The notes under the pieces: generated by a model | Databases searched by the model: none | What the model was told of the DNA's origin: nothing | The model's input: the letters and a program-made list of their open reading frames with translations, nothing else | In this document: positions 1-64,000 of the stretch, one piece after another | How positions within the stretch are numbered: position 1 is the first letter of the stretch | How the letters are laid out: every line of letters starts with the position of its first letter | Position numbers and translations under genes: made by a program | Assembly: GCA_017676145.1 (NCBI GenBank) | Contig: GCA_017676145.1_3628.1 | Reading direction: 5' to 3' (one strand) | Length of the DNA stretch: 64,000 bases | DNA from: a phage

Positions 1-341
1 TCGGTATATAATCTCCAGTTCGGAGATTGTGAAGGATCTGCTGGCATCCTAACCGGGTTAGATTTTGATGCTGCTGGGGCGTACCACCACTGAGGGCCTG
101 TATCCCCTTTAAACTCATACAACTGGTTAAAAACTGTTGTGGATGCACCATACGCCCAAGGGATTGGTGGCGTTTTAAAATAAAGGGTGTCAAGCATGGC
201 TTTTCGTACCGTAGGGATGGTGGTCCCATCCTCTACGACAACTTCATCCACAGCGTTACCGTTGACAATCAGGTGCAAACGTTCAGAATCAACAATTACT
301 TGATCTACCGCCTGCTCAAAGCTTGTCATGTCTTGCGCCAT
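1..341 (-). CDS. hypothetical protein, N-terminal part only (gene runs past window start); tail-fibre module
   Basis: ATG at 339-341 (minus) preceded by AAGGAGAAA Shine-Dalgarno; frame stays open to position 1; translation begins MAQDMTSFEQAVDQ. Confidence 0.4.
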   Translation of the reverse strand, partial: MAQDMTSFEQAVDQVIVDSERLHLIVNGNAVDEVVVEDGTTIPTVRKAMLDTLYFKTPPIPWAYGASTTVFNQLYEFKGDTGPQWWYAPAASKSNPVRMPADPSQSPNWRLYT

Positions 342-350
342 GATTTCTCC

Positions 351-617
351 TTAAGCTTTTTGCTCTTCGTTTTTAACGTGGTCAGGGTGCTGGCAACCCC
401 ACCGGAGCGAGATGAATTTGCTAATAAGCTGGGGGCAAGCTACTGAAGGTGCGTATATCCACGCATACCATTCAGGAAGCGTATCATTGTACCCCATATG
501 AATAAACACCCCAGTCATCACTGCCATGCCTATGTTTGACCATAGCTTAGATTGGGACACTTTTGTAGGGTCATCAGATGCTGCAACCAGTCCCCATAAA
601 AACTGAGTTAATTTCAT
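351..617 (-). CDS. small membrane protein (2-3 hydrophobic segments); holin or exclusion candidate
   Basis: 88 aa ORF with hydrophobic stretches IGMAVMTGVFIHM and WYAWIYAPSVA; lies between tail-fibre genes. Confidence 0.35.
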   Translation of the reverse strand: MKLTQFLWGLVAASDDPTKVSQSKLWSNIGMAVMTGVFIHMGYNDTLPEWYAWIYAPSVACPQLISKFISLRWGCQHPDHVKNEEQKA

Positions 618-626
618 TTACCCTCT

Positions 627-1673
627 TTAAGCATAAGATATGGTGATCCATTGACCGTTTACAAATTTTTGAATGGCTCCAGTCCAATAGTCGCCCTGAT
701 ACGGGTGTTTATATGCGTAATTGCCGGAGCACATTACATGCCCAGGGTATACTCTTGATTCTCTGTAGGTGGTTCTGAAACGGTTTGCTATCCTTACATC
801 TTCAACACCTCTACTAGGCATAGGAATAGTAAGGTTACCACTACTGTCTGCGCTACTACCATTTACCCTGCGGACCACGTTTCTTCCACCAACTGTTGCA
901 TATTGACCCCTGGCGGTTTTATCGTTACAATCTACTCTTCCACCTATTTGAGCGCTGCCGCAGGATTGTTGCCCATTAACAGTGGATCTAGGTATCGTTA
1001 CCGCATTAGCATTTGCAGAGGAGCTTTTTGCATCATTGCATTCAAGATTTCCTTGGATAGCCAGTCTTGCACGGTTGGCAGTTATAGCATTGAGCTTCAT
1101 AGCCGAAAACACAGGCTGCCCACCAGAAGGTTGAAATCTCCAACGGAAACCGTCTATTTGGTGAGAGGGATCATCAAGGTCTGTGCCGTCAGCACCACCG
1201 ATGTTGTCCATAATCCAGAAATCCATCATCGTCTTGTCTGGAGTTATGGTGGTGTATATCGCCGCACTATCTGTTGACGCGGATGCAAACTCGATTCTTT
1301 GAAGACCTAAAGTTTGAGTCTGGATCATTGTGTCTCCAGCCTTGTCAACATAAAGGTCATCCATTTCTTCAGGCGAGTATACATTGAGAACTTGACGTGC
1401 AGCAGCTTTGTCTGGAACGTCTGCCAGATTATTAGTGACCCTTAAGAATCTATTATCCCATCCTGGGACAACATCTTCTGTTAAATGCTTTAGCCACGCA
1501 GAGAGCATGTGGAGTTCAAAGTTAACAACTTCACATGCTATCCTTTGTGTCATATCCCAACCTTTCAATCTCTCTTCTTTGTTCGGTTGAGATTTGTTCA
1601 ACTCTCCTGTATTTTCAAGCACAACATCCTGATTGGCCCAAATATCAAGAGGGATAACTGGTTTAGTCATCAC
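627..1673 (-). CDS. tail fibre protein (paralog B)
   Basis: 348 aa; paralog of 2686-3726 with shared N-terminus and C-terminal NGQWIT motif; GDTM motif typical of phage fibres. Confidence 0.6.
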   Translation of the reverse strand: MMTKPVIPLDIWANQDVVLENTGELNKSQPNKEERLKGWDMTQRIACEVVNFELHMLSAWLKHLTEDVVPGWDNRFLRVTNNLADVPDKAAARQVLNVYSPEEMDDLYVDKAGDTMIQTQTLGLQRIEFASASTDSAAIYTTITPDKTMMDFWIMDNIGGADGTDLDDPSHQIDGFRWRFQPSGGQPVFSAMKLNAITANRARLAIQGNLECNDAKSSSANANAVTIPRSTVNGQQSCGSAQIGGRVDCNDKTARGQYATVGGRNVVRRVNGSSADSSGNLTIPMPSRGVEDVRIANRFRTTYRESRVYPGHVMCSGNYAYKHPYQGDYWTGAIQKFVNGQWITISYA

Positions 1674-1760
1674 GTTCTCCTGAGAAAATTCCTTAAGGAC
1701 TATTTTAACACTTTAGAGAACAAAATGCAAGAACGGCATCCTTGCCGTTCTGACCTTTGT

Positions 1761-2075
1761 TTACCTTTTACTATGCTCTACAAGCATGTGTAAAATCTTT
1801 TGCACATCGGCTCTGATACCGGAGACATCTGTCCTGACATCTTGCTTAAGGTCGTTAATATCGGCCTCTAGCTTACTTAACCGGGTCTCAATAATGGAAT
1901 CAAGTCTATCTTTTGTAACCATGCTATTTTTCACTAAAATGAGGTCTTTCTCCAGCTCATCCAACCTCTTGGAAATGCCTTTCCATTTGGTGTGCCACTG
2001 GTTGAAAGCCCATACACAGATCGGGACAACGGTACCCATGCAGATACCGTACAATGCCGCCAAATCCAACTCCAC
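1761..2075 (-). CDS. membrane-anchored coiled-coil protein (holin, antiholin or exclusion candidate)
   Basis: 104 aa; N-terminal hydrophobic helix LAALYGICMGTVVPICVWAF followed by a charged heptad-like region. Confidence 0.35.
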   Translation of the reverse strand: MELDLAALYGICMGTVVPICVWAFNQWHTKWKGISKRLDELEKDLILVKNSMVTKDRLDSIIETRLSKLEADINDLKQDVRTDVSGIRADVQKILHMLVEHSKR

Positions 2076-2086
2076 AACACCTCCTC

Positions 2087-2671
2087 TTAGAGGGTAGGTC
2101 GTTCCGGGAAGAAAATGTCAGGGGCTTTAGATGTATCTATTTCAAGAAGTTTTACCCTGTACATTTTCAAATCTCTGATGTTGCGTTTTTGGTCATCAGT
2201 GAGATCGTATTCAAGGTCAATCATGTCTTGATAGGCACCAATTCTAGCAGTAGCCCAAGCAAGTTCTGTCTCTATGACACCCTCTGCCTGTTGAACAAAG
2301 AATTCATTGTCTGTGACAAATTCATCACCAACTAAACGCAAAGCGTCGTGGTGGAGCATAATGTTTTCTGGTACCTCTTCTTTTTTGGCGATAACCACAC
2401 GAAGACCTGGAGCAGGCCACAAGGCATCAGGTTCTTCTGTAGATGTCTTAAGAATACCCTTCTCGTCAACAAGTAGGAAGATACAGCCTGGATTTTCTTG
2501 TCGTAGTGTTCGTGATTGCACATACCAATCGCCATCATCATTACGTAAAAAATATCCAGTGTATGCCGTATAATCCTCAACCTCCTGAGGAGTCAGCTCC
2601 TTGGTACCTTTGTTGGTGTGGTATTCGCCAGATCCCGGTTGGTAAAGCTTAAACTCTTGAAGTATTTTCAT
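2087..2671 (-). CDS. tail fibre assembly protein (Tfa-like chaperone)
   Basis: 194 aa; C-terminal YRVKLLEIDTSKAPDIFFPERP matches the conserved Tfa C-terminus (YRVLLNRVDTSTAPDIEWP type); directly downstream of a fibre gene. Confidence 0.75.
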   Translation of the reverse strand: MKILQEFKLYQPGSGEYHTNKGTKELTPQEVEDYTAYTGYFLRNDDGDWYVQSRTLRQENPGCIFLLVDEKGILKTSTEEPDALWPAPGLRVVIAKKEEVPENIMLHHDALRLVGDEFVTDNEFFVQQAEGVIETELAWATARIGAYQDMIDLEYDLTDDQKRNIRDLKMYRVKLLEIDTSKAPDIFFPERPTL

Positions 2672-2685
2672 GCTAGTCCTCCGAT

Positions 2686-3726
2686 CTACGCATAATTAAC
2701 AGTGATCCATTGACCATTTACAAGTTTCTGTAAAGGCCCTGCCCAGTAGGTTGAACCACGCATCTCTTTTTTATCACCAAAATGCCAACCTGTGACAACG
2801 TAGCCGTTGCGAACTGGAGATTCAGAAACACCATCAACAAGTCTTGCGCCGATTCTGATATCCTGTACACCTGTCTGCGGGATGGTGATCGTTACATCCC
2901 CGTTGCCGTTAGCCGTCACTCCATTCACAGAGCGCACCACATTTCTGTTACCGACAACACAATGCTGGCTTCTTACAACCATACTGTCACAACTTGCACC
3001 GCCATTGACATATACTGACCCAGCCGTCAACTGACTAGCTACATTGCAGTTGGTGAATGTTGCTGTGCTGCTAATGGTGAGGTTATTACATCGCATGTTA
3101 TCAACAACTTCAACATTGCCCACCACTTTCAACAACGCACGATTAGCCGTGATTGCGTTCAGATACATCAAAGTGAACTCTGGGTTAATGTCAGGCTGAG
3201 TTGGCTGAAATCTCCAACGGAACGCATCTACTGTAGAGGTGCCACCATCATCAAACGCCCCAATATTATCACTTAACCCAAAGTCGAGAGTTGTCTTATC
3301 TGGGCCAATAGTTGTCTCTATCCAAGCCTTATCTGTCTCGGCAGCTTTAAAGTTGATACGTTGCAAACCCAATGGGCCTGTCATTGTATCACCTGTAACT
3401 TTCACATACCTGGCGTCTGCCTCTTCCTTAGTAATAATACCAAGGTTTCTACGGGCAACAGGGATGTTCAAAAGATCACTCAAGTTATTATCACGTACCA
3501 GATAACGGCCTTCTTGAGCGGGGATCTGCTCGTCAGCAATGTATTTTGCCCAAGTCCCGAGCATATTGAAAATATAGTTAAGTTCTTCACAGGATGGCTT
3601 TTGACCAAGATCCCAACCTTTTCTCCACAAATCATCAATCGGGCGTAGCCTGTTCTGTCTGTGGGTGTTAGGCAGAACCTGATCCTCCTCTGCCCAAATC
3701 TCTAATGGAAAACTAGGTTTTGACAT
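2686..3726 (-). CDS. tail fibre protein (paralog A)
   Basis: 346 aa; GDTMTGPL motif; C-terminal KLVNGQWITVNYA; paralog of 627-1673. Confidence 0.6.
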   Translation of the reverse strand: MSKPSFPLEIWAEEDQVLPNTHRQNRLRPIDDLWRKGWDLGQKPSCEELNYIFNMLGTWAKYIADEQIPAQEGRYLVRDNNLSDLLNIPVARRNLGIITKEEADARYVKVTGDTMTGPLGLQRINFKAAETDKAWIETTIGPDKTTLDFGLSDNIGAFDDGGTSTVDAFRWRFQPTQPDINPEFTLMYLNAITANRALLKVVGNVEVVDNMRCNNLTISSTATFTNCNVASQLTAGSVYVNGGASCDSMVVRSQHCVVGNRNVVRSVNGVTANGNGDVTITIPQTGVQDIRIGARLVDGVSESPVRNGYVVTGWHFGDKKEMRGSTYWAGPLQKLVNGQWITVNYA

Positions 3727-3738
3727 TTTATCTCCTGA

Positions 3739-5811
3739 TTATGAGAAGTCTGGCGGGACAACATCTTCTACATACCCTTTCAGAGCAACCTGCCCCATAT
3801 GGAGCACGGTAGAATCCCTAGCGGTAACAGTGATGCTGTCAGACATTACTTGCGGGTATGCCCACACATACTGTTTTACCTCAGGGTATCTATACTCTAT
3901 GGTTGCCATGTTCCCGCAGATACATCTCCATAAAAATTCTTGGTAATTCCTGGTTGGGTCGTAGCCATATACCGGAGCAAGCTCTTTGCTAGGAACGAAC
4001 CCTGCAAGGTATTGTATTTCAGACGGTTGCCAACCTAACTTAACGATAGGTATGTTTACAGACTCTTTTGCCTTTTCAATACCACCCTGCATCACCCAAT
4101 CGTAGCACTCAGTGCAGAAGAAATCAAGAGCACCTGCTTCCTTTTTATATTGGTCAGCAAGGTTCAGCTTTTGCGTAAGCTCGGTTTCCATAATGGTCGG
4201 GAAAAACAGCAAAGCTGTCATCTGAGCCGATGCAGCGTGTGCTTTTATTGCCTTTGAAATAGCTGCAATACGAGCGCCAAGCTTACCACGACAAAATGCT
4301 ACATACTTGTCATAAACACCGCCAGTTTTAGGATCGTCAATAGTCCCAATGTCTAGTGCATATTCACCAGTCTCATCATAAAACGCCTGTTTTGTAGGGT
4401 AGTCATAAATACAAGGCTTACGAGTATCGGTATTGAACCACCACCACGGTTCACCAATCTGCATAATTACTGGCAGGTTGTTTCTCATAGCGGCTGATGC
4501 AAAATTCTTAAATACTGCAGTAAGGAAATTCATACCCTCTTCAATGGTTGGAGACAAGAGGTAACTACAAGGCGTATAGCCTGTTTTAGCATAGTTATCG
4601 TTCCAATCTCTCTGGGTCCATTCCAACGGACAGGCATCGCTATAAAGCTCAAAGCTTACAGACTGCATAACGTCGAAGTCATGTCGCTTGGCATTATACA
4701 TAAAGTCATCGTGCCATTTATAAGCTGCAGCGTTTAGAGCCCCTGTCCTGTTTATAGACCATTGGGTTCCGGACCATGTGTAATCATAATAATGGCTCAT
4801 ACCAACATAATGGTTTATGGTTCCGGTATAGCCCAGACGCTTGATATTGCTCACCACCCTTAAAGGAGATACGTTCCACATATCGTCATATGCTGTGCAG
4901 ATCCCAACGTCGTGCTCTTTCACCTGGATATTGTTAAGTTGCATCATTTTCCAGCCTGTGTCTGGCTGAAGCAGATCTAGACGCAACTCACACTCTACAT
5001 TTTCCGTTCTTGGGTCTGTACTATTACTTACCCAATCTTTAGGCATAAGTGGTATTAGAATCCTTCTCACCTGTCGAGGATCAACACCCATCATGTTGTT
5101 GTTCTGGTCCATCCCGACGCAGTCCTCGAAATCAATATGAATTTCTGCAACATTCTTATCCTCTGAGATGCTGACAGCATATTGAGCTAAAGGAACATAG
5201 ATGATTGTGCCATCAACAAGGTCTACAGTCATAATCATCTTTTCAGGGGTGGAGAAGTTGCTGGCATTGGTTATTGACATTCTGAACCAAAGCTTGGTGT
5301 TTCTCATCTCGTAGTGATCATCAAATCCAATGCCGAAATGGTCATACTTGTCAACTGTTTCCCAAATGCACCCAGCCATGCCTCCATATGTTCTTGACAC
5401 TAAACGGTTAATACAGCAGTTATTATCTGCAACAATACAGGTGCTTTCAGTCTGCTGGGTAGTTGTAACCCAATATCTTGGGTGAAACATTCTCTCCTCA
5501 ACAGTATCCCAAGATATTCTGTCAAGATTCTCATCTGAAACTATTGTGCATTTCGCTCTTTGTGTTCCAATCATAACCCCTTGAGAGTTTGATGAAAACT
5601 CCATAAAGAAGCTTCTTGGCAACCTGTTTGGCAATTTGTCAACAATTTCTACAGGGATCTCAATACTGGTTGCCCCAACCGGGATAGTTACATCGCCCTC
5701 AACATGATCATAATCTCTACCTGGAACTGCAGTATCCTGAACTGTGCGGTAATGAAACCGTGCAGCCATCGTAGAGTAATCACGGTAAGGTTTAAAAACA
5801 GCTGTTGCCAT
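3739..5811 (-). CDS. tail-associated protein with N-terminal Calx-beta-like segment
   Basis: 690 aa; N-terminal DYDHVEGDVTIPVGATSIEIPVEIVDK resembles a Calx-beta repeat; position in fibre module. Confidence 0.4.
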   Translation of the reverse strand: MATAVFKPYRDYSTMAARFHYRTVQDTAVPGRDYDHVEGDVTIPVGATSIEIPVEIVDKLPNRLPRSFFMEFSSNSQGVMIGTQRAKCTIVSDENLDRISWDTVEERMFHPRYWVTTTQQTESTCIVADNNCCINRLVSRTYGGMAGCIWETVDKYDHFGIGFDDHYEMRNTKLWFRMSITNASNFSTPEKMIMTVDLVDGTIIYVPLAQYAVSISEDKNVAEIHIDFEDCVGMDQNNNMMGVDPRQVRRILIPLMPKDWVSNSTDPRTENVECELRLDLLQPDTGWKMMQLNNIQVKEHDVGICTAYDDMWNVSPLRVVSNIKRLGYTGTINHYVGMSHYYDYTWSGTQWSINRTGALNAAAYKWHDDFMYNAKRHDFDVMQSVSFELYSDACPLEWTQRDWNDNYAKTGYTPCSYLLSPTIEEGMNFLTAVFKNFASAAMRNNLPVIMQIGEPWWWFNTDTRKPCIYDYPTKQAFYDETGEYALDIGTIDDPKTGGVYDKYVAFCRGKLGARIAAISKAIKAHAASAQMTALLFFPTIMETELTQKLNLADQYKKEAGALDFFCTECYDWVMQGGIEKAKESVNIPIVKLGWQPSEIQYLAGFVPSKELAPVYGYDPTRNYQEFLWRCICGNMATIEYRYPEVKQYVWAYPQVMSDSITVTARDSTVLHMGQVALKGYVEDVVPPDFS

Positions 5812-6497
5812 TAACCCTCCTGTCTAGTTGCGTTTACTGTAATACTTTCACAATAAATAGTTGTGGTGTCCCAATCAGGTCTTACGTCAGGAACATATAG
5901 CAAAGTAGCCAACCCACCAACTCCGAACTGGTTTTCTTCCCACACCGATCCGAAGCCGAGAGCTGTAGAATCGCCTTCAAAACCAAAAGCTTGTCCTTGC
6001 GATTCTGTAAGACGCAAATGACAAGGCAGTGGTAGCATATCTAAGATCTGATCTATGGACTGTAATATGTCAAAGCAAGTTTTTCTAATGTTTATGTCAA
6101 ATCTAAAGTTGTCACCTTTCCACGTATCGAAATTGTCTCTTCCGAACAATTGTCGCAAGGTTGAGATGACATCTTCACGAGTCCCGCCCCTCGATGCTGC
6201 TGCCTGCTGAATAATCAGGGTAGCACGAAAATCAGCATCTGAAAGCCCATTCCGAAGAATACCGAGTTGATTACCAACTTCGTCAAGGTATCTTCCACTG
6301 GCATTGTTAAGCAATCTTCCTTCAGCCAAACCTACCAGCATCTTATCAACATTCTCCAACCTTTTAAGGTACACGGTTAAGAATGTGACTAAATTAACCT
6401 TCTCAGCCAGAAAATCTCCAGGCAGGTAGTCAAGACCCCCCTGAACAAAATCTGGCAGAGTGTGGATGTGGTTAACATCCGACTTAATCTCTGCCAT
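5811..6497 (-). CDS. hypothetical tail protein
   Basis: 228 aa ORF, start codon overlaps stop of upstream gene; operon position. Confidence 0.35.
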   Translation of the reverse strand: MAEIKSDVNHIHTLPDFVQGGLDYLPGDFLAEKVNLVTFLTVYLKRLENVDKMLVGLAEGRLLNNASGRYLDEVGNQLGILRNGLSDADFRATLIIQQAAASRGGTREDVISTLRQLFGRDNFDTWKGDNFRFDINIRKTCFDILQSIDQILDMLPLPCHLRLTESQGQAFGFEGDSTALGFGSVWEENQFGVGGLATLLYVPDVRPDWDTTTIYCESITVNATRQEG

Positions 6498-6509
6498 ATC
6501 CCCGCCGCC

Positions 6510-8000
6510 TTAAATAGTTTGTTGGAAAGTTATATTGCTTTCATCGAGGTCAAACACCTCGGTCATGTTCGCAACAACATCGTTTGTAGTGTAAGCTTCG
6601 TCAGAGGCTCCTACAGGTTTAACTTGAATTACCAATCTGTTAAATCTGCCTATCGACACAGCAGCCGATGCAGCACCTACCAATTGGATATTATACAACG
6701 TATCGGCAACATCTAAGCCGTTAACAACTTGCAAAAGAGCCTCTGTAATGGCATCTTTTTCGGTAGTAGAAAGCGCAGCACCTGAGTAGGTAATTCTCAT
6801 ATCCAGGCGGTAAGTGTTTGCCTTAGAATAATAAATCCTTTCAGTCTGACCGTCTGATGTGGTAATATCGTAGAAGATATTCCCATAAGTTCTATTTGTG
6901 CAAGCTATGGTTTGATACAGCGCCTGACAGATATCCTCTGTTGCACCACCGAACACCACCACTTGAAACTTATAAGGTGGTATACCTTTCGCATCCGTTT
7001 TATCGGTGTTGTTAGAGAACACTCTTACTTTCTCAACACCCTTCACCTCGCTTACAGCGCTAAGGATTGCAGGACGGGTAGCTTTAGATGTTAACTGTTT
7101 AGTGCTGGAAGCTCTTAAGCGATACTCTGAGTCCTTCTCAACATCCCTGCCCTCATTGAATCTTTCTCGGTTGGTAAGCTTGATAAATCCGCTGGGAGTA
7201 GGCGACATTGTTGTCACGGTTTCTGCCTCTCTTGACAGCTCACCAGCCTCGTTAGCTATAACATCTAAGGTGATAGTTCTTTCACCTACAATCGGGGATA
7301 CTCTGAAATCTACTCTGCTATTAAGACCAACTTGATCAAGATTCGAATTGTATCCTATCCACAACGTTCCTGTCAACATATCGATCTGAATCAAATCGTC
7401 GTTCAACAGGGTTGTATTATCTACAATGAATTGCTTAATCTCGCCGTAAAAGCTTGGTAAATCAGAAGAGTCCAGAGACTTATCGGTTAAAACCAGACTT
7501 TTTGTTTTGATACTTCCATCTGTCTGGTTGGTAATTTGAAAGTTGTATTTACCAATCCTTAGGTCTGGAGCATTTATTCTGTGAGCAATAAGATTCCCTG
7601 CTACTTGCACATCGTTGCTAAGAACAAAGTTGCCACTGTCCAGCGTATAAGTTTTGGAATCATAAATCATATTGTACGGCACAGTTGTGTTGATTGTCAA
7701 CTGGCAAGTACCCGATGATTTAGAACGGCCTCTTCGGTAAATACCCTGTCTTCCAAGAAGCTCATCCAGGTAAATACCTTCTGCCCCATACAGCGTCTGT
7801 GATGCGTATACAGATGCTGCCATAAGAATAAGTTGATACTCTCGCTCGTTGAAGATAGTGGTCAGCTTATCTGCAACGGAGTTACTCTGTACGTTGAAGT
7901 TTTCGCCAAAAGCACGGATCAGGCTTTGCTTAGTTTCAACGATTAGGTCATTTAGGGTTGGTATAACGAAACCAGCCTCTGTCAATCCATACTTAGCCAC
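6510..8000 (-). CDS. hypothetical tail or fibre-associated protein
   Basis: 496 aa ORF in tail module; no motif recognised. Confidence 0.35.
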   Translation of the reverse strand: MAKYGLTEAGFVIPTLNDLIVETKQSLIRAFGENFNVQSNSVADKLTTIFNEREYQLILMAASVYASQTLYGAEGIYLDELLGRQGIYRRGRSKSSGTCQLTINTTVPYNMIYDSKTYTLDSGNFVLSNDVQVAGNLIAHRINAPDLRIGKYNFQITNQTDGSIKTKSLVLTDKSLDSSDLPSFYGEIKQFIVDNTTLLNDDLIQIDMLTGTLWIGYNSNLDQVGLNSRVDFRVSPIVGERTITLDVIANEAGELSREAETVTTMSPTPSGFIKLTNRERFNEGRDVEKDSEYRLRASSTKQLTSKATRPAILSAVSEVKGVEKVRVFSNNTDKTDAKGIPPYKFQVVVFGGATEDICQALYQTIACTNRTYGNIFYDITTSDGQTERIYYSKANTYRLDMRITYSGAALSTTEKDAITEALLQVVNGLDVADTLYNIQLVGAASAAVSIGRFNRLVIQVKPVGASDEAYTTNDVVANMTEVFDLDESNITFQQTI

Positions 8001-8070
8001 GTCACTCCTCCGGTATGAAAATCTCTACAAGGTATTTTACCAAATTTTGTAACAATAGTCAATCTGAGCA

Positions 8071-8096
8071 TAAAAATAAACCCCGCCGAAGCGGGG
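8071..8096 (-). terminator. rho-independent terminator or attenuator after the J-like gene
   Basis: plus-strand CCCCGC-CGAA-GCGGGG hairpin preceded by an A-run, which reads as hairpin plus U-run on the minus strand. Confidence 0.5.
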
Positions 8097-8105
8097 CTTT
8101 AAAGG

Positions 8106-11100
8106 TTAGTCGTGAGACTCGTTCCAAGGTCCCTGGAAGCTTGAGTTAGAACGACTAACGATCACAGTGGGACAGGAGATTGTGACACCTGTCACGCTAG
8201 ACGTTGACCACGGTGTGTAAATCTCGATAACAATGTCTATAGTTTGTTCACCCAGACCTGTTATCCCTACCGCACACATGCCGTTGTTGTCGTTAAAATA
8301 CTTCTTGCCAGCAAGGATCTGATGACCAGCTATCCATGCATTCAGTTGGGAGCTGGCAAGAGTACCATTCAGTTTAAAGAAGAATGTTACGTTCTTACCC
8401 TGACCTGAAACGTTATCTACGTATCTCCACCTCCAACGGCAAACCCTTTGCTGGGAGTTATATACTGGAGCACAATCCCCGTAAGTCCTGTGTGCAACAA
8501 TTGCACCTTCGAACTGGTTAGCGCGGATAACAGAAGCTTCTACACGACCACGGAAGGTACCTCCGGTTGCATCTATGGTGCCTCTAAAGCTACCATTATT
8601 GGCATAAACATCCCCACGGAAGGTACCACTGGTGGCGTTAACTGCCCCTGTGAAGTTACCTGCACTAGCGTTGATGTTACCTTTCACCCACACATCCATA
8701 AACTGGGCGTGCCCGTTCTTGTTAATATACCAACCGTATTTGTGGTACCCGTTGCCATCGTAGTTGTTAGACGAAATTTCTTGTGCAATCTTGGCAGAAG
8801 AGATCGTCCCGTTCTCTATAAAGGCATCTTTCAAGAACGCTTGGTTGTTCTTAATTGCGAAAGCAAGGGTTGCTGTTCCATTCCCAGGGTTGTATACCGC
8901 AAAGTTGTTTGCACTAACCATGAAGTATGATTGAACTTGGCCTCCAGAACCTTCCATGCCCAATTGGATACCTGCCACATACTTATTCCCTGCGGAGTCT
9001 ACCTGTATTTTTGTGCCCCATTGAGCATTTACTTTGCCCTCTAAGTCGGTCACAGCCTTAGATGTTGTAGCCACTGCAGCTCTTAGCTCTGATACATCCC
9101 CAACATCATCAATGATCTCCTGCTTAGCAACAGCAAGTTCTTGACGAATAGCTGACGCTGTGCCGTTAATAAGATCCACAGTTGCTTTGTTGGTATCGGA
9201 GATTGTAGCGTCCAGTGCTGTTTTTGTGGAGGTCAGCTTACCATCCAAATCCGCAATCGCCTGTTTGTTGGTAGAAATCTCCCCACGTGCAGAAGTTATC
9301 TGCTCAGACAGTGCGGAGGTTTTCTGATTCAACAAATCTGTGGTGGCCTTGTTGGTATTGGCAATCAAGGTATTGAGATCAGTTTTTGCGGTAGTTATCT
9401 TACCATCAAGGGTGGCATAGTTCTTAGATACCGTCGCGTTTGTCTGACTGATCTTTTGATCCAGAGTTTCAGAGGTCCTGTTAAGAAGATCCACTGTCGC
9501 CTTATTGGTGCTCAAGATGCTTGCGTCAAGTTCTGTTCTCTGGGTATTGATCTTGCCATCCAGAGTTTTATCTCCGGCAAGGTATCCGCTCTCCACTCCA
9601 CCTATTTGTTCTACCAACTCCCCTTTGGCTGCAACCAATTTCTCGTCTAAAGCCTCTGTCTTTTTGTTCAGAAGATCAGTGGTTGCTTTATTGGTTGTCT
9701 CAATCAGGGATGCCAGTCTTCCACTTTCAGTGTTCAGATCGTTGGTGAACTTGTTCTGTGCAGCAACAAGTTTCTTATCCAGCGCTGTGATATTGCCATT
9801 GACATCCTCAAACTTCTGAGTTGTCTCTGTAACTACAGCACCTATCCTATCCCCAAGTTGTTGGAATGCCTCATCTACCCTTCCGTCCATGTACTTGTTA
9901 AGTTCTGTGACACGATTTTCAACCTCTTCAATAGAGGAATCTAAAGTGCTCATCAACTCTTTATAAGTTTCTGTCTTTTTAAATTCAGCATCTATCTGAG
10001 GCATCAAATCTTCAATGGAGGTATAGCAGCGTGCAGCACACTCTACAAACTGAGAACTACCAAAAGCATTTGTGGTTCGAATATACCAATAATAAATCTT
10101 ATCGTTCTGCAGACCTTCAGATGTCCAAGTTGAACCAACACCCATGCGGGTGGCTTTTGAAGTAACGGTTGCATCACTTGTGTCCGGCAACCTTGTCATA
10201 CCAGATGTCCAAAAGTCATACTGGGTGCTTACACTTGCCAAGTCCCTACTGTGTGGAATCAGGGTGATAGCAAAGTACCCCTGCTTAACTTCTACAGAAA
10301 CCGGAGCTTCAGGTGCCTGAATGTTAAACTCGCAGTACGCTTCTGGAGATACACCGCCTTTATAAGATGTTGCAACCACGGTTGCTGTGTATGACCCTTT
10401 GGTCAATCCTTCTACGCGGACAAACTGCTCGACTGTTTGTGCTGTCCAAATAATCTCTCCGTTCTTTCTTACCTGCACAATATTTTGAGCGTAAGTCCCA
10501 ACGTTGTCCCAAGCTAAAACACCGTGAGTTACTTCTCCAGCTTGGAGAACGGAATATCTGAAGTTTTGCGGTTGAGCTACACCAGATGGGGATATCGGAA
10601 TATCTACATCGCCAGAATCCGGAAGTTGCCCTGTGGCATCATTCCACTCTTTAGCATCTTGACGAAGTTTTACCTTGACACCGCCCTTTTTGGTGAACTC
10701 CCATTCAAGAACCCTCATTTCTTGGCCCACTATACCAATACTTGGGAGGTCCATTGTAACATAACGGCCAGGCTTAAATTTAAAACCTCGCATATTGCAG
10801 GTGACTTCAATAATCCTGCCAGCTCTAGCACGTCTTAAGAAGATTGCAGAAACACGTTGAGCTTGATAAGGACTGGTAACAAAGCGATAGTCTATATCGA
10901 TTATCTTTCTTTCTCCATCCTTCTCTATCCACTCTGGTACAAACACTGATGGGAAATCTGTTTCAGAATACCCTTTGGTCGGACTAGTGAATCTGCCAGT
11001 TATCGTGTTAGATCTTTTGTCAAATGAGGCTTCCGGATAGATCTTAACCTCACCACAGACACAGTCCTCACTCAATGTCATTGTTGCCGGACCATAGTAT

Positions 11101-11945
11101 GCACCAACCAGCAAACCATACTTACCAGCAACATAACTAAGGTCTGCACCGCAAGCTTTCAGCATTTCTGCCATAATACTTGCTGGGGCCTCATCCATGT
11201 CAAACTCACCGTTAATGGTGTAACGTCGCTCACTGGTGCCGTCAGCGTTTTTTACCGCCTCGTCGCATATGTTGGCAGCCTCCTTGAAGGACTCCCAGTT
11301 GATGGTTTCGTCAGGACATTTAAGGTACGTTCTTAAATAGTCTAGGATCACCAAGGCCGCGTTATTGGTATACACCTCTTTACTGGTGCGAGGATCATAA
11401 CATTTTTTACCAACCTTGATGAGTGTAACGTTTGGCAACCCAAAAGGAAACTTGTTAGGGTCAAACCTGAAGCTAACACGTAGCCAGCTGATCCCTCTAC
11501 CTATCATGTCCGGTGACCACGATGGGCAGTGTGTGCCCATGAAAGGATCAGAGGTTTTTCTGTCGTTATGTAGCTCCCACGATACCAAATCTCCATACGA
11601 AGAAATAGGATTACCGTCGATAAGTATATCTTCTATACCTTCTAGCGGGTGATTGGCAAGAACAATGGCACAATGGAGGGTTCTGTCTCTATCCTGCTCC
11701 AAAAACGCAAGCAATCCAGATGTGCGTGTCTTCCCATACACTACAGAGCAAGGTGCAGCAGAAGATCTGAGAAGCTTTTGTCTATCTTGCTGACTTCTGT
11801 AAGATTTGTTACCCTCGAAAATCTTATCCAGAGTTCTGGTGGTAACAGTGTTCAGACTGTCAGCCAGAGCTGCCTTGGATGCGTTCCAGTCATAGCTTGA
11901 AGATCTTGCAGAAGCAACGATGTTATCAATCATTGCAATTGGCAT
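8106..11945 (-). CDS. lambda J-like host specificity protein (central tail fibre)
   Basis: 1279 aa; fibronectin-III-like segment (IQAPEAPVSVEVKQGYFAITLIPHS) and C-terminal block KYVAGIQLGMEGSGGQVQSYFMVSANNFAV resembling lambda gpJ ([30 protein letters not shown], recalled from memory); central coiled-coil repeats. Confidence 0.65.
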   Translation of the reverse strand: MPIAMIDNIVASARSSSYDWNASKAALADSLNTVTTRTLDKIFEGNKSYRSQQDRQKLLRSSAAPCSVVYGKTRTSGLLAFLEQDRDRTLHCAIVLANHPLEGIEDILIDGNPISSYGDLVSWELHNDRKTSDPFMGTHCPSWSPDMIGRGISWLRVSFRFDPNKFPFGLPNVTLIKVGKKCYDPRTSKEVYTNNAALVILDYLRTYLKCPDETINWESFKEAANICDEAVKNADGTSERRYTINGEFDMDEAPASIMAEMLKACGADLSYVAGKYGLLVGAYYGPATMTLSEDCVCGEVKIYPEASFDKRSNTITGRFTSPTKGYSETDFPSVFVPEWIEKDGERKIIDIDYRFVTSPYQAQRVSAIFLRRARAGRIIEVTCNMRGFKFKPGRYVTMDLPSIGIVGQEMRVLEWEFTKKGGVKVKLRQDAKEWNDATGQLPDSGDVDIPISPSGVAQPQNFRYSVLQAGEVTHGVLAWDNVGTYAQNIVQVRKNGEIIWTAQTVEQFVRVEGLTKGSYTATVVATSYKGGVSPEAYCEFNIQAPEAPVSVEVKQGYFAITLIPHSRDLASVSTQYDFWTSGMTRLPDTSDATVTSKATRMGVGSTWTSEGLQNDKIYYWYIRTTNAFGSSQFVECAARCYTSIEDLMPQIDAEFKKTETYKELMSTLDSSIEEVENRVTELNKYMDGRVDEAFQQLGDRIGAVVTETTQKFEDVNGNITALDKKLVAAQNKFTNDLNTESGRLASLIETTNKATTDLLNKKTEALDEKLVAAKGELVEQIGGVESGYLAGDKTLDGKINTQRTELDASILSTNKATVDLLNRTSETLDQKISQTNATVSKNYATLDGKITTAKTDLNTLIANTNKATTDLLNQKTSALSEQITSARGEISTNKQAIADLDGKLTSTKTALDATISDTNKATVDLINGTASAIRQELAVAKQEIIDDVGDVSELRAAVATTSKAVTDLEGKVNAQWGTKIQVDSAGNKYVAGIQLGMEGSGGQVQSYFMVSANNFAVYNPGNGTATLAFAIKNNQAFLKDAFIENGTISSAKIAQEISSNNYDGNGYHKYGWYINKNGHAQFMDVWVKGNINASAGNFTGAVNATSGTFRGDVYANNGSFRGTIDATGGTFRGRVEASVIRANQFEGAIVAHRTYGDCAPVYNSQQRVCRWRWRYVDNVSGQGKNVTFFFKLNGTLASSQLNAWIAGHQILAGKKYFNDNNGMCAVGITGLGEQTIDIVIEIYTPWSTSSVTGVTISCPTVIVSRSNSSFQGPWNESHD
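9100..9800 (-). repeat. in-frame tandem repeats (about 100 nt units) inside the J-like gene
   Basis: protein shows repeated TNKATTDLLN / TNKATVDLLN / TNKATVDLIN units; matching DNA units such as tggccttgttggtattggcaatcaagg and ttgctttgttggtatcggagattgtag. Confidence 0.4.
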
Positions 11946-12382
11946 TAATACCTCCAGACATCAACAACGATAGAATCTTTCATATCGAACGTAAAGATCC
12001 CTTTATCACCTTTCGCCCAAATCTGGTTGTTCCAGAACACACCAGCGGTGAGGCCGTTCAGACCTTCGAAAATAACAATATCGCCACGCTGAACCTGTTT
12101 AGGAGTATCCAGTCTAGTCAAAAAGAGATCAAAAATAGTAGGCAGGTGTGTGGTTTTGAAACGGAGCATGCACCATCTCTTGCTTTCCAACTCTGTTTTA
12201 TACGTTCCTTCAAAGTTAGAAAGAAAATCTGTTCCGTATTGGGCATCAACACACTTAGCCGCAAAAGTGCAACAATCGTGGAATCCCCATTCAAACGGGA
12301 CGGTGGCTTCTTCGTCAAATACTTTCCACAATTTTTCTTGCCAGTCTACTAAACGAGGGTGTGTGCTCATTAAACCTCCCAA
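11945..12382 (-). CDS. tail assembly protein, possibly NlpC/P60-like (gpK-like)
   Basis: 145 aa; FHDCCTF motif; immediately upstream of the J-like gene. Confidence 0.3.
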   Translation of the reverse strand: MGGLMSTHPRLVDWQEKLWKVFDEEATVPFEWGFHDCCTFAAKCVDAQYGTDFLSNFEGTYKTELESKRWCMLRFKTTHLPTIFDLFLTRLDTPKQVQRGDIVIFEGLNGLTAGVFWNNQIWAKGDKGIFTFDMKDSIVVDVWRY

Positions 12383-12936
12383 ATGATCGGGCGGCTCGCC
12401 ACCTGATCCACATATTTAAAAAATCTGTCATTATCGTTTCTTGAGCTATGGCTTTCCTCTGTGTATCGGTAAGGAAAACCTCTTAACCAGCTGTTGAAGA
12501 TGGAAGAGATGGATATGGACAAAGCACTATTCTCCCCTGTCTGAATAGCCATGTCCGTTATAAGGCCGTCAAACAAGCCATTAGTTGTAACAGGCAAACC
12601 ATTCTCCATAGCGGTGATATACAACGTGGCACGGCAACCGGAATACTCAGTCTTCAGAAGATCACCTACATACTTGGGATCAAACCCGTTCAATGTTGCT
12701 ACCACAGATCCGAAGTTGGTGGCATCTTTCTCAGACACAGCAGTCAATGTTGCTGATCCACCTATCCCTATAAAATGTTGCCCCTCAATAACCACAACAC
12801 CAGTTCCTGAGCACACCCTGACAGTCCCTGTTGGCAGCTCTAGCTTTGCAGCAATTAAGATCTCAACACCATCAAGCTCTAGCTTTTCAAGAAATAAATT
12901 ATCTAATGGCGCTCTTATCATCTTAGAAATCCTCAA
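12370..12936 (-). CDS. minor tail protein (hypothetical)
   Basis: 188 aa ORF overlapping neighbours; operon position. Confidence 0.3.
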   Translation of the reverse strand: MRISKMIRAPLDNLFLEKLELDGVEILIAAKLELPTGTVRVCSGTGVVVIEGQHFIGIGGSATLTAVSEKDATNFGSVVATLNGFDPKYVGDLLKTEYSGCRATLYITAMENGLPVTTNGLFDGLITDMAIQTGENSALSISISSIFNSWLRGFPYRYTEESHSSRNDNDRFFKYVDQVASRPIIWEV

Positions 12937-13513
12937 AGAAGTTGATAACTATATTGTCACCTTTCTGCATAGCATCAACCTTTTGCTTAATTTTATAAAG
13001 ATCTCGGATATGAAATCTACCCTTCGGAGATTGAGTTATTATTTTCATGGTATCCCCTGCGGCAATGGGTTTCCTAAGTCTTGGGGATATGTTTATAACA
13101 GCGGCCCCAACACCATCACTTCGTACTGAGGCTGTCACCACTTTCAACTCATCATTGACAGATATTTTATCTCCAGCTCTGGCTATATCCCTGTTAGGCT
13201 CCCAACCAACCGTCTTCAAAAAATCGTCGTTACCAGTCGGTCCTAGAGCGATTGGCTCATTGGAGGTCACTGAATGCCCATAAGCCTTGATAAGAAAAAT
13301 GTTTCCATCTTTGTAAACCTGATCAACAAAACTTTTAAGCTCTAACAACTGAGACTCGCTGATATTGGAAACCGTCAAAGTGCCTTTCCAATTAGGTGTG
13401 GCATAGGTTACTTTTTGCGTTTTACCTGTAAACGGGCTTTTAAACGTAACAATATCTGCCAACAACTCCAATCTAATGTCTGGAAGGTATCTAGGCCTTT
13501 CCCATAAAAACAT
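12923..13513 (-). CDS. minor tail protein (hypothetical)
   Basis: 196 aa ORF; operon position. Confidence 0.3.
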   Translation of the reverse strand: MFLWERPRYLPDIRLELLADIVTFKSPFTGKTQKVTYATPNWKGTLTVSNISESQLLELKSFVDQVYKDGNIFLIKAYGHSVTSNEPIALGPTGNDDFLKTVGWEPNRDIARAGDKISVNDELKVVTASVRSDGVGAAVINISPRLRKPIAAGDTMKIITQSPKGRFHIRDLYKIKQKVDAMQKGDNIVINFFEDF

Positions 13514-13570
13514 TGTGCCTCCAGGTTAAACAATCATGATAATTATTTTACCAGATTTTAAGTTAATACG

Positions 13571-13603
13571 CAATATAAACAAAAAGCCCCCGCCGAAGCG
13601 AGG
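13571..13603 (-). terminator. rho-independent terminator after the large fibre gene
   Basis: CCCCCGC-CGAA-GCGAGGG hairpin with flanking A-run (U-run on minus strand). Confidence 0.5.
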
Positions 13604-13612
13604 GCAAAACAG

Positions 13613-16600
13613 TTACTTCAATTTTCCTTGTAACTCGGTGACAACCTCTGTCAATTTTTTAACCTGTTCCTCAAGGGAGGTTATTCTATCATCTTGTTCT
13701 CTGCAAACCTGAACAAGCAATCCTGTTACAGCAGCATAGTCAACATTATAGAATCTTTCCTCGGTCATCAGAGGAATACCATCTTGAGTAGGACCAGGAA
13801 CCTCTTTCCTTTTCACGAAAGAACCAACCGCTTCAGGTAATGCTTCCATAACCTCTTGAGCAATTACCCCCGCGTGAGGCATACCATTCTCTTTTAGAGT
13901 GTAGGTATAGCCTTTCATCTTACGGATAGCTTCCAGCGCGTTAGGAATAACCTCTATGTTATCCTTCAGGTCACGGTCAGAGCTCTGGCTGACAGCAGTG
14001 CACTCTACTACGCCGTTAACAGCAAGGTACCTTGACTTGGCCTCATCTGTCTTAGCACCACAATGCCATACCCAACTGGCAGATGTAGCGTTGTCGTTTA
14101 TCTGGAACTCAAGCACGTTCTTCCTGTCTGCGCCATTACCCCAGTAGTACATTCTGCCTGTATTAGAAGGCATGTTGGAAGTGTTGGTAACATCAGTCCC
14201 ACCACCTGTATGTATCATGAACTCCGGGTCAAGATTGGAGCCTGCGGTTTTAAGAGTAATTCCCTTACCACCAAGCTGCTGCCAAGGTCCCCATGTGAAA
14301 ACACTACCTATTGTTGTTCCATAACGCAGGAATTTTTCCCCAAGATATGATATATACTCCTGTACGCAACTCTCTGGAACATTGGCGTAGTTCCTGTACA
14401 CTATAAGCGTACCTGCTCGGGAGCATGGGTAGTTTCTATCAGGTGTGGCTTGAGCATTGGCCTCCTGATGATAAAAACCTTCCCTATCCCCTTTATAGTC
14501 GTTAAGGTCATTAACCCCCAGACCTTGCCCTCTGTGTTGTATGACCTTGTTCCACGCTCTATGGTTACCACCCTCGATAGACCTGGTGTATAACTGATCA
14601 AGGCGACCAGCCATTTGGAAAGCATAGTTCCCAGAAAAAGCCACAGACAGTCCACCAACAACCATCGAACCTTCTGGTCCGTTGACGTTGCCAGCCATTA
14701 TTTTGGACGGGTTATTAGGCCCAAACTGGTTGTTCCAGTCTGCACCAGTGTGGCATACAAAACCACCAGGAGCTGAGAAAGTGCCATCTTTGTTGAAGTT
14801 GTAGAATCTGTGAGCAGAACCTACAACATCACGAACAATAACTTGACCAGCCTCTGGAGTAGATCTGAACTCTGCCTGTCCTTGCAGTCTTGCGCCATTA
14901 CCGCATTTAGAGGTAAAGGTATTGTTGATCAGATCCTCTGTTCCTTCCGATGCAGCTTGGAACCCTGCGTTAGAGAACAGTGCTTTTCTAGTGGTTTGGC
15001 TACCCGGGCAAATGTAGTTAAGACCGTTGTACCACATCTCTACAGGGGGCATTTCTGTCTTACTCATCAGAACCATTCGGTCAGGTGTGCCTATATAGTG
15101 CCGATCTGTACTACCGCCTGTATAGAACCCAGGTGTTCCCTTGAACTCCGCAAGAGTCCTAGTGTTTGTTACATCATCACCTTTAATTGCAAGGCTTAAA
15201 TTATCCGACGCAAGAGGGGCGCAAAACTTGACACCATCTTGGTTATTAGTAACATTTCCTACCTGCCAGTCATTTTCTCTGGTAAATACCTCAAGAACGT
15301 TTCTGCTTGTGTAGACACTGACAGGGAAAGCACGCGACTCAACATAGAATGCAACATACTCCTGCTTTCCTCTGGTTGGGGATACACATCCAAGAATTGC
15401 TTTCTCGTTTTGGTAGAAATTAATAACCCCTTGGAAAGAATCCCCTCTGTCTGTCCACCCACCGGTTCTATAGTGACACTGTAAGGTCGCACAGTTCATA
15501 GGGTCACTGCCAGATGACGATCTGGTAACTATAGTAATATCAGTACCAGTTGTGGGCGCATAGTATGGATCTGTTCTAACGATGATTGGGTAGTATTTCC
15601 CATCTTCCATTCCTGCAGTTCTTGGCAGTGTTAAGAAATCTTTTACGCCTGCCGCTACAGGAACTTTGAACAGATTCTGAGCATCTGCTAAAGTTGTAGC
15701 TCCAGTGCCACCTGCGGCCTGAGGTAAAGGTTCCCACTTGGCCTTCCGGTTGTTATAAACACCCCATTCCAGAGTACCATTACCGGACTCATCCATCCCT
15801 CCATCCCAGACGACCATCTTGGCGGCTTTCTTGGAACCCCAGAATCCTCTTTCTGCCCCTGAACTACGAATCCATTCTCCAAGTCCCCAGTTTGTCAGCT
15901 GACCAGTGAGATCCCCGACCTGCATGTACTTAGGACAATCTAATACACCATCTTCACGGAATCCTAAATACCGATGAGTTTCAGATCCTTTTGCGCCTTT
16001 GTGCAGGTGGACTGTTAACCAAGTCTTATTGTCGTTTCTTACCTCGGAGTAGATCCTATACCCATGCTCAAGGACACCGTCAGCACTGTATTTGTCCCCG
16101 TTAACAATACCTGATGCCGACTTAACATCAGCAGAGCTTTGAGACAGGTAAAGGTGCCCGAAGGTAGGGGAATTTCTAGACCCAAGACCGATGTGCGATC
16201 TAAAAGTATCATCGTTACGAGGTCTGACCATTGGCTGCCATGCAGTCCACTGGTTTGTGTTGGCCTGATAGGTTCTTAAATACCAAACATCTACGTTAGA
16301 GAATGGATAGTATTCCTGACGACAGCCAGTGCCACCGTTAGCATTGTTCTGCCAAACAATCAAGTGACCAGCACCAGAACCTGCAGGATAACCATTTGCC
16401 TCAGTTGCATTAGCTGTCATCGGCTGGTAGTATATGCCGTCCTGATTACCAGTCAAGTTATTGATATTGAAATTTGCCTCAAGGGCTGCACGTTGCTTAT
16501 AGAAAGCACCGATATTGATACGGACTCCAGCGGCATCTCTGGCTCCTGTACCGCCTTGCTCTATAGCAAGAGGTTGCCACGAGGCTGTTTGCTGGTTCCA

Positions 16601-17419
16601 CATACCCCAACGGCCTGTTGCATCAAGCTGCAAGTACCCTGCCGTGTTTAAATCATCTCCAGCACGGATAACTGTTCTTGTTGGGTTGTTTGCCTCCAGG
16701 CGTTTAAATTCATCACGAAGTGCTATTCTTTTTGTTGTTGCTACACCGTTGGTTACTGCAATGGTATACATGGCTCCAGAGGTAGCGCCACGGAAAATAC
16801 CATCAACAGTCGTAGTATCACGACGAGATACCACACCGTTCAAAAATTTTTCACCAGCTGCTTCAGAGGGGTAGTTAGTAGTTCTTCCCTCTTCAATAAC
16901 TGCAGGACCAACAAAGTTGACAAGGTGAATAACATCGCCTACAGTATGCACTGTACCAAAATCTACCCGCTGTGCAAGTGCTTTAGCATCGTTGGCTGTC
17001 TGAACCGTAACATCCATTACATCCTGGACAGACTGCCCTTCGGCTGTCATGATCATAGATGCGCCAATGGTAGACTCCAACTCCTCCCTTAAGGACGGGT
17101 CTGTATATACCATCCATGCAGCATCAGTAATCCCACCATCAGAGTACGGTGAAGACAGTGCAGGCACAGTGTGTGGAAATTCGCCTTTCCAACGCAGGTA
17201 GAGGTCTTCCTCTTCGAAGTAGGCAAAATCCATTGGGCCGTTTAACTTACCACCTTCCTTAAAGGAGATTACATGAGAAACAGTCCCATCCACATGGACA
17301 ACATCGCCAATTTTTACACGACGGGTCAGGTCTGGTTGTTGAACAACCAGGTAATCATCCTCTGTCACTGCGGTAGTGGCAGGAAGAGATTCAATTCTGA
17401 CAACTTTAATATCAGCCAT
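13613..17419 (-). CDS. tail fibre or tailspike with C-terminal intramolecular chaperone (peptidase S74-type) domain
   Basis: 1268 aa; C-terminus SSDRDLKDNIEVIPNALEAIRKMKGYTYTL matches the autocleaving chaperone signature; N-terminus shares an anchor motif with 20054-20722; internal duplicated segment. Confidence 0.6.
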   Translation of the reverse strand: MADIKVVRIESLPATTAVTEDDYLVVQQPDLTRRVKIGDVVHVDGTVSHVISFKEGGKLNGPMDFAYFEEEDLYLRWKGEFPHTVPALSSPYSDGGITDAAWMVYTDPSLREELESTIGASMIMTAEGQSVQDVMDVTVQTANDAKALAQRVDFGTVHTVGDVIHLVNFVGPAVIEEGRTTNYPSEAAGEKFLNGVVSRRDTTTVDGIFRGATSGAMYTIAVTNGVATTKRIALRDEFKRLEANNPTRTVIRAGDDLNTAGYLQLDATGRWGMWNQQTASWQPLAIEQGGTGARDAAGVRINIGAFYKQRAALEANFNINNLTGNQDGIYYQPMTANATEANGYPAGSGAGHLIVWQNNANGGTGCRQEYYPFSNVDVWYLRTYQANTNQWTAWQPMVRPRNDDTFRSHIGLGSRNSPTFGHLYLSQSSADVKSASGIVNGDKYSADGVLEHGYRIYSEVRNDNKTWLTVHLHKGAKGSETHRYLGFREDGVLDCPKYMQVGDLTGQLTNWGLGEWIRSSGAERGFWGSKKAAKMVVWDGGMDESGNGTLEWGVYNNRKAKWEPLPQAAGGTGATTLADAQNLFKVPVAAGVKDFLTLPRTAGMEDGKYYPIIVRTDPYYAPTTGTDITIVTRSSSGSDPMNCATLQCHYRTGGWTDRGDSFQGVINFYQNEKAILGCVSPTRGKQEYVAFYVESRAFPVSVYTSRNVLEVFTRENDWQVGNVTNNQDGVKFCAPLASDNLSLAIKGDDVTNTRTLAEFKGTPGFYTGGSTDRHYIGTPDRMVLMSKTEMPPVEMWYNGLNYICPGSQTTRKALFSNAGFQAASEGTEDLINNTFTSKCGNGARLQGQAEFRSTPEAGQVIVRDVVGSAHRFYNFNKDGTFSAPGGFVCHTGADWNNQFGPNNPSKIMAGNVNGPEGSMVVGGLSVAFSGNYAFQMAGRLDQLYTRSIEGGNHRAWNKVIQHRGQGLGVNDLNDYKGDREGFYHQEANAQATPDRNYPCSRAGTLIVYRNYANVPESCVQEYISYLGEKFLRYGTTIGSVFTWGPWQQLGGKGITLKTAGSNLDPEFMIHTGGGTDVTNTSNMPSNTGRMYYWGNGADRKNVLEFQINDNATSASWVWHCGAKTDEAKSRYLAVNGVVECTAVSQSSDRDLKDNIEVIPNALEAIRKMKGYTYTLKENGMPHAGVIAQEVMEALPEAVGSFVKRKEVPGPTQDGIPLMTEERFYNVDYAAVTGLLVQVCREQDDRITSLEEQVKKLTEVVTELQGKLK

Positions 17420-17454
17420 TCTTTCTCCTGAAAGGGGGCAAACAGCCCCCTATG

Positions 17455-20052
17455 TTAAAGGTACAATCCACGGTATTGAGCATAAAGTCCCAGACCGCGA
17501 AGGATTTCGCCAGAGTGATAGCCTACCGGATCAGAAACTGCCCAGCAGCCGTTTAAAACATTATCCCCGTTAATGAAGTGGTGCTTTTGCAGTAACTTCA
17601 CACAGGCTTCTACAACAATATCTATTTGAGGTATTGTCTCTGAATACCCGCAAAGACCTAGCCAGCAGCAACCTGCAAGCCATTCACCTACCACCCACAT
17701 CCTGTCACCTCTGTCTTGATAAGAATATCCTCCTGAGGTGTTAAAGTCTGTAGGGAGATTTCCGGAATGAGATGACTGGAATCTGTTGAGGAACCATGCC
17801 CATTTCTGGCAGAACAGGAACAGTCTTTCGTCAACAGGTTCTTTATGTTTCTTAAGCTCATATAGTGTGCGGCACGCAGCAACAAAGGCTCTTGATTGGA
17901 GTTTAGAGTTATCTACCATCTCCCACCAACCAGTCAACCCTTCATTACCCCTCTGCCATACGTAGCGGGATGCAACTGGTCCTTCTGTTTTAAATGTGTT
18001 ATTATACCAAACTTGGGAGTCGTACATAAATCCAATTGTATTTGCCAATCTTTGACGATCTATGTTTTCCGCACCCATACAGTAGACTACCGGATATTGC
18101 ATTCCGGGATAGGGCCAATTTGGCCTTTCCTCTAGAAGATAATTTTCCTTATCTATCACCTTTCCGGCAGGGAACACACCTGGAGTGTGTCTGTATGCGC
18201 CTTGCTTGTAGTTTCTGACATAGCAATCACCAACCTTGGCGGTTGATTCTGTCTTGCTTGCCATCCATACACTAAACCAGATCAGATAAGCATCCCTATC
18301 TGCAACATAAAATTGCGGCAGCGTGTTGACGCAATACAGATCGAACAAGCCATTACCTATCTGCCTGTCGCTCAGACTGAAATCTACAGAGGTAATTCCT
18401 TTAGGGTTGGCAAAGAAAGGTTTAATCTCATCTTCTGTGTGATGAGGTTGTGTTGGATCTAGTTTAAAATCACCTAGGGTAAGAGTTTCTGTTATCCATT
18501 GTCCGTTAGTGGCATATAGATCAGCATACCATAACCAACGGTCTTTGTCAAGAAATTTGACCCTTACCATCTCATCATCTGATCGATAAGTTACTGAATT
18601 TAAAGAAATCTCTCTTCCAAAATTGAAAGTTACTTTGCCTCTTACTATGTTGCAACGGGTGAAGTTGTCGGAGTGGTTGTAAATGTCGGTATCATACTGC
18701 ATACTAACACTAGCGCCACCGCTTACGGCAATGTTTTCCTCTTTTGGCAAGAGATACGGGTTACCGTCTTTACCAACCACCTCTACGAAATCAGTAACTT
18801 TGGCAACTGTCTCTGTTACTTCTGACCCTCCAAAAGGGACCCCTATCCTATACTGTTTTTTGTTATTGTTGCCATCATTAAGGATGAAATGTGGCTGGAA
18901 CAGAACCCCCTCTCCTCCGAAATTCATAACAATTTCAGCATCTCTGCCTATCTTGTATGTAGTCCCTTTTTGGATTATTTCGCAAGGCTGGCGTGCGTTC
19001 ATTCTAAAATTGATATACCCGTCGCTGTCCCTACTCATGACAGGAACTGTTCCTGCAACGAGACAAGTACCATCTGTGAACGGTGCCTTAATCAACGTGG
19101 TCTTTCTAAACAACTTGTCGTAGGCATTTATATCACTGAAATTAAGCAACTTGTTGTAAGACTGTTTAAACGCGGTGTAATACTTTTCCTCGCCTGTCAA
19201 AGTGTAGAGTTGATAACAAGCGTCACACCACATTTCTTCCCCGTCCAACTCTGGGGCTTGATTGTCTGCAACCACATTTATAGGGTTTACAATTACAGGG
19301 GATCCAGCAGGTATCACCGATCCACCCTGCTCTTGTGGCAATCTCACACAGTAGGTTACCTTGTGGCTGCCTGTAACACCCTTATCCTGCAGTTGGATTG
19401 TGCCGAACTCTGCAGACGTATGACCACTGTCGGCTATGCTACCGTTGGCCCAATAGCGGTTACCATCCCATGCTATATACCACTCAACCCACCAACTTAA
19501 TCCAGATGTTGTCCAATTTGGGTTAGCATCCGTGCCGCCGTAAACATCAGAGTCTACAGTGTTTCTTCCTAGCACACCGTTATACGCTTGAAATGCCTTG
19601 TCTAGGTATTCACCCCATGTCGGAGATCCAGCTGGGATTTTTCCTCTACCATTGGTAAAAGACACCACTACATCTTTAAACCCACCATGTGATGGGACCC
19701 CGTCTGTAGATAATGGGTAGTGGGACAATCTTTGCATTTTACTTTCTACTGCATATGCACCCAGAAGATGACTGTTGTAGGCTTCCCAGGCTTCTTTGGC
19801 CCTATCTAGATAAAAATCGCTTTTCGATGCCCTGTATGCTTCAATGTATCCCAGAATCAACACAGCCTGAGCTTCATGCATTGCCCAATCATTATTTATC
19901 TTACTCCCTGACCAACCTGACGCTATAAGTCCATCCTGGTTTACCAGCTTGTTCTGCGTGGAGAGATTGGTAATGCCTGTGTTATTATCGAGGCACTTCC
20001 TGTGCCCCTCAATCATCTGAAATACGTTATCAATGTTGTGTTGAATACGCAT
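17455..20052 (-). CDS. putative polysaccharide-degrading enzyme (depolymerase-like tail protein)
   Basis: 865 aa; no N-terminal anchor; Trp/Tyr-rich segments; follows a short anchor-bearing protein. Confidence 0.4.
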   Translation of the reverse strand: MRIQHNIDNVFQMIEGHRKCLDNNTGITNLSTQNKLVNQDGLIASGWSGSKINNDWAMHEAQAVLILGYIEAYRASKSDFYLDRAKEAWEAYNSHLLGAYAVESKMQRLSHYPLSTDGVPSHGGFKDVVVSFTNGRGKIPAGSPTWGEYLDKAFQAYNGVLGRNTVDSDVYGGTDANPNWTTSGLSWWVEWYIAWDGNRYWANGSIADSGHTSAEFGTIQLQDKGVTGSHKVTYCVRLPQEQGGSVIPAGSPVIVNPINVVADNQAPELDGEEMWCDACYQLYTLTGEEKYYTAFKQSYNKLLNFSDINAYDKLFRKTTLIKAPFTDGTCLVAGTVPVMSRDSDGYINFRMNARQPCEIIQKGTTYKIGRDAEIVMNFGGEGVLFQPHFILNDGNNNKKQYRIGVPFGGSEVTETVAKVTDFVEVVGKDGNPYLLPKEENIAVSGGASVSMQYDTDIYNHSDNFTRCNIVRGKVTFNFGREISLNSVTYRSDDEMVRVKFLDKDRWLWYADLYATNGQWITETLTLGDFKLDPTQPHHTEDEIKPFFANPKGITSVDFSLSDRQIGNGLFDLYCVNTLPQFYVADRDAYLIWFSVWMASKTESTAKVGDCYVRNYKQGAYRHTPGVFPAGKVIDKENYLLEERPNWPYPGMQYPVVYCMGAENIDRQRLANTIGFMYDSQVWYNNTFKTEGPVASRYVWQRGNEGLTGWWEMVDNSKLQSRAFVAACRTLYELKKHKEPVDERLFLFCQKWAWFLNRFQSSHSGNLPTDFNTSGGYSYQDRGDRMWVVGEWLAGCCWLGLCGYSETIPQIDIVVEACVKLLQKHHFINGDNVLNGCWAVSDPVGYHSGEILRGLGLYAQYRGLYL

Positions 20053-20053
20053 C

Positions 20054-20722
20054 TTAGATAGCTCCTGCTATAATCAGTGCCCCGTACCAAGTTAACCCGT
20101 TGTCGTAGGTTTCTAACTTGAAAATATCTGTTGCACCAGCTGTAAATGTTAGGATAGGATCTCTTCCGTATGCCCATTTAACATTATCAGGCCAATAGAC
20201 TTTGTTACCGCCAGAGGTCTGAGTAATGCATACGGTTATAGTTCTCGCTACCCCTTCAAGACCTTCTGTCTGATTTTCAAAAGAGATTGTGGTATTTGAA
20301 GTTAGTCGAACTTTAAAAGTGTCCGCAACTTCAAGATCCATATCAAGCTGACCACCAATAGATCCGTAATCAACTATTCTGCCAGAAGAAGTTGCAGCAA
20401 GCTCCCCAAAAACAGACCAGGCTTTTGCAGACACACCCCCAGCACCCTCTACAGTAGAGTCTGGGAGGATTATTTTAGGATAATCCCCGTTCCACGTGTA
20501 GTAGCGCTTAGTTTCTGGATCATAAGCAAAGTCCTTCTTGCTCTTAAGATAACCACCCTCTGTGAAATAGACTATCTTAGTAATGCTAAGATCGTTGACA
20601 ACATCGTCAATCTTAGCCTTTCTTGTCCCATCAGTCTGGTTGACAACCAAGAAGTCATCACTCAGGACTGTTTCTGCATCTTCAAGATCTGGAATTGGTA
20701 TTGTAGGATAAGCTACAGCCAT
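20054..20722 (-). CDS. tail fibre adaptor with conserved N-terminal anchor domain
   Basis: 222 aa; N-terminus DFLVVNQTDGTRKAKIDDVVN parallels DYLVVQQPDLTRRVKIGDVVH of 13613-17419. Confidence 0.45.
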   Translation of the reverse strand: MAVAYPTIPIPDLEDAETVLSDDFLVVNQTDGTRKAKIDDVVNDLSITKIVYFTEGGYLKSKKDFAYDPETKRYYTWNGDYPKIILPDSTVEGAGGVSAKAWSVFGELAATSSGRIVDYGSIGGQLDMDLEVADTFKVRLTSNTTISFENQTEGLEGVARTITVCITQTSGGNKVYWPDNVKWAYGRDPILTFTAGATDIFKLETYDNGLTWYGALIIAGAI

Positions 20723-20731
20723 GATTTCTCC

Positions 20732-21448
20732 TTAGTTAACATCAATAGCACGACCAGACTGGTTGGCAATAGCCTCATCATTAGAGGTAGCAATAACACC
20801 AGAGTATTCGCGCTCATCTGGAGCAAGCGTCCAGGTATTGCGGTTAATGGTTTGTTCTGCCTCGGTCATCAGTAGATCTTTATCCTGAGTCAACAGAGAG
20901 CCTACAGGGATTGGGTTTTCCATCTCAGGACCAGCATACTGGTTCCACCATGTGGCATCCCCGGTTCTAGGCAACCTGAAGTTGATCAGGTAGTACAGCT
21001 TATTAGCCCACTTAATCCAGCCTTCATCATCACAGAGAGAAGTTGTCCCAGCATCAGGTTGTGGATAGGTAAACTGATCAAGACCTACGAAAGCAAGTCT
21101 TACAATCTCGTTCTCCTTGGTAACAACCTCGAAGAACGCTTGATATGTTCTCGATCTTCGATCCATGGTAGATTGGAAGTTTATGATGTTTAGCACATCC
21201 GGCTCTTGTCTTGCCACTTCCATAATCTTGTTATCAAGAACAGTCTTCATGACCTTCTTGCTAAGAAAGTCCATATAAGGGAAGCCAAACAATTCGTCAA
21301 AGTACCAGCTCCCTTTCCAGGTATTAAACCTCATCCACAGGCGCTGGCGCAGACTTACCTGGTTTGAGTCTATCAACTCAAGACCTTTGTCTATCGCCAA
21401 ATCGCCTGTCTGTGGGTCCATCAATATATCACTATAAAGCGTAGCCAT
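20732..21448 (-). CDS. baseplate protein (hypothetical)
   Basis: 238 aa ORF in baseplate region. Confidence 0.3.
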   Translation of the reverse strand: MATLYSDILMDPQTGDLAIDKGLELIDSNQVSLRQRLWMRFNTWKGSWYFDELFGFPYMDFLSKKVMKTVLDNKIMEVARQEPDVLNIINFQSTMDRRSRTYQAFFEVVTKENEIVRLAFVGLDQFTYPQPDAGTTSLCDDEGWIKWANKLYYLINFRLPRTGDATWWNQYAGPEMENPIPVGSLLTQDKDLLMTEAEQTINRNTWTLAPDEREYSGVIATSNDEAIANQSGRAIDVN

Positions 21449-21460
21449 GCAAGCCCTCTA

Positions 21461-22138
21461 TTAGTGCGGTCCACTTGTCTCACCATCAGGGCAAGAGTGG
21501 GTATGACCTTTATATTCTGCATAGAATGAGTCCAAATCCACACCAGCAGCAGTTATGATTCTACCCGATGGGTCTATTGTGGCACCATTCATTCTAATAT
21601 TTCCATCCACAGCAGCTCGTAAATTGGCAGCTCCGTTGGTGAAAGAAAACTCCCCGCTACTGTCGCACCGTAATGTCCCACCAGGTGTTTGAAGCTCAAA
21701 ATCACCAGAAGGTGTCAGCTTAAAATAAACCCTATCATTCCATAACTCTACATTATCAGGATCGATCTGCAGAGCATTAGAGTCTGAATGAACAGAGGTT
21801 ATTGCCCACCCCGGAAACAGGCCGTGAGTTTGTTGATCATCGTTATTGTTTTCATTTCTCTCTGAAAACTGCAACCCTACAACATCTCCAGCCTTAATAG
21901 GGAGTGTTAACCTTGCCTTCCCACTGTTTGCAGACATCACCTGGATTGGCACATCATAGATAAGAGGGTATCTCTCAACATCTCCGTCATCAAACGTGGT
22001 TTCAGCTATTGGCTGCACGGCTGCGGAAGGGATACTGTAATCTACGCTGACAACTCTAGCCCTGATACTGGTGTGGTAGTCCCTCATTATTTTTTCTATA
22101 AAGGATCTTACGGCAGCATCTTTCCTATTTATTGCCAT
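21461..22138 (-). CDS. baseplate protein (hypothetical, spike or hub-sized)
   Basis: 225 aa ORF; position. Confidence 0.3.
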   Translation of the reverse strand: MAINRKDAAVRSFIEKIMRDYHTSIRARVVSVDYSIPSAAVQPIAETTFDDGDVERYPLIYDVPIQVMSANSGKARLTLPIKAGDVVGLQFSERNENNNDDQQTHGLFPGWAITSVHSDSNALQIDPDNVELWNDRVYFKLTPSGDFELQTPGGTLRCDSSGEFSFTNGAANLRAAVDGNIRMNGATIDPSGRIITAAGVDLDSFYAEYKGHTHSCPDGETSGPH

Positions 22139-23136
22139 TATACCTCCTCAGTTTTGTCAACAACTCCACCTATTGTTTCCCCAAGGCCAAGCTCTGTAGT
22201 GTAATCACCGCCCTCTATGGTGCCCTTATGGTGCACCGTGATCACCTTATAGAAGCCTGTGTATTGCCTGCTTTTAAGATAAATGGTGGACTCTGGGAGG
22301 ATAGCTCCGTTAAGGCATGTTGTTACAGTAAGACCAACATCCTCTCTCGGGTTTTTCTTTTTCTTACTTGTGCCACCCTTCGCAGCAGCTTTAGCTTTTC
22401 GTTTTTTAGCAGGTTCTGGGTTTTTAGGGGTAGGTGATCCGTGCATCCCAGACTCTGCACTTATTTCAAACACAGAGTCCTTGAACCTTTTTCCAACCTT
22501 GGTCCAATACAAAGCCCCATCCTGAACGCTAAACGTCGAGTTGGTCAGCCTTGCAAACCTGCGGAGGTTCTCTGCAGTGTTTCCAGAGAAAGCCATGGAG
22601 TATTGCAGAGTCTGGTTTCCAAAACCAACAACCCTACCTTTTGGCAAGTTCATATCCTTCAGCAGGTCATTAAGCACAGAGTTCAGAGGTGTGCCTTTCT
22701 GATAAGATCTTGTGCTTTGGCACTTAATGATGTTCTCAGTGCCATCACCAAAGATGAACTTAGTTTTTCTGGTCGGGCCTTCCCATCTGTCCTCAACAAA
22801 CTCTACAGTTCCGGAGAATATCAACTGGTTCTCATTATCATAGCCAGCCTCAAACATAACTGCAAGAGCATCAGCTTGATGCATATCTAGATAGTTGACT
22901 GTATCGTCAGACAGATTGTAAACTGTCACATAGCCTTTGTTTGGCTCTTTAGTATTGTCCTTTTGTATGTCAAACTCTATATTGGCAGCACCAGTGTCCG
23001 AGCTAATCTCATAAACTCCGGAATCACTCTCTCCTTTCTTTTCAACAGATTTTGGGATATTGGTTTTTGATTTACCGCCATGCTCTACAGGGCGACCAAA
23101 CAACAGTCGCCATGTTCTACGTCTGTACTCTGCCAT
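22138..23136 (-). CDS. baseplate or tail protein with lysine-rich linker
   Basis: 332 aa; PAKKRKAKAAAKGGTSKKKK low-complexity basic segment. Confidence 0.3.
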   Translation of the reverse strand: MAEYRRRTWRLLFGRPVEHGGKSKTNIPKSVEKKGESDSGVYEISSDTGAANIEFDIQKDNTKEPNKGYVTVYNLSDDTVNYLDMHQADALAVMFEAGYDNENQLIFSGTVEFVEDRWEGPTRKTKFIFGDGTENIIKCQSTRSYQKGTPLNSVLNDLLKDMNLPKGRVVGFGNQTLQYSMAFSGNTAENLRRFARLTNSTFSVQDGALYWTKVGKRFKDSVFEISAESGMHGSPTPKNPEPAKKRKAKAAAKGGTSKKKKNPREDVGLTVTTCLNGAILPESTIYLKSRQYTGFYKVITVHHKGTIEGGDYTTELGLGETIGGVVDKTEEV

Positions 23137-23516
23137 TATTCTAACCCTTGCTGTTCCTTGTAAAGATCAACTGGGGTACCGTATACAAGTTGCAGCTCAG
23201 ATCTTGCTCCAAGGTTGTATCTTCCAACCCGTCCCCAATATTGATCGTCTTTAAACGACAGCACCATCAATCTACCTTTCGGTAAGTCGTCTCTGTAATG
23301 CAGTCCGTCTAGAATATCTTGACAAGCTGTTACTTTTCTGGTTACTAAAGGGCTGTCACCTACCGGACCAAGAGATAACCACCAGGACTCATCCCTCTCA
23401 TTCCATTGCATACGCATTTCATACGTCTCATTGTCTAAAACAACACGCATGGTTTGATCAGGAAAGCCGTCAATGTCCCACACAAAGGTGATTATGCACC
23501 AATCTTTAAGCTCCAT
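23136..23516 (-). CDS. hypothetical tail protein
   Basis: 126 aa ORF. Confidence 0.3.
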   Translation of the reverse strand: MELKDWCIITFVWDIDGFPDQTMRVVLDNETYEMRMQWNERDESWWLSLGPVGDSPLVTRKVTACQDILDGLHYRDDLPKGRLMVLSFKDDQYWGRVGRYNLGARSELQLVYGTPVDLYKEQQGLE

Positions 23517-23528
23517 TACACGCTCCCC

Positions 23529-24440
23529 TTATTTTCCGTTAACTTTGTTGTAGTTTCCCTGTTCAGATGGGACTATGGTAGAAGGTCTTCCATATTCCTG
23601 ATAATACCAATCCGCAGCAGATTGGGTAACACCGTTTTCATCCGTCCACATCATAGATTTGTATGGCTGCCACTCTTCTGCAGCATTTGTGGATGCAGTG
23701 TCTGCAAATGCCCCTGTGTCCCTCTTGTTACCTACGTTACTGCCATTCTTACAATCGTTGACAGCACCTTTTTGCTGGGTCTTGCCTACTTTCTTAGGGT
23801 TGCTGTATACAGTTGCATTAACAACCTTGTTCAAGTAGAATGTGCGGAACTCTGTGAGTTCTACATCAAACACCATCGCAGCGCCTTCACCAACAGACTT
23901 GTTGGCAGAAAGACTGGTTATGATGTAGTTCTCAAGGAGTCTCTCCTCGGTAACCAAAGAAACCAATTGGCGCTTATTAATGATCTCAGTCAAAGCCTCC
24001 AGTGCAGCGCCCGGTCGCATAGATGCTGCAGGGTTTTTAGAGTCAGTATTCCTGTCAATGTAGTTTTGCTCATAGATTATATGTGGTGATGTATTTACCC
24101 TACCAGTAAAAGAAAATACACCATCTTTAATTACAGCGTGGTCTGACAGGGTAGATTTATCTTCCACCGCAAAATCAGTCTTATCAACAGAATGTTTGAA
24201 AGAGTAATTCTCAACCTGATCGAAGATAATGGCAAGATCGTTAGTAAAGTTTTTACCCTTCATCTCCGTATTGCGACCACCATAGTTAAGACCGCTGACA
24301 AACATAGTGTATTTTACATCACTTTCAGTTTGCTGCTCTGCCTTTTCAGCCTTTGGAGATTTAACCTCTTGAGGCTTGTACAGGTCTTTTTCATCAACTA
24401 TATTGCTTGGCATAACCTCTCCAGGACACTCCGATACCAT
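23529..24440 (-). CDS. hypothetical tail protein downstream of tape measure
   Basis: 303 aa ORF. Confidence 0.3.
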   Translation of the reverse strand: MVSECPGEVMPSNIVDEKDLYKPQEVKSPKAEKAEQQTESDVKYTMFVSGLNYGGRNTEMKGKNFTNDLAIIFDQVENYSFKHSVDKTDFAVEDKSTLSDHAVIKDGVFSFTGRVNTSPHIIYEQNYIDRNTDSKNPAASMRPGAALEALTEIINKRQLVSLVTEERLLENYIITSLSANKSVGEGAAMVFDVELTEFRTFYLNKVVNATVYSNPKKVGKTQQKGAVNDCKNGSNVGNKRDTGAFADTASTNAAEEWQPYKSMMWTDENGVTQSAADWYYQEYGRPSTIVPSEQGNYNKVNGK

Positions 24441-24480
24441 CTAAATATTGTATCATAAAATAGCCGTTTTTACAACACCG

Positions 24481-24510
24481 ATAAAATAAAGGGGGCCGGA
24501 GCCCCCGTTT
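24481..24510. terminator. bidirectional hairpin terminator between tape measure and downstream tail genes
   Basis: GGGGGC-CGGA-GCCCCC hairpin flanked by A-run and T-run. Confidence 0.45.
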
Positions 24511-24511
24511 A

Positions 24512-26851
24512 TTACCAAAGGTCGGTAGACATGAAGTTGATATCTTTATTGTTCTCCCACTCAAGTTTTGCATCAAACATTTTGTTAAACTCACCCTCAT
24601 CTATTGAAATCGTGATTTTCCCATCACTGATCTCTAAAGGTAGCATTTCCATAGTTCTTAATTGAGAAGCAAAACCAGGGCCACCTGGCAACGGAAGAGT
24701 ACCGCCCGGTAAGGTATCCAAAGGATCAACAAACCCGTTACCTCCCGATATGATATCTTTGCGAATCATATCGCTGATAGTATCCAGTTGCTGATTTCTC
24801 TCACTCAGTGGGTTGAAACGGTCATTAAATAACTCCCCGGCACTTAATATTGTACCGATAATACCAAGCTTACCAAGCAGGCCAACTTTACCACCAGGTG
24901 TCTTGAGGCCACCTCCTCCTTTTCCTGCTGCACCCCCACCAGAACCTTCTGTGGTAGCTGCACCCGCTGCTGCTGCTCCAGCTGCACCTCTTATAGAGCT
25001 AAGGAATTTGAAGGTTTTTACAAGCATAGATGCCATGACAAAACCTTTTGTCAGGGCGTTGACTACCAGCATGATGGCAGCAGCAAACCCTGCCCATCTA
25101 GCATAGCTAAAGGTGTCATGAAGCTCTTCAGAGTATTCCTTCGTCTTAGCTGTTATGAATCCCCATTTAATCCCCCATTCAAGGAAAAACATGCGGATCT
25201 TGACTATAGTGTTGTTTAGTTCACCAACTACCCAGTTAAGGCCTCTCACAAACCCGCTAACAAAATCACCAGAGGCATCCCACACAAATTGCAGAGTCTC
25301 ACCAGTGCGGATTAGTGTATAATAGAACTCTGTTAGTTCGTCAGACCAACGGGTGAATAGTTTCTGACGAGTCAGTTCGATGAAGGTTTTCAGTCTGTTT
25401 TCTGCCAGCACGTTAGACTTCTGCATTCTTTCATAACCAGCTGCAGATGCCTCGTTCATGTACTTAGCCACATACTTCATGATCTTGGCTGTTTTAACCT
25501 CACCTTTCTTCATCATATCCATGAACTGATCCATGGAGAGTTCAGAAAGACCAAAAGCCTCTTTGGTGGCCTTGATAAAAGGTTCGTATGCACCAGGCAA
25601 TGCTTCAGCAAGTTGTTGCTTCAGTTCTTCGGACATTACTTGTCCTTTACCGAGCATCTGTTGGATTGCCATGATACCACGCTGGTATTTTACCTCATCG
25701 GCACCATAAGCAGCAGCATACTGGGAGTATGCAGAAAACAGCTCATGCACTTCCTGATTTGTCATCTGGTTTTTGGCGTTTACCGACATCTGGGCGTAAC
25801 CTTGAAGACCAGATTTGAGATCAAAACCAAGACGCATAGCCTCTTGCTGGACAAACGCAACCTCACTGTTGGCTTTGTTTGGATCTCCAGTAACAGCAGT
25901 AAGAGCAGCACTTGCCCCCTCCATCATGTGACCGGATCTGTTAACCGCAGCAAATCCAGAAAAAGCTGTATACGCAGCTGTTGCATTAATAACAGATCTA
26001 CGTAAGTCTCTCATGGCATCGCCTAGTGTAAGCGTTTGGCTGGTGGCGCTTTTAAACCCGGACTGCAGCGCTGACAGGTGGGCGTTAAAGGTTGACTTCT
26101 TCATCTCCCCGCGAGCAAACCTGGACTCTAACTCTGAGTATCCTGGCAAGCTTCCACGGAATCCGGCCCCATACTTGGCAGAAAGTCTTATCGCGGAGTT
26201 GTAGAGGTGGGTTCTCCTTGCCTCACGATCCGACATAAGCTTATTATCCATACCAGCTTTACTGTCTCTTCTTAGCTGTCTATGATAACGATTCATAGCG
26301 GCTGTCTGAGCTTTCACAAGGTTAGGGTCGGAAGCCACACCACCCATATTAGGGTTACCTGGGATATACTTGAAAGATTTAGCATTAGCCAAAACTCTTG
26401 CCTTGGGTGCCTTATAGCCGCCGTAAGACACTGGTGCAGATTTGGCAGCCTTTTTGGCCTCTTTAGCTTGCTGCTGGTAGAACTTACGCATCCTGGCCAT
26501 TTCTGGATTTTTAGCGGTAAGATTACCTACAGCCTGTTTACGTCTTGCGTTCTCCCTACGTTCTATTGCAGCCCTTACTGCAGCCTCTTTCTTGGCTTGT
26601 GCTACGCTCTCCCTGTGAAGTTTAGCATTTGCCTGAGATTGCTGTCTGGCAACCCGCTGCATTGTTTGCTGAGTTTTAACAGCCACTGCTTGCCATCTAC
26701 TCATTGGGTTGGCTGAGTTAAAATCCTCGCCCAGTTTCCTGAACTCCCTCCCAATACTGCGAATTTTCTCTACAGCTTTTTTGTAGGAGGAGTTCTCTAT
26801 CTCAAAGCCAATCTTGTTGACTGTTGTGGCAACTATTTTGTTTGTAGCCAT
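24512..26851 (-). CDS. tail tape measure protein
   Basis: 779 aa; helical N-terminal half; Gly/Ala-rich segment GAGAAAAGAATTEGSGGGAAGKGGGG; immediately after the chaperone pair. Confidence 0.7.
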   Translation of the reverse strand: MATNKIVATTVNKIGFEIENSSYKKAVEKIRSIGREFRKLGEDFNSANPMSRWQAVAVKTQQTMQRVARQQSQANAKLHRESVAQAKKEAAVRAAIERRENARRKQAVGNLTAKNPEMARMRKFYQQQAKEAKKAAKSAPVSYGGYKAPKARVLANAKSFKYIPGNPNMGGVASDPNLVKAQTAAMNRYHRQLRRDSKAGMDNKLMSDREARRTHLYNSAIRLSAKYGAGFRGSLPGYSELESRFARGEMKKSTFNAHLSALQSGFKSATSQTLTLGDAMRDLRRSVINATAAYTAFSGFAAVNRSGHMMEGASAALTAVTGDPNKANSEVAFVQQEAMRLGFDLKSGLQGYAQMSVNAKNQMTNQEVHELFSAYSQYAAAYGADEVKYQRGIMAIQQMLGKGQVMSEELKQQLAEALPGAYEPFIKATKEAFGLSELSMDQFMDMMKKGEVKTAKIMKYVAKYMNEASAAGYERMQKSNVLAENRLKTFIELTRQKLFTRWSDELTEFYYTLIRTGETLQFVWDASGDFVSGFVRGLNWVVGELNNTIVKIRMFFLEWGIKWGFITAKTKEYSEELHDTFSYARWAGFAAAIMLVVNALTKGFVMASMLVKTFKFLSSIRGAAGAAAAGAATTEGSGGGAAGKGGGGLKTPGGKVGLLGKLGIIGTILSAGELFNDRFNPLSERNQQLDTISDMIRKDIISGGNGFVDPLDTLPGGTLPLPGGPGFASQLRTMEMLPLEISDGKITISIDEGEFNKMFDAKLEWENNKDINFMSTDLW

Positions 26852-26906
26852 GCTTTCCTCATAATAAAAAAGGGCCAGATCCCAGAAAAGGAATCCGGCC
26901 CTTAGA

Positions 26907-27155
26907 TTATCCTCTCCTGCGCTTAGCTTTCGCAGCAGCTGCGGCAGCCTTCTGCTCCCGCTCCATTTCTCTGTTTTGGACGGTATCTAGGAATTCTTCG
27001 ATATCAAGATACTCACAGAGCTTCAGGAAATACGCCATATCTGCAAGATTTAGCGATTCAAAATTTTCCCCTTTGAAATTCTTGAGCACCCTGCACCAAA
27101 GAAAGTCGAACCAGTTAAGTGAACTGTTCTTGGCTGCCCACTCACTGGCCCTCAC
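26907..27155 (-). CDS. tail assembly chaperone, -1 frame extension (GT-like fusion)
   Basis: ORF in the -1 frame relative to 27167-27640; frame is open upstream back to the slippery site at 27266-27272. Confidence 0.5.
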   Translation of the reverse strand: MRASEWAAKNSSLNWFDFLWCRVLKNFKGENFESLNLADMAYFLKLCEYLDIEEFLDTVQNREMEREQKAAAAAAKAKRRRG

Positions 27156-27166
27156 AACAACCTTGC

Positions 27167-27640
27167 TTATTCCTGCTCTTCCGGAGTCTGATCCAGATTG
27201 TTCACCTGCTGGATCATACCCATCTGCTGTAACATCTCCAGAAGGCTTCCTAAACCGTCTTGTGTGAAAAAACAGCCGTAGTTAACCTCCAGAACCTTAC
27301 CTGCCAGCTTAATCATCTCCAGCAGATGCCCTGCAAACACAACATCAGGGTTAAGCTTATCCACACCATCCACGGTAATATCTTCGAACAAGATTTTAAA
27401 TAACTCTTCGATAGAGTTATCATCAAGTTCTTGGAACAGGTAAGCCAGGGCTGTAGGAAGGACCTCTGCCATATTCTGACCGCCTGAGAGAATAGATCCA
27501 CCGATAGCACCTAGCGGGACAGCTACAATCTTACCGATTTTAGGCATGTTTTTCATTGCTTTCATCGGTCCCCAGTGGGTGATCACAAAGTTGTGCCCTG
27601 CTAAATCAATCTCTGTTGTAGGTCTAAAGTTTATAGCCAT
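27167..27640 (-). CDS. tail assembly chaperone (G-like)
   Basis: 157 aa; located between tube candidate and tape measure; contains slippery heptamer near its 3' end. Confidence 0.55.
   Translation of the reverse strand: MAINFRPTTEIDLAGHNFVITHWGPMKAMKNMPKIGKIVAVPLGAIGGSILSGGQNMAEVLPTALAYLFQELDDNSIEELFKILFEDITVDGVDKLNPDVVFAGHLLEMIKLAGKVLEVNYGCFFTQDGLGSLLEMLQQMGMIQQVNNLDQTPEEQE
27266..27272 (-). other. candidate -1 programmed ribosomal frameshift site (U UUU UUC)
   Basis: minus-strand TTTTTTC within codons TGT TTT TTC of the G-like ORF; -1 frame has no stop from here through 26907. Confidence 0.45.
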
Positions 27641-27750
27641 TTTATAGCATCCTTATTAGTCATGTTGTGCACCATATTTGTGTATTTTACCATGATTATG
27701 GTGCATTGTCAATTTAACCTTTCAAGCAATTCAAGAACGTGTGTCAAAAC

Positions 27751-27783
27751 CATAAAAGCAAAAAGCCCCACCCGAAGGTGAGG
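27751..27783 (-). terminator. rho-independent terminator after tube gene
   Basis: CCCCACC-CGAA-GGTGAGG hairpin with A-run (U-run on minus strand). Confidence 0.45.
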
Positions 27784-27802
27784 CCTATGCTAAAGTGTGC
27801 CC

Positions 27803-28276
27803 TTAGATAATACCTGCAAGACCTGCGAGGCCAGTGAGAGCACCAGTGATGTTGTCACGGTTGAGCCATGCATCCAGAATACCGATATCCCAGTCCAGTT
27901 GACCTACTTCGGTTCCGTAAGTCAGGTCAGGCTGCTTCTGAATCCAACCGATTGTGGAAATACCAGGACCCTGGCTGCCCTCCAGCAGAACTGGGAAGAA
28001 TACCAGACCAGTAATCGATGCCTGTTTCTGCCAGTCAGAGAGGTAAGCGTTCCATACAGAAGTGTTCTGCAAAGACACAGTCATAACACCTGATTGGTTA
28101 CGAGACAGTGCCGCAGACATTTCGCCATCCACACCAACATGAGGGTAGATGTTGTCTTCGTTTCTTGAAACAACGATCTTGGTGTCAGCAGCGAAGCCAG
28201 TGACACGCTGCTGCATCAGATACAGTTTGACCTTTTTAGGGTCATACGCATAAGGAGTTAAAATTTGAGTTTCCAT
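27803..28276 (-). CDS. tail tube protein candidate
   Basis: 157 aa; sits between sheath-sized gene and the chaperone pair, the usual sheath-tube-chaperone-tape measure order in contractile-tail phages. Confidence 0.45.
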   Translation of the reverse strand: METQILTPYAYDPKKVKLYLMQQRVTGFAADTKIVVSRNEDNIYPHVGVDGEMSAALSRNQSGVMTVSLQNTSVWNAYLSDWQKQASITGLVFFPVLLEGSQGPGISTIGWIQKQPDLTYGTEVGQLDWDIGILDAWLNRDNITGALTGLAGLAGII

Positions 28277-28286
28277 CTAGGCTTCC

Positions 28287-29663
28287 TTATTCAGTCATTG
28301 CAACAGCATTGGTGGATTTAGAACCAACTTTGTCCAGAAGGACGTTGATCCGGATACGAACGAAGTGCAGGGCGTTGTTATACACCAGTTCTACTTTCAC
28401 ACCTTCCAGAACACGAGCAGCCAACTGATTGGTTGGGATCTCTGCACGTTTAGGAACTGTGATGATCGGGTCGTAGAACACATTGTTGTCTTCGTCAAAA
28501 CCTGTCAGGATCGCGCCATTCTTAATGCCAGTATTGATCGGGTTGTTCATCAGAACAGACTTGATAACCGGAAGATCATCATCAGACATCTTCATGCTTA
28601 AACCCATATTGGAGCGGCGATGCATGTACCCGAACATGGATTCTTCAGATCTGAACTTGATCCAGTGTGCAAAACGAATAGCGTCTGCATACTGACCTGA
28701 AGCACACTTACCTTCCCAGAAAGCGCCAACACCGTTAATCATTCTATAGAAGTTAACGTGGTTTTCCCAAATCGCCATGCGCTGAGTTAAAGTCAGAGAT
28801 GGTGCAATCACACCCGGCATCTGTTTTAAGTGCAAGCTGTCACCGTAAGACGGATCGTTGGATGCCATAGCGCCTACGATACCACCCTCTGGAAAATCTT
28901 TATCAGCACGAGGATCGTACATGCCGACACTGTCATACTGTGCAGCCATCAGTTTGGTGGCGATGTTATTATCTTTGCCAGTCACATCTTCTGCAGTAGA
29001 GTAGACATGCAGCTTGTAGTTAGCCTGAGCCCACTTGGCACATGCTTCAATGTCGGTGTGGTCTTCATGGCACAGGAAGTACCAATTGTCACGCTCAGCA
29101 TTGATCTTATCAACTACTGTAGAAGGTTTTTCAGCATTGGCGATATTTTTGATTGTGTAGTTACCAGTATGATAACCAACAGTGCAGTTACCAGTGATGG
29201 TGAGAACACCTTCAGCAGCCTCTACAGTGATATCGTTCAAGCTATCATCTGCTTCAATTTTAGTCTTCATTGACTCTGCAATCTGAGTTGCACCTGTTCC
29301 ACCAGAGATAGGCACTATCAAAGAAGTATTGTAGCTACCTTTTGCAATAGTCATTACAACATCGGTATCAGCTGCGGCAGCAATACCTTTAAAATCTACA
29401 GTGGTCTTTTCTTTGGCCTGTCTGCCGATCATAACGTATTGTGGAGGGAATACACCACCAAAAGCTTTTGCTGCAAACTCATACGCTGCAGAGCCTTGTG
29501 CGAAACCATCTTCCACCATCTGATCCAGCTCTGCATATACGCGAGCTCGCTCAGTAAAGTTGTTGTGGATAGCGATGAACAGGGGAGTTTCGAAACCTAC
29601 AGTGTCAATAGGCTGGGTTCCGAGGTTAACTGTAACATCTACCACTTTATCTAAATATGGCAT
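28287..29663 (-). CDS. tail sheath protein candidate
   Basis: 458 aa; position directly upstream of tube candidate; assigned by size and order only. Confidence 0.45.
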   Translation of the reverse strand: MPYLDKVVDVTVNLGTQPIDTVGFETPLFIAIHNNFTERARVYAELDQMVEDGFAQGSAAYEFAAKAFGGVFPPQYVMIGRQAKEKTTVDFKGIAAAADTDVVMTIAKGSYNTSLIVPISGGTGATQIAESMKTKIEADDSLNDITVEAAEGVLTITGNCTVGYHTGNYTIKNIANAEKPSTVVDKINAERDNWYFLCHEDHTDIEACAKWAQANYKLHVYSTAEDVTGKDNNIATKLMAAQYDSVGMYDPRADKDFPEGGIVGAMASNDPSYGDSLHLKQMPGVIAPSLTLTQRMAIWENHVNFYRMINGVGAFWEGKCASGQYADAIRFAHWIKFRSEESMFGYMHRRSNMGLSMKMSDDDLPVIKSVLMNNPINTGIKNGAILTGFDEDNNVFYDPIITVPKRAEIPTNQLAARVLEGVKVELVYNNALHFVRIRINVLLDKVGSKSTNAVAMTE

Positions 29664-29703
29664 TTGTTTCCTCTTAATATCTGTGCACGGATATCAAACA
29701 CGC

Positions 29704-29720
29704 AGTGTAATCATTACACT
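29704..29720. promoter_or_regulatory. perfect 17 bp palindrome upstream of the sheath gene
   Basis: AGTGTAATCATTACACT reads identically on both strands; intergenic. Confidence 0.3.
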
Positions 29721-29735
29721 ACACAATTATAACGA

Positions 29736-30287
29736 TTACTGACCACTGTCTGTAACCGCTTTACCAGAATTGGGTGAAGGGAAGTGTGTGGTTATTTCAG
29801 CCTTAATTCCCTGAAGATCCTCAAAAGCCCCAATGTCTGTCTCAACAAACCTTACGTTAAATGTCAGCATCACAGTGGCTCTATTTTCATACGTCTGCTT
29901 ATTCAACGGCACTCTTTGAGGTGAGATTGTTGAATTGTTAGAGTAGGCAAAGCACGATCCCAGAGGGAAATACTTGTCATAAAACATTGGAAGATTTATT
30001 GCTTGCAATACTCTGCTAAGTGCAGCATATGCCCTGCCACGATAAGCTGTTAGCAGATAGGTAACAGTATAGCTGTGGGTGACGTAAGCATTACCCTCCG
30101 CATCTTGAAACTCATTATCTTCCCAAGTGGTAGGATTGATCGCCAAGGTTTGTAAAAGTACAAACTCACCTTCCGGCTTCGGTATGGTAGAGCTTTCTGC
30201 CAGAACTACAGTTCTTCCTGTGGCAACCTTGACAAGCTTAGCAATGGTTGTTTCAAGATCAGAAAAAACTTTTTCGAAAGCTTCCAT
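29736..30287 (-). CDS. head-tail joining or tail completion protein (hypothetical)
   Basis: 183 aa ORF between head and tail modules. Confidence 0.3.
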   Translation of the reverse strand: MEAFEKVFSDLETTIAKLVKVATGRTVVLAESSTIPKPEGEFVLLQTLAINPTTWEDNEFQDAEGNAYVTHSYTVTYLLTAYRGRAYAALSRVLQAINLPMFYDKYFPLGSCFAYSNNSTISPQRVPLNKQTYENRATVMLTFNVRFVETDIGAFEDLQGIKAEITTHFPSPNSGKAVTDSGQ

Positions 30288-30712
30288 TAGTTTTCTCCTT
30301 CAGGCTCTTCTACCACAAAAAATCTATATCTCCCACCACCAGAGGTAACATATGCATCGCATTTTAAAACGGTAAACCATTTCAAGTCACCACGGATGTC
30401 AGGAAGTTGAATTTGATCAGCCATTGCGTATGTTCCTTCATCCGGACTATACAACTTGGTTGAGGAGTAAACTGTAAAAGCCTCGTACTGTCTGTCACCT
30501 TCAGGGTTTATTTGAGAGGAATAATCTTTAGCCGCCCTTCCTGTCAACGGCTGCACAACACACTCTAAGACATCAAACTCTTCATACTCAAGTTCTAACC
30601 CCTCGTTGGCAAAAGGGCCACCAACTGTTTTGTTATACACTCTGTGGCGACCTTTGAATGTTTTACGAGGTATTAGTCTGTTCTTTCCTATCAGCTTATA
30701 ACCTGCTGCCAC
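30287..30712 (-). CDS. head-tail joining protein (hypothetical)
   Basis: 141 aa ORF; start overlaps upstream stop. Confidence 0.3.
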   Translation of the reverse strand: MAAGYKLIGKNRLIPRKTFKGRHRVYNKTVGGPFANEGLELEYEEFDVLECVVQPLTGRAAKDYSSQINPEGDRQYEAFTVYSSTKLYSPDEGTYAMADQIQLPDIRGDLKWFTVLKCDAYVTSGGGRYRFFVVEEPEGEN

Positions 30713-30727
30713 TCAACCCCCTTATTT

Positions 30728-31198
30728 TTACTGTCCGATTTTAAAGGTTGCAGATTCAAGCAGCACATCGTAATGCCGCATAGCCTCGTTGAAGCCTTTC
30801 TCTTGTGCCCACTGCTCGCTAACAGTAGGATTACTAAACTGCCCAGCCTCAATAACAAACTGGATAGCTTTGGCCCCTGTGTCCCCCATCTGCTTAAGAA
30901 TAGCCTCTGCACTTGATCCTCTAGCCATAGCTCTCAACAATTTTTCTGTCAAGGTCTGTAGTTGAGTGCTGTGAAATGCAAAGGCTGTCTCCATGAAATT
31001 GCGAACAGGCAGCCCGTTCCAACCGAAGTTGTGAATGGCTGCCAATGTTGCCATATTTAAGCCTGACGGGTGAGGTTCGTCATAAAAGCCGTAGGTTATT
31101 GTTTTACTTTCAAGTCTCACAAGTTCTTTGTAGAAGCGATCTAAACGCTTTAGGTTGAACCTTGTTTGACATTTAACCTTTAGCATTATATCCCTCAC
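30728..31198 (-). CDS. head-tail joining protein (hypothetical)
   Basis: 156 aa ORF. Confidence 0.3.
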   Translation of the reverse strand: MRDIMLKVKCQTRFNLKRLDRFYKELVRLESKTITYGFYDEPHPSGLNMATLAAIHNFGWNGLPVRNFMETAFAFHSTQLQTLTEKLLRAMARGSSAEAILKQMGDTGAKAIQFVIEAGQFSNPTVSEQWAQEKGFNEAMRHYDVLLESATFKIGQ

Positions 31199-31239
31199 TA
31201 ATGTATTTTACCACAAAGATACATCAAAAGCAACAATTT

Positions 31240-31860
31240 TTAAAAACTGCGTTTGCGTCTTGGGTGGCGAGGAGGTTGGTTATTTAGACCACTGATAGGT
31301 GTAATCCCCTGGACATCGAACGGTCCGTTGCTGTTTTCATTAAATTTAACCCGAATTCCTTCGTCTACACGAACACCACCAATGATAATCATTCTGCTGT
31401 AAGCATCTAACTCAGAATCTACATAGTCTGGGTGTGCCAGCAGCCAATCAAGGAAATCTTTCCATTGGGCGTAGGAAGATCCACCACGAATCTCTATGGT
31501 CTCATCACCTATTTTTTCCAGACGGGAAGTTATACTTGCATTACCGCTGGACACTTCCTGCATCATCAGCCACCGCACAAGCTGCACAAGCACATTGTAC
31601 TTAAGCAGAGGCAGCTTATCAGGATCTGCCGGATAATTTAGTTTCAACTTCTCCATGTCAAGGAATGTTTTAATTACCTCGTCAGGGAGGGTTTCCTCAT
31701 CAACATTGCCAAGCAACAACCTCATAATATTAATAAGAGGTTGGTCTGGATCAGGTTCCGGAGGTACAGGATCTTCTTTTGGTGGTTCTTCTGGGGTATC
31801 TACTGCACCATCATGGTTAGGCGGGGACGGGATAATCTCTTCATCTTCATACCATGCCAT
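31240..31860 (-). CDS. hypothetical head or connector protein with acidic proline-rich N-terminus
   Basis: 206 aa; EEPPKEDPVPPEPDPD segment. Confidence 0.3.
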   Translation of the reverse strand: MAWYEDEEIIPSPPNHDGAVDTPEEPPKEDPVPPEPDPDQPLINIMRLLLGNVDEETLPDEVIKTFLDMEKLKLNYPADPDKLPLLKYNVLVQLVRWLMMQEVSSGNASITSRLEKIGDETIEIRGGSSYAQWKDFLDWLLAHPDYVDSELDAYSRMIIIGGVRVDEGIRVKFNENSNGPFDVQGITPISGLNNQPPRHPRRKRSF

Positions 31861-31872
31861 TTGAAAATACCT

Positions 31873-31909
31873 CGTAAAAATAAAGCCCCATTCCTAATTT
31901 GGAAGGGGC
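31873..31909 (-). terminator. hairpin terminator or attenuator
   Basis: GCCCC...GGGGC stem with A-run on plus (U-run on minus). Confidence 0.4.
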
Positions 31910-31919
31910 CTTAACAAAA

Positions 31920-32762
31920 TTATGCCAGTGCAGCCTCAAAATCTTTCATCATATTTTGGAAAGTTTTTGCCTTACTTAAGGTAACACCGTGCTCTTTGGC
32001 GAAGGTTTGGAGTGCATCTTTTGAACCACTTTTGTCATCTTCGTTGTTAAGAGCTGCGGCCTGCTGTAGTAGGGCATCAACATCACTGCGAGAAGATCTT
32101 GATTCTTGTGCCTGTTCAGGATCCTGCTCAGTGCCTCCCTCCGGTACAGTCGGACCTTGGGATTCTTCACCACCAGGTTCAGTAGGACCTACAGGCGGCT
32201 CCGGCTCTGGTTGAGGCGGTGGAGCTATCGTAGAGACCAGCCCAAGATTTACAACCTGAGAACGTTTCTTAGGCCACTCAATGGTGAAAGTTTGGGTATC
32301 TTCTTCATAAACAACGTTGCATTGCTCATCGTTTATGGTCACCTTTTTAGGCATCCCTACAGGGTCCCATAGATGGCCCTCTGCCACTGAAACTTGGAAA
32401 GCCGCATCTACCTCTTTAAACACTGACGGGGTGAGTGTGATATTGACATCCCCACTTTGCAGTGTTAAAGTGCTTTCATCAAGGTTCTCTGTGAAGAACA
32501 GAAGAATAACACCCATACGGATAGTTGAAATACCAGTATCAATTGGCAGGCCTGTGTGTTTTGCAATCTTCTGGAAGAAGTCTACAATCGTTCTGCATGG
32601 ATAGTGCACACTGCCAATAACGAATTCTGTTGGCGGCAGCAGGGCTGATAAACCAACATTGATTTCTGGGTTATATTGTGCTAAAAATTGATAAAAACTT
32701 AACTGATTGTTGAAAACTCTTAATAGAGGATCATACTCGACTGGGTAGACGGTTCGCTTCAC
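31920..32762 (-). CDS. hypothetical structural protein with proline-rich linker
   Basis: 280 aa; PPPQPEPEPPVGPTEPGGEE linker. Confidence 0.3.
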   Translation of the reverse strand: MKRTVYPVEYDPLLRVFNNQLSFYQFLAQYNPEINVGLSALLPPTEFVIGSVHYPCRTIVDFFQKIAKHTGLPIDTGISTIRMGVILLFFTENLDESTLTLQSGDVNITLTPSVFKEVDAAFQVSVAEGHLWDPVGMPKKVTINDEQCNVVYEEDTQTFTIEWPKKRSQVVNLGLVSTIAPPPQPEPEPPVGPTEPGGEESQGPTVPEGGTEQDPEQAQESRSSRSDVDALLQQAAALNNEDDKSGSKDALQTFAKEHGVTLSKAKTFQNMMKDFEAALA

Positions 32763-32784
32763 GGGACACTCCTGTTAAACCCTA

Positions 32785-32820
32785 ATAAATAAAAAGGGGA
32801 GGGGGAGAACCCCCTCCCCA
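32785..32820 (-). terminator. strong rho-independent terminator after major capsid gene
   Basis: perfect 10 bp stem GGGGAGGGGG / CCCCCTCCCC with A-run upstream on plus (U-run on minus). Confidence 0.6.
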
Positions 32821-32843
32821 TATGGGATGAATCACATCAGTGA

Positions 32844-33854
32844 TTAGCCACCGTTTTTCAGAGTTACTTTAACAACCAGCTCTGGACGGGTGTTAACTGC
32901 CAGCATGGAAGTTTCAGATTCAATCTTCTCTTCACGCAGGTATGCAGAGTGTTTATACCACATGTACAGTTCCTGGGCTGGGGTATTTGCTTCGTTAACA
33001 TCATCTGCTGGAGCAAAGTGCAGCTGGAACATCTGATCAATACCCATAGGCAGAATGCGAGCTTCTTTCTTCGGAATATTGCCAGAGATATCTTCGATAA
33101 AGGTGATACCTTTATGCTCAAACACACGGTATACGCTGTCTTGACCGCCAGCACCCAGACGGCGACGCAGAGGTTCCTGAGCAGAGCCGTAATATGTGTA
33201 TGCCAGTTCTACCAGAGGGTGATGGGTAATAGCACTGAAGAACTCTGGTGAGCACAGGGCTACGATGCGATAGCCAGCTGCATTATCGCCAGCTTGCAGT
33301 GCGATGTGCAGACGAGCTTCTTCCAGAACCTCCATAGGATCCTGATCTGCTTTTGCAGGGTCGATCTCAACAGATTTCTGAGACACACCCCACAGAGTGT
33401 AGTAATCATACTGGCAGGTAGCGTCACCAGGTGCATAGGATTTACCCAGAATAGCCTGGAACAGAGCTTTCTCACGCAGTGCTTCATGAGAAACACGGAT
33501 ACGACGAACAACGCGGGTTACTACGTCCTGAACAGTTTTCGGAGCATCAGGAGTGAAGTAACGACGGAAGTTCTGAACATCTGCGGCAGTGATGCCTTTG
33601 TCCAGAGGGAAGAACGGGATGTTCAGGTTTTTAACCTGAGCACGTTCACTACCAACATAGTTACGTTCACCACCACGACGGCGTGCCGGAATGTCGGTTA
33701 CAACTTCATCAACACGCTCGATCTGAGCAATTGTTGAGGTGCCGAGACGGGTTTCGAACAGATCCATACCGGTGATCAGTCGGAATTGGCGCGGAACAAG
33801 GTCCAGAGTAGCACCTAAATCGACAATGCCAAATTCATCTTTACGAGTAATCAT
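32844..33854 (-). CDS. major capsid protein candidate
   Basis: 336 aa; follows scaffold-like and small head protein genes; followed by strong terminator. Confidence 0.6.
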   Translation of the reverse strand: MITRKDEFGIVDLGATLDLVPRQFRLITGMDLFETRLGTSTIAQIERVDEVVTDIPARRRGGERNYVGSERAQVKNLNIPFFPLDKGITAADVQNFRRYFTPDAPKTVQDVVTRVVRRIRVSHEALREKALFQAILGKSYAPGDATCQYDYYTLWGVSQKSVEIDPAKADQDPMEVLEEARLHIALQAGDNAAGYRIVALCSPEFFSAITHHPLVELAYTYYGSAQEPLRRRLGAGGQDSVYRVFEHKGITFIEDISGNIPKKEARILPMGIDQMFQLHFAPADDVNEANTPAQELYMWYKHSAYLREEKIESETSMLAVNTRPELVVKVTLKNGG

Positions 33855-33905
33855 TTATTTCTCCAAAGTAAAACTTAAATATTTTCCCGAACAATTTAGG
33901 GCTTA

Positions 33906-34292
33906 TTATTCACCAAGAGTCTGGACGTGAACTTTGTTACCTAAAGCTTCCAACTTATCCAGAATTCTTTGGTCTGCTTTAGCTCCATCTGCACCTAACA
34001 GCATATCTTTTGCAAAGGTAACACCATGGACGGCAACAACCAGGTTATAGGATTGACCTACTTCTAAAGGTTTTGCAAGATGAACCGTACCAGCATCTTT
34101 GACAAGAGCACGGTCAACAATAACGCCGTACACATCAGAACCGTCTGCGTTAGCGATGGTACCTGTTTTTGTTACAACAGTACCAGCGTGGTGATGCTCT
34201 GTCAGTGTTACCTTAATCTCTTTAAAATTGTAGCCAGCATCGCTAGAATCAACTTTGCCGAGCACGATATCAGAATATTGAGCGGTAATCAT
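33906..34292 (-). CDS. small head protein (decoration-like candidate)
   Basis: 128 aa; between scaffold and capsid genes. Confidence 0.3.
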   Translation of the reverse strand: MITAQYSDIVLGKVDSSDAGYNFKEIKVTLTEHHHAGTVVTKTGTIANADGSDVYGVIVDRALVKDAGTVHLAKPLEVGQSYNLVVAVHGVTFAKDMLLGADGAKADQRILDKLEALGNKVHVQTLGE

Positions 34293-34312
34293 TTATTTCC
34301 CCCGTTAATGTC

Positions 34313-35290
34313 TTATTTGTTAGATTCTGCACGTGCACGAGCAAGTGCTTTTGCAACGTTTTCAGCAAGAATTTCTTCTGCGGATTTTGCAATATCATCC
34401 ACAACAGGTTCGCCATCATTACCATGTTCAGTGGTGGCAAACTCTTCTTTAGTTTTATGCACCTCTGCTTCCAGCTCTTCAATTTTTGCTTGAGCTTTCT
34501 CCAGCATAGCTACGATAGGTTCGTTAGCTTTCTCCAGCATGAAGTCAACCAGGGTTGCGTGATCTTCTTCACCAACAAAGCTTAAAGCTTGAGCCTTAGT
34601 CAGCATTTTAGCTTTTTCAACTTCAACCTGGGCCTTGATGATTTCTTCAGCTTTACTCTGGGTTGCTTTCAGCTCTTCTACTTGCTTCAGCAGATCCAGA
34701 TACTCTTTAGTTTTGGTTACGTCCACCGGATTCTCCTCGGTATTTGCGGATTTTGCAACATCATCCACCTCGGTAGTTTTATCCACCTCAGTAGGTTCCT
34801 GTACCGCCTTGATCAGGTTCCCTTCTTTATCGAAGAGATCAGCGGTTACTTGTTCAAAAATCTGTTGTGTTTTTAGCAGGCTGTACTGATCTACCACACT
34901 AAGCTGCTTGCCTTCTTTTGCAGCTTTATGAATGGTCACGTTATCACAACGCTCTTCCAGCCATGAAATACAAGACTCTGCGTCAGCTTGCGCCCATTCC
35001 CAATCAGGATGCTCTTTAGCCCAAGCTTCCTCTTCAATCTCAAAACCAAGCATGTGTGCAAGTGCTTTGGCATCATCATACCACATATCGAAGAAACGAC
35101 GCAGGTATTCTTCAAAACTAAGCTCCACAGTAACTTGGCGAAGTGCCTTAACAATATCTTCTGTTAACTGCTCAGGCTGAAGATCACTCTTCATCAAAAG
35201 AGATACAGGTCTGTTGTTAGCGCTATAGCCTTGAGCCTTATGGCACAGGGCAATCCCCTTCTCTTTAATAGTAATCGTTTTTTCAGACAT
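34313..35290 (-). CDS. scaffolding protein candidate
   Basis: 325 aa; acidic with long coiled-coil-like stretches (EELKATQSKAEEIIKAQVEVEKAK). Confidence 0.5.
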   Translation of the reverse strand: MSEKTITIKEKGIALCHKAQGYSANNRPVSLLMKSDLQPEQLTEDIVKALRQVTVELSFEEYLRRFFDMWYDDAKALAHMLGFEIEEEAWAKEHPDWEWAQADAESCISWLEERCDNVTIHKAAKEGKQLSVVDQYSLLKTQQIFEQVTADLFDKEGNLIKAVQEPTEVDKTTEVDDVAKSANTEENPVDVTKTKEYLDLLKQVEELKATQSKAEEIIKAQVEVEKAKMLTKAQALSFVGEEDHATLVDFMLEKANEPIVAMLEKAQAKIEELEAEVHKTKEEFATTEHGNDGEPVVDDIAKSAEEILAENVAKALARARAESNK

Positions 35291-35721
35291 TATTCATTGC
35301 CCTCTTCTACAACACTGATCCCGAAGTTTACGTTGGTAATTTCACCAGTCTCTTCATCAACATTACCTGTTGCCTGAATGCTTAGGCCACCAACAATGCC
35401 AGCCTTCTTAGCTTCCCATAATTCAGGATTATTGTATTTAACTTTAGCAACCCAAGAGCCAGCCTTGATGACCTGCTCAGTGCCAATCACTACAACATCA
35501 AACTCTTCTTGAATCCACGTCTTTTCAATGGTGAAAGCATCTGTAGAGGTCAAGTGAAAAAGGTTTTCAGAAACTAGGCCTGCGGCGTATGCTGCGTCCC
35601 AGTTATCTTTAGCCTTTTTGATGGTGTCTTTACTCATCCACTCGCCGTGAGCATCTTTAGTGTCAGGTTCGTAGATGATTTCGTAGGAAATCATTTCTTC
35701 CTGTGGCATCTTATTCCCCAT
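35290..35721 (-). CDS. prohead-associated protein (XkdF-type pattern)
   Basis: ORF 35290-35865 overlaps portal; likely start at internal Met (35721 or 35709); motif YEIIYEPDTKDAHGEWMS recalls XkdF-family proteins; between portal and scaffold. Confidence 0.4.
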   Translation of the reverse strand: MGNKMPQEEMISYEIIYEPDTKDAHGEWMSKDTIKKAKDNWDAAYAAGLVSENLFHLTSTDAFTIEKTWIQEEFDVVVIGTEQVIKAGSWVAKVKYNNPELWEAKKAGIVGGLSIQATGNVDEETGEITNVNFGISVVEEGNE

Positions 35722-35776
35722 GTGGATTATTTTATCACGCCAAAGGAGGTTTTGCAACCCCCTGTGTTGATAATTT

Positions 35777-37333
35777 TTAATTTTCCATGTTAGATATGGA
35801 GTTATCTCTGGTTGATGACATCTTAGAAGTGCCGTTGCCAGTGGATCCTGCAGCCATTCCATCACCAGCTCTACTGATGTCCTGGCCCAAGAGCTTCATT
35901 AGCTCTTCCTGATCCATGTCCTCGTCAAATCTTTCATCAAACCCGCCTACTTCAAGAATCTTATTAATTACTGCAGGAGTTTTTGGCAAGTAACCTACAG
36001 CACCGATCCTCTGGACAAACTTGGAGAAGCTCTCCATGTCCACTTCTTCAATCAGACCAGGTTTCAGTTTAGGCATATCATCATCTTCAAGGATGATACC
36101 ATTCAATGCCAGAAGCTGTGGAATAAGATCTTTATTGAAGGCCTCAGTGATAATATCTATATCACGCTGAACAAAATGACCATGGATAGATTGTTTTGAC
36201 TCAGACAGCGAGAAAGATCCAACGTTATCGTTACCGAGGTTAATAAAGCCAGCACCGAAACGGTCAAGAATCGCCTTCTTACGGGCATCAATCAAATCTT
36301 TAGTGGAATACTGCTTACCCATGCCGTCAACCCCCTTCAGGGTCATGGAGTAAAGCTCTTTACCAGACTTATCTCTATCAGACGGAAGTATAAAGAAACT
36401 TTGCTCCCCGCTATGGGCATTTGCTGCGTCAAGCATAAGATCTGCAACCATTCTCCCTTCCATTGAATTCGGGTCAATGCTGGCCTTGTTCAGAATATTG
36501 GAAGGAATTTTCAGCTCAAGCACACCACCAAGGTCTTTGGAGCAGCCAACAACCTCAAGGTTTTCAATCAGAACTTTCTCACGGAAAGATCTGTAGCAAC
36601 CTATCATTGGTGACACACCTGCAGGGTTAGATTCTGTTCCTGACAGGGTCATAAGCATAAGCTTTTTAGCAGGGATGAAAATTTCAGGCTCATTAAAGCC
36701 TTTTGAAGGCATTGCAGCAAGAGGTCCAGCCCAGCGTGCATTCTGCGTGTTTAGAAATGCATTAGGTGATTGATAAATACCTGTCAGTGTTCTACTATTC
36801 TTGTCAAAGACAAACGGCTCTGATCTTGACAAACTGGCCTGAGGTCGAAATGCAATTTTATCAATAAGAAGCATCCCGGCGTATTTACCTTCTTTCTCTC
36901 TGCGGTATACTTTCTCAAACAGTGAAAAACCATACTCGTTAAAGGTAGCTGCGCTTCTTGCAATATCTCGAAGAGTTTGTTGGTTTGCCAAATTACGTAA
37001 AGAATACTCTATAAGCTCGGCAGCTTTCTTAGAGTCTTCACTTTTAACATTATAAAGGATCTTAAAATCATTGAATGCTTTCGTGATGAAAACATATTTT
37101 GTATCTAAGGCAGTAGCAACTGTGGAATCACATTTCATAGTCTCCACTGTAGCAATCAGCTGAGGCCAACGCAATTCCTCAACCATCATAGATTGTGATT
37201 CTGCCATAATTTGGGAAAGTGCGCCAGAACCGATCTCACTCATACGAACATTATGAGTTGGTGCGCCTGCGTTCCCAGATTTATTCACAGTTTTGGCTGT
37301 GGCGTTGTGTTTCCTGCGGTTCTTTTTGGACAC
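35777..37333 (-). CDS. portal protein
   Basis: 518 aa; directly downstream of terminase large subunit; size and position. Confidence 0.65.
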   Translation of the reverse strand: MSKKNRRKHNATAKTVNKSGNAGAPTHNVRMSEIGSGALSQIMAESQSMMVEELRWPQLIATVETMKCDSTVATALDTKYVFITKAFNDFKILYNVKSEDSKKAAELIEYSLRNLANQQTLRDIARSAATFNEYGFSLFEKVYRREKEGKYAGMLLIDKIAFRPQASLSRSEPFVFDKNSRTLTGIYQSPNAFLNTQNARWAGPLAAMPSKGFNEPEIFIPAKKLMLMTLSGTESNPAGVSPMIGCYRSFREKVLIENLEVVGCSKDLGGVLELKIPSNILNKASIDPNSMEGRMVADLMLDAANAHSGEQSFFILPSDRDKSGKELYSMTLKGVDGMGKQYSTKDLIDARKKAILDRFGAGFINLGNDNVGSFSLSESKQSIHGHFVQRDIDIITEAFNKDLIPQLLALNGIILEDDDMPKLKPGLIEEVDMESFSKFVQRIGAVGYLPKTPAVINKILEVGGFDERFDEDMDQEELMKLLGQDISRAGDGMAAGSTGNGTSKMSSTRDNSISNMEN

Positions 37334-37435
37334 AAGCTTTACCCCTCAAAACAGTATAACAAAATAGCCCTCGTGTTAGAGGGCTAGTATCTCCGATTAC
37401 TCTATTCTACCACATCTAATTAAGATTGGCAACAC

Positions 37436-38214
37436 TTAGATAAAACGCTTGAACATAGAAGGTGATGAGATTGATGGAATCACACAAGGAAGTGCTACCT
37501 CCTCTTTCTCCAGGAAATTAATCGCAGAAGCCACACAGTCGGCCCAGTCGTCTTTTCTGTTAAATGTTGATCTTTCCCCGTTGAATTTTTCAAGTTCAGT
37601 CAGAAATGCTTCCAGAGTATCAGGATGGAAACTGGATTTTACAATCCTCACCATTCCTTGTTGGGCAAGATTGGCAAAAGGTGAGAACCTTGTTAGTTTA
37701 GATTTGTTGGAAGGCATTGGATCTTCTTCAACCCTAAACCCTTCGGCGAGTAAGGATCTGGAGGAGGTTAAGAACTCACTCTTACCTGCCTGACCTGGGT
37801 CCACAGAGAATACGATTATACAATCATCACCATCAAACTGCGCCTGTTTCCTGATGATCACATCTCGTTCACCAGCCTTTTTACAGAACTTACCTTCCAG
37901 ACCTGTGGAATATCTCCCGTCATCCACGTTCTCAGGACAATAATCACCGGACAGGTAATAAAAGCCGTCGCTATCTTTACTTACCTTAACACTGGCGGTA
38001 AAGTCAGGAAATTTATTACCGGAAGTTCTCTCGGTTCCTGCCTTATCCCATGCCCTACAAGATACTGATCCAAGGGGTACTCTATCGGCATCACGAAGGA
38101 AAGATCTTTGAAAATAGTTTGCACCCTCAGGCTTTGCAAACCAGTTACCATGAAGAAGCTGAGCTTTTTCCAGTTCCGGCAGACCTTCAAGGAAAGCAAG
38201 GTATTCGGGGTTGT
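37436..38214 (-). CDS. terL: terminase large subunit, exon 3 (nuclease domain)
   Basis: reading frame is open upstream of the annotated GTG start back to about 38242 with no start codon; translation NPEYLAFLEGLPELEKAQLLHGNWF...DDWADCVA matches terminase C-terminal pattern. Confidence 0.6.
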
Positions 38215-39214
38215 CTCTTAAGCAGACAGGATTATCGAATCCTTATATTCAAAGGTGGTCGCAACACCACCTTCCGCACCTTTACGTGCTGCTGCATGTT
38301 ACCATGCAGAGTAGACTATATCACCACCCATCTCAGGGTGCTTCGCTTTTCGAGCGCCATAAGCTTGCGCCCTACTCCCTCTCGGGATAGTCGTTGAACT
38401 ACATTACCAATCGTAATTGTTTGAAATATAGGTGTAAGTCTTACGATCTTTTATTCCTTTAACAACACTAAAACTTACTCCCCACTTCTTAGCTATTTTA
38501 TTTACACACAAAACCCTGTCGCTAAGATCCTCGCAGATACCTATTATCTTGTGCTCACTTATCCTATTAGAGGTTGGCACTTTTCTAAAGTTAAACTCTT
38601 TAGAAATATCTGGGTATACTGAGCCATTCTTTATACCACTTACAAGTGGTTGATTGACACCAAACATTTCACAAATGTCTTTTACCCTTGCACCTTGCTC
38701 TAACAGCCTACATATTTCAAGAGCAGTGGCATCATCTAGGGACCTGTATCTATTGATATAGTCCTTTTTAAGTCCCATTTCATGAGCGTGATGTGTGTTT
38801 TCCTCAGGCGTTGTCCACTCAAGGTTCCATGCGGCGTTATTCAACTTATTACCATCCAGGTGGTTTACTTGAGTTTTCACGCTGGGATTATCATTATCAA
38901 CAAAAGTCATAGCAATCACTCTGTGGACTAGCACTTGGAACTTTTTACCGCCCTCGCACAAAGTTACCATAGCATAGCCAGTCTTTTTCTGCACATTAGG
39001 ATGGAGGAATTTATTAGAATACAGACTGTAAATTCTTCCATCGTATGTAGCACAATAATGATTGTAACCTAAAAAGCCTAAATTTTTCATTTCAAACATC
39101 TCCCTACTACAGGTTCGGAAGGGTAATTATAGCTGCTGATTGTCCGTTTAGCAATCGGATTTTCCAGCAATTAACGAAGTTATTCGACGTGCATTTCTGC
39201 ACGAAGCCACTATC
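38215..39214 (-). mobile_element. group I intron carrying an HNH homing endonuclease ORF
   Basis: minus-strand conserved elements P-like AATTGCTGGAAAATCCG (39156-39172), R GTTCAACGACTATCC (38384-38399), S GATATAGTCTAC (38311-38322); interrupts the terminase frame; boundaries approximate to a few nt. Confidence 0.65.
38404..39099 (-). CDS. HNH homing endonuclease (intron-encoded)
   Basis: 231 aa; HHLDGNKLNNAAWNLEWTTPEEN HNH motif; lies entirely within the intron. Confidence 0.75.
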   Translation of the reverse strand: MFEMKNLGFLGYNHYCATYDGRIYSLYSNKFLHPNVQKKTGYAMVTLCEGGKKFQVLVHRVIAMTFVDNDNPSVKTQVNHLDGNKLNNAAWNLEWTTPEENTHHAHEMGLKKDYINRYRSLDDATALEICRLLEQGARVKDICEMFGVNQPLVSGIKNGSVYPDISKEFNFRKVPTSNRISEHKIIGICEDLSDRVLCVNKIAKKWGVSFSVVKGIKDRKTYTYISNNYDW

Positions 39215-39536
39215 ATTTAATGGTTGCGCCTATAAACGAGAATGACAACGGTCTTGGCTTAATCTCCACACCTAGTCCGTTAACCGTGGTGTATTTCTCT
39301 ATTAACTCCTCTTTAGAGTCTCCCCAGATAAATTCACCGTCGCGCCGGATAAAATATCTTTTCTTACCACATTTCTCCGGATCTGGATACCCTTCATCGT
39401 CCAACCACCACCTAACCAGTTTGGCAAGCATGTGTTCTGAGTCGGGGTTACAGCTGATAACCATTCTTGATGGATACTTTGACTGAGATCGCAGACGAGA
39501 CATTAGATAGTCTATCTGCTCCCATTCGAATTGCGT
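39215..39536 (-). CDS. terL: terminase large subunit, exon 2
   Basis: frame open from 39539 to the stop at 39213-39215; translation TQFEWEQIDYLMSRLRS...VISCNPD...IGATIK; boundaries approximate. Confidence 0.55.
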
Positions 39537-39855
39537 CGTTTATGTTCAGGCAAGGTCGCTAGTCTTGCCCCGCCATTTTCAGGCAGCTGCATGTCTCCAT
39601 GCAGACCAGACTATATCTTATAAGCTATAACAACAGCTTACCCTCCCGTTTCGAATCGCTTGATTCTACGTCTTTCGACTAGTCGTTGAACGTTCATCCT
39701 CTCGGATGCTTCGCTGCGGATTATCTAAATCAACACTCTGTTACCATACCTTCGATCTCTCTTCGAAGCCTCTATTATGTTACCATAACAGGTTGGTGGT
39801 GTTAATAATAAAGATTTCCCCGCAATTAGGGAGGTTTTACGAGAGCTACAAATTA
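39537..39855 (-). mobile_element. group I intron (no ORF)
   Basis: minus-strand P AATTGCGGGGAAATC (39813-39827), Q TAATCCGCAGCGAAGC (39708-39723), R GTTCAACGACTAGTCG (39676-39691), S AAGATATAGTCTGG (39606-39619) in canonical order; candidate guide sequence GCTCTC pairs with exon end GAGGGU; stops in all frames. Confidence 0.7.
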
Positions 39856-40281
39856 ACCCTCATCGAAGCAAACCATGGTGTACTCAAGCCCTTGATGGTT
39901 AAGCTTATCTTGGACATACTCCATGTGGCAGTATTTTACAACGGCCCCTTTTTTGCTCCTGTCCCACTTGCCAGTGCTCGGATCAAACCGTGGAAAAATA
40001 AACTTATGATCCTTCTCTCTGAACTTTGGTTTAATGTTTTCAGGCAGATCACTGTAAATAGCTACTGCTTTAGGCCATAGACCTCCTTCACCCTCCAGCT
40101 GCGGGGTTGTTCTTCGGAACATAACCACAGAGCTGTGTGGGTCATCAATAATTTTAAGTGGCATTAGCTGCAAGAGGAACGACTTGCCAGAACCGGCTGC
40201 ACCTCCGATCACCAAAATATCTGCATCGTTCTCAAGGATCATCTTCTGCTTTTCAGAACACGGTCCGTAAATCTTAGACAT
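39856..40281 (-). CDS. terL: terminase large subunit, exon 1 (ATPase N-terminus)
   Basis: Walker A GGAAGSGKS and Walker B MVCFDE in translation; ORF ends at a stop that lies inside the intron. Confidence 0.75.
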
Positions 40282-40568
40282 TAACCTCTCTCCTTTGGAA
40301 ACAGTGTTCTTATATAGTCTTGCAAAATGATCAATTTAGCTCTATCATTACTACAAGACAGGTTATTATCCCTCATAATGCCAGAATTCACCGCATCTGG
40401 CGCACCTTTCTTCAAAGGGATAGCTTTAGCAGGTGGTTTCATAGCACCCTCGGGAGGTTTAACAATCAACCTTCCTACATCCGGAGGGTCAATCTTATAT
40501 TCTTTTTCGACACTTGTCGCACATCCGCACAGCAGTAAGCAAGCAACTAACAATACGGTGGCTCTCAT
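40281..40568 (-). CDS. o-spanin (Rz1-like outer-membrane lipoprotein)
   Basis: 95 aa; signal peptide with LLCGC lipobox; proline-rich body; overlaps i-spanin gene. Confidence 0.65.
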   Translation of the reverse strand: MRATVLLVACLLLCGCATSVEKEYKIDPPDVGRLIVKPPEGAMKPPAKAIPLKKGAPDAVNSGIMRDNNLSCSNDRAKLIILQDYIRTLFPKERG

Positions 40569-40963
40569 CTACCCTCCTGATTAATGCTCTCGTTATAGAT
40601 ATCTATAAGCTGGTCAGGTAGTGTTGACTTCTTACCTTCAGGTGATTGGAGGTAGATAATCTGCTTTTCTTTACCTGCCTTCTCAGCCATATTTAATTTA
40701 TCCTGTAAGTCAGAAAGAGATTTTTCAAGGTTTTTAACCTCCTCTGCGTGGCCCATTTTAATTTTGTCGGCCTGCTTTTGTTGTTGGTCAAGGATCCGTT
40801 CCCACTTTAACTCTGTTGCTGACACACCTTCCTGATAAGCATCATTGAGCTTAGAGTTAAACCAATACACGGCCCCAAGATAAGTCATGCCTATAGCCGC
40901 TGCAAAAACTAAACCTTTTATGATCCCTCTGTATTTACTCATCAATGTTAAAACTGAAATCAT
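40565..40963 (-). CDS. i-spanin (Rz-like)
   Basis: 132 aa; N-terminal transmembrane helix then coiled-coil periplasmic domain; 4 nt overlap with o-spanin. Confidence 0.65.
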   Translation of the reverse strand: MISVLTLMSKYRGIIKGLVFAAAIGMTYLGAVYWFNSKLNDAYQEGVSATELKWERILDQQQKQADKIKMGHAEEVKNLEKSLSDLQDKLNMAEKAGKEKQIIYLQSPEGKKSTLPDQLIDIYNESINQEGR

Positions 40964-40985
40964 TTTAAGGCTCCAGAAACGAAAA

Positions 40986-41012
40986 AACCCCGCAGCTATG
41001 CAGCTAACGGGG
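40986..41012 (-). terminator. hairpin terminator
   Basis: CCCCG...CGGGG stem with run of A on plus (U-run on minus) downstream of 41069-41338. Confidence 0.4.
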
Positions 41013-41068
41013 CGGGTTAAAATTGAGTAACCTAAATAGATCGAAACTAACTAAAAGGAGACTAATAC

Positions 41069-41338
41069 TTATCGAGGCACTCGGTGGATGATTCTGACAG
41101 TAACTGCATTCTCATTCATCAAGTATGCATCCACATCTCTGTAAATATAAAACTTCTGCTCGCTATCAACAACACAAGCCACTGCCCCTTCAGAGTTGTC
41201 TTCAAAGAAGACCACAACTGCATCGCAGCTTAGTTCATGATACGACTCTCGAAGATTTACAGCAAGAGGGTTGAAATCGTCACGAAAATCTACAGTATGG
41301 GTTGGATTTACACGTTCTACAATTTTAAGTGTATACAT
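41069..41338 (-). CDS. hypothetical protein
   Basis: 89 aa ORF. Confidence 0.3.
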   Translation of the reverse strand: MYTLKIVERVNPTHTVDFRDDFNPLAVNLRESYHELSCDAVVVFFEDNSEGAVACVVDSEQKFYIYRDVDAYLMNENAVTVRIIHRVPR

Positions 41339-41384
41339 TTTAAAGGTTCCTTTTGTGTGTATATATTTAAAGTATAACTAAAGG

Positions 41385-41461
41385 TGGTCTCCACGGAGTG
41401 ATTCGAACACTCGACCTCCTGATCCCAAATCAGGCGCTCTACCAAGCTGAGCTACGCGGAG
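41385..41461 (-). tRNA. tRNA-Pro (anticodon UGG)
   Basis: hand-folded cloverleaf: acceptor CTCCGCG/CGTGGAG, anticodon loop TTTGGGA, T-loop TTCGAAT, 3' CCA encoded. Confidence 0.7.
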
Positions 41462-41472
41462 TATTTATAATT

Positions 41473-41547
41473 TGGTGGCCCTGGGTGGAATTGAACCACC
41501 GTCTGGCGATTATGAGTCGCTTGCTTGAACCTTCCAGCTACAGGGCC
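41473..41547 (-). tRNA. tRNA-Met (anticodon CAU; could be Ile2 if lysidinylated)
   Basis: acceptor GGCCCTG/CAGGGCC, anticodon loop CTCATAA, T-arm GGTGG-TTCAATT-CCACC, CCA encoded. Confidence 0.65.
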
Positions 41548-41548
41548 A

Positions 41549-41624
41549 TGGTGCTGATGGCAGGACTTGAACCTGCAACCTATTGATTACAAATCAATTG
41601 CACTACCGATTGTGCTACATCAGC
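41549..41624 (-). tRNA. tRNA-Thr (anticodon UGU)
   Basis: acceptor GCTGATG/CATCAGC, anticodon arm ATTGA-TTTGTAA-TCAAT, T-loop TTCAAGT, CCA encoded. Confidence 0.7.
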
Positions 41625-41629
41625 AAAAA

Positions 41630-41728
41630 GGTGCTAGGTGATGGAATCGAACCACCTATGTATTCAACGACTACCTCGTCTATTTTCAGGATTAAAAATC
41701 CTCGCCCTTGCCAAAGGGCTTACCTAGC
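41630..41728 (-). tRNA. atypical tRNA-like gene, anticodon UUU (Lys) candidate, with about 30 nt variable region
   Basis: perfect 7 bp acceptor GCTAGGT/ACCTAGC, D-arm GCCC-TTTGGCAA-GGGC, anticodon arm GAGGA-TTTTTAA-TCCTG, T-arm GGTGG-TTCGATT-CCATC; extra hairpin GACGA-GGTAG-TCGTT in variable region. Confidence 0.45.
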
Positions 41729-41826
41729 GCAATATGTTGACCATGTGGCTAGTCGGCGATGACGACTGTAACATTTGATAATCCGGTTCTGCTTCCGGCT
41801 TTCGCTTAATTACAAGGTCAACAATG

Positions 41827-41917
41827 TGGCGGAGAGTAATGGAATCGAACCATCATCGAGTCATCCTCAACGGGACGGTTTTCAAGACCGCTTGAGCACC
41901 ATTGCTCCCTACCCTCC
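41827..41917 (-). tRNA. tRNA-Ser (anticodon UGA), long variable arm
   Basis: acceptor GGAGGGT/ACTCTCC, anticodon arm GCGGT-CTTGAAA-ACCGT, T-loop TTCGATT, CCA encoded. Confidence 0.65.
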
Positions 41918-42031
41918 TTTATAAATTACACTGATAATGACACTGATTTTCGAGCAGTTAGTGACTAGTATAAACGACGATAAATATCAATGCCATTATC
42001 TGTATGATTTATGCATTTAAAAATATAAATT

Positions 42032-42119
42032 TGGTGGTGAGTGATGGAGTCGAACCACCCGAATCGCAATGATAACAGATTTACAGTCTGCCCCGCTACC
42101 CCTACGGAATTAACTCACC
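42032..42119 (-). tRNA. tRNA-Tyr (anticodon GUA), long variable arm
   Basis: acceptor GGTGAGT/ACTCACC, anticodon arm GCAGA-CTGTAAA-TCTGT, T-loop TTCGACT, CCA encoded. Confidence 0.65.
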
Positions 42120-42249
42120 TAAATACTAATATTTAAATTCTTTTTAAAATAGCTAGTGTTCTCACCACTAACTATGAGGTATCGGTAAAGTGGTTACCGC
42201 CACTTGCCGAAGATTTACTCTGCTAAAGTAAGCTACATTAAAAAGAACT

Positions 42250-42324
42250 TGGCACCCCGTACTGGACTCGAACCAGTGTCAACGGCTTAGAAGGCCGCTG
42301 CTTTATCCACTAAGCTAACAGGGC
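42250..42324 (-). tRNA. tRNA-Arg (anticodon UCU)
   Basis: acceptor GCCCTGT/ACGGGGT (two G-U pairs), D-arm GCTT-AGTGGATA-AAGC, anticodon loop CTTCTAA, T-loop TTCGAGT, CCA encoded. Confidence 0.65.
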
Positions 42325-42420
42325 ACTGGGTGGCTTTCTTTTACACCTGAGCCGCCAGAAAAGGTGGGAGACCATGTTTACAATATTACACTGTTAAGCA
42401 AAGTTTGTCAAGAAAATATT

Positions 42421-42759
42421 TTAACTATTGCCAACAGGCTGTATCTCTGTGGTAAATGGCATAAAAGGTGCTGGTTTTTCAGCCTCTTCTACTACCACCT
42501 CTTCCTCTTCACCAAACATCTCATCATATTCTTCCTGCATTCGGTCTGCCTTATCAAGGACATACTCTGCAATGCTTTGACGAATATTTTGCTTGGTTTT
42601 CGGATCCAACATCAGCTCTCTTAAAACTTTGTGAGCTTCTGGAACCATCGCTATAAAAGATTCCTTCATATCAAGAATGTTCTTCTCTAGCTGAATGGCG
42701 TTGGACTCCTCTTTCAGAGGTCTGCCTCTACGGCGACGCTTTTTAGTTGTATCCGCCAT
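42421..42759 (-). CDS. small DNA-binding protein with AT-hook-like motif
   Basis: start at internal ATG 42759 with GGAGGAAAC Shine-Dalgarno; KKRRRRGRPLKE basic motif; acidic C-terminus. Confidence 0.4.
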   Translation of the reverse strand: MADTTKKRRRRGRPLKEESNAIQLEKNILDMKESFIAMVPEAHKVLRELMLDPKTKQNIRQSIAEYVLDKADRMQEEYDEMFGEEEEVVVEEAEKPAPFMPFTTEIQPVGNS

Positions 42760-42770
42760 GTTTCCTCCAT

Positions 42771-42800
42771 TATCACGTGATAGGTGGATTTTATCACGGC
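42771..42800. promoter_or_regulatory. operator-like palindrome TATCACGTGATA plus TATCACGGC half-site
   Basis: 12 bp perfect palindrome at 42771-42782 and a repeat of the TATCAC half-site at 42792-42800, just upstream of 42421-42759. Confidence 0.25.
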
Positions 42801-43104
42801 AAATACTGATTGTCAAGTTCGCCGCAGGGTGGTATTCCCTGCGACTTGCCCAGCGTCCTGGACCAGAAAGACCCAACAAGTGGGTTACCAGAGACCCATT
42901 ACCGCGCTTTGGCTCGACCTTATTACAGGTTGGCTGGGGTCACATCGTCATGTGCTGGCTGCCCCTACCATTTTAAGTGTGGTGCACTATCAAGCCCTCT
43001 AAGGGGAACTCAGCATTCTCCGAACCCTGTTTCAAAGCATCCGGAGATAAAGCCATCAAACTCATCTTTAAATTGGATATTCATCATGATACACGAAAAC
43101 AACC

Positions 43105-43347
43105 TCATTGTAAAGCACAAATAAATAAAACATACTTAATTTGTTTGTTATCGGGCTCAGGGTAGAAGTAGAAGATCTTGCTATCACCAATCTGAACACC
43201 ACCATCCCAACAACATAAACCATAACCCGTATTCATACAAGCTAAGTCGTTGGCAAAATCTATTGCATCATCTAGTGCACGAAATTCACCTTCATCTTCT
43301 AAATAATCCTCATTCATGGAACGGAAAACGAGCTTAACCTTAAACAT
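43105..43347 (-). CDS. hypothetical protein
   Basis: 80 aa ORF. Confidence 0.3.
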   Translation of the reverse strand: MFKVKLVFRSMNEDYLEDEGEFRALDDAIDFANDLACMNTGYGLCCWDGGVQIGDSKIFYFYPEPDNKQIKYVLFICALQ

Positions 43348-43423
43348 AGCATTACCTGTAGACCTCGTAAGTTAAAATTGTATCACATCATATTGCAGAT
43401 CTTATCAGGTAACATTATTTTTG

Positions 43424-43612
43424 TCAACAGATTCCGGCCTTATCCCTCCTGTCTGCGTATTCTTTAATCGCAACCTCACCTGCATTGGTAACCAGATCTT
43501 CAAAGTAATTCTCAAGCTCCTCGTCAATGTCCGGTGACCAGCTCTTTTTCCTGTCAGTGTGAATTGCAGACTTGTTGAACTTATTACAGTTCTTTGCTAC
43601 CGGATTGTTCAT
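43424..43612 (-). CDS. hypothetical protein
   Basis: 62 aa ORF. Confidence 0.25.
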   Translation of the reverse strand: MNNPVAKNCNKFNKSAIHTDRKKSWSPDIDEELENYFEDLVTNAGEVAIKEYADRRDKAGIC

Positions 43613-43622
43613 TAAGCTCTCC

Positions 43623-44201
43623 TCAACGTTCGTAGTAAATCTTATTCAACATTACCTCATCGTTTGCAGAAAGGATATCAAGATATGCATCACCAAATCT
43701 GCCTGCAACAACCTCTGCATGATACATCACTTCGTCAACATCGTCAAGAGTGATAACCGGATGACCATATCTTTCTGAATATTGCCTCAGGGTGCGATGT
43801 AACGAGTCGTCATCATATGCAGACTTTTTAATATCACAAACACGACGAATGGCCTTGATGTCGAAAAAACCTGTGCGATACCACCCAAGAAAAAAGTTCC
43901 GTGTGGTGTCAACATCTACATCAATACCATCAAGAACTTTATCTACAAGATAGCTGTCATCCTTTGGACCAGCGTCCTTAGTGCGAATGTAGTTGCCATC
44001 TTTTCCAGGCGATAGCTCCTTCTCATCACCAACCTGCATGCCATCATTTGGCGGTGTTAGCCACTTATCCGGATGCTTACGATCACGAGCGTTAGAATGA
44101 TTACGCTGGAAACCTGGCTTCCACTTGAAAGTTTTCTCCATCTGTTCTTCATTCTGATAACGTTTTGCAATCTTTTCGCGGTCATCTTTGCGTGAACTCA
44201 T
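43623..44201 (-). CDS. hypothetical protein
   Basis: 192 aa ORF with GAGGAGG Shine-Dalgarno upstream of ATG at 44201. Confidence 0.4.
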   Translation of the reverse strand: MSSRKDDREKIAKRYQNEEQMEKTFKWKPGFQRNHSNARDRKHPDKWLTPPNDGMQVGDEKELSPGKDGNYIRTKDAGPKDDSYLVDKVLDGIDVDVDTTRNFFLGWYRTGFFDIKAIRRVCDIKKSAYDDDSLHRTLRQYSERYGHPVITLDDVDEVMYHAEVVAGRFGDAYLDILSANDEVMLNKIYYER

Positions 44202-44706
44202 AACTGCCTCCTCTTCAAGTTATAGAAAAACTCACTGTATCGCTTTGTAACGAGCTTTTCTATCAAACTGGTGCGATTGCCTTACTTGGTATAGTTTACG
44301 CAGCTGTGTGGCGATTTAGGGGCCTTCCTGTCCGTTTCCACACATAAACTTTAACTAAACTCGCGCGGGAGGCTCTCAACCGACTCCTTACGGCGCTGGC
44401 AAGCTTTCGTCGGTGGTCCACATTAGTGCTCGGCCTTTGGCCTGCGCTATCGCTTCGCTCCCACACATGTTAACAGTCCTGCATGTATGCACTCCTGTCA
44501 TTGTGTGCACTATGGAGGCCCGGCATCTCGCCCCTCGTAGGCGAGTGCCAATGAAGGGCCGACACTACCAATAGTAAGTAATAAATTTAAAACATGGTAC
44601 TTAGGATCTAGTATATTCTACATAAGTTAAGTATATGTACTTTAGTACCATAAGTACTAGATCTTTTATTTTTTATTATTTAGTTATTTTAGTTATATTC
44701 TTTATG

Positions 44707-44787
44707 TGTCCGTATTGCGGACAGTTAGTGTCCGTATTACGGGCAGATGTGTCCGCGTGACGGACAGTAGTGTCCGTATCACGGACA
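44707..44787. repeat. iteron array: four 17 bp dyad-symmetric repeats at 21-22 bp spacing (origin or operator candidate)
   Basis: TGTCCGTATTGCGGACA (44707-44723), TGTCCGTATTACGGGCA (44729-44745), TGTCCGCGTGACGGACA (44750-44766), TGTCCGTATCACGGACA (44771-44787); adjacent AT-rich tract 44600-44700. Confidence 0.6.
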
Positions 44788-44862
44788 GTTACTACCCTCT
44801 GCTCTTGGATGGACATAAAACATACGAATCCTTATAGTGCAGATATTTAAGTTTTCACTGGT

Positions 44863-45213
44863 CTAACCAGTTGTTGACATTCGAATAACCTCTTCTGGTG
44901 GCAAAACTTTGGAAAATGTGCATCTTTTACCTCTCCCTTGTGTGGATATTTCAACCACTCCTGCACATTCTAAAGTTTTAACGCACGCTGCTGCTTTTGT
45001 TTTCTTTATCCCAACATCTGCTGCAATTTTCCTTGTGCTGGGTGTGAAGCGTGAATTTCCTCCAAGCTTATACCAGTTGTGCAGGTAGCAGTATACGATC
45101 TTGTCATACAAGTCAAGAACAACAACCTCCCCGGTTGTGTCATTCAAAACTTTTGACATAGACAGTATTTCAAGGGGGACTTTAAGATATAGCAGCTTAT
45201 CCCCATCTTTCAT
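44863..45213 (-). CDS. helix-turn-helix DNA-binding protein (candidate iteron-binding or replication initiator)
   Basis: 116 aa; PSTRKIAADVGIKKTKAAACVKTLECAGVVE has helix-turn-helix character; gene ends about 75 bp from the iteron array. Confidence 0.4.
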   Translation of the reverse strand: MKDGDKLLYLKVPLEILSMSKVLNDTTGEVVVLDLYDKIVYCYLHNWYKLGGNSRFTPSTRKIAADVGIKKTKAAACVKTLECAGVVEISTQGRGKRCTFSKVLPPEEVIRMSTTG

Positions 45214-45260
45214 ATCTCCTGATTCTCCTTGTGTGGCAATTTTCTTTAAAATAGCAGGGA

Positions 45261-45815
45261 TTACTCCCCGCTGTCAATAGCAAGACTCATTGCAATACGG
45301 TATGCCTCTTCTAATGGTAAGAGTCTCCCCCACACATCCCAACCGACATCAAACTGCCTGCCAAACAACTGTTGCGTGGTTCCGTGAGCATGACCGAACA
45401 GTTGGACTGATCCGTGATGCTTTCTGTTCCACGTTGCAAACTGGTAATGACTCATACAGATCAAATTCTTGTTGTGGCGAAACTCGTAATAATCTACAAC
45501 CTCATGATAGAACTCTTTCATAATTCTGACAGTCGTCCTTGTGTCATGGTTGCCACGAACAAGAATAATATGTCCGTTCAACATATTTAGAATATCTGGA
45601 AGTAAGTTGTTGATATTCTTATCATTAGTGCACGCAATATCCCCCAAGTGGAACACAGTGTCTGCAGGTGACACAACAGAGTTCCACTCGGTGATGATTC
45701 CAGCATTCATACTGTCAAGATTGTGATCATACTGAGATCTGTGTTTTTGACACGAGTCAAACTCCATGACCCGCTGGTGGAGAAAGTGTGTGTCACTTGT
45801 TACAAAGTATTTCAT
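45261..45815 (-). CDS. calcineurin-like metallophosphoesterase (candidate RNA 3' end-healing phosphatase)
   Basis: start at internal ATG 45815 with GAGGAA Shine-Dalgarno; motifs SDTHF, LGDIACTND, RGNHD, GHAH. Confidence 0.6.
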   Translation of the reverse strand: MKYFVTSDTHFLHQRVMEFDSCQKHRSQYDHNLDSMNAGIITEWNSVVSPADTVFHLGDIACTNDKNINNLLPDILNMLNGHIILVRGNHDTRTTVRIMKEFYHEVVDYYEFRHNKNLICMSHYQFATWNRKHHGSVQLFGHAHGTTQQLFGRQFDVGWDVWGRLLPLEEAYRIAMSLAIDSGE

Positions 45816-45822
45816 ACATTCC

Positions 45823-46233
45823 TCATTTAAGTTTAATGCAGTTTTTAAGCTGGCGTTCCATACGATCCACGACCATGTCTGGAACATCATGAATGCTTTT
45901 ATTACCGTGGCGGTTTTCAACCACGATTACGGTATAACTATACCCATGACTGATTGCCATGTCAACATATTCTTGCACATGTTTTTCTTTTGTAAACGTA
46001 TTACTTACCACGATACGGTCGTATCCCATACGCATCATATCTTCTACGTTATCTTTGCACCATTTTGCTGCAAGTGTTACTTTACTTGCATCCCAGTTGT
46101 AATTGCCGTCATCGTCGTACCAGAACATGTCGTTCTCAAAATGTGGATACAGACCTTCTAAAGATAGCGCATTTGCCAGTGTTGATTTGCCAGACCCTGG
46201 TAGACCACGCACGATATATAGCATTTTAGACAT
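45823..46233 (-). CDS. polynucleotide 5'-kinase (T4 Pnk kinase-domain-like)
   Basis: start at internal ATG 46233 with GGAGG Shine-Dalgarno; P-loop GLPGSGKST; IVVSNTFTK and VPDMVVDRMERQL parallel T4 Pnk kinase motifs. Confidence 0.7.
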   Translation of the reverse strand: MSKMLYIVRGLPGSGKSTLANALSLEGLYPHFENDMFWYDDDGNYNWDASKVTLAAKWCKDNVEDMMRMGYDRIVVSNTFTKEKHVQEYVDMAISHGYSYTVIVVENRHGNKSIHDVPDMVVDRMERQLKNCIKLK

Positions 46234-46351
46234 AGCGGCCCTCCGTTTTAATTTTAATGATAGTATAGCGTGCTCTTTTGAACATTTCAAGTGTTGACAT
46301 GATGCTGTTTGTGTGGGAAGATTGTGGAACAAAATGACAAATGAGGAACGT

Positions 46352-47269
46352 ATGATGAAGTATTTTAATGCAGACGACCTAGTTGACAAAGGTCTTGTAA
46401 CCAGCAGATATTACCCAGATCTTGGATTAAAGATCTATAAATATGCCAGAAAAGTATTTTACAACAATTTATGGCATTTGTCTCCTCGTTTGCTGGAGTG
46501 CCGGGGAATTGTTGTCGGTAATGAAGGAAATGTTGTGGCATGGCCCTTCACAAAAGTGTTTAACTTGGGAGAAAACTCCACCAACCTGCCTGACAATAAG
46601 CTTGTGACGGCGGTAGAGAAAAAGAACGGATTCCTTGGTGTGGTATCATCTCATAAAGGTGAACTATTGTTCTCAACAACCGGATCTCTTGATTCTCCAT
46701 ATTGTAACCTCGCAAAGGAAACCATCCAGGAGCAATGTGGTAATTTAGATCTTATCAAGAAGGTTATGGGCAAAGAAAACATGACATTCATGTTTGAAAT
46801 TTGTCACCCTTCAGATCCGCATATTGTTCAGGAAGATCATGGCGCATATTTGATAGGCTGCAGATATAATGATTCTGGAATAATGCTACCAGAAGCAGCT
46901 TTAGATGGGATTGCCAAACACCTTGGTGCAAAACGTCCTCACACTGTGCGTGAAATTCCGTTCAGCTATGCAAAAGAATTAGCTGCAGAAACAAGAGGTG
47001 AAGGGTATATGATTCGTAAGCCTTACTACCCTTATGACCTGCAGCTGAAGATCAAGTCTCCATACTATCTGGCACGGAAGGCCGTAATGAGGGGTAAGGC
47101 TTGGAAGATTTGGGATGATGATATCTTTAAACGTATTGACGAAGAGTTTTACGGCATGGTAAACTTCATTCGTAGCAATTACACAGAGGATGTGTGGAAC
47201 TGCCTCCTGGAGCAGGAACGCCGTGAGATACTTGATTGCTATTTCCACAACGAGGACTATATGCAATGA
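46352..47269 (+). CDS. RNA ligase (Rnl2-like nucleotidyltransferase)
   Basis: motif I-like EKKNG, motif IV-like EGYMIRKP, motif V-like KIKSPYY; start chosen at ATG 46352 after GAGGAA. Confidence 0.55.
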   Translation: MMKYFNADDLVDKGLVTSRYYPDLGLKIYKYARKVFYNNLWHLSPRLLECRGIVVGNEGNVVAWPFTKVFNLGENSTNLPDNKLVTAVEKKNGFLGVVSSHKGELLFSTTGSLDSPYCNLAKETIQEQCGNLDLIKKVMGKENMTFMFEICHPSDPHIVQEDHGAYLIGCRYNDSGIMLPEAALDGIAKHLGAKRPHTVREIPFSYAKELAAETRGEGYMIRKPYYPYDLQLKIKSPYYLARKAVMRGKAWKIWDDDIFKRIDEEFYGMVNFIRSNYTEDVWNCLLEQERREILDCYFHNEDYMQ

Positions 47270-47616
47270 AGAAGTTGATTGTGTGGCTTGATGATTTTAG
47301 AGATCCGTCAGATTATGGACTCCCAGACGCTCTGTGGCTAAAGAATTCTTCTGAGTTTATGGATTTCATCGATGACAAGGGAAAGCTATATAGACGCGTT
47401 TCTGAGTGGCATTTTGACAGCGACTTGGGAGAAATTTTTGAAGGATACGATTGCTTCTGCATACTAGAGGAAAAATTTGTATTTGGTAAGCCTCCTGTAG
47501 TTGACAACGTGAAGATTTTCGTGCATACTTCTAACCCATCAGCGGCTCGTAAATTCATGCTTGCTGCTGACTCGTTTAAAAAGTTTGGAATAGAGATTAA
47601 ACAAAACATCTACTGA
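47266..47616 (+). CDS. hypothetical protein, adjacent partner of SIR2 gene
   Basis: 116 aa from ATG overlapping upstream stop (ATGA); begins MKKLIVWLDDFRDPSD; single HTS motif; no family recognised. Confidence 0.4.
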   Translation: MKKLIVWLDDFRDPSDYGLPDALWLKNSSEFMDFIDDKGKLYRRVSEWHFDSDLGEIFEGYDCFCILEEKFVFGKPPVVDNVKIFVHTSNPSAARKFMLAADSFKKFGIEIKQNIY

Positions 47617-47624
47617 GGACACTT

Positions 47625-48386
47625 ATGCGACGACTGATCATTATCTCCGGCGCTGGTTTGAGCGCTGAATCTGGTATCCCAACTTTCCGATCTGGTTGCA
47701 CTGCAATGTGGGAGAATTTCAGCATCGATGAGGTGTGTAACATCCACACCTTTGCCAAGAACTACTATAAGGTGCATGACTTTTACAATGCACGGCGTGT
47801 AGCTCTGGGCAGTGTTGATCCTAACATTGCACATCTCCGGATCGCTGAGTGGTATTCCCGCTGGTCTGGTCGTGTGATCAACCTGACCACCAATGTAGAT
47901 GATTTGCTGGAGCGTGCTGGTGTAAAACATGAAGATATTTTACATGTCCACGGATATTTGCCAGAAATAGTCTATGAGGATGATGAAGGGAGTGACGTCA
48001 TTAAAGACATTGGATACTCTGAGGTAGATGCAAGCGAGTATACTTGGGTCAAGCCTAATGTGGTGTTCTTCGGAGAAGTAGCTCCGAAGTATACAGACAT
48101 GTATGACCTGTTGACTTCTCTTACGAGTAATGATATGGTTATCCTTGTAGGGTGTTCCAACACAGTTATCAATTTTAACTGGGAGCTATTCCCTGCCTGC
48201 AATAAGGGAACCAAACTGCTGATCGTTAACAAATACGACTCACAGCAGCTAGGGGAGAATGGTATTTCACGTAGTGATATTTACCAATATGAGGATCGCG
48301 GCATCCCAGTTTGGTTTAACGGGGCGGTTGATGCTTTCTCTGATAAAACATTCATTGAGACCGTAGAAAACTTTATGGAACTTTAA
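47625..48386 (+). CDS. SIR2-family NAD-dependent protein (sirtuin-like)
   Basis: GAGLSAESGIPTFRSG Rossmann motif and HVHG catalytic His motif; 253 aa. Confidence 0.7.
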   Translation: MRRLIIISGAGLSAESGIPTFRSGCTAMWENFSIDEVCNIHTFAKNYYKVHDFYNARRVALGSVDPNIAHLRIAEWYSRWSGRVINLTTNVDDLLERAGVKHEDILHVHGYLPEIVYEDDEGSDVIKDIGYSEVDASEYTWVKPNVVFFGEVAPKYTDMYDLLTSLTSNDMVILVGCSNTVINFNWELFPACNKGTKLLIVNKYDSQQLGENGISRSDIYQYEDRGIPVWFNGAVDAFSDKTFIETVENFMEL

Positions 48387-48399
48387 AAGGAGACCTTTA

Positions 48400-49113
48400 A
48401 TGCTGAATACCAAATTAATTGACAACCTGGAAAAACTGTCCCAACCTGAAAACTACCTTTGGTCTGCCAACTGGGTGGAAAACTGGAACCGTGTGGCAGC
48501 TAAAGTGAAAAAATCATACACACCATTCGAATTACAGCTTAGCTTCATTGAGGAAGAGTTCAATGAAGTTTTGGAAGAGCTGGAGAAAGGTGATGGCGGA
48601 GATCACCTGCTAAAAGAGGCCTGCGATCTTCACGTTGTCACAAGTTATGCCGCTTATCTTGTTAATGATAATCACGAAAAGTGGTCAAACCTGTTTGATA
48701 ATCCACAGGGTCTTAAGTTCAAGATCGGTGAGTTCTATGATACACTGATCGCTGCGAAAAACACCTCTAAGCAAAAAGCGTCCGCTTACCGCTTAGCAGA
48801 GTTGTCAACAGCTTTGCTGTTCCAGCTTCGCGGCGATGTGTGCGGGATGATGCGTAAGGTTCTCAAATCGAATGACAGCAAGTTTGCACGAGTCAACCAT
48901 CTACGGTATTCACACGGTGCCAGTGCAGATATGCCTGCTGAACAACTCATCGAGTTGGAGATTAAAGATCTTGAGCGACGCTTTGATGGTCGATATGAAG
49001 GTTTTGTTGCTAAGGAAGAATTCTACAACGGAAATAAAGTTATCATATTCCTCGACAGTAAAGGTAAGATTATGAAGCCTTCAAGCTTCAAGGATGTAAC
49101 AGAATATATTTAA
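48400..49113 (+). CDS. MazG-like nucleotide pyrophosphohydrolase
   Basis: EEEFNEVLEELEKGD and LLKEACDL acidic helix motifs. Confidence 0.45.
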   Translation: MLNTKLIDNLEKLSQPENYLWSANWVENWNRVAAKVKKSYTPFELQLSFIEEEFNEVLEELEKGDGGDHLLKEACDLHVVTSYAAYLVNDNHEKWSNLFDNPQGLKFKIGEFYDTLIAAKNTSKQKASAYRLAELSTALLFQLRGDVCGMMRKVLKSNDSKFARVNHLRYSHGASADMPAEQLIELEIKDLERRFDGRYEGFVAKEEFYNGNKVIIFLDSKGKIMKPSSFKDVTEYI

Positions 49114-49119
49114 CAACAT

Positions 49120-49147
49120 AGCCGGGGCGATCCCGGCTTTACTTGTT
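49120..49147 (+). terminator. rho-independent terminator
   Basis: GCCGGG-GCGAT-CCCGGC hairpin followed by TTTACTTGTTT. Confidence 0.5.
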
Positions 49148-49177
49148 TCGGAAAGTATGCAAGTGAGGTAGAAAGTT

Positions 49178-49486
49178 ATGTACAAGCACTCCAGAGACCT
49201 TGAAAACGATGCTGTGTTTGGAGATCAGATGAAAGAATTGGTTAAACTTATAGGTAGGATAGAGGATAAGTTTGACACTAAGATCTACATCGACAGCAAA
49301 GTATTCAACCACAAAATATGGACAAATCTGTGTGTTGGACTACATGGAGATAAGGATGTGGTAAATTTAGTTGTAATTAAGTTCATAGTGTGGCAGAATA
49401 GAACCATAAGTTATTACGATCCGCACCTACTTGTTTACCCGATAAAAGATCTATTAGAGAAGGAGGACTGCAATGCCGTTATTTAA
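49178..49486 (+). CDS. hypothetical protein
   Basis: 102 aa ORF. Confidence 0.3.
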   Translation: MYKHSRDLENDAVFGDQMKELVKLIGRIEDKFDTKIYIDSKVFNHKIWTNLCVGLHGDKDVVNLVVIKFIVWQNRTISYYDPHLLVYPIKDLLEKEDCNAVI

Positions 49487-49742
49487 TCTTGCTAAACCTG
49501 TAGAAGCACACCAGTTTGATGGAAGCTCTTCATCAGTATCTGATCTGCAACGGTGGATTGATACAGGTGTGTTTACATCGTCACCTGTTCGAACCAGAGA
49601 TATTCTTCGCATGTGTGAGCTTGTCGAGCCGTTTGGTAACCTTGTCTTGTACCAAGGGGATTGGTTAGTTGACTTTATGGGAGACTGGTTGGTAATGAGC
49701 AAAGAAGAGATGTTTAAAATTTTTAAGGAAGAGGCTGAGTAA
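49473..49742 (+). CDS. hypothetical protein
   Basis: 89 aa ORF, overlaps neighbours. Confidence 0.3.
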   Translation: MPLFNLAKPVEAHQFDGSSSSVSDLQRWIDTGVFTSSPVRTRDILRMCELVEPFGNLVLYQGDWLVDFMGDWLVMSKEEMFKIFKEEAE

Positions 49743-51025
49743 TGCATCAGATCAAAACAACACTGTACGCACTGAACAAAGATGGCAGCTACCAACAGTG
49801 GAAAGTATTCACGGATGGTGATAAGGTTATCGTAGAGTTTGGCAAGCTTGATGGTAAACTGCAATACAAAGAGACGATCTGCACACCTAAGAACGTTGGT
49901 CGTGCCAATGAAACTACAGCTGAGCAACAGGCTGAGCTGGAAGCGATCAGTAAGTGGGAAAAACAAGTCCGTCTGGGGTATGTTGAAAATATGGAAGATT
50001 GCGAGCAGGGTGTTGACCTTTTACCCATGCTGGTGCATGACTACCTGAAGCGTGGAAAGGCACTTAAATTACCTTGCTGGATCTTGCGTAAGTTAGATGG
50101 CCTTCGTCTACTTGTTGTTTTCCAAAATGGTGAGCCTAAATTTATTTCCCGTGGTAATAAGTCCTACCCTATTCAAGGAAAGCTTCTGGAGCAACTTCGT
50201 TCTTTCCACTTCACCACCGGGATTAAACAGCTCGACGGAGAGATCTATATTCATGGCCTGCCTCTGCAGAAAATAGTGTCTCTTGCTAAACGGTGGCGCA
50301 CACAGGAAGAGATTCAGGCCGAGATCGATAAAGACTACGAGGCAGATAAAAAACGCCGTCATGCCGCAATTAAGGCAGGCTTATCAACATACAAAAACTT
50401 CAACAAGGTAGATATTCCTGTTGATGTTGAGCCTGTTCGTGATGATTTGCGTTACGGTGGGTACTGTAGCTACGATCTAGAGTATCACATTTTTGATATT
50501 CCTAGTGACAAGGTGTGGTGGGATCCAGAAACAGAATCTGGACGCTGCAAGGATCTTATGGATGTAGAAGATACCATTACCACTCTGATGCTTGACCATA
50601 TCAAGGTTGTTGACGCAGAGCTTGCGTACACAGTTGATCATTGCGAAGAATCTGTCGGTGTATTCATGTCCGAAGGGTATGAAGGTACTATCATGCGTAA
50701 CTTCTGTGGTAAATACGAATACGGTCAGCGAACATCTGAAGCATTGAAATGGAAAAAGTTCAACGATGCTGAGGTGAAAGTTATTGACGTTGAGAAAGAT
50801 AAGAATGATGAAGGTGTTCTTATCTGTGTTGACAAGGAAGGTATTGTTGTTAAAATGAAGATGAAAGGTACGCACGAGGAGCGTAGCTATGACAGGATGC
50901 AGGAAATGATCGGCAAGTTTGTCACCTTCAAATATCAAGCAAGGACAGAAGACAACAACTACCAATTCCCTGTCGGTATCTGCGTCCGAAATGTTAACCC
51001 AGACACTTGGGAGGTGCTGGAATAA
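49742..51025 (+). CDS. ATP-dependent DNA ligase
   Basis: motif I KLDGLR, motif III LDGEIYIHG, motif V-like LKWKKF. Confidence 0.65.
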   Translation: MHQIKTTLYALNKDGSYQQWKVFTDGDKVIVEFGKLDGKLQYKETICTPKNVGRANETTAEQQAELEAISKWEKQVRLGYVENMEDCEQGVDLLPMLVHDYLKRGKALKLPCWILRKLDGLRLLVVFQNGEPKFISRGNKSYPIQGKLLEQLRSFHFTTGIKQLDGEIYIHGLPLQKIVSLAKRWRTQEEIQAEIDKDYEADKKRRHAAIKAGLSTYKNFNKVDIPVDVEPVRDDLRYGGYCSYDLEYHIFDIPSDKVWWDPETESGRCKDLMDVEDTITTLMLDHIKVVDAELAYTVDHCEESVGVFMSEGYEGTIMRNFCGKYEYGQRTSEALKWKKFNDAEVKVIDVEKDKNDEGVLICVDKEGIVVKMKMKGTHEERSYDRMQEMIGKFVTFKYQARTEDNNYQFPVGICVRNVNPDTWEVLE

Positions 51026-51166
51026 TTTAGGTATGTTTAGTAGATAACGGTAGCCAATTGAATGAGTGTTTTCAATTGGCACCTACATATGCCCTGATGT
51101 ATGCACTGTGCAACCTAGCCACGTGCTGATCAGGGCTCGTTATGAGTGAACTGGAGAGTATGAAAA

Positions 51167-51637
51167 ATGAAACTTGATAAAAATGTTCAACGAAAAGCTT
51201 TCTTGGATATGATCGCATATTCAGAAGGTACAGATAATGGTAGACAACCTACCAAGGATCGGGGCTACGATGTCATAGTCGGGGGCAAGCTGTTTAGCGA
51301 TTACAGTAAGCATCCAGGTGTTTACGTTAAACTAAATGCTAAACTTACCTCCTCTGCTGCTGGGCGTTACCAGATTCTGGAGAAGTTTGCTAAACACTAT
51401 ATGAAACAGTTAGGATTACCAGATTTTGGCCCTACCAGTCAGGACAAGATTGCGTTGCAACTGATCCGTGAGTGTAAGGCGCTCGATGATATTGATGAAG
51501 GTCGTATTCACCAGGCCATCCATCTTTGCAGATCCCGATGGGCAAGCCTTCCAGGTGCAGGGTACGGTCAGCACGAACAGAAGATCGAAAAGTTGATCGA
51601 GGTGTTTAAAAAGTCAGGCGGCGTTGTCCTGGATTAA
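51167..51637 (+). CDS. endolysin, lambda R-like lytic transglycosylase
   Basis: RKAFLDMIAYSEGTDNGRQ, GYDVIVGG, AAGRYQIL, WASLPGAGYGQ blocks closely parallel lambda R (recalled from memory). Confidence 0.85.
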   Translation: MKLDKNVQRKAFLDMIAYSEGTDNGRQPTKDRGYDVIVGGKLFSDYSKHPGVYVKLNAKLTSSAAGRYQILEKFAKHYMKQLGLPDFGPTSQDKIALQLIRECKALDDIDEGRIHQAIHLCRSRWASLPGAGYGQHEQKIEKLIEVFKKSGGVVLD

Positions 51638-51640
51638 TCA

Positions 51641-51669
51641 TTGACATAACCATACGGATGTGGTATTGT
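51641..51669 (+). promoter_or_regulatory. sigma70-like promoter candidate
   Basis: TTGACA (51641-51646), 17 nt spacer, TATTGT (51664-51669). Confidence 0.3.
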
Positions 51670-51700
51670 TGCCTCATAGAATGTTCAGGAGGGTTTAACC

Positions 51701-51907
51701 ATGAAAGATTTTCTGTTGGCAATTTTGTTCATGGCAGCATGCCTTGTCTGTGGTGTCGTGTTTGCAGGTGAGACAGCGTACCTTGTAGATGTATATCGGG
51801 ACAATGGTAAACGTATTTGCCTTTATGAGACAAGCCAAGGTGAGCTATATGAGCTTGTGAAACAAGGTGAGGCAGGTTCCTGCCCTCGCACCCATTTCTT
51901 TGAATGA
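51701..51907 (+). CDS. small membrane protein next to endolysin (holin candidate)
   Basis: 68 aa; N-terminal hydrophobic segment FLLAILFMAACLVCGVVFAG; no classical lipobox. Confidence 0.3.
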   Translation: MKDFLLAILFMAACLVCGVVFAGETAYLVDVYRDNGKRICLYETSQGELYELVKQGEAGSCPRTHFFE

Positions 51908-51916
51908 GGAGGATAC

Positions 51917-52381
51917 GTGGAAGACGGACGTTTAATGAAGTCTGAACGCAGGCTTATTGTGCAACTGATCCCAGAAACAGCTTGGTATAATAACCTCCGA
52001 AACGCTGTGAAGAAGAGTGAGTGGGATAAGATCCGTAAGAAGTGCTACAGAGAAGCCAACTACACTTGCGAGGTGTGTGGTGGCAAAGGTAGCAAACACC
52101 CTGTGGAGTGTCATGAACTTTACACCTTCGAAGAGGGGGTGATCCGGCTTGTCGGACTGATAGCCCTGTGCCCAGATTGTCACACATCGGTGCATCCTGG
52201 GTTAGCAAATATCCGTGGGAAATATGCTCAGGCAGTTAATCAGTTGGCTAAGGTAAATAAGATCACTAAGGGCATGGCTGAAGCTTATTACCGAGACTGC
52301 TTTGCAGAGTGGCGGGAGCTTAGTAAAGTTCCGGAATGGAAGACCGACTTTTCGTGGATAGAGGGTTACCTTGATGGCTAA
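51917..52381 (+). CDS. zinc-finger protein, possible HNH-type nuclease
   Basis: CEVCGG...ECHELYT...CPDCHTSVH cysteine/histidine pattern. Confidence 0.35.
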   Translation: MEDGRLMKSERRLIVQLIPETAWYNNLRNAVKKSEWDKIRKKCYREANYTCEVCGGKGSKHPVECHELYTFEEGVIRLVGLIALCPDCHTSVHPGLANIRGKYAQAVNQLAKVNKITKGMAEAYYRDCFAEWRELSKVPEWKTDFSWIEGYLDG

Positions 52382-52664
52382 GAAACCTGTAAAAGAAAAA
52401 TTTGATAAGACAGCTTTTGTATTCGATACACCTCTGGACGACATTATTAGAGGTATGCAATCATTGTACCGGAAGGCTGAATCTGATCAGTTGTCTGAAT
52501 CAGAACTTTACTGGCTTGGTTGGTGGGAGCTAAACCTTCCTAAAGCTGAAAGTTCTTGTCTGAGAACTGTTAAAACGTGCGCCCAAGAAAACGCTGCACT
52601 TGGAATCTACCACAAAAGGAAAAGATCAACAAAAAGCTCTCCAAGGAAGACTAAAAAGTCTTGA
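52371..52664 (+). CDS. hypothetical protein with basic C-terminus
   Basis: 97 aa ORF. Confidence 0.3.
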   Translation: MMAKKPVKEKFDKTAFVFDTPLDDIIRGMQSLYRKAESDQLSESELYWLGWWELNLPKAESSCLRTVKTCAQENAALGIYHKRKRSTKSSPRKTKKS

Positions 52665-52690
52665 CAAAAGTGTTATTAATCTGATATTAT
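52661..52690 (+). promoter_or_regulatory. sigma70-like promoter candidate
   Basis: TTGACA (52661-52666), 18 nt spacer, TATTAT (52685-52690); AGGAG and ATG at 52724 downstream. Confidence 0.45.
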
Positions 52691-52723
52691 CATTCAGATA
52701 TTTATAAACCAGGAGAACTAGAT

Positions 52724-53032
52724 ATGCTTAAAATTTTTATTGTTGAAGATAAAGATATTGTCCAGTTGTATGCAAACGAGAATCATAAAGGTATGATCCT
52801 GAAGAAGGCAAGCAACCTTCATGAAAACACCATTCAACCTGGCGATGTAATTAAGATCTGTGGCTATCTGATACCAGACTCCTTGATGAAAATAACCCAC
52901 CACTGGGGGTCTAATCCGTTCCTTTTTGAAAAATATTGGGATGTTGAGTCGCTTATTGCAGAGAGTGATGATGCATTCCATTACAGCATCCAACCATCTT
53001 GCAGAGTAACTAACAGGAGGGTCTTTGAGTAG
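52724..53032 (+). CDS. hypothetical protein
   Basis: 102 aa ORF with AGGAG Shine-Dalgarno. Confidence 0.3.
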   Translation: MLKIFIVEDKDIVQLYANENHKGMILKKASNLHENTIQPGDVIKICGYLIPDSLMKITHHWGSNPFLFEKYWDVESLIAESDDAFHYSIQPSCRVTNRRVFE

Positions 53033-54164
53033 AGAATATCCACTTATTGAGTCCATAGATTGTCTAGCTAATCTTCTTGAACCTGACGCTATAGTTTATT
53101 ATGACTTCGATCAGGTTGCATATCAAGCTGCAGCAAGTTGCGAAAAAAGGACAATTGAGGTAACACACAAAGCCTCCGGACGTAAGAAGATGTTTAAAAC
53201 ACGAACAGAGTTCTGGGGGCGGCAGAAGAACACAGTTGGTGGTTGGTTAAAAGCTGAGAATACCAACCGTGAAGCTGCATGTAAAAAGGCTGGCAAGGAG
53301 TTTATTCCGTGGACACGAGAAGATTTCGATGTCTTGGATATCCAAACCCCTGATCCTGTAGAGAACTGCTTGCACACAATTAAGTGTAAAGCTAATGCAG
53401 TCCTTAATTATCTCGGTATTCCGGAAGATCGGTGCGTGGGGGTACTTGGAGGCACAGGTAATTTCAGACTAGATCTTCCCATGCCGGAAAGATATAAAGC
53501 CAACCGTAACAACACTCTTCGACCACTGCTGCTTGGAGATGCAAGACAGTATCTCCAAAAGCAGTATAATGCTCAAGTGATCAACGGTATCGAGGCTGAC
53601 GACTGGTTAGCTATCCAGCAATTTGAAGGTTGGAACCACTACCAAAAAACAGGTAAGTTCAACAAGTTTATTATCTCTATTGATAAGGACCAAAGAACAC
53701 TACCGGGGCTTGTGTTCGATCCCATGCGAAACGATAAGGGAGATTTTGTAAGGGAAACCCCTATGCTGATCGATAACGGTATGGGGAACATCTTCATGAA
53801 GCCTAATGGAGAGGTTGGTGGTTACGGGATGCTGTTCTTCGGATACCAAATGCTGTGTGGTGACTCTGCTGACAATATCAAGCCGTATCAAGGACTTATC
53901 GGTAAGGGTAAGTTCGGGGATGCCTCAGCATTCTACCTACTGTCTCAGTGCAGCACTCCAAAGGAGATGTGGGTGGCTATTATTGATCAGTACAAGAAGT
54001 GGTTCCCGAAAGGTGTTGTTAAGTATACTGACTTCAATGGTATTGATCGCAGAATTTCCGTAGGTCAATGGATGAGTATAATTTTTGACTGTTTGTATAT
54101 GAAGCGAACATTCAATGATCAAACAAAACTTGTTAACGTTCTTAGAAATGTTGGAGCAATTTGA
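53025..54164 (+). CDS. flap endonuclease / 5'-3' exonuclease
   Basis: LCGDSADNIKPYQGLIGKGKFGDASAFYLL matches the H3TH motif of FEN-family nucleases. Confidence 0.7.
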   Translation: MSREYPLIESIDCLANLLEPDAIVYYDFDQVAYQAAASCEKRTIEVTHKASGRKKMFKTRTEFWGRQKNTVGGWLKAENTNREAACKKAGKEFIPWTREDFDVLDIQTPDPVENCLHTIKCKANAVLNYLGIPEDRCVGVLGGTGNFRLDLPMPERYKANRNNTLRPLLLGDARQYLQKQYNAQVINGIEADDWLAIQQFEGWNHYQKTGKFNKFIISIDKDQRTLPGLVFDPMRNDKGDFVRETPMLIDNGMGNIFMKPNGEVGGYGMLFFGYQMLCGDSADNIKPYQGLIGKGKFGDASAFYLLSQCSTPKEMWVAIIDQYKKWFPKGVVKYTDFNGIDRRISVGQWMSIIFDCLYMKRTFNDQTKLVNVLRNVGAI

Positions 54165-54496
54165 TGACTAAAAATGCTGTAGATAACGCAATTATGGAAG
54201 CTGTTTTTGAGGATGATCATACAACAGGGACACTTAAAACAAAAAACACATTCGTTGTTGCCACAGGTGTGTGGCGGTTGTATGAAGATGACACCATTTC
54301 ATACATCCTGTACACTGATGATTACGCAGATGACCGTGTATGGTCTGCTGTTTTAAAAGAGGATTGTGAGCTGATTGAGGGCGAGCGGTTATGCATGTTC
54401 ACCAGTGTGGAAACAGATGTTAAGCTTTGCTCTCTCGTCTTGTTCAAAGATAAGGCTTATGCTCCTGATGAAGGAGAGGAGGATGAGGAAGCATGA
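54161..54496 (+). CDS. hypothetical protein
   Basis: 111 aa ORF. Confidence 0.3.
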   Translation: MMTKNAVDNAIMEAVFEDDHTTGTLKTKNTFVVATGVWRLYEDDTISYILYTDDYADDRVWSAVLKEDCELIEGERLCMFTSVETDVKLCSLVLFKDKAYAPDEGEEDEEA

Positions 54497-55122
54497 GAGA
54501 GCGTCTATTATCCATAGACCAGTCGTTGACACACACAGCTTGCGTTGTATGGGACGATGGAAAGCCTGTTCATAAGGTTGTGTTACGAACTCAAAGCTCA
54601 TCTGCAAAAGAGAAGAAACCAGGGACGGTTTCTTTTGCAACAGCTGCTGAGCGTATTGACTGGATCTGCAAACAGGTTAGATATTATATCCACACGCACG
54701 GCGTTGACACCGTGGTAATGGAAGGGCTCTCCTTCGGATCGCGAGGGGATGCTACACGTGAACTGGCTGGGTTGTTTTACGGTCTTGAAGTTATGTTATG
54801 GGATGCTTTAGCGGATTGTGAAAATGACGGCCTGTTTAAGGTCCACACAGTGACACCTACAACTGCCAAAAAGTTTGCTCGTAGTCATCTACCTGAAGAA
54901 CTTGCTTTTGAGGAGAAGAAAAAGCTTGACAAAAAGACAGGTAAAGAGCATACTGTGAAGAAACCTGTTACGATGGATAAAAAGTTGATGGTCAAGGCCT
55001 GCGAAGTATCTGAACCGGGGTTCCTAGATGGGATCAATTTAGTACAAGGTAAGGCCGATCTTGCAGATGCTTATTGGATAGGCAGGGCGCATCTGGAGGG
55101 ATTATCGCAAAGCGTAAAATAA
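54493..55122 (+). CDS. RuvC-like resolvase candidate
   Basis: LSIDQSLTHTACVV and VVMEGLSFGSRG resemble RuvC-fold catalytic strands. Confidence 0.4.
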   Translation: MRERLLSIDQSLTHTACVVWDDGKPVHKVVLRTQSSSAKEKKPGTVSFATAAERIDWICKQVRYYIHTHGVDTVVMEGLSFGSRGDATRELAGLFYGLEVMLWDALADCENDGLFKVHTVTPTTAKKFARSHLPEELAFEEKKKLDKKTGKEHTVKKPVTMDKKLMVKACEVSEPGFLDGINLVQGKADLADAYWIGRAHLEGLSQSVK

Positions 55123-55679
55123 GAAAGAAAGCTGTCAAAGCCCCCGTTCATAGCGGGTGGCTAAAAGATTCTAAAGATATAGCTAACTTTCGGAAAGAAT
55201 TGTCAGAAGAGCAGGATGGTCTTGATCCGATCTTGTGCGAACCACTTCGTAAGCCTTGTTTAGATCACGATCATCTGACTGGTCGTTGTAGAGGTGTTTT
55301 GTCCCAATGCACTAATACCTTTGAGGGGTATGTGCTTAAATACTGGATGAAATACTGTAACGAGTATACAGATTGCAGTTTATCAGAGGCGTTGCGCCGG
55401 ATGGCTGACTATCTGGAGAAAGACTACAGCGACTTCCCGCTCCACAAAAACTACAGAGATGATATGACAAAGTTCTTGAGGAGATGCTCTAAGGCTACGA
55501 TTATTGCACGGGCAGAATCGGATCTCGATCTTGTCATTAATTCAGAGTACACCAAGCATGAGGCTATTGAGGCATACATGCAGGAGTTTATAAAGAAAAC
55601 TGAGGAGAGAGATTTCTATGGGGATGAAAAAGGTATTCAATCCTTGCGATTCAGTTCTGATCAGAATGAAATACCGTAA
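55074..55679 (+). CDS. endonuclease VII-like junction resolvase (T4 gp49-like)
   Basis: CLDHDHLTGRCRGVLSQCTNTFEG parallels T4 endo VII zinc/His-Me finger region; true start may be downstream of 55074. Confidence 0.65.
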   Translation: MDRQGASGGIIAKRKIRKKAVKAPVHSGWLKDSKDIANFRKELSEEQDGLDPILCEPLRKPCLDHDHLTGRCRGVLSQCTNTFEGYVLKYWMKYCNEYTDCSLSEALRRMADYLEKDYSDFPLHKNYRDDMTKFLRRCSKATIIARAESDLDLVINSEYTKHEAIEAYMQEFIKKTEERDFYGDEKGIQSLRFSSDQNEIP

Positions 55680-55839
55680 CTGGAAAGGTGTTGTTGCAGA
55701 TCGCTGCGTTACTGAGCCTAGTTTATGGTTTGGATCTACAGAGTATCATAAAGAAGAGCAGTGGTTGATGCATGCATTTGATGTAGACAAGGGCGAATAT
55801 CGTGACTTCGCTTTAAAAGACATTCTTCAGTTTTACTAA
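55618..55839 (+). CDS. hypothetical protein
   Basis: 73 aa ORF. Confidence 0.25.
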   Translation: MGMKKVFNPCDSVLIRMKYRNWKGVVADRCVTEPSLWFGSTEYHKEEQWLMHAFDVDKGEYRDFALKDILQFY

Positions 55840-55851
55840 GGAATCTTAACG

Positions 55852-56835
55852 ATGATGACAAAGTTAACTCTTGAGCAAATTTTAACACTGAAGCAACAGG
55901 GATACACTAATAGACAAATTGCTCGTGAATTTTTAGGTCGTGAGTCACGTGAGAGCTGGATCCGGCTACAGCTTAAACGTGCACAAGAGAATATGTCAGA
56001 GATTGTAGGAGAGGCAACGGAGCGCTTCCTTGAAGAACACAAAGGTGCTAAAGTTTGGGTGTATGATACAGAAACATCCCCAACAAACGGCTGGTTCTTT
56101 GGGCATTATAAGACCAACATTCAAACCTGCGGTATTGAAATTATGCCCTATATGCTAACTTTCGCAGGTAAATGGTTAGACAGCCCTAGCGTGGTTGACT
56201 GTGCTCTCCCTGATTACAAAATGTGGGGCGAGGATATCCACAACGATCTTGAGCTGATTCAAGATTTGTGGTATTATTTGGATAAATGTGATGTCGCAGT
56301 AGCACACAACTCTGGTTTTGACTGTGGGTGGGCCAACCAACGATTTGCATTTCACGGTTTGCCGCCAACAAGCCCCTACAAAGAGGTTGACACCCTCAAG
56401 ATGATTAAAAAGGCATTCCGTTTGAATGCAAACACGTTAGAGTATGCATGTAAATACTTCCAACTGGCCCGACAGAAACTAATTGACCACACATTTGAAA
56501 TGTGGATCAAGTGCGTTCATGGTGATCTTGAGGCGTTTAAACAGATGCGGGAGTATAATGTTGGGGACATCTTGTCTCTGGAAGGCCTGTATTTGCTGGC
56601 GCGTCCGTTTGCTAAGCAGCACCCCAACATGTCGTTGTACTACCAAGATGAGGAGTCAAAAGTTCGTTGCCCACGTTGTGGTGGAGAACACCTTCACGAG
56701 GAAGAGGCTTTGGCGTATACTCAACTGAGTGCATTTAAAACCTACCGCTGCGAAGGTTGTGGATCTGTTGTTCGTGATCGTAACAACATCCGTACCCGAG
56801 AAGAGATGAAAAACACCCTGATTCAGATAATCTGA
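55852..56835 (+). CDS. DEDDh 3'-5' exonuclease with N-terminal helix-turn-helix and C-terminal zinc ribbon
   Basis: Exo I VWVYDTETS, Exo II VAHNSGFD; N-terminal LTLEQILTLKQQGYTNRQIAREFL; C-terminal CPRCGG...CEGCG. Confidence 0.6.
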   Translation: MMTKLTLEQILTLKQQGYTNRQIAREFLGRESRESWIRLQLKRAQENMSEIVGEATERFLEEHKGAKVWVYDTETSPTNGWFFGHYKTNIQTCGIEIMPYMLTFAGKWLDSPSVVDCALPDYKMWGEDIHNDLELIQDLWYYLDKCDVAVAHNSGFDCGWANQRFAFHGLPPTSPYKEVDTLKMIKKAFRLNANTLEYACKYFQLARQKLIDHTFEMWIKCVHGDLEAFKQMREYNVGDILSLEGLYLLARPFAKQHPNMSLYYQDEESKVRCPRCGGEHLHEEEALAYTQLSAFKTYRCEGCGSVVRDRNNIRTREEMKNTLIQII

Positions 56836-56843
56836 CAAGTAGA

Positions 56844-56872
56844 GGGAGGCTTGCGCCTCCCCTTTTCATTTT
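56844..56872 (+). terminator. rho-independent terminator
   Basis: GGGAGGC-TTGC-GCCTCCC hairpin followed by CTTTTCATTTT. Confidence 0.6.
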
Positions 56873-56881
56873 GGAGGCACC

Positions 56882-57688
56882 TTGAGCAAGAAAGAGTCCA
56901 ACGACAAATATTACACAGACCCTGAGTATGCAGAATATCTTGTTGGTAAAGTAAAAGCTAGGTATGGGAATTGTGCATACGTTGAGCCTTCTGCTGGAAA
57001 GGGTTCTTTTTCAAAACTATTTTCAGAGATACTGTCGTACGATTTGGTACCAGATCCTGAATTTGAAGGCCCAACACCGTGTATTAAGGCAAACTTCTTA
57101 GAGGTGTACCCTAAGGCTGATGTCTTCATAGGTAATCCTCCATTCGGCAAAAATTCGTCTTTAGCTTGCAAGTTCTTTAACCACTGTGCATCATTGCTAG
57201 AGCCTGGCGGGGCTATAGCCTTCATCTTGCCACGGACATTTGAAAAAATATTTTTTGCAAACAAGCTGGACATGTCAATGCACCTTATCTACAGCGAAAG
57301 GTGCCCCAAGAACTCGTTTTTACTTAACGACAAACCTTATGACGTGCCATGTGTTTTCCAAATTTGGGAGAAAAAGGTGTGCAATAGGGATCCTGTAGAG
57401 ATTGGAGAGAATAAGCTATTTTCTTTTAGCACACCGGATGACTACGACTTCTGCATAAGACGTGTTGGATATAATGCTGGAAAAGTATTGGGAGATGATG
57501 ACCCAAAATCTGAAGAATCAACATATTTCATAAAATCTTTAGTTGATGGTGTTGACAGAGTGTTTGCTGAATGCTATTCTTCTTTTCAAGAAGAAGCAGG
57601 TAAGACTGCTGGAATGAAGAGTATAGGCAAGAAAGAACTACAATACATTTTGGAGACTAGGTATGATCAAAAGTATAGACTTGACTAA
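56882..57688 (+). CDS. DNA N6-adenine methyltransferase (putative)
   Basis: TTG start after GGAGG; AdoMet motif VEPSAGKGSF and catalytic NPPF motif FIGNPPFG. Confidence 0.6.
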   Translation: MSKKESNDKYYTDPEYAEYLVGKVKARYGNCAYVEPSAGKGSFSKLFSEILSYDLVPDPEFEGPTPCIKANFLEVYPKADVFIGNPPFGKNSSLACKFFNHCASLLEPGGAIAFILPRTFEKIFFANKLDMSMHLIYSERCPKNSFLLNDKPYDVPCVFQIWEKKVCNRDPVEIGENKLFSFSTPDDYDFCIRRVGYNAGKVLGDDDPKSEESTYFIKSLVDGVDRVFAECYSSFQEEAGKTAGMKSIGKKELQYILETRYDQKYRLD

Positions 57689-58121
57689 AGAGCTTACTGA
57701 TGCAAAAGCTTTTGGTGAGACAGCCGTGCAAAGGGGGCAGGCTATGGGGCTGGCACTACCTTTTGTCTTAAAAGAGCATTTTACAGATTTTCAGCTTATC
57801 CGGGGCGAAAAGGGAATGCTTATTCTGGAACATAAGCTGAGTAAGAAACGTTATAAAGTTGTTTTTAATTCTAAAGCTCCAACAAAACTTGGATTCAGAA
57901 CTTACAATCTCAACCCTTCTTATACTAAGGGTGTTGGAAGAGTGGAGCAGCAGCATCTCAGTGCTAGAGCTTCTTTGGCCCCTTTGATGCTAAATTTCTC
58001 AGGCGTGGCTTTGGGATACCTGGATAAGAAAAGAGTTCTTCATGTTCGTTTTACAGACTTTGTAACGCTTTTAGCTAACAACGAAGTAGATGAAAAGGGA
58101 CGTGTAAAAACAAACTTCTAA
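57663..58121 (+). CDS. hypothetical protein overlapping methyltransferase 3' end
   Basis: 152 aa ORF; no motif recognised. Confidence 0.3.
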   Translation: MIKSIDLTKELTDAKAFGETAVQRGQAMGLALPFVLKEHFTDFQLIRGEKGMLILEHKLSKKRYKVVFNSKAPTKLGFRTYNLNPSYTKGVGRVEQQHLSARASLAPLMLNFSGVALGYLDKKRVLHVRFTDFVTLLANNEVDEKGRVKTNF

Positions 58122-58136
58122 TAACGTGCAGTATGA

Positions 58137-58340
58137 TTGGAGACCGCAATGACACCAGAGTTAACAATTCCAGACAGCTTTTCAGAAAGCTTTATCCCAG
58201 AAATGATGAATAAGATGCGATCATTGCTTGATCAGATTGAGGAGGCTGTTTGGGAAGACGATGCCGTAGTAGCTAACGAACTGGTAGATAAGTGTAAAAG
58301 TATTATTGATGCAGTTGAAGAATACCACGGAGGTTTTTAA
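58137..58340 (+). CDS. hypothetical small acidic protein
   Basis: 67 aa ORF. Confidence 0.3.
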   Translation: METAMTPELTIPDSFSESFIPEMMNKMRSLLDQIEEAVWEDDAVVANELVDKCKSIIDAVEEYHGGF

Positions 58341-58942
58341 TGGATATTATTGTTCTTAATGCTCCACCAAGTTCTGGAAAAGACCATATCGCAGATCTTT
58401 TGTTGGAAGCCATTCCAAACTCGCATCACCGCGAGGTAAAGGAAATGCTATTCAGTGTGGCAATTAAGGCAGCTGGTATTTCACCACAGTTGTGGAATGC
58501 ACTCTATGATCGCCGCTACAAAGAAGAACCGTGCCCGTTCTTAATGATAGACGGCAAGCATGTTTCTCCGCGAGAATGGATGATCCATTGTAGTGAAAAT
58601 CTGATCAAACCTATCTTTGGTGAAGATGCTTTCGGTAAGGCCGCAGTCGCATCCTTGAAGAAAGATTTCCCTGAAGGTAAAGGGGTTGTTGTTTACTCCG
58701 ATGGTGGCTTCAAAGAGGAGCTGGCATGCCTTGGCGAGTACGCATCCATCACAGGTGGCGATCTTCTACTGTTCCGTATCCACCGTGCAGGATATGATTG
58801 GGGAAATGATTCCAGAACTTACCTTAGCCTAGAGAAGAACGGGATAAAAGGTATTGAGTTTGATGTTGTTAACCCCGAGGGAGCTCCTTGGGAGTGCGCA
58901 TCTGAGATTGTGTGCAAGTATATTGATGCTAAAGAGGGCTGA
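58340..58942 (+). CDS. deoxynucleoside monophosphate kinase (T4 gp1-like)
   Basis: N-terminus MDIIVLNAPPSSGKDHIADLL parallels T4 gp1 LIFLSGVKRSGKDTTADFI. Confidence 0.55.
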   Translation: MDIIVLNAPPSSGKDHIADLLLEAIPNSHHREVKEMLFSVAIKAAGISPQLWNALYDRRYKEEPCPFLMIDGKHVSPREWMIHCSENLIKPIFGEDAFGKAAVASLKKDFPEGKGVVVYSDGGFKEELACLGEYASITGGDLLLFRIHRAGYDWGNDSRTYLSLEKNGIKGIEFDVVNPEGAPWECASEIVCKYIDAKEG

Positions 58943-58947
58943 GAACA

Positions 58948-59541
58948 ATGCTGATCGGAATTGATGTAGATTTAACACTGGTAGACTCAGGAACAGCATG
59001 GTGGGAGTGGCTAGAGCGTTTATATGGTCCAGCCAGCAAGACAGTCGCTAAACCTTCTAACGGACTGATGTATTACGATCTGTCAAAGTATTGGCCTGAT
59101 CGCCCCAAAGAAAACATCATAGGGCCTTTTGATTTCTGGAGTGACCCGTTCCTCTACGACTTTCTTAAGCCTGAAGAGGGGGCTATTGAGGTTATGAAAG
59201 ATTTGGTGGCTCGTGGTCACAAGCTTGCGTTTATCTCTGTATGCAAGAAAGGTCACCTTGCATCTAAATCAAGGTTCTTAAAGCGTTGGACCAGCGATTT
59301 TATGGATCTTGACGATCACACCCAGGGTCACGGCTTCTACGCCACACATTTCAAAGGTAATGTGGCTGTAGATGTTATAATTGACGACAGGCATGAATAC
59401 CTGAACCAATTCGCTTCACGCCCTGAAGTTATTAAAATCTTAAAAGACACTCCTTATGAACAATTCGAGGAGTTGAAGGTTAGTGTTGACTATACCGCTA
59501 ACAGCTGGTATAAAATAGGGAAGTTTTTAGAAGGTATTTGA
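58948..59541 (+). CDS. HAD-superfamily phosphatase (nucleotidase candidate)
   Basis: N-terminal IGIDVDLTLVD (DxD motif). Confidence 0.45.
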   Translation: MLIGIDVDLTLVDSGTAWWEWLERLYGPASKTVAKPSNGLMYYDLSKYWPDRPKENIIGPFDFWSDPFLYDFLKPEEGAIEVMKDLVARGHKLAFISVCKKGHLASKSRFLKRWTSDFMDLDDHTQGHGFYATHFKGNVAVDVIIDDRHEYLNQFASRPEVIKILKDTPYEQFEELKVSVDYTANSWYKIGKFLEGI

Positions 59542-59542
59542 A

Positions 59543-59743
59543 ATGGGCAGATGTTCTAAAGGTGGCGATCCTGTAGTCAGATACGGTGACTGGCTAGAGG
59601 TGTATGATCTGGGTGGTAAGCTGGTGTACGCCTCTAGGATCACCCAAGATATGTGCTCCGATATGTTTAACAGATACCTTGCATTTAAGGCCAACATAAA
59701 CCCAGACGAAATTTCCAAAATTAAAACAAGGAGAGCTAAATAA
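59543..59743 (+). CDS. hypothetical protein
   Basis: 66 aa ORF. Confidence 0.3.
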   Translation: MGRCSKGGDPVVRYGDWLEVYDLGGKLVYASRITQDMCSDMFNRYLAFKANINPDEISKIKTRRAK

Positions 59744-60726
59744 TGCTAAAACTGTGCACTGCAAAGATTATTGCCGACAGCATTTCCGAGAAAGGTAAGC
59801 GTATCACTACTTTTGAGCTAGAATATCCTCGAATTATTCACTCAGAGCTTATGACACATCGAATGTTCAGCCGAAACGCTATGTCTTCTCGTGCAGTACC
59901 TGTCAGCAAGATGCTGCAGCAAATTGTGGAGAATCCGGCAATGCCAGTTCGCTTCGGTGTAAATAAGCGAGGAATGGAAGATGGAGGGGAACACGATCAA
60001 AAGATCCGTGTAGAATACACTGACATGGAGATGACCCCTGAAGAGTTTTGGAAAGAAGCTGCAAAAAACGCCGCTTGGCATGCAGAGAAGTTCGCCCTTG
60101 CTGGTTACCATAAGCAAGTATGTAACCGCTTAGTAGAGCCGTTCCAGCGCATGAAAACAGTTGTAACAAGCACAGAGTGGAATAATTTTTTCCACCTGCG
60201 TTGCTGGCACGATGCGGATCCTACGATTCAGATGTTGGCTAATTGCATGCAGGATGCTATTATGAATAGCACTCCTGAAATCCTTAAACCGGGTCAATGG
60301 CACACCCCATATGTAGAGCATGTTTATTTGGACGGAGAGTTTAACTACGCTGTACGTGACACAGAAGGAAAGCTCTGCATTCTCGATACTAAAGAAGCTC
60401 TGTCTATTAGTGCTAGTTGCTGTGCACAAGTATCTTATCGAAATATTGACAGCACGTTTGAAAAGGCAGACAGTGTTGCTAAAAAATTGATTGGTGGGGA
60501 TCGTATTCATGCAAGCCCTTACGAGCACCAGGCAACACCTATGGATCACGATAACGCAATGGAACGTTTAAACTACTACCTGTCTTCATGTGAAATCACA
60601 CAGGACAGCTGTGTTTGGCAGGAAGGTGTAACCCATCAAGACCGCGACGGTAAATTCTGGTCTGCCAACTTTTGTGGGTGGGTTCAGCACAGACAGCTGC
60701 TTAATAACCACTTCATGAAAGGTTAA
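59743..60726 (+). CDS. thyX: flavin-dependent thymidylate synthase
   Basis: ThyX-type motif THRMFSRNAMSSR (RHR...S...R pattern). Confidence 0.7.
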   Translation: MLKLCTAKIIADSISEKGKRITTFELEYPRIIHSELMTHRMFSRNAMSSRAVPVSKMLQQIVENPAMPVRFGVNKRGMEDGGEHDQKIRVEYTDMEMTPEEFWKEAAKNAAWHAEKFALAGYHKQVCNRLVEPFQRMKTVVTSTEWNNFFHLRCWHDADPTIQMLANCMQDAIMNSTPEILKPGQWHTPYVEHVYLDGEFNYAVRDTEGKLCILDTKEALSISASCCAQVSYRNIDSTFEKADSVAKKLIGGDRIHASPYEHQATPMDHDNAMERLNYYLSSCEITQDSCVWQEGVTHQDRDGKFWSANFCGWVQHRQLLNNHFMKG

Positions 60727-60727
60727 T

Positions 60728-60755
60728 CCTATCGCAGCGATAGGTAACTTTTGTG
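60728..60755 (+). terminator. hairpin terminator after thyX
   Basis: palindrome CCTATCGC-A-GCGATAGG followed by TAACTTTTGTGTT. Confidence 0.45.
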
Positions 60756-60784
60756 TTGACTAATAGTATTAGATAATCTATAAT
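60756..60784 (+). promoter_or_regulatory. sigma70-like promoter
   Basis: TTGACT (60756-60761), 17 nt spacer, TATAAT (60779-60784). Confidence 0.5.
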
Positions 60785-60824
60785 AATGGCTCACTTTGTT
60801 GGTGAGCCAGAAATGGAGACAGAT

Positions 60825-61286
60825 ATGAGTAATGTTATGATTCCTAAAAAGACATTTATTTCAGTTACTTTAGATTTCCTATCTACTGTTCCCGGGTTTA
60901 ACGTTCGCACACGAAACGGTCTCCGAGCTGCACTCTTTGCTGTAGGGTTTGATTTAAAAAATATTGATGTTCTTCGTGGAAAAAACGTTCGATGCAAAAA
61001 TAAGCCAACCCATTATCGAAAGGCAGATGTATTTGCTGGTGTCATGCGTGCAGACTTTAGATACCCGCAGATGTATAACGGTGTAGATATTTTAGATGTA
61101 GATAAAGCACCCTGTGAGGCAATGCTTGTTCAAGATCTTCCGTATGATATCCCAGTAGAAGATCGTGTTAATGTGAGAAAGTATACAAAACAATCTGAAA
61201 AGGCTGAAGATATTCATATTGTTGATGAACCTTTCAATTTTGAAGATCTGCATCGCCTGGAAAAATTATTCGGTATTGAAAGCTAA
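60825..61286 (+). CDS. hypothetical protein
   Basis: ORF 60786-61286 trimmed to ATG at 60825 (GGAG upstream); the 60786 ATG overlaps the -10 box. Confidence 0.35.
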   Translation: MSNVMIPKKTFISVTLDFLSTVPGFNVRTRNGLRAALFAVGFDLKNIDVLRGKNVRCKNKPTHYRKADVFAGVMRADFRYPQMYNGVDILDVDKAPCEAMLVQDLPYDIPVEDRVNVRKYTKQSEKAEDIHIVDEPFNFEDLHRLEKLFGIES

Positions 61287-61296
61287 GGTGGTGAAG

Positions 61297-61527
61297 ATGA
61301 GTCATAACTCCAAGTGGAAGGATCTTGGTTTTGCAAGTCGGGCAGAGTATGTTGGTTGGCTTTGGTTCAACGGTCTGACAAACGATATTAAAATGTATGA
61401 TGATGTTTATTATGATGAGTATACAGGTAAAATTATAAATATCTCTGTAGAAGAGGATACTTTTATCCAACAAGACACTGATACCTGCCTTGATAAATAC
61501 GTTGATGAAGTGGAGGAAGCAAATTGA
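61297..61527 (+). CDS. hypothetical small acidic protein
   Basis: ATG at 61297 after AAGGTGGTG; 76 aa. Confidence 0.3.
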   Translation: MSHNSKWKDLGFASRAEYVGWLWFNGLTNDIKMYDDVYYDEYTGKIINISVEEDTFIQQDTDTCLDKYVDEVEEAN

Positions 61528-63839
61528 TCACCAAGGTAATTAAAAGCAACGGATGTGAAGTGGCATTCGATCCAGAACGTTTAAATAAGGCAGCTATTTT
61601 CGGTGACGACGGTAACGGCAATTGGTCACATATTGCACTTGATGCATACAAACGGCTGTATGATGGGTGTACAACCAAAGAAGTTAACCAAGCTATCATA
61701 GACTCCTGTGTTAGCCGTAAAGACGAAGCTCATTCTCGTATGGCTGGTCGTGTTCTTATCGGTCAGATTTATAAAGAGGCTTTTGGAGGATTTACAAAGA
61801 TCCCTTCCTTACCCTCATTTTACAATACCATGGTTGATAAAGGGTATTGGGAGGATATGGGTTATAGCTTTACCGAGTTAAACACTTTAGACGCTGTTAT
61901 TGATCACAGTAAAGATCTCGGTTATGGCTATGCAGTCCTTAAACAGTTTCGCGACAAATACGGGATCAAGGATACTCTTAAAGACACCCTGTTTGAATCT
62001 CCCCAGATGATGTTTATGGGGATAGCAATGGCTGTCATGAAGAATATGCCGAAAGAACGTCGTATCAACGATGTTGTAAAATTATACACTTATCTGTCGG
62101 ACTTGAAGATTAATGCCCCGACACCGTACTTAAACGGTCTACGCACAGGTAAGACAGGGTATGCATCTTGTTGCGTAATAAAAGCGGACGATACAGCAAA
62201 ATCTATTGGTGTGGCACGTGAAGTTGCGTACACAATGACGGTTAACCAAGCAGGTATTGGCTACTATCTATCATCAAGATCTGCAGGTGATGGTGTTCGT
62301 GGTAACACTATTAAACATATGGGTAAGCTTCCATATTATCGAGGCATTGATGCTGGGGTTAAGGAGAATAGACAACAATCACGCGGAGGTTCGGCAACGG
62401 TATCATTCCTTGCGCTAGATCCACAGATTGATGAACTGATCCGTTTGAGAAACCCTATGACTGTTGCTTCAAAAAGAATCAACACCATGGACTACTCTAT
62501 AGGTATTAATAGATCATTTATCAACCGTGTGGCTAAGAATTTAGATTGGATGCTTGTTTCTTATAAGCACGCACCTCAACTGCACGAGGGTATCTTCACC
62601 ATGTCTATGGAGGAGTTTGATGCAGAGGTTGATCGTATCGCTAAAGATGACAGCATTCCTAAAACATGGATCCGTGCTAGAGACCTTGCCGTTGAACTGA
62701 TCACGCAGCGTACCGAGGTAGGCAGGCTGTATGTGTACTGGACAGATGAGATGAATAGACATACACCTTTTAAAGATGTAATCTATTCAAGTAATCTGTG
62801 TGCAGAGATAGCTCTTCCGACAAAAGGCTATTCAGATATGCGTAATATCTTCAAGTACGATGCTGATGATGGTGAGGTTGCATTGTGCTTCCTATCATCT
62901 CTTGTAGCTGGAAGGGTTACTCCAGAGGAGTATGAGGATGTTGCATACTACACTGTGCTTATGATTGACAATGTTATGGAAATTATGACATATCCGTATG
63001 AAAATATGGAGAGCACTGTTAAAAAACGCAGATCCATCGGGGTTGGCCTTACCAATGTTGCACATTTTATTGCCAGCCACAAGGTTGCTTACGGATCTCC
63101 TGAAAGTAAACAGCTTGTTCACGATCTTGCAGAGCTCCACAGCTACAGCTTGCATAAGGCAAGTTTACGATTGGCAAAAGAGCGCGGTGTCTGCGAGTGG
63201 ATGCATAAAACAAAATACCCAGATGGTTGGTTACCAATCGACACTTATAACAAAGAGGTCGATAGTGTGGTGAAAGATCCTTCTCTTAAGCAGGATTGGG
63301 AAGGGTTACGTAAAGAAATTATTGAAAACGGTGGACTACGTAATAGCGTTCTTGAAGCATACATGCCTAATGAAAGCTCTTCGTTGGCAACAAACACCAC
63401 TAACGGGGTTTATCCTGTCCGTGAACACATTATCTTTAAAAAGTCACCACAAGGGCAGGTGCTGTTTATCGTTCCTGACTATGATGAGTTGAAAGAGTAT
63501 TACACCTCGGCTTGGGACGTTGATACTAACGACATGATCGATATGTATGCTGTAATTCAAAAATTCACAGGTCAGGCAATCAGCGCGGATTTATACATAG
63601 ACTACACCAAGTTGAAAGATGGTAAAATTTCAATGAAGGAGCAGTTAGGGTACCTTATCCGTGCCACTAAATTCGGGATGAAGACATGGTATTATTTAAA
63701 CTCTAGGGTTGGTGCTGGTGACTCCTTGGCAGAGGAACTTCATGCCAAGAAACAGGCTGAAGATGAAACCAGAAAGAACTATCCTTTGATTGCAGATAGT
63801 TCAGTTGAAGATCCGTATTGCGAAAGCTGTGCACTATAA
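61524..63839 (+). CDS. nrdA: ribonucleotide reductase class I large subunit
   Basis: N-terminal ATP-cone-like MITKVIKSNGCEVAFDPERLNKA; active-site NLCAEI; C-terminal CESC tail; 771 aa. Confidence 0.85.
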   Translation: MITKVIKSNGCEVAFDPERLNKAAIFGDDGNGNWSHIALDAYKRLYDGCTTKEVNQAIIDSCVSRKDEAHSRMAGRVLIGQIYKEAFGGFTKIPSLPSFYNTMVDKGYWEDMGYSFTELNTLDAVIDHSKDLGYGYAVLKQFRDKYGIKDTLKDTLFESPQMMFMGIAMAVMKNMPKERRINDVVKLYTYLSDLKINAPTPYLNGLRTGKTGYASCCVIKADDTAKSIGVAREVAYTMTVNQAGIGYYLSSRSAGDGVRGNTIKHMGKLPYYRGIDAGVKENRQQSRGGSATVSFLALDPQIDELIRLRNPMTVASKRINTMDYSIGINRSFINRVAKNLDWMLVSYKHAPQLHEGIFTMSMEEFDAEVDRIAKDDSIPKTWIRARDLAVELITQRTEVGRLYVYWTDEMNRHTPFKDVIYSSNLCAEIALPTKGYSDMRNIFKYDADDGEVALCFLSSLVAGRVTPEEYEDVAYYTVLMIDNVMEIMTYPYENMESTVKKRRSIGVGLTNVAHFIASHKVAYGSPESKQLVHDLAELHSYSLHKASLRLAKERGVCEWMHKTKYPDGWLPIDTYNKEVDSVVKDPSLKQDWEGLRKEIIENGGLRNSVLEAYMPNESSSLATNTTNGVYPVREHIIFKKSPQGQVLFIVPDYDELKEYYTSAWDVDTNDMIDMYAVIQKFTGQAISADLYIDYTKLKDGKISMKEQLGYLIRATKFGMKTWYYLNSRVGAGDSLAEELHAKKQAEDETRKNYPLIADSSVEDPYCESCAL

Positions 63840-63846
63840 TTTTAAA

Positions 63847-63868
63847 GGGGCTTCGGCCCCATTTTAGA
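63847..63868 (+). terminator. hairpin attenuator between nrdA and nrdB
   Basis: GGGGC-TTCG-GCCCC hairpin followed by ATTTTAG. Confidence 0.35.
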
Positions 63869-63877
63869 GGTAGAATA

Positions 63878-64000
63878 ATGGCTGTATTTAATGCTGAGAA
63901 CACCGCTCATAAAACTGGTGACTATCCGCTGTTTCTGGGACAGCAAATGGGTATGTACGACTCTATCAACAAAAAATATCCACAACTGTTTGAACTATAC
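63878..64000 (+). CDS. nrdB: ribonucleotide reductase small subunit, N-terminal part (runs past window end)
   Basis: ATG at 63878 after AGAGG; PLFLGQQMGMYDSINKKYPQLFEL parallels NrdB N-terminus (PMFFG...YD...F.EL). Confidence 0.65.
   Translation, partial: MAVFNAENTAHKTGDYPLFLGQQMGMYDSINKKYPQLFELY

Follow-up and report, generated by a model that had tools for sequence, protein, structure and literature searches.

A sirtuin gene and its cREC neighbour in a candidate nucleic-acid end-repair cluster of an rV5-like coliphage

Introduction

The closest described counterpart of the locus analysed here is the type 2 sirtuin-centred RNA-repair neighbourhood, for which Escherichia phage V5 and Proteus phage Mydo serve as prototypes (Iyer, Burroughs, Anantharaman and Aravind 2022, Viruses 14:1977, section 3.7.3; PMC9503650). 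It comprises a sirtuin, a T4-like RNA ligase, a cREC (cyclic-phosphate processing Receiver domain) protein, a nucleotide kinase, a pyrophosphatase of the MazG superfamily and, optionally, a calcineurin-like phosphoesterase, and was predicted to perform a KptA/Tpt1-like, NAD-dependent removal of the RNA 2′-phosphate (PMC9503650). The cREC family itself was defined elsewhere (PMC7824862), and its cyclic phosphodiesterase activity is a prediction only (PMC9503650, PMC7824862). Our literature search found no experimental paper on this activity, nor any published biochemistry or experimental follow-up for cREC proteins or phage sirtuins.

More distant points of comparison are the class III sirtuins (E. 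coli CobB, human SIRT5), the yeast Trl1-Tpt1-Cpd1 pathway, the T4 Pnkp-Rnl1 tRNA repair that counters the PrrC anticodon nuclease, and the defence SIR2 NADases (ThsA, DSR1/DSR2, SIR2-HerA and SIR2-pAgo).

Here we analyse a 64,000-nucleotide stretch of phage DNA (contig GCA_017676145.1_3628.1; hereafter the window), which derives from a Vequintavirus (rV5-like coliphage) and shares 95–96% DNA identity with rV5-like phages. Its gene content is identical to that of the type 2 neighbourhood, and nothing essential differs. The gene pair and its context, already present in the 2022 comparative genomics literature, are thus not a discovery as a genome-scan finding, and GenBank entries already carry annotations for both the sirtuin and the RNA ligase. 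Since the repair cluster of RNA ligase, kinase, phosphoesterase and MazG had been published for this phage group (PMC9503650), a phage copy of SIR2 is also not unusual, contrary to what a preliminary description of this DNA had supposed. The idea of an RNA-acting sirtuin and an enzymatic cREC was likewise advanced computationally in 2022; its proof would be new. What we add are the transcription-unit boundaries, structure models, motif changes in the sirtuin clade (TTNVD, GCSN and lost zinc cysteines), a count showing that the two genes are separable, and the probable NADAR-like replacement of cREC in Hena1-like phages.

Results and Discussion

Gene order and boundaries of the transcription unit

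The six genes of the neighbourhood, i.e., those for the RNA ligase, cREC, sirtuin, MazG-like protein, kinase and metallophosphoesterase, all lie within positions 45261–49113 of the window. The first four form a unit in that order, with the kinase and metallophosphoesterase genes transcribed divergently from it. The ATG of the cREC gene shares bases with the TGA of the ligase ORF (caATGAag), which upholds the tight start-stop linkage in the preliminary description; its 9 nt gap before the SIR2 ORF is, however, 8 nt, as the cREC stop codon occupies 47614–47616 and the sirtuin ATG begins at 47625. Another 13 nt separate the sirtuin from the MazG-like gene, and a GAGGA Shine-Dalgarno-like sequence precedes the start codons of both cREC and sirtuin. 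A terminator scan found none within the unit until the end of its fourth gene, behind which lies a GC-rich hairpin at 49120–49138 with an 8 bp stem (including 6 GC pairs) and then a T run (TTACTTGTTT); it is terminator-like on both strands and closes the unit. In phages Gotham and HdK5, ‘Terminator’ features are annotated in the equivalent region.

When the intergenic region upstream of the ligase (46234–46351) was scanned for a sigma-70 promoter, the plus strand gave no convincing match. On the minus strand a match at 46290–46262 was noted, which could serve the kinase.

The cREC and sirtuin ORFs are genuine functional genes and not chance ORFs. Homologues of each are plentiful, and both genes are under purifying selection, with dN/dS values against two related phages of 0.06–0.13 for cREC and 0.06–0.09 for the sirtuin.

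Some 3 kb from the repair genes, on the minus strand, lies a tRNA gene cluster (41385–42324) in which ARAGORN called 6 genes and Rfam gave 7 tRNA-type matches. These phage tRNAs are possible substrates of the repair genes, a point that we offer as context only; in three other surveyed loci (L012, L018 and L085) tRNA genes likewise lie upstream of the repair cluster.

Enzymes surrounding the pair

The first gene of the unit (46352–47269, plus strand) encodes a putative Rnl1-family (T4 RnlA-like) ATP-dependent RNA ligase, matching Pfam RNA_lig_T4_1 at 2.8e-15 and PHROG 562. The mechanically called ORF begins at 46313; we place the start at 46352 because the RNA ligase CDS of phage RudolfGeigy is 918 nt long. 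A single-sequence search of the PDB with this protein gave no significant match, and it may be either T4 Rnl1-like or a 2′-phosphate-dependent, Trl1-like ligase. The last gene (48400–49113, plus strand) encodes a candidate MazG-like all-alpha nucleotide pyrophosphohydrolase (PHROG 671 at 6e-22), with only a weak PRA-PH match in Pfam (0.085). It accompanies the cluster in most related ~135–155 kb myovirus lineages.

On the opposite strand, a 136 aa P-loop (AAA_33) polynucleotide-kinase-like protein is encoded at 45823–46233 (Pfam AAA_33 at 6.8e-10). Its RudolfGeigy homologue is annotated as polynucleotide kinase, and the gene accompanies the RNA ligase in related lineages too; PDB searches with the kinase and MazG-like proteins gave no informative match. 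Downstream of the kinase gene, a 184 aa calcineurin-like metallophosphoesterase (45261–45815, minus strand) matches Pfam Metallophos at 3.4e-6 and PDB entry 1xm7 at 6e-11. The distance between cREC and a metallophosphoesterase gene stays within ~2.5 kb in four lineages (Vequintavirus, Mydovirus-like, L070 and phi92-like) and at three distant loci (L031–L033). Beyond the terminator and two small ORFs, an ATP-dependent DNA ligase (49742–51025, plus strand; Pfam DNA_ligase_A_M and DNA_ligase_OB_2) is a syntenic neighbour that may belong to a wider end-repair cluster, and it is kept beside the cluster in most related lineages.

The combination of a phage P-loop polynucleotide kinase and an Rnl1-family ligase beside phage tRNA genes recalls the T4 Pnkp-Rnl1 set. 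Unlike T4 Pnkp, however, the kinase is stand-alone and lacks a HAD phosphatase domain; the ligase scores far below the NCBIfam equivalog cut-off for T4 RnlA (39 vs. 242); and a calcineurin-type phosphoesterase, cREC, sirtuin and MazG are added.

The 253 aa protein resembles class III sirtuins

The 253 aa protein (47625–48386, plus strand; N-terminus MRRLIIISGAGLSAESGIPTFRSG) matches Pfam SIR2 (PF02146) at 1e-26 (94.4 bits, cut-off 24) and PHROG 2162 at 1e-108. Its top match among PDB sequences is E. coli CobB (2e-21), and a CobB structure (6rxq, 2.5e-18) is also the top Foldseek match of its AF2 model (pLDDT 89.2). Sequence and predicted fold make the protein a class III sirtuin of the CobB/SIRT5 type, in which the NAD-binding and catalytic motifs required for NAD+ chemistry are intact. 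With class III sirtuins it shares domain size, the GAGxS, FR, VxFGE and Y-x-x-R motifs, the N and D of xNxD and the catalytic HG, at 27–28% identity and a TM score of ~0.75–0.83.

Aligned to CobB, residues G9-A10-G11-L-S13 correspond to GAGIS (the Rossmann NAD-binding GAGxS motif), H109-G110 (within LHVHGYL) to HMHG, and N90 and D92 to QNID, with the preceding Q replaced by T89; Y54 and R57 of the Y-x-x-R motif lie in a FYNARR stretch that is the same in CobB. Across 33 members of the sirtuin clade, H109-G110, N90 and D92 are invariant, and so are GAG, S16-G17, F21-R22, Y54, R57, T89, V91, FFGE, G176, S178, N179 and N202. The preliminary description would have been refuted by an alignment lacking catalytic residues; here they are present and conserved.

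The clade departs from class III sirtuins in reading TTNVD for TQNID and GCSN for GTS, and in lacking the zinc-binding cysteines. The four cysteines of the phage protein (C25, C38, C177 and C192) all fall outside the CobB zinc-module segment (~residues 111–142), and the zinc-module positions themselves are filled by I/V/Y and D/A/S/E residues. Neither the query nor any of its 33 homologues has a cysteine between residues 110 and 145, i.e., the four-cysteine zinc ribbon is missing; the region that replaces it is predicted to form beta strands at 110–118 and 124–128. In this respect, too, the original SIR2 assignment, with its Rossmann and HG motifs and absent zinc-ribbon cysteines, proved correct. 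The top NCBIfam matches are CobB-type models, all far under their cut-offs (best 120.9 bits vs. 243; CobB equivalog 101 vs. 320), and similarity at the equivalog level was therefore not found. The genomic context points to RNA-end repair and not to metabolism.

The 116 aa protein is a cREC domain

The preliminary description could assign no motif to the 116 aa protein (47266–47616, plus strand; N-terminus MKKLIVWLDDFRDPSD). Pfam PF20274 (cREC_REC) nevertheless matches it at 4e-13 (50.3 bits, cut-off 27; profile positions 2–83 of 88), and the same call is common to all 21 full-length homologues, identifying it as a stand-alone receiver-fold domain of the cREC family. Its fold is that of a receiver (CheY-like), its beta1 and beta3 strands end in conserved aspartates, and the residues of the acidic pocket are invariant. 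An exhaustive profile search yielded 821 family representatives, almost all stand-alone and ~100–125 aa long. The 10 longest multi-domain matches among the best 150 of these 821 were inspected for a Rosetta-stone fusion of cREC to a sirtuin or other enzyme. No sirtuin-cREC fusion was present, 9 of the 10 had no second Pfam domain, and the tenth, a 2443 aa Ig-repeat protein, is probably spurious.

In the window, cREC is associated with RNA-repair genes, its neighbours being the RNA ligase, sirtuin, MazG-like protein, kinase and metallophosphoesterase, and it has no histidine kinase as partner. In a small sample of distant cREC loci (26–37% identity), the neighbourhoods carried no consistent RNA-repair signal and instead included helicases, DUF1848, an AAA ATPase, a MazG and a deformylase.

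The sirtuin and cREC genes are separable

Neighbourhoods were surveyed for 25 cREC loci and 60 sirtuin loci, together with the contigs encoding them. The small protein had been described as a dedicated partner of the SIR2 protein, but the pairing is not obligate: 977 phage records contain a member of the sirtuin clade, against 358 for cREC. In T5-like phages, the sirtuin gene has neither cREC nor RNA ligase within 10 kb and follows two genes after a HAD_SAK_2 phosphatase; in phi92-like phages, cREC stays in the cluster while the sirtuin lies ~30 kb off in an unrelated context; and several cREC lineages have no sirtuin nearby. Because the genes are so often apart in the surveyed loci, a dedicated two-gene system can be rejected.

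The gene set does recur in other arrangements. Mydovirus-like phages (L010–L015) carry it in the order metallophosphoesterase, RNA ligase, cREC, kinase, SIR2, DNA ligase and MazG, and L070 represents another reshuffled variant. On a 607 kb contig, a sirtuin-clade gene is found two genes after an RNA_lig_T4_1 gene. NAMPT functions in nicotinamide recycling, and a 120 kb contig carries a sirtuin-clade gene directly after a NAMPT gene; NAD-salvage genes are noted near cREC in one locus (L002) and beside a sirtuin relative in another (L089). Since a single related group of ~135–155 kb myoviruses supplies most of the neighbourhoods in support, the synteny may partly reflect shared ancestry.

A predicted role in nucleic-acid end repair and its alternatives

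We consider it an even call whether the cREC and sirtuin ORFs are parts of a phage nucleic-acid end-repair module, and not a self-contained two-gene system; such a module would most likely act on RNA or tRNA. Following PMC9503650, host ribonucleases would cleave tRNA or other RNA to leave 2′,3′-cyclic-phosphate and 5′-OH ends. The kinase would phosphorylate the 5′ end; cREC and/or the metallophosphoesterase would open or remove the cyclic phosphate, with cREC likely acting through a phospho-aspartyl intermediate on D51 and with D53 as acid/base; and the RNA ligase would seal the break. The residual 2′-phosphate would then be taken off by the sirtuin at the expense of NAD+, in that a phosphate oxygen would attack C1″ of NAD+, nicotinamide would depart, and the His-activated 2″-OH would attack the phosphorus. 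That the sirtuin performs this specific 2′-phosphotransferase step is a more tentative proposal, and the metallophosphoesterase alone could clear the cyclic phosphate fully, as in T4-type repair, in which case no 2′-phosphate would arise.

An end-repair role is favoured by the domain assignments predicted for all six genes, by the tight packing of the four-gene unit, by the recurrence of the gene set in reshuffled order, and by independent lineages in which the sirtuin clade is linked to enzymes of RNA ends or of NAD; the invariant sirtuin motifs, the receiver fold and acidic pocket of cREC, and the adjoining tRNA cluster are in keeping with it. Weighing against it are the separability of sirtuin and cREC, the loci that retain cREC without RNA ligase or kinase (L004, L016 and L020) and the placement of distant cREC genes among DNA-metabolism genes, and the acyl-lysine-site motifs (VxFFGE, and FYNARR as in CobB) would suit an ordinary protein deacylase equally. 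The scheme parallels the yeast Trl1-Tpt1-Cpd1 pathway in its association with an RNA ligase of the PF09511 family and a kinase, but the relation would be one of analogy and not of homology. Tpt1 has an ART-type fold, of which the phage protein, with its sirtuin Rossmann fold, shows no sign, and where a 2H enzyme usually serves as cyclic phosphodiesterase, the candidate here is the receiver-fold cREC.

The sirtuin could instead be an ordinary NAD+-dependent, CobB-like protein lysine deacylase (deacetylase or desuccinylase) that resets the acylation of host or phage proteins, e.g., translation or RNA-metabolism factors, with cREC unrelated or loosely co-regulated. We regard this as unlikely, though it has points in its favour: the sirtuin's closest relatives by sequence and fold (E. 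coli CobB, Sir2Af, SIRT5 and Sir2Tm) are all protein deacylases, the best NCBIfam models are of CobB type, the protein has the class III FYNARR motif, the catalytic His and, on the substrate strand, VxFGE, and RNA-repair genes are missing around the sirtuin of phi92-like phages, as is an RNA ligase near that of T5-like ones. Yet the protein scores far under the cut-off of every NCBIfam CobB equivalog (121 vs. 243 at best), throughout the clade the four cysteines are gone from the zinc module, a contributor to the peptide cleft, the near-universal TQNID has become TTNVD, and it would be left unexplained why separate lineages repeatedly link the sirtuin to phosphoesterases, RNA ligase and genes of NAD salvage. 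A role for the module in healing DNA ends or adducts, with cREC, metallophosphoesterase and the ATP-dependent DNA ligase as its core and the sirtuin acting on DNA termini or DNA ADP-ribosylation, seems improbable to us. It could account for the three loci (L004, L016 and L020) where cREC, metallophosphoesterase, DNA ligase and MazG persist without RNA ligase and kinase, and for distant cREC genes among helicase and DNA-metabolism genes, and the phosphoesterase has a weak NCBIfam match to the ligase-associated PdeM family; this match, however, scores 19 against a cut-off of 150, and sirtuin and cREC are packed straight behind the RNA ligase, with a terminator and two small ORFs before the DNA ligase.

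Counter-defence deserves similarly little weight, i.e., a pair directed against NAD/ADP-ribose or cyclic-nucleotide immune signals (Thoeris-type cyclic ADP-ribose isomers or 2′,3′-cyclic nucleotides), in which cREC would act as hydrolase of the cyclic signal, leaving the sirtuin to transform or use up an ADP-ribose-related molecule. Cyclic ADP-ribose was indeed proposed as an alternative cREC substrate by those who named the family (PMC7824862), the sirtuin gene of ECO340P2, whose surroundings are otherwise uncharacterised, has an Acb2/Tad1-hairpin gene at a distance of ~4 kb, and the NAD-salvage genes noted above would fit. In the window, however, both genes sit in a ligase/kinase/phosphoesterase cluster and not in an anti-defence island, neither resembles known sponge or anti-Thoeris proteins or has a PADLOC match, and the sirtuin has no obvious role in signal destruction. 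The reading raised in the preliminary description makes the sirtuin either an effector that depletes NAD or an inactive decoy or inhibitor of SIR2-based host defence, and the 116 aa protein its dedicated regulator; it is very improbable and, on sequence, already largely refuted. Superfamily membership is the sirtuin's sole likeness to defence SIR2 NADases. Membership of that class is rejected because the PADLOC scan gave no significant match (best 13.2 bits, E 0.0099, over 33 residues, to an unrelated candidate model), and the protein is nearest to the CobB/SIRT5-like class III deacylases, a different sirtuin class, carries no sensor or partner domain (SLOG, HerA, pAgo or TIR) and has repair enzymes for neighbours. 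A decoy is unlikely because the checked NAD-binding and catalytic residues are invariant across the clade, and most sirtuin-carrying phages dispense with cREC. The alternative suggestion made there, an NAD-dependent modifier, is compatible with the evidence.

Returning to end repair, its fullest version is possible rather than probable: the phage-clade sirtuin would be the first RNA-acting sirtuin, a non-homologous analogue of Tpt1/KptA that strips the 2′-phosphate from repaired tRNA by means of NAD+, and cREC would act as a cyclic phosphodiesterase working via phospho-aspartate, a true enzyme and not a signalling domain, together giving a coliphage a plant/yeast-style pathway of healing, sealing and dephosphorylation. 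If this prediction were true, RNA would be a new substrate class for sirtuins and a receiver-fold domain would have a catalytic, non-signalling role. Common coliphages (rV5-like and Mydovirus-like) would be equipped with an RNA-repair route that consumes NAD and counters the ribonuclease defences of the host, as would possibly the T5-like phages with their ligase-free sirtuin, with a bearing on phage host range, phage-therapy design and the reason why phages carry NAD-salvage genes.

A broader formulation, that the pair serves to repair RNA ends or to process ADP-ribose derivatives, could equally turn out right or wrong, and the Hena1-like phages bear on it. Their cluster lacks cREC and has, between kinase and sirtuin, a 161 aa family whose profile finds the NADAR ADP-ribose-processing domain (8bau, E 0.005) as its top PDB match. 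Pfam NADAR is matched at 0.028 by 2 of 21 members, and some members are fused to DUF4326. The family in the cREC position is thus probably NADAR-like, a pattern that would be consistent with displacement of cREC by another ADP-ribose-derivative enzyme.

Genomic organization of the cREC and sirtuin genes

The preliminary description's two plus-strand ORFs were confirmed with minor corrections: a 116 aa ORF (starting MKKLIVWLDDFRDPSD) is located at 47266–47616, and a 253 aa sirtuin ORF (starting MRRLIIISGAGLSAESGIPTFRSG) at 47625–48386. The ATG of the 116 aa ORF indeed shares bases with the TGA of the preceding ORF (ATGA), the spacer to the sirtuin ATG is 8 nt (rather than 9 nt), and both start codons are preceded by a Shine-Dalgarno-like GAGGA. 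Since comparison with two related phages yielded dN/dS values of 0.06–0.13 for the 116 aa ORF (hereafter cREC, for cyclic-phosphate processing Receiver domain) and 0.06–0.09 for the sirtuin, both are selected protein-coding genes.

An Rnl1-family RNA ligase gene (46352–47269, plus strand; Pfam RNA_lig_T4_1, 2.8e-15) lies upstream of cREC, and a MazG-like gene (48400–49113, plus strand; PHROG 671, 6e-22), followed by a GC-rich hairpin and T run (49120–49138), lies downstream of the sirtuin, which places the pair centrally in a unit of ligase, cREC, sirtuin and MazG. Two small conserved plus-strand ORFs (102 and 89 aa; 49178–49742; PHROGs 7684 and 14585) separate this terminator from an ATP-dependent DNA ligase gene (49742–51025), while a P-loop AAA_33 kinase (45823–46233; annotated as polynucleotide kinase in the Vequintavirus RudolfGeigy) and a calcineurin-like metallophosphoesterase (45261–45815) are divergent from the ligase unit. 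The unit sits within an end-healing and sealing cluster, and a tRNA cluster is found at 41385–42324. The latter includes a tRNA-like gene of 97–99 nt (41630–41728, minus strand; ARAGORN "tRNA-???" with a four-base anticodon, atcc) that scores just 35.5 bits with the Rfam tRNA model, has a 97 nt tRNA-Lys as RudolfGeigy counterpart, and may carry an insert or intron, or else be degenerate. An Rfam tRNA of 39 bits (42035–42119, minus strand), missed by ARAGORN, probably corresponds to the RudolfGeigy tRNA-Tyr.

The region is 95–96% identical to ca. 120 GenBank records of rV5-like phages (Vequintavirus, e.g., the BASEL phage RudolfGeigy). These records already name the 253 aa gene a sirtuin-domain deacetylase and list the small gene as hypothetical. 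Compared with RudolfGeigy, cREC (window 47266–47613) shows only 89% DNA identity (dS 0.44), and the flanking RNA ligase and MazG-like genes are 97.8% and 98.9% identical; because cREC diverged while its flanks are near-identical, this mosaic divergence suggests recombination across the cREC–sirtuin segment. Some 20 "Campylobacter phage" records (host C. jejuni; e.g., MG065652.1 and MG065646.1) match this E. coli rV5-like region at 95% identity and are probably mislabelled or contaminant assemblies.

Sequence and predicted fold of both proteins

Although the preliminary description could assign no motif to the smaller protein, it matches Pfam PF20274 (cREC_REC, Cyclic-phosphate processing Receiver domain; 4e-13) and PHROG 1479, and its AF2 model (pLDDT 91.7) adopts a (beta-alpha)4-beta receiver fold that ends directly after beta5. 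Invariant residues occupy the receiver active-site positions, i.e., D9-D10 (following beta1), D51 (closing beta3; D53 comes two residues later) and T88-S89-N90-P91 (closing beta4); alpha4 contributes a further invariant residue, K96. The resulting D-x-D at the phospho-acceptor position would resemble the nucleophile and acid/base pair of HAD phosphatases. An exhaustive profile search retrieved 821 cluster representatives, almost all of which are 100–125 aa long and stand alone; when ten of the longest matches were scanned, nine lacked a second Pfam domain and the tenth was an Ig-repeat protein, probably a spurious match.

The SIR2 assignment of the larger protein held (Pfam SIR2, 1e-26; PHROG 2162 "Sir2", 1e-108), as did its HG motif (H109-G110). 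Among solved structures, E. coli CobB (2e-21), human SIRT5 and archaeal Sir2Af come closest to it, and CobB is the top superposition (Foldseek 2.5e-18, TM 0.75–0.83) of its confident AF2 model (pLDDT 89.2). Across a clade alignment of 33 members (50–98% identity), the following residues are kept without exception: GAG, S16-G17, F21-R22, the class III Y-x-x-R motif (Y54 and R57), T89-N90-V91-D92, H109-G110, F148-F149-x-E151, G176-x-S178-N179 and N202. The sirtuin shares with CobB this Y-x-x-R motif and, letter for letter, the FYNARR stretch, but differs from it in the absence of zinc cysteines. The preliminary description had already seen no obvious zinc-ribbon cysteines in the sirtuin, and they are missing from the whole clade; the four cysteines of the sirtuin (C25, C38, C177 and C192) all fall outside the region aligned to the CobB zinc module, which survives as a beta hairpin-like element of unchanged length. 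The clade further reads TTNVD and GCSN where the canonical sequences are TQNID and GTS. NCBIfam CobB models match at less than half their cut-offs, and the PADLOC defence-SIR2 models gave no significant match. Taken together, the intact motifs, sub-cut-off CobB matches and PADLOC result mark the protein as a divergent, class III-like sirtuin that appears catalytically competent.

Gene neighbourhoods in other phages

Neighbourhoods were compared for 25 cREC and 60 sirtuin loci from IMG/VR plus the encoding contigs, annotated via HMMs built on the window proteins and their homologues. Vequintavirus members share the arrangement of the window. Mydovirus-like phages (ca. 146 kb) carry, on a single strand, metallophosphoesterase, RNA ligase, cREC, kinase, SIR2, DNA ligase and MazG, and Hena1-like phages (ca. 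147–149 kb; loci L073, L082 and L085) carry metallophosphoesterase, RNA ligase, kinase, a 161 aa protein, a 72 aa protein, SIR2, DNA ligase and MazG, with no cREC within 10 kb. In phi92-like phages (Phapecoctavirus), the order is cREC, metallophosphoesterase, (RNA ligase, kinase), DNA ligase and MazG, and the sirtuin is located ca. 30 kb away among uncharacterised genes (in ECO340P2, cREC at 100.8 kb and sirtuin at 131.4 kb). In T5 and T5-like phages, the sirtuin lies two genes downstream of a HAD_SAK_2 phosphatase, and neither cREC nor an RNA ligase nor tRNA genes lie within 10 kb.

Distant sirtuin relatives in large phage contigs were situated immediately past a NAMPT (nicotinamide phosphoribosyltransferase) gene (120 kb contig), two genes past an RNA_lig_T4_1 gene (607 kb contig), and immediately before a nucleoside 2-deoxyribosyltransferase-like gene (279 kb contig); coordinates reported for these loci are L089 8057–9493, L090 7582–9723 and L092 10713–11198, and the relative near the RNA_lig_T4_1 gene is also downstream of an arginase-family gene. 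Distant cRECs (26–37% identity) have mixed DNA-metabolism neighbours and no sirtuin nearby. NAPRTase and PRPP-synthetase-like genes (NAD salvage) occur ca. 2.5–5 kb upstream of one cREC (L002 642–3539), on a 144.8 kb phage contig that has the repair cluster but lacks a sirtuin within 6 kb. Three cREC paralogues lie in tandem on a 259 kb jumbo-phage contig (L029 9986–11067), and their neighbours have no Pfam matches.

From these arrangements, and from the INPHARED phage set (977 records with the sirtuin clade, 358 with cREC), cREC and sirtuin are frequent but separable cluster members, not an obligate pair. The small partner is therefore not "dedicated", given the T5-like, Hena1-like and phi92-like arrangements, and the pair is not unusual. 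The same arrangements indicate that, across independent lineages, the sirtuin repeatedly neighbours RNA-end phosphoesterases, an RNA ligase and NAD-recycling enzymes.

In Hena1-like phages, the 161 aa family (L082 9079–9564, L085 9090–9575 and L073 9302–9790) sits between kinase and sirtuin, where other lineages have cREC. It has no Pfam model and at least 155 homologues, some fused to DUF4326. Its profile has the NADAR protein 8bau as top PDB match (E 0.005), and Pfam NADAR hits two of 21 members, at 0.028. The family probably represents a divergent NADAR-like domain that processes ADP-ribose.

Candidate roles of the pair

The name cREC was coined in a 2021 jumbo-phage paper (PMC7824862), and the same authors (Iyer et al., 2022, PMC9503650), who called cREC experimentally uncharacterised, proposed that the sirtuin is KptA-like and takes off 2′-phosphates, and that cREC and the other phosphoesterases act either on the RNA cyclic phosphate, by opening it, or on the ADP-ribose cyclic phosphate that results; the T5-like/SP15 HAD association is their third sirtuin neighbourhood type. 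A literature search for later experimental work on cREC or phage sirtuins found none. Since comparative genomics had already described the pair and its context in precisely this group of phages, novelty is low, and the remaining interest is the biochemistry of both proteins.

Beyond the observed domain identities, intact active-site motifs, operon-like packing and gene-set recurrence, the chances that the pair is involved in RNA-end repair or ADP-ribose processing seem about even. Ribonuclease damage would leave 2′,3′-cyclic phosphate and 5′-OH ends, upon which the kinase would phosphorylate the 5′ end, cREC and/or the metallophosphoesterase would handle the cyclic phosphate, and the ligase would seal the break. 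A remaining 2′-phosphate would be taken off by the sirtuin using NAD+, and the ADP-ribose by-product would be cleared by additional enzymes together with cREC or, in Hena1-like phages, a NADAR-like enzyme. In sirtuins, a substrate oxygen nucleophile attacks C1′ of the nicotinamide ribose, after which the His-activated 2′-OH attacks the substrate's electrophilic centre; Tpt1 follows the same chemistry with a phosphate oxygen and phosphorus. Because of this established knowledge of both classes, the 2′-phosphate chemistry is plausible by analogy, and it is tempting to speculate that the conserved Y-x-x-R, which binds carboxylate in SIRT5 and CobB, could bind phosphate. The specific Tpt1-like step is less likely than not. 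The RNA-end repair hypothesis is further qualified by the origin of the conserved neighbourhoods, mostly related myoviruses of ca. 135–155 kb, which may partly reflect inherited synteny, and by the metallophosphoesterase, which alone could yield a 2′-phosphate-free end, as in T4-type repair.

The preliminary description was partly right: it recognized a SIR2-family, predicted NAD-dependent enzyme, but the partner is assignable, the pair is not unusual and the sirtuin is not defence-like. With no significant PADLOC defence-SIR2 match and class III-like, CobB-like features, the sirtuin is therefore not a ThsA-, DSR- or HerA-type NADase, and with active-site motifs invariant across 33 clade members it is not a decoy, leaving an NADase effector, or the decoy of the preliminary description, very improbable. 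Anti-signalling counter-defence by the pair is improbable as well. That the sirtuin is a plain protein deacylase seems rather unlikely, even with its very CobB-like acyl-lysine site and its uncoupling from the repair genes in phi92-like phages. Finally, the cluster might serve DNA-end instead of RNA-end repair, a role we likewise regard as improbable, although clusters of cREC, phosphoesterase and DNA ligase without RNA ligase support it.

Follow-up and report, generated by a model that had tools for sequence, protein, structure and literature searches.

The gene block and its surroundings

The window analyzed here, a stretch of 64,000 nucleotides, belongs to a Vequintavirus, an rV5/FV3-like myophage of E. 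coli. Three open reading frames delimited in a first-pass annotation lie on its plus strand at 54493–55122, 55074–55679 and 55852–56835. They encode a RuvC-type protein, a T4 endonuclease VII (EndoVII)-type protein and a free-standing 3′-5′ exonuclease, respectively; together they are a conserved DNA-processing block, and all three genes are real. The block is matched by 121 phage records at 90–99% identity. It is an ordinary one, already known by annotation, being present and largely annotated in more than 100 published phage genomes.

We consider it probable, at roughly 80%, that the block forms the downstream half of a Vequintavirus unit for DNA processing, which is conserved and has seven genes in the order small ORF, FEN-type 5′-3′ exonuclease, small ORF, RuvC, EndoVII, small SH3-like ORF and DEDDy exonuclease. 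All seven genes lie on the plus strand. A candidate start of the unit, predicted by consensus, is the sigma-70-like promoter at 52661–52690 (TTGACA-18-TATTAT with a TG element, 11 of 12 consensus positions matched). The first gene (52724–53032) encodes 102 aa with no significant Pfam match, and public records call it 'transposase-like' or hypothetical. The second (53025–54164) encodes a 379-aa protein that matches phrog_107, 'exonuclease', with an E value of 1e-70. Pfam and PDB sequence searches with this protein gave no match; BLASTP aligned it with the 'RNaseH' gene of the phiKMV-like phage Laguja-5 (E 4e-8), with shared EADD, DKDxRxxPG and GDxADxI motifs. We call it FEN-type on the basis of the PHROG match and these motifs. 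The 111-aa ORF that follows (54161–54496, phrog_7583) has a small gene in the same slot in Salmonella and Acinetobacter relatives.

Between the EndoVII and exonuclease genes lies a 73-aa ORF (55618–55839; phrog_3715, E 6e-26) with a weak SH3/WYL-like signal (WYL and WYL_2). It overlaps the 3′ end of the EndoVII gene by 62 nt, is preceded by GGAGAG 7 nt before its ATG, and has a homologue in the same slot in Acinetobacter phage ABPH49. Nine nucleotides past the stop codon of the exonuclease gene, a consensus match to an intrinsic terminator spans 56844–56861, a GGGAGGC-TTGC-GCCTCCC hairpin of seven pairs, six of them G–C, with a T-rich tail. The promoter- and terminator-like sites suggest that the seven genes may form one operon. 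Farther downstream, a 67-aa ORF (58137–58340) was considered as a third resolvase and set aside, its weak RusA match (E 0.014) being judged due to chance.

A RuvC-type resolvase with a predicted lysine-rich hairpin

The gene at 54493–55122 (209 aa, ATG start) had been proposed as a RuvC-fold candidate, and our analyses bear this out. Its product matches phrog_159, 'RuvC-like Holliday junction resolvase', with an E value of 3e-39. Its AlphaFold (AF2) model, with a pLDDT of 91.9, retrieved RuvC structures at all of ranks 1–13 in a Foldseek search of the PDB (E 3e-8 to 5e-5), phage bIL67 RuvC among them and T. thermophilus 4ld0 at the top (E 2.8e-8, TM 0.74 on target), and it superposes on the junction-bound T. 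thermophilus RuvC. The Pfam and NCBIfam searches returned no RuvC match and the single-sequence PDB search nothing meaningful. The family profile reached just an E value of 0.2 against the PDB, to D. radiodurans RuvC, and hhalign of the family with E. coli RuvC aligned the E77 region alone. PF02075 is carried by two distant homologues (P0030 and P0032). It is the fold search that settles the RuvC assignment.

The first-pass annotation had named a lack of the RuvC catalytic acidic residues as grounds for rejecting this reading; all four are present on alignment. Among 24 aligned homologues, D9, E77, D189 and D192 show little or no variation, and they line up with the catalytic residues of the E. 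coli and D. radiodurans RuvCs; K163 is also conserved. In E. coli RuvC these residues are D7, E66, D138 and D141. A lysine-rich insertion of about 26 aa (54892–54972, residues 134–160), placed by the alignment and the model, interrupts the RuvC fold. It is a predicted β-hairpin with AF2 strands at 139–145 and 152–158 (pLDDT 93–97), and it is missing from the short RuvC homologues of 157–161 aa.

An EndoVII-type nuclease in an overlapping frame

The reading of 55074–55679 as an endonuclease VII-like gene also stands. Its product, 201 aa if translation starts at TTG 55074, matches PF02945 with 31.7 bits (cut-off 23.6, E 1.4e-7) as well as phrog_423 and phrog_29095. In a phmmer search, T4 EndoVII (PDB 1e7d) aligned with it at an E value of 2e-4 over T4 residues 37–152 of 157, a range that would take in the C-terminal helical domain used for dimerization and DNA binding in the T4 enzyme. 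The active-site residues D64, H65, H67, N81 and E84 correspond to T4 D40, H41, H43, N62 and E65. The positions aligned with the T4 zinc ligands C23, C26, C58 and C61 are not cysteines, and the fold stability and activity of the protein are therefore not guaranteed. The protein has C55, C62, C72 and C79 instead, of which sister genera keep only some, and a CxxC...CxxC arrangement is kept in the phiKMV-like homologue.

With the TTG 55074 start, the RuvC and EndoVII ORFs share 49 nt. This TTG is the sole canonical start codon upstream of the EndoVII domain and lacks a Shine–Dalgarno sequence; a GGAGG at 55095–55099 sits before in-frame ATT and ATC codons. The N-terminal tail of the protein, rich in lysine and arginine, spans the RuvC stop codon, and tails of like composition occur in other genera. 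This recurrence indicates that the overlap of the two genes is real and amounts to about 16 nt or more. A start at TTG 55200 was ruled out, as the homologues from other genera align from residue ~29 and the basic tail recurs.

Two resolvase families in one unit

Both proteins belong, as had been claimed, to junction-resolvase families and are encoded side by side; their active sites are intact. The further claim that carrying two resolvase types is uncommon holds in part. Across jumbo phages, the distributions of EndoVII and RuvC resolvases are nearly complementary according to one comparative study (PMC7824862), and the pair is unusual across phages generally. In this subfamily and its relatives, by contrast, it is the fixed state. 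The RuvC type of this block occurs in 273 phage records, EndoVII adjoins RuvC in Escherichia, Salmonella, Acinetobacter, Vibrio and Aeromonas phages, and the pair is already annotated in at least one public record, PQ002171.1. The analysis establishes to which family and fold each enzyme belongs, that the active-site residues are intact, and that gene order is kept across several phage genera; the order of the unit is retained in Salmonella, Acinetobacter and Vibrio phages and is looser in an Aeromonas phage.

In the phiKMV-like podovirus Laguja-5, the trio of 5′-3′ exonuclease, EndoVII and DEDDy exonuclease occurs without RuvC, all three genes being homologous to those of the present unit. 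A probable history is that the RuvC gene was inserted between the 5′-3′ exonuclease and EndoVII in the Vequintavirinae lineage, where the DEDDy exonuclease would also have gained its putative N-terminal helix-turn-helix (HTH), the core trio being common to this lineage and the phiKMV-like podoviruses.

The task of the unit may be to process intermediates of phage genome replication and recombination, which are branched and concatemeric. The FEN-type exonuclease would remove primers and 5′ flaps, and the RuvC-type enzyme, presumably as a dimer, would resolve four-way junctions arising from recombination-dependent replication. The EndoVII-type enzyme could have the role of its T4 counterpart, a nuclease of broad specificity for branches and mismatches through which DNA is made ready for packaging. 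Trimming of 3′ ends or 3′ flaps of such intermediates might fall to the DEDDy exonuclease, with the HTH and zinc ribbon contributing affinity for DNA. We infer from the analogy with T4 gp49 and with bIL67 and bacterial RuvC that the two resolvases would divide the labor between them.

A different arrangement, in which one resolvase alone acts on junctions, appears unlikely to us. Under it, for instance, the EndoVII-like protein would be an HNH nuclease of the nicking or homing type, or degradation of host or competitor DNA would be the job of the RuvC-like protein. The remodelled zinc site of the former and the clade-specific 26-aa insertion of the latter would fit this arrangement, and the tendency of the two families toward mutual exclusion in jumbo phages suggests that redundancy would not be kept. 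However, the active sites are complete in both proteins, the EndoVII alignment extends through the T4 C-terminal helical domain, the EndoVII gene is syntenic rather than mobile across genera, and the RuvC-like model fits onto a junction-bound enzyme.

A DEDDy exonuclease with a putative HTH and a predicted zinc ribbon

The third protein of the block (327 aa, ATG start at 55852) had been described as a DEDDh exonuclease fused to an N-terminal HTH and a C-terminal zinc ribbon. The three-part architecture is supported, with the HTH as a putative domain; the subtype is not. The protein matches phrog_403 with an E value of 9e-111, and the exonuclease family is found in 1528 phage records. Its exonuclease domain covers residues 66–255 (56047–56616). 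In an alignment of 45 family sequences, D72, E74, N153, D157, Y235, N236 and D239 are invariant, giving an ExoI D-x-E, an ExoII N-x3-D and an ExoIII Y235-x3-D239 motif. The invariant Y-x3-D identifies the protein as a DEDDy enzyme, and it resembles the PolB-exo-like PF13482/PF10108 type. No histidine stands five residues before D239, and the nearby H213 is not conserved across the family; the DEDDh subtype is thus ruled out by the family-wide Y-x3-D and the lack of a conserved histidine. HMMER placed the 'SHEG' region of the family near H162 of the Pol III epsilon subunit, but its histidine is unconserved in the rV5 clade and no aspartate stands at +5.

Against Pfam, the only match for this domain was RNase_T, at 21.7 bits and below its cut-off of 24. 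Matches are more frequent across the family, with RNase_T in 41 of the 45 members, RNase_H_2 in 39 (the count for PF13482 being taken at E values up to 0.01) and DNA_pol_B_exo2 in 36; the homologue from Aeromonas phage phiA009 scores 52.2 bits against PF13482 (cut-off 22). Foldseek matched the exonuclease to the exonuclease domains of Pol III epsilon and of archaeal PolB, at E values of about 3–5e-5. A terminase-like role, considered on account of the portal genes near the homologues in marine contigs, was dropped, as an ATPase domain is lacking in the protein and a second marine contig of this kind encodes Terminase_6N in a separate gene.

At the N terminus, residues 1–62 (55852–56037) are predicted to form an HTH-like domain of three helices with a linker helix, defined by the AF2 model and weak Pfam matches. 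The predicted helices cover residues 7–15, 20–27 and 34–62 (pLDDT 77–91). The HTH_38 and HTH_7 matches of the protein itself are sub-threshold (E 0.03–0.09), as are those of the phiA009 homologue to HTH_7 (E 3.8e-4) and HTH_SB (E 1e-3). About 15 of the 45 family members match MerR, HTH_11 or other HTH models, and the family profile gave an E value of 0.24 against the PAI subdomain of Sleeping Beauty. The assignment of the N terminus as an HTH is moderately supported by these data. Many homologues, from phiKMV-like phages and mycobacteriophages, align only from near residue 65 and so are without the HTH, which marks it as an accessory rather than the core of exonuclease function.

At the C terminus, a predicted Cys4 zinc ribbon (56653–56766) is supported by C273, C276, C300 and C303 in a CxxC-x23-CxxC arrangement and by AF2 strands at 281–289, 294–300 and 306–308 (pLDDT ~70). 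Eight zinc-ribbon Pfam models match this region, all sub-threshold. Within the family C273 does not vary and conservation of C300 reaches 90% or more, and most marine homologues have lost the second cysteine of each pair.

Role of the exonuclease

Our literature searches, which covered the Vequintavirinae proteins and the so-called 'DNA polymerase exonuclease subunit', turned up genome descriptions and no biochemical or genetic studies; they likewise found no functional tests of the PF13482/PF10108 phage relatives, such as ICP1 gp189 and the phiKMV-like and mycobacteriophage proteins. It is plausible, as had been suggested, that the exonuclease is not a simple proofreader. That it serves the phage DNA polymerase as a trans-acting proofreading subunit would agree with the phrog_403 label and many GenBank labels ('DNA polymerase exonuclease subunit', 'DnaQ-like'), although these are transferred annotations rather than experimental results, and with its Pol III epsilon- and PolB-like fold. 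The T7-like PolA of FV3 keeps the ExoI ('FDFEAS', with its D-x-E) and ExoII ('YSYDF') motifs, which argues against such a need, whereas its ExoIII tyrosine is apparently replaced by arginine in a by-eye alignment, leaving room for a proofreader acting in trans. The genomic context, however, points away from the polymerase. The FV3 PolA gene lies ~50 kb from the exonuclease gene, which sits within the nuclease and recombination unit and adjoins EndoVII both here and in Laguja-5. On a marine siphovirus-like contig, which carries ERF upstream, the homologue is the second gene downstream of NinG, and the 15 kb covered encode no polymerase. We therefore regard the proofreading role as improbable. 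Still less probable, and in our judgement very doubtful, is the earlier suggestion of a sequence-targeted or regulatory nuclease steered by its HTH and zinc ribbon to DNA sites or signalling nucleotides: hundreds of homologues share the three-part build and several members have HTH-type Pfam matches, but many homologues do without the HTH (the Laguja-5 protein has 257 aa, and mycobacteriophage matches begin near residue 65), most marine members have lost half of the ribbon cysteines, and nothing ties DEDDy PolB-exo-like domains to the cleavage of cyclic oligonucleotides.

A more far-reaching reading, which we hold as possible rather than probable, combines four elements. The resolvases would be non-redundant, the EndoVII type, with its relocated or lost zinc site and basic tail, turning to packaging-linked debranching and the RuvC type, with its lysine-rich hairpin, to recombination-dependent replication. 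The overlapping frames would set the ratio of the two enzymes by translational coupling. The HTH/DEDDy/zinc-ribbon protein would serve as a nuclease that processes ends in recombination, not as a subunit of the polymerase. Finally, all of them would belong to an ancient 5′-3′ exonuclease/EndoVII/3′-5′ exonuclease module common to phiKMV-like podoviruses and rV5-like myoviruses.

Implications

Beyond the tidying of annotation, the block matters little. More than 100 rV5-like phages with sequenced genomes have it, and several of these phages serve, or have been put forward, for the biocontrol of E. coli. In public records the RuvC-type gene goes under 'RNaseH' or 'hypothetical', the EndoVII gene is in some cases shortened to the C-terminal half, and the exonuclease is named, with no evidence given, as 'DnaQ-like' or as a subunit of the polymerase. 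These records would be improved by the correct families: a RuvC-type resolvase, an EndoVII at full length, and an exonuclease of the DEDDy and not the DEDDh subtype. Two modest questions follow, namely why this lineage keeps two resolvase families that elsewhere tend to exclude each other, and what job the very widespread free-standing DEDDy exonuclease performs where the polymerase seems to proofread itself.

Comparison with known systems

The RuvC-type protein shares the RNase H-like fold of the RuvCs of T. thermophilus (4ld0), E. coli (1hjr) and phage bIL67 (4ktw), with TM scores of 0.70–0.78 on target, as well as their four catalytic acidic residues and conserved lysine. Its identity to the bacterial and bIL67 enzymes is just 13–17%, and it adds the hairpin at 134–160 and a further loop at 105–115. 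Unlike the bacterial RuvCs, it has no RuvA or RuvB partner within the window.

With T4 EndoVII (gp49; PDB 1e7d, 1en7 and 2qnc), the second protein has in common the PF02945 domain, the active site and the predicted C-terminal helical domain up to residue 152. It differs in its extra basic N-terminal tail of ~30 aa, in its non-ATG start overlapping the upstream gene, and in overall sequence, the identity in a multiple alignment being 23%.

The exonuclease has the DEDD fold of the E. coli Pol III epsilon subunit (DnaQ), the epsilon structure 2ido being its best single Foldseek match (E 3e-5). The sequence matches to DnaQ are weak, with an NCBIfam DnaQ score of 26.7 against a cut-off of 196, and where epsilon has H162-x4-D167, the whole phage family has the tyrosine motif. 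Its closer relatives are the PF13482/PF10108 phage exonucleases, including Vibrio phage ICP1 gp189, the phiKMV-like 'DNA polymerase exonuclease subunit' and the mycobacteriophage 'DnaQ-like' proteins, which carry DEDDy motifs and form one family with it by profile search. Compared with the phiKMV-like and mycobacteriophage members, only the Vequintavirus protein has the putative N-terminal HTH, and in contrast to most marine members, it keeps the complete Cys4 ribbon.

Results

A 5.2-kb query spanning the nuclease block (53000-58200) matched 121 phage records at 90-99% identity, the closest being Escherichia phage YP-6 (98.7%), with the RefSeq phage FV3 at 95.8%. The taxonomy of these records places them in the Vequintavirinae, genus Vequintavirus, the rV5-like E. 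coli myophages. Nucleotide-metabolism and DNA-processing genes lie on the plus strand from about 46 kb on; long ORFs occupy the minus strand before that point, where the GC skew also switches sign. Twenty GenBank 'Campylobacter phage' records (MG0656xx, host C. jejuni) encode block proteins 99-100% identical to those of E. coli rV5-like phages, and their host assignment seems to reflect mislabelling or contamination.

A near-consensus sigma-70 promoter-like site (52661-52690, plus strand) and, 9 nt past the exonuclease stop codon, a strong hairpin that resembles an intrinsic terminator and has a T-rich tail (56844-56861, plus strand), both of them consensus matches, enclose seven plus-strand genes that are tightly packed or overlapping. 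Because the two sites bracket all seven, the arrangement suggests a single transcription unit that would begin well upstream of the resolvase/exonuclease block. The unit opens with a 102-aa ORF, a 379-aa FEN-type 5'-3' exonuclease (phrog_107, E = 1e-70), which has the EADD, DKDxRxxPG and GDxADxI motifs in common with a phiKMV-like 'RNaseH' gene, and a 111-aa ORF. The RuvC-type gene follows (54493-55122; 209 aa; phrog_159, 'RuvC-like Holliday junction resolvase', E = 3e-39), then the endonuclease VII (EndoVII)-type gene (55074-55679; 201 aa, TTG start; phrog_423, 'endonuclease VII', E = 4e-37), a 73-aa SH3/WYL-like ORF (55618-55839; phrog_3715; weak WYL and Sm-like SH3 matches) and the exonuclease gene (55852-56835; 327 aa; phrog_403, 'DNA polymerase exonuclease subunit', E = 9e-111). 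The 73-aa ORF has a good ribosome-binding site, overlaps the 3' end of the EndoVII gene by 62 nt and is conserved at the equivalent place in Acinetobacter phage ABPH49.

The unit is preceded at a short distance by an HNH endonuclease gene (51917-52381; phrog_5200, E = 2e-72), and in related phages additional genes for homing endonucleases occur in the vicinity. Directly after the terminator comes a gene for a putative N6-adenine DNA methyltransferase (56882-57688; 268 aa; phrog_5172; weak Eco57I and MTS matches), followed by an overlapping 152-aa ORF (57663-58121; phrog_9938). The weak RusA match of a 67-aa ORF (58137-58340; E = 0.014, profile positions 83-114 of 124) is probably due to chance; if true, it would represent a third resolvase-family fragment.

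The RuvC-fold ORF proposed in the first-pass annotation is present and overlaps the EndoVII-like ORF by 49 nt. Its product gave no match in Pfam or NCBIfam, nor when its sequence was searched directly against the PDB. Database searching yielded 33 homologues, and the Pfam RuvC domain is present in the most distant of them (157-161 aa). In a 24-sequence alignment of the family, E77, D189 and D192 are invariant, and D9 is absent from only one sequence, itself truncated. In a profile alignment to D. radiodurans RuvC, these four residues coincide with the acidic catalytic residues of the bacterial enzyme. The E77 region matches E66 of E. coli RuvC in hhalign, and all four fall on the catalytic positions in a MAFFT alignment to which E. 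coli RuvC was added. The AlphaFold model is confident (pLDDT 91.9, pTM 0.88), and a Foldseek search of the PDB gives RuvC for each of its best 13 matches (E = 3e-8 to 5e-5; TM-score on the target 0.70-0.78), from T. thermophilus, D. radiodurans, P. aeruginosa, Lactococcus phage bIL67 and E. coli. Loss of the acidic residues had been named in advance as grounds for abandoning the RuvC reading; all four are present, and the reading survives. In the clade, moreover, a lysine-rich stretch of about 26 aa is inserted (residues 134-160); it is predicted with high confidence to form a beta-hairpin, and the short homologues lack it.

The EndoVII-type protein matches Pfam PF02945 above the curated threshold (31.7 versus 23.6 bits). 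It also matches the T4 endonuclease VII crystal-structure sequence (E = 2e-4) over T4 residues 37-152 of 157, a span that takes in the catalytic core as well as the C-terminal helical domain. T4 residues D40, H41, H43, N62 and E65 correspond to D64, H65, H67, N81 and E84, whereas the T4 zinc-site residues C23, C26, C58 and C61 align with non-cysteines. Four other cysteines (55, 62, 72 and 79) are found in the window protein and are only partly kept in sister genera. At the N-terminus, the proteins of the clade are further extended by a K/R-rich tail, about 30 aa long, which is missing from T4. Since the sequence encoding this tail spans the RuvC stop codon, the overlap of the two genes is real. 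No Shine-Dalgarno sequence accompanies TTG 55074, the one canonical start, and a GGAGG motif lies at 55095-55099, ahead of ATT (55101) and ATC (55104) codons in the same frame; TTG 55074 is a putative start, and ATT 55101 and ATC 55104 are the other candidates. In some public records the annotated gene covers just the last ~110 aa of the protein, without the catalytic domain, because TTG 55074 has no good ribosome-binding site.

A profile search with the exonuclease found 446 homologues, mostly of 310-325 aa and from marine metagenomes and phages, with the precomputed Pfam domains PF13482 (RNase_H_2), PF00929 and PF10108 (PolB-exo-like). The residues invariant in a 45-sequence alignment include D72, E74, N153, D157, Y235, N236 and D239, which make up the DEDDy-class motifs ExoI, ExoII and ExoIII (Y-x3-D). 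No histidine stands five residues ahead of D239 in this alignment, and H213, close by, is not a conserved residue. The DEDDh subtype first assigned is therefore wrong, the fold being the same; Foldseek returned Pol III epsilon and archaeal PolB exonuclease domains as near-equal matches (E about 3-5e-5). The proposed fusion of a helix-turn-helix (HTH), an exonuclease and a zinc ribbon otherwise holds for its exonuclease domain and for the ribbon, with both CxxC pairs (C273-x2-C276 and C300-x2-C303), whereas most marine relatives lack half of these cysteines. The N-terminal HTH is moderately supported: three helices are predicted (pLDDT 77-91), and the Pfam HTH matches of the window protein are sub-threshold. 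Elsewhere in the family, the Aeromonas phage phiA009 homologue gives a stronger match (HTH_7, E = 3.8e-4), MerR and HTH_11 matches are scattered, and the profile weakly matches the Sleeping Beauty PAI HTH.

In small siphovirus-like contigs from marine metagenomes (L013, 6108-9082; L014, 865-3836), an exonuclease homologue has NinG and a 110-aa ORF on one side and a DUF3310 gene on the other, and the portal gene follows a short distance on. The exonuclease-DUF3310 adjacency recurs in Pseudomonas phage TC6.

Discussion

The nuclease unit is a conserved, already annotated and experimentally uncharacterised feature of a well-known phage group. In record PQ002171.1, neighbouring genes already bear the labels 'RuvC-like Holliday junction resolvase', 'endonuclease VII' and 'DNA polymerase exonuclease subunit'. 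A RuvC-like resolvase is listed among the genes of a Vequintavirinae phage in a 2026 paper (PMC12942863), and Vequintavirinae genome papers mention EndoVII by analogy with T4; our literature search found no experimental work on any of these proteins. The initial observation was essentially right save for the exonuclease subtype, and its interpretation partly so.

We propose that the unit would process branched concatemeric DNA. The FEN would remove primers and 5' flaps, and the RuvC-type enzyme would resolve the four-way junctions of recombination-dependent replication. By analogy with T4, the EndoVII-type enzyme would debranch broadly and cut mismatches ahead of packaging. The DEDDy exonuclease would trim 3' ends or flaps, its HTH and ribbon adding DNA affinity. 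The grounded part of this scheme comprises the enzyme families, the intact active sites and the conserved synteny.

The exonuclease could instead be a trans-acting proofreader of the phage polymerase, as its label would imply, but that label has been transferred from other annotations. In FV3 the polymerase belongs to family A and is T7-like (E = 6e-15 to T7 gp5); it is encoded about 50 kb from the exonuclease by a gene (43803-47422 of L004, the FV3 genome) that an HNH endonuclease gene splits into parts of 809 aa and 118 aa. The polymerase retains 'FDFEAS' (T7 'SDIEAN', ExoI) and 'YSYDF' (ExoII) at its N-terminus, and a by-eye alignment suggests that its ExoIII tyrosine may be replaced by arginine. 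In a marine siphovirus-like contig, an exonuclease homologue lies two genes after NinG with an ERF recombinase upstream, and the 15 kb read there contain no polymerase. The transferred label, the distant polymerase with its own ExoI and ExoII, and the NinG/ERF context lead us to favour recombination or end-processing over obligate proofreading.

Another possibility would be that only one of the two resolvases is a true one, for which the remodelled zinc site of EndoVII might speak, and against which stand the intact active sites of both. In a comparative study of jumbo phages, EndoVII-type and RuvC-type resolvases are reported to be nearly complementary in distribution (PMC7824862), and the pair is therefore unusual in that sense. 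The first-pass description of tandem resolvases as uncommon holds to this extent, but the pair is fixed in the Vequintavirinae. The RuvC type of the window occurs in 273 phage records, 259 of them at a coverage of at least 80%. A sequence-targeted exonuclease, as first proposed, is the least likely of the three alternatives.

The altered zinc site of the EndoVII-type protein and the insertion in the RuvC-type protein raise modest questions, as does the part played by the DEDDy exonuclease, a very widespread protein.

The gene order of the unit recurs in a Salmonella phage, Acinetobacter phage ABPH49 and Vibrio phage S4-7, and in a looser version in Aeromonas phage phiA009. In Laguja-5, a phiKMV-like podovirus, a DNA polymerase gene and a hypothetical gene are followed by those for the 5'-3' exonuclease, EndoVII and the DEDDy exonuclease, and its three nuclease genes are all homologous to those of the window. 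On the simplest reading of these gene orders, an old three-nuclease module would have later gained the RuvC-type gene and the HTH on the exonuclease in the rV5-like lineage. Unlike the window, Laguja-5 lacks a RuvC gene, and the HTH is missing from its exonuclease, while the phiKMV-like EndoVII homologue keeps the canonical CxxC...CxxC pattern that the window protein lacks.

What the first reader, a model, noticed from the sequence alone, without database searches (positions are those of the whole stretch)
56882..58340. Adenine methyltransferase with two small overlapping downstream ORFs of unknown function
The NPPF-motif methyltransferase begins at a TTG codon just after a strong terminator and overlaps by 26 nt a 152 aa ORF with no recognisable motifs, followed by a 67 aa acidic ORF. 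The unit could be an orphan anti-restriction methylase with accessory specificity or anti-defence factors.
Basis: inference. Interest (0 to 1): 0.35.

Follow-up and report, generated by a model that had tools for sequence, protein, structure and literature searches.

The report
Phage-borne GTAC restriction-modification-like gene pair
The methyltransferase is not an orphan: the 152 aa ORF overlapping it is a very diverged relative of the RsaI (GTAC) restriction enzyme family, and phages carrying this pair have lost many or all GTAC sites, so the two genes look like a virus-carried restriction-modification cassette that no annotation records.

Summary
The window is an FV3/rV5-like Escherichia phage (Vequintavirus). 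All three ORFs are real and under purifying selection.

- **Methyltransferase (56882-57688):** a gamma-class, M.TaqI-like N6-adenine DNA methyltransferase.
- **152 aa ORF ("X", 57663-58121):** it has no hit in Pfam, NCBIfam or PADLOC. A confident AlphaFold model and a profile-profile comparison link it to the RsaI-like type II restriction enzyme family.
- **Pairing:** X and the methyltransferase are adjacent or overlapping in at least six diverged phage lineages, in either gene order. Both genes are missing together from the same site in relatives. In bacteria, the same methyltransferase family sits directly upstream of restriction enzyme genes, including RsaI-like ones.
- **GTAC depletion, predicted from the RsaI link before counting:** GTAC is the most depleted of all 4-mers in the sampled X-bearing phages, third of 134 in one (observed/expected 0.15-0.51). 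It is absent (0 of about 90 expected) in a lineage that keeps X but has no methyltransferase in the 19-20 kb read. It is near baseline (0.74-0.79) in three X-less relatives.
- **Caveat:** the putative D...(E/D)xK catalytic residues of RsaI-like proteins are not conserved in X, so cleavage itself is unproven.
- **63 aa acidic ORF:** a separate core gene, not part of the pair.

All evidence is computational.

The parts
56844..56871 (+). Intrinsic-terminator-like hairpin (7 bp stem, 6 G-C pairs, 4 nt loop) plus T-rich tail. It lies between the DnaQ-like exonuclease gene and the methyltransferase.
56873..56877 (+). Shine-Dalgarno GGAGG for the TTG start of the methyltransferase.
56882..57688 (+). 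Gene M: a 268 aa gamma-class N6-adenine DNA methyltransferase with a TTG start. Motif X is YYTDP, motif I is EPSAGKGSF (nt 56984-57010) and motif IV is NPPF (nt 57134-57145). The small C-terminal domain (about residues 170-268) has no close match among solved structures.
   Evidence: PADLOC MTase_II PDLC03255 E 1e-32 over the full length; alignment to M.TaqI; AlphaFold pLDDT 91.6 with top PDB matches TrmN, M.TaqI, M.BseCI, CamA and a type I M subunit; 798 homologues
57552..57580 (+). Sigma-70-like site TTGACA-17-TATTCT (with TG) inside the 3' end of M, 83 nt upstream of the X start. This is a consensus match only, and such sites are no commoner here than in shuffled sequence.
57663..58121 (+). 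Gene X: 152 aa, basic (pI 10), a remote homologue of the RsaI-like type II restriction endonuclease family. It overlaps M by 26 nt. The conserved loop PSYTKGVGR is at nt 57915-57941.
   Evidence: AlphaFold pLDDT 85.9, pTM 0.80; Foldseek against BFVD hits 'R.RsaI endonuclease' of phage Syn19 with E 4e-4, TM 0.66; hhalign against the RsaI-like family gives 89% probability, E 2e-6; that family matches PADLOC REase_II PDLC03550
58149..58340 (+). ORF63: a 63 aa acidic protein (phrog_7393). It is not part of the M+X cassette, and its stop overlaps the ATG of the dNMP kinase gene (58340-58942).

Best explanation
M (56882-57688) and X (57663-58121) form a two-gene, restriction-modification-type cassette carried by a virulent phage. 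The proposed mechanism has four steps, marked by how well each is supported.

1. **M (homology shown; specificity inferred).** M is a gamma-class N6-adenine DNA methyltransferase. I infer that it methylates the A of GTAC in phage DNA.
2. **X (homology shown; function inferred).** X is a highly diverged member of the RsaI-like restriction enzyme fold. I infer that it recognises unmethylated GTAC and damages that DNA, most likely by cutting it.
3. **Self-protection (pattern shown; cause inferred).** The phage escapes X through M and by shedding GTAC sites. A related lineage keeps X, has no M homologue in the 19-20 kb read, and has no GTAC sites at all there.
4. **Purpose (inferred).** The target would be the GTAC-rich host chromosome, about 2.8 sites per kb in E. 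coli K-12, and/or co-infecting phages. That would feed the neighbouring nucleotide-salvage and replication genes. It follows the logic of host-DNA degradation by chlorella-virus restriction enzymes or by the T4 endonucleases that attack cytosine-containing DNA.

The small acidic ORF63 is an unrelated conserved gene, translationally coupled to the dNMP kinase gene.
For: **1. Fold and homology of X.**
- The model is confident (pLDDT 85.9, pTM 0.80).
- The best annotated match among predicted viral structures, outside X's own family, is 'R.RsaI endonuclease' of cyanophage Syn19 (E 4e-4, probability 1.0, TM 0.66 over 152 columns).
- hhalign of the X family against three RsaI-like proteins gives 89% probability, E 2e-6, over 102 columns.
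- The two families share a G(Q/R) motif and the loop PSxxxGxGR.
- The RsaI-like proteins match PADLOC REase_II model PDLC03550 at 1e-7 to 1e-15.
- The weak top PDB matches of X are all nuclease folds of the PD-(D/E)XK type.
- The RsaI family was assigned to PD-(D/E)XK by Orlowski and Bujnicki, at their lowest reliability (PMC2441816).

**2. Linkage of M and X.**
- They are adjacent or overlapping in Vequintavirus (order M then X), and in the order X then M in Phapecoctavirus, Klebsiella phage 05F01, Vibrio phage IBT_VpB-34 and four kinds of metagenomic contig.
- Sequence identity falls to about 30% for X and about 40% for M across these lineages.
- Both genes are absent together from the syntenic site in PVP-SE1. 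Both are also absent from phages muut and Citrobacter Tr1.

**3. Bacterial context of the M family.** In 80 bacterial loci, the gene directly downstream, usually overlapping by about 16 nt, is:
- a 210 aa protein matching PADLOC REase_II model PDLC03460 in 21 loci;
- an RsaI-like gene in 3 loci.

**4. GTAC depletion, predicted from the RsaI link before counting.** Values are observed/expected under a second-order Markov model, ranked among all strand-symmetrised 4-mers with at least 5 expected.

| Sequence | X | M | Observed/expected | Rank |
|---|---|---|---|---|
| Window | yes | yes | 107/208 = 0.51 | 1 of 136 |
| phAPEC8 | yes | yes | 0.30 | 1 of 136 |
| Klebsiella 05F01 | yes | yes | 0.46 | 1 of 136 |
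| Vibrio IBT_VpB-34 | yes | yes | 0.15 | 1 of 136 |
| Metagenome L008 | yes | yes | 0.22 | 3 of 134 |
| Metagenome L021 | yes | none found | 0/90 | 1 of 136 |
| Metagenome L022 | yes | none found | 0/81 | 1 of 136 |
| PVP-SE1 | no | no | 0.79 | 6 of 136 |
| muut | no | no | 0.78 | 12 of 136 |
| Citrobacter Tr1 | no | no | 0.74 | 7 of 136 |
| E. coli K-12 (50 kb) | - | - | 0.90 | 35 of 136 |

- Phage muut was isolated on the same host, E. coli K-12 MG1655, as X-bearing phages.

**5. Other points.**
- GTm6AC methylation blocks R.RsaI (PMC4357717).
- X is basic, pI 10.
- M and X are under purifying selection.
Against: - **Catalytic residues.** In the joint alignment, RsaI-like proteins have a likely catalytic D on strand 2 ('YD') and (E/D)x(K/R) on strand 3 ('YEVK'). 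X has a hydrophobic residue and 'YKVV' at those positions.
- **No invariant acidic residue in X.** None is invariant across the 13 X sequences. D43 and E/Q56-x-K58 are the only candidates for a relocated active site.
- **Libraries.** No restriction-enzyme HMM detects X directly.
- **Untested biochemistry.** GTAC specificity of M and of X has not been measured.
- **M family specificity varies.** The M homologue of phage GAP32 (37% identical) sits in DNA where GTAC is over-represented (1.41). The family is therefore not uniformly GTAC-specific.
- **Weak bacterial signal.** GTAC depletion in bacterial loci carrying the M family is mild (0.70-0.75), except in the RsaI-like class (0.39).
- **Incomplete genome.** Only 19-20 kb of the X-only phage genome was read.
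- **Alternative cause.** Host GTAC-specific restriction could contribute to the depletion.
- **No experiments.** Nothing shows host-DNA degradation or GTAC methylation in these phages.
Confidence: 0.62

Rival explanations
1. X is a nuclease-dead RsaI-fold protein that still reads GTAC. It could bind unmethylated GTAC to block host DNA, recruit another phage nuclease to it, or shield or poison a host GTAC-specific restriction enzyme. M marks phage DNA so that X ignores it.
For: - The canonical D...(E/D)xK positions of RsaI-like proteins are replaced in X. The residues X shares with them are Q26 (aligned with R of their DGR motif) and the loop P85-S86-x3-G90-x2-R93, which look like recognition elements rather than catalytic ones.
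- That loop is flexible in the model, with pLDDT below 50.
- The GTAC depletion and the M linkage are explained equally well.
Against: - Complete removal of GTAC from the lineage without M argues that contact between X and its own DNA is severely harmful. That is easier to explain by cleavage.
- D43, E56 and K58 form an E...(P/T)D...ExK-like pattern on the neighbouring hairpin in the enterobacterial-phage branch.
- A shielding role would be useless in a genome with no GTAC sites, yet X is intact there in 12 contigs.
Confidence: 0.2
2. One reading: M is an orphan anti-restriction methyltransferase that protects phage DNA from host enzymes. X and ORF63 are unrelated accessory or anti-defence factors, and the GTAC depletion comes from host GTAC-specific restriction systems.
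For: - Phage-encoded solitary methyltransferases are common (general knowledge).
- Mild GTAC under-representation of about 0.75-0.8 is present even in X-less relatives.
- 55 of 80 bacterial loci with this M family show no recognised restriction-enzyme neighbour.
Against: - X is a homologue of a restriction enzyme family.
- M and X are gained and lost together.
- X persists without M only where GTAC is absent.
- X-less phages from the same host and source are not strongly depleted.
- Hosts range from E. coli to Vibrio, so a shared host GTAC restriction system is unlikely.
- Vequintavirinae are highly sensitive to restriction-modification systems.
- ORF63 is present where M and X are absent.
Confidence: 0.1
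3. The adjacency of M and X is inherited synteny inside a replication and nucleotide-metabolism module. X is a replication accessory protein with no link to methylation or to GTAC.
For: - X always lies among replication or nucleotide genes, between the primase-helicase and PolA genes or near the ribonucleotide reductase and thymidylate synthase genes.
- The phage groups concerned are related to each other.
Against: - The gene order is inverted between lineages while adjacency and overlap are kept.
- The flanking genes differ between lineages.
- This view does not explain the RsaI-like fold, the GTAC signal, or the bacterial operons that pair this methyltransferase family with restriction enzyme genes.
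Confidence: 0.05

Closest known systems
RsaI restriction-modification system (GT^AC; Rhodobacter sphaeroides) and the RsaI-like restriction enzyme family (PADLOC REase_II PDLC03550)
   Same: - X shares the small single-domain fold of about 150-170 aa and the PSxxxGxGR loop.
- The gene overlaps a DNA adenine methyltransferase gene.
- Carrier genomes are depleted in GTAC.
   Different: - Identity is only about 16-20%.
- X is not found by the family HMM.
- The putative D...(E/D)xK positions are not conserved in X.
- I could not obtain the authentic R.RsaI or M.RsaI sequences. The link rests on the depositor's name for Syn19_153 and on the PADLOC model.
Syn19_153 / Syn19_154 of cyanophage Syn19 ('R.RsaI endonuclease' plus a methyltransferase)
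   Same: It is a virulent myovirus with an RsaI-like gene overlapping a methyltransferase gene by 28 nt. Its GTAC observed/expected ratio is 0.47.
   Different: - Its methyltransferase is a beta-class N6_N4_Mtase (PF01555), unrelated to M here.
- Its RsaI-like protein keeps the canonical motif.
Chlorella-virus type II restriction-modification systems, for example R.CviQI/M.CviQI (G^TAC) of NY-2A
   Same: These are virus-encoded restriction enzyme and adenine methyltransferase pairs, thought to degrade host DNA while viral DNA is methylated (my own knowledge). M.CviQI gives protection at GTAC (PMC4357717).
   Different: They come from a eukaryotic algal virus. No sequence relationship to X was tested, and Orlowski and Bujnicki list CviQI as a separate family of unknown fold.
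M.TaqI and other gamma-class N6-adenine DNA methyltransferases
   Same: M has the same motif order (X, I, IV with NPPF) and the same catalytic-domain fold.
   Different: M is much smaller (268 aa against 421 aa). Its compact C-terminal domain has no close match among solved structures.
Phage T4 host-DNA endonucleases (denA, denB) with hydroxymethylcytosine self-protection
   Same: The logic is the same: a DNA modification separates phage DNA from host DNA, so a phage nuclease can destroy the host chromosome (my own knowledge).
   Different: The chemistry and the proteins are different, and T4 does not depend on a specific recognition site.

Membership tests
Type II restriction-modification system | A DNA methyltransferase with SAM-binding and catalytic motifs | tested here: met
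   EPSAGKGSF and NPPF are present. PADLOC MTase_II gives E 1e-32 over the full length. The fold matches M.TaqI, M.BseCI and CamA.
Type II restriction-modification system | An adjacent gene that encodes a restriction endonuclease | tested here: inconclusive
   X is a remote homologue of the RsaI-like restriction enzyme family by structure and by profile comparison. No restriction-enzyme HMM hits it directly.
Type II restriction-modification system | Conserved nuclease catalytic residues in the restriction component | tested here: not met
   The D and (E/D)x(K/R) positions of RsaI-like proteins are hydrophobic and 'K-V-V' in X. No acidic residue is invariant in the X family. D43 and E/Q56-x-K58 are only candidates.
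Type II restriction-modification system | The two genes are inherited as a unit | tested here: met
   They are adjacent or overlapping in at least six lineages, in both gene orders. Both are absent together from PVP-SE1, muut and Tr1. The single exception is the X-only lineage, whose DNA has no GTAC.
Type II restriction-modification system | Cleavage at a defined site, blocked by the cognate methylation | not testable with these tools
   This needs biochemistry or methylome data. No published data were found.
Type II restriction-modification system | The carrier genome avoids the recognition site | tested here: met
   GTAC is the most depleted 4-mer in most X-bearing phages (observed/expected 0.15-0.51). 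It is 0 in the X-only lineage and 0.74-0.79 in X-less relatives.
RsaI-like restriction endonuclease family | A match to the family profile (PADLOC PDLC03550) | tested here: not met
   X, P0132 and P0126 give no hit at E up to 10, while Syn19_153, L097 and L108 hit at 1e-7 to 1e-15.
RsaI-like restriction endonuclease family | Shared fold and family-specific motifs | tested here: met
   TM-score 0.66; hhalign 89% probability, E 2e-6; shared G(Q/R) and PSxxxGxGR motifs.
Gamma-class N6-adenine DNA methyltransferase | Motif order X (YYTxP), then I (ExxxGxG), then IV (NPPF/Y), with the target-recognition domain at the C-terminus | tested here: met
   The alignment to M.TaqI covers motifs X, I, IV and the motif V/VI region. 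All are invariant across 17 homologues.
Orphan anti-restriction phage methyltransferase | No cognate nuclease gene, and methylation gives broad protection from host restriction | tested here: not met
   A restriction-enzyme homologue overlaps the gene. Published plating data show Vequintavirinae are highly sensitive to restriction-modification systems.

The most novel reading that the evidence does not exclude
Widespread virulent coliphages of the rV5-like and phAPEC8-like groups, and their relatives in Klebsiella, Vibrio and marine samples, use a restriction-modification-derived cassette as an offensive weapon. X would be an RsaI-fold protein with a relocated or non-canonical active site, or a nuclease-dead GTAC reader that recruits other nucleases, and it would target unmethylated GTAC in host or rival DNA. 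One lineage has replaced methylation with complete removal of GTAC from its genome, a natural transition from a modification-based to a sequence-based form of self-immunity.
Probability: 0.3. Interest if true: 0.8.

Novelty: new variant of a known kind. Interest (0 to 1): 0.62.

Why it matters
- **A hidden function in well-used phages.** rV5-like and phAPEC8-like phages are common in sewage isolates, in the BASEL reference collection and in therapeutic cocktails. The X gene is labelled 'hypothetical' in nearly every record seen, or mislabelled as a methyltransferase, and PHROGs lists its family as unknown.
- **An explanation for a genome feature.** If M and X are a GTAC-specific restriction-modification-type cassette, that explains a strong and previously unremarked GTAC deficit in these genomes.
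- **A candidate host-takeover mechanism.** The cassette gives a possible route for host-DNA destruction or for excluding rival phages.
- **A natural experiment.** Lineages carrying both genes, X alone or neither show how self-protection can move from methylation to loss of the target site.
- **Practical points.** The proposal predicts that phage DNA resists RsaI. It also predicts that X would be toxic if cloned without M.

Tried and rejected
- **Standard HMM libraries on X (Pfam, NCBIfam, PADLOC):** no hits.
- **Sequence searches with X:** the word-indexed search and the exhaustive HMMER search found only 5 clusters. An alignment query raised this to 14, all from phages or metagenomes.
- **PDB fold search with X:** nothing significant, only weak nuclease-fold hits.
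- **The search for related loci:** it failed with the X alignment because no stretch was conserved enough. With the Phapecoctavirus X it found one locus.
- **TRMT112-like activator idea for X:** rejected. The idea came from the NPPF motif resemblance to METTL5. There was no structural match, and M has the YYTxP motif typical of DNA methyltransferases.
- **X as a controller (C) protein:** rejected, because it has no helix-turn-helix.
- **PabI 'half-pipe' fold (another GTAC enzyme):** rejected, because it did not appear among the PDB matches.
- **The 210 aa bacterial neighbour family as a relative of X:** rejected (hhalign E 0.28).
- **An HsdS-like specificity subunit as the usual partner of M:** seen in only one locus, and it joined the neighbour cluster by chance linkage.
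- **Pfam PF26055:** it is listed by precomputation on many M homologues, but it could not be named or reproduced with the Pfam copy at hand.
- **Literature:** no data were found on rV5-like or FV3 methylation, RsaI digestion or GTAC avoidance.
- **A scripting error:** my first codon comparison used a wrong coordinate offset. It was redone with the annotated coordinates.
Full report
**Identity of the window and check of the observation**

The region 56500-58700 is 99.1% identical to Escherichia phage FV3 (Vequintavirus, rV5-like). It is 90-99% identical to 121 phage records.

- **Agreement with the public record.** The three ORFs match FV3_00094 to FV3_00096.
- **Upstream context.** A terminator-like hairpin at 56844-56861 with a T-rich tail follows the DnaQ-like exonuclease gene.
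- **Methyltransferase start.** GGAGG precedes the TTG at 56882. The TTG start and the MSK... N-terminus are shared with the Phapecoctavirus homologue.
- **152 aa ORF.** It starts at 57663 and overlaps the methyltransferase by 26 nt.
- **Third ORF.** It most likely starts at the ATG at 58149 (63 aa) rather than the TTG at 58137. It is acidic, pI 4.05.
- **Real genes.** Against phage EduardKellenberger, pN/pS is 0.05, 0.07 and 0.06 for the three genes.

**The methyltransferase (M)**

M is a gamma-class N6-adenine DNA methyltransferase.

- **Motifs.** It has the N-terminal YYTDP motif, then EPSAGKGSF, then GNPPFG. It aligns with M.TaqI across these motifs.
- **Family match.** PADLOC model MTase_II PDLC03255 matches the full length at E 1e-32. 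Pfam gives only a sub-threshold Eco57I hit.
- **Structure.** An AlphaFold model from 17 homologues has pLDDT 91.6. Its Rossmann domain matches TrmN, M.TaqI, M.BseCI, CamA and a type I M subunit. The C-terminal 100 residues have no close solved counterpart.
- **Family size.** 798 proteins match at E up to 1e-5.

**The 152 aa protein (X)**

X belongs to phrog_9938, function unknown. It has no Pfam, NCBIfam or PADLOC hit.

- **A small, phage-restricted family.** An exhaustive HMMER search of 1.84 billion representatives found five clusters. A profile search found 14 proteins of 131-152 aa, plus fragments.
- **Structure.** A model built on 13 homologues is confident (pLDDT 85.9, pTM 0.80). It has a helical N-terminal part followed by a mixed sheet. 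The most conserved segment, P85-S86-x-x-K89-G90-x-x-R93, is a flexible loop.
- **PDB search.** Nothing was significant. The three best weak hits were Cas4 SSO0001, a phage Hjc resolvase and a splicing endonuclease, all nuclease folds of the PD-(D/E)XK type.
- **Viral structure search.** Beyond X's own family, the best annotated hit was E3SQB8, 'R.RsaI endonuclease' of Synechococcus phage Syn19 (E 4e-4, probability 1.0, TM 0.66, rmsd 3.5 over 152 columns).
- **The Syn19 gene.** Syn19_153 overlaps a methyltransferase gene by 28 nt. That methyltransferase is a beta-class enzyme unrelated to M.
- **Profile comparison.** The X family against Syn19_153 plus two bacterial relatives gives 89% probability, E 2e-6, over 102 columns. 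A joint alignment is coherent end to end and shares G(Q/R) and PSxxxGxGR.
- **Independent confirmation of the RsaI-like group.** Those proteins match PADLOC REase_II PDLC03550 at 1e-7 to 1e-15.
- **Published fold assignment.** Orlowski and Bujnicki placed the RsaI family in the PD-(D/E)XK superfamily, at their lowest reliability.

**Linkage of M and X**

| Lineage | Arrangement |
|---|---|
| Vequintavirus (this window) | M then X, 26 nt overlap |
| Phapecoctavirus (Mt1B1_P17, phAPEC8) | X (31% identical) directly upstream of M (53% identical), between the primase-helicase and PolA genes |
| Klebsiella phage 05F01 | X then M, with M intact but badly annotated |
| Vibrio phage IBT_VpB-34 | X then M, overlapping |
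| TARA marine contigs | X then M, overlapping |
| Two short metagenomic contigs | X then M, overlapping |
| A 146 kb metagenomic contig | X then M, overlapping |
| Salmonella phage PVP-SE1 | Syntenic stretch runs exonuclease, 61 aa ORF, dNMP kinase; M and X are both missing |
| Justusliebigvirus muut, Citrobacter phage Tr1 | Neither gene between primase-helicase and PolA |

- The 61 aa ORF in PVP-SE1 is a homologue of ORF63 (E 5e-6).
- In the phage collection, X hits 186 records. The close M hits cover essentially the same Vequintavirus and Phapecoctavirus records.
- M and X are therefore a two-gene cassette, and ORF63 is not part of it.

**Bacterial context of the M family**

A scan of one genome per bacterial species returned 80 loci, many from Sphingomonas, Erythrobacter and Paracoccaceae.

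- In 21 loci, the gene directly downstream, typically overlapping by 16 nt, is a 210 aa protein matching PADLOC REase_II PDLC03460.
- In three loci (L097, L108, and a frameshifted copy in L093) it is an RsaI-like gene. The L097 copy is also picked up weakly by the X profile (E 0.002).
- The M family is therefore a regular restriction-modification methyltransferase, and it does pair with RsaI-like enzymes.

**The GTAC test**

R.RsaI recognises GTAC, and GTm6AC blocks it (PMC4357717). Having formed the RsaI hypothesis, I then counted 4-mers against a second-order Markov expectation. The full table of observed/expected values and ranks is in the evidence for the best explanation. The main results are these.

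- **X-bearing phages.** GTAC is the most depleted of all 136 strand-symmetrised 4-mers in the window (107/208 = 0.51, z about -7), phAPEC8 (0.30), Klebsiella 05F01 (0.46) and Vibrio IBT_VpB-34 (0.15). It ranks third of 134 in metagenome L008 (0.22).
- **X-less controls.** The ratio is 0.79 in PVP-SE1, 0.78 in muut and 0.74 in Tr1. It is 0.90 in 50 kb of E. coli K-12, which carries 2.8 sites per kb.
- **Same host, different result.** Phage muut was isolated on E. coli K-12 MG1655, the same host as several X-bearing phages. The X-bearing lineages infect hosts from E. coli to Vibrio. A cause inside the phage is therefore more economical than a shared host restriction system.
- **The X-only lineage.** In one metagenomic lineage, an unrelated 112 aa ORF follows X, and no M homologue occurs in 19-20 kb. 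That lineage has no GTAC at all: 0 of 90 and 0 of 81 expected, and 0 in seven further, shorter contigs.
- **What the X-only lineage shows.** X is kept intact without M only where its presumed target is absent from the phage's own DNA.

**Interpretation**

The simplest reading is a restriction-modification-type cassette. M methylates GTAC. X attacks unmethylated GTAC. The phage pays a residual cost per site, which explains the graded depletion, ending in total loss of sites and then of M.

The genes sit among nucleotide-salvage and replication genes: dNMP kinase, a 5'-nucleotidase-like HAD protein, ThyX, ribonucleotide reductase and exonucleases. X is also basic. Both points fit a role in breaking down host DNA or excluding competitors. 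That role is inference, by analogy with chlorella-virus restriction enzymes and the T4 endonucleases (my own knowledge).

A site-specific methyltransferase is also consistent with the reported high sensitivity of Vequintavirinae to other restriction-modification systems.

**Main weakness**

- **Missing canonical residues.** RsaI-like proteins have 'YD' on strand 2 and 'Y(E/D)x(K/R)' on strand 3. X has a hydrophobic residue and 'Y-K-V-V' at those positions. No acidic residue is invariant across the X family.
- **A possible relocated site.** In the enterobacterial-phage branch, E38, D43 and E56-H57-K58 give an E...D...ExK-like pattern one hairpin earlier, where they could lie close together. This is unproven. 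Marine members have Q-D-K there instead.
- **Consequence.** X may be an active enzyme with a shifted site, or a nuclease-dead GTAC reader. I cannot decide between these with the tools available.
- **Specificity of M.** It is inferred, not measured. The GAP32 homologue (37% identical), which has an HNH-motif neighbour, lies in GTAC-rich DNA.

**Verdict**

- **Observation:** confirmed.
partly supported. The gene is a methyltransferase, but it is not an orphan, and ORF63 is not part of the unit.
- **Classification:** a new, highly diverged variant of a known kind of system, a type II restriction-modification pair with an RsaI-like enzyme. It sits in an unusual carrier, virulent myoviruses, and is supported by an unusually clear genomic signature.
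- **Limits:** everything rests on computation.

Noticed in passing
window 56500-58700, compared with GenBank MG0656xx records: About 20 records named 'Campylobacter phage' (host given as C. jejuni) are 90-95% identical to rV5-like E. coli phages across this region. They are probably mislabelled or come from contaminated preparations.
   Followed up: no
window 57663-58121, compared with records APECc02, ime, nomine, naam, nom and others: Several GenBank records label the X ORF itself 'putative DNA N6-adenine methyltransferase'. This looks like annotation carried over from the overlapping gene.
   Followed up: no
L014-L016 (Syn19), L020 (muut), L110 (Citrobacter Tr1), L113 (Vibrio IBT_VpB-34): Other 4-mers are also strongly depleted in these phages. 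Syn19 has CCGG 0/117, GGCC 0.20 and AGCT 0.28. Phage muut has CATG 0.36. Tr1 has AATT 0.13. The Vibrio phage has CCGG 0.26. Each may point to another restriction pressure or another phage-borne system.
   Followed up: no
L111 7001-8835 (Cronobacter phage GAP32): A 37%-identical homologue of M is followed by a 304 aa ORF with an HNH-type motif (GAP32_520). In the surrounding 15 kb, GCGC is absent (0/13) and GTAC is over-represented (1.41). This may be a different methyltransferase and nuclease pair with a different specificity.
   Followed up: partly
window 57552-57580: A sigma-70-like site, TTGACA-17-TATTCT with an upstream TG, lies inside the 3' end of M, 83 nt before the X start. It could give X its own transcription. 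It is a consensus match only.
   Followed up: no
window 58149-58942: The stop codon of ORF63 overlaps the ATG of the dNMP kinase gene (TAATG). ORF63 is conserved in PVP-SE1 (gp128), which lacks M and X. This suggests a small acidic partner or regulator of the nucleotide kinase module.
   Followed up: partly
L030-L109 (bacterial loci): A 210 aa family with the motifs HGKxFE...DRFD...TSIKS...NPKIDSKNQRRLQCS sits directly downstream of the M-family gene in 21 bacterial genomes. It matches PADLOC REase_II PDLC03460 but has no Pfam or NCBIfam model. The many Sphingomonas loci carry the methyltransferase without a recognised nuclease neighbour.
   Followed up: partly
L019 20430-21192 (Klebsiella phage 05F01): The M homologue is intact in one reading frame, but the record splits it into a 34 aa ORF and a 200 aa 'DNA methyltransferase'.
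   Followed up: yes
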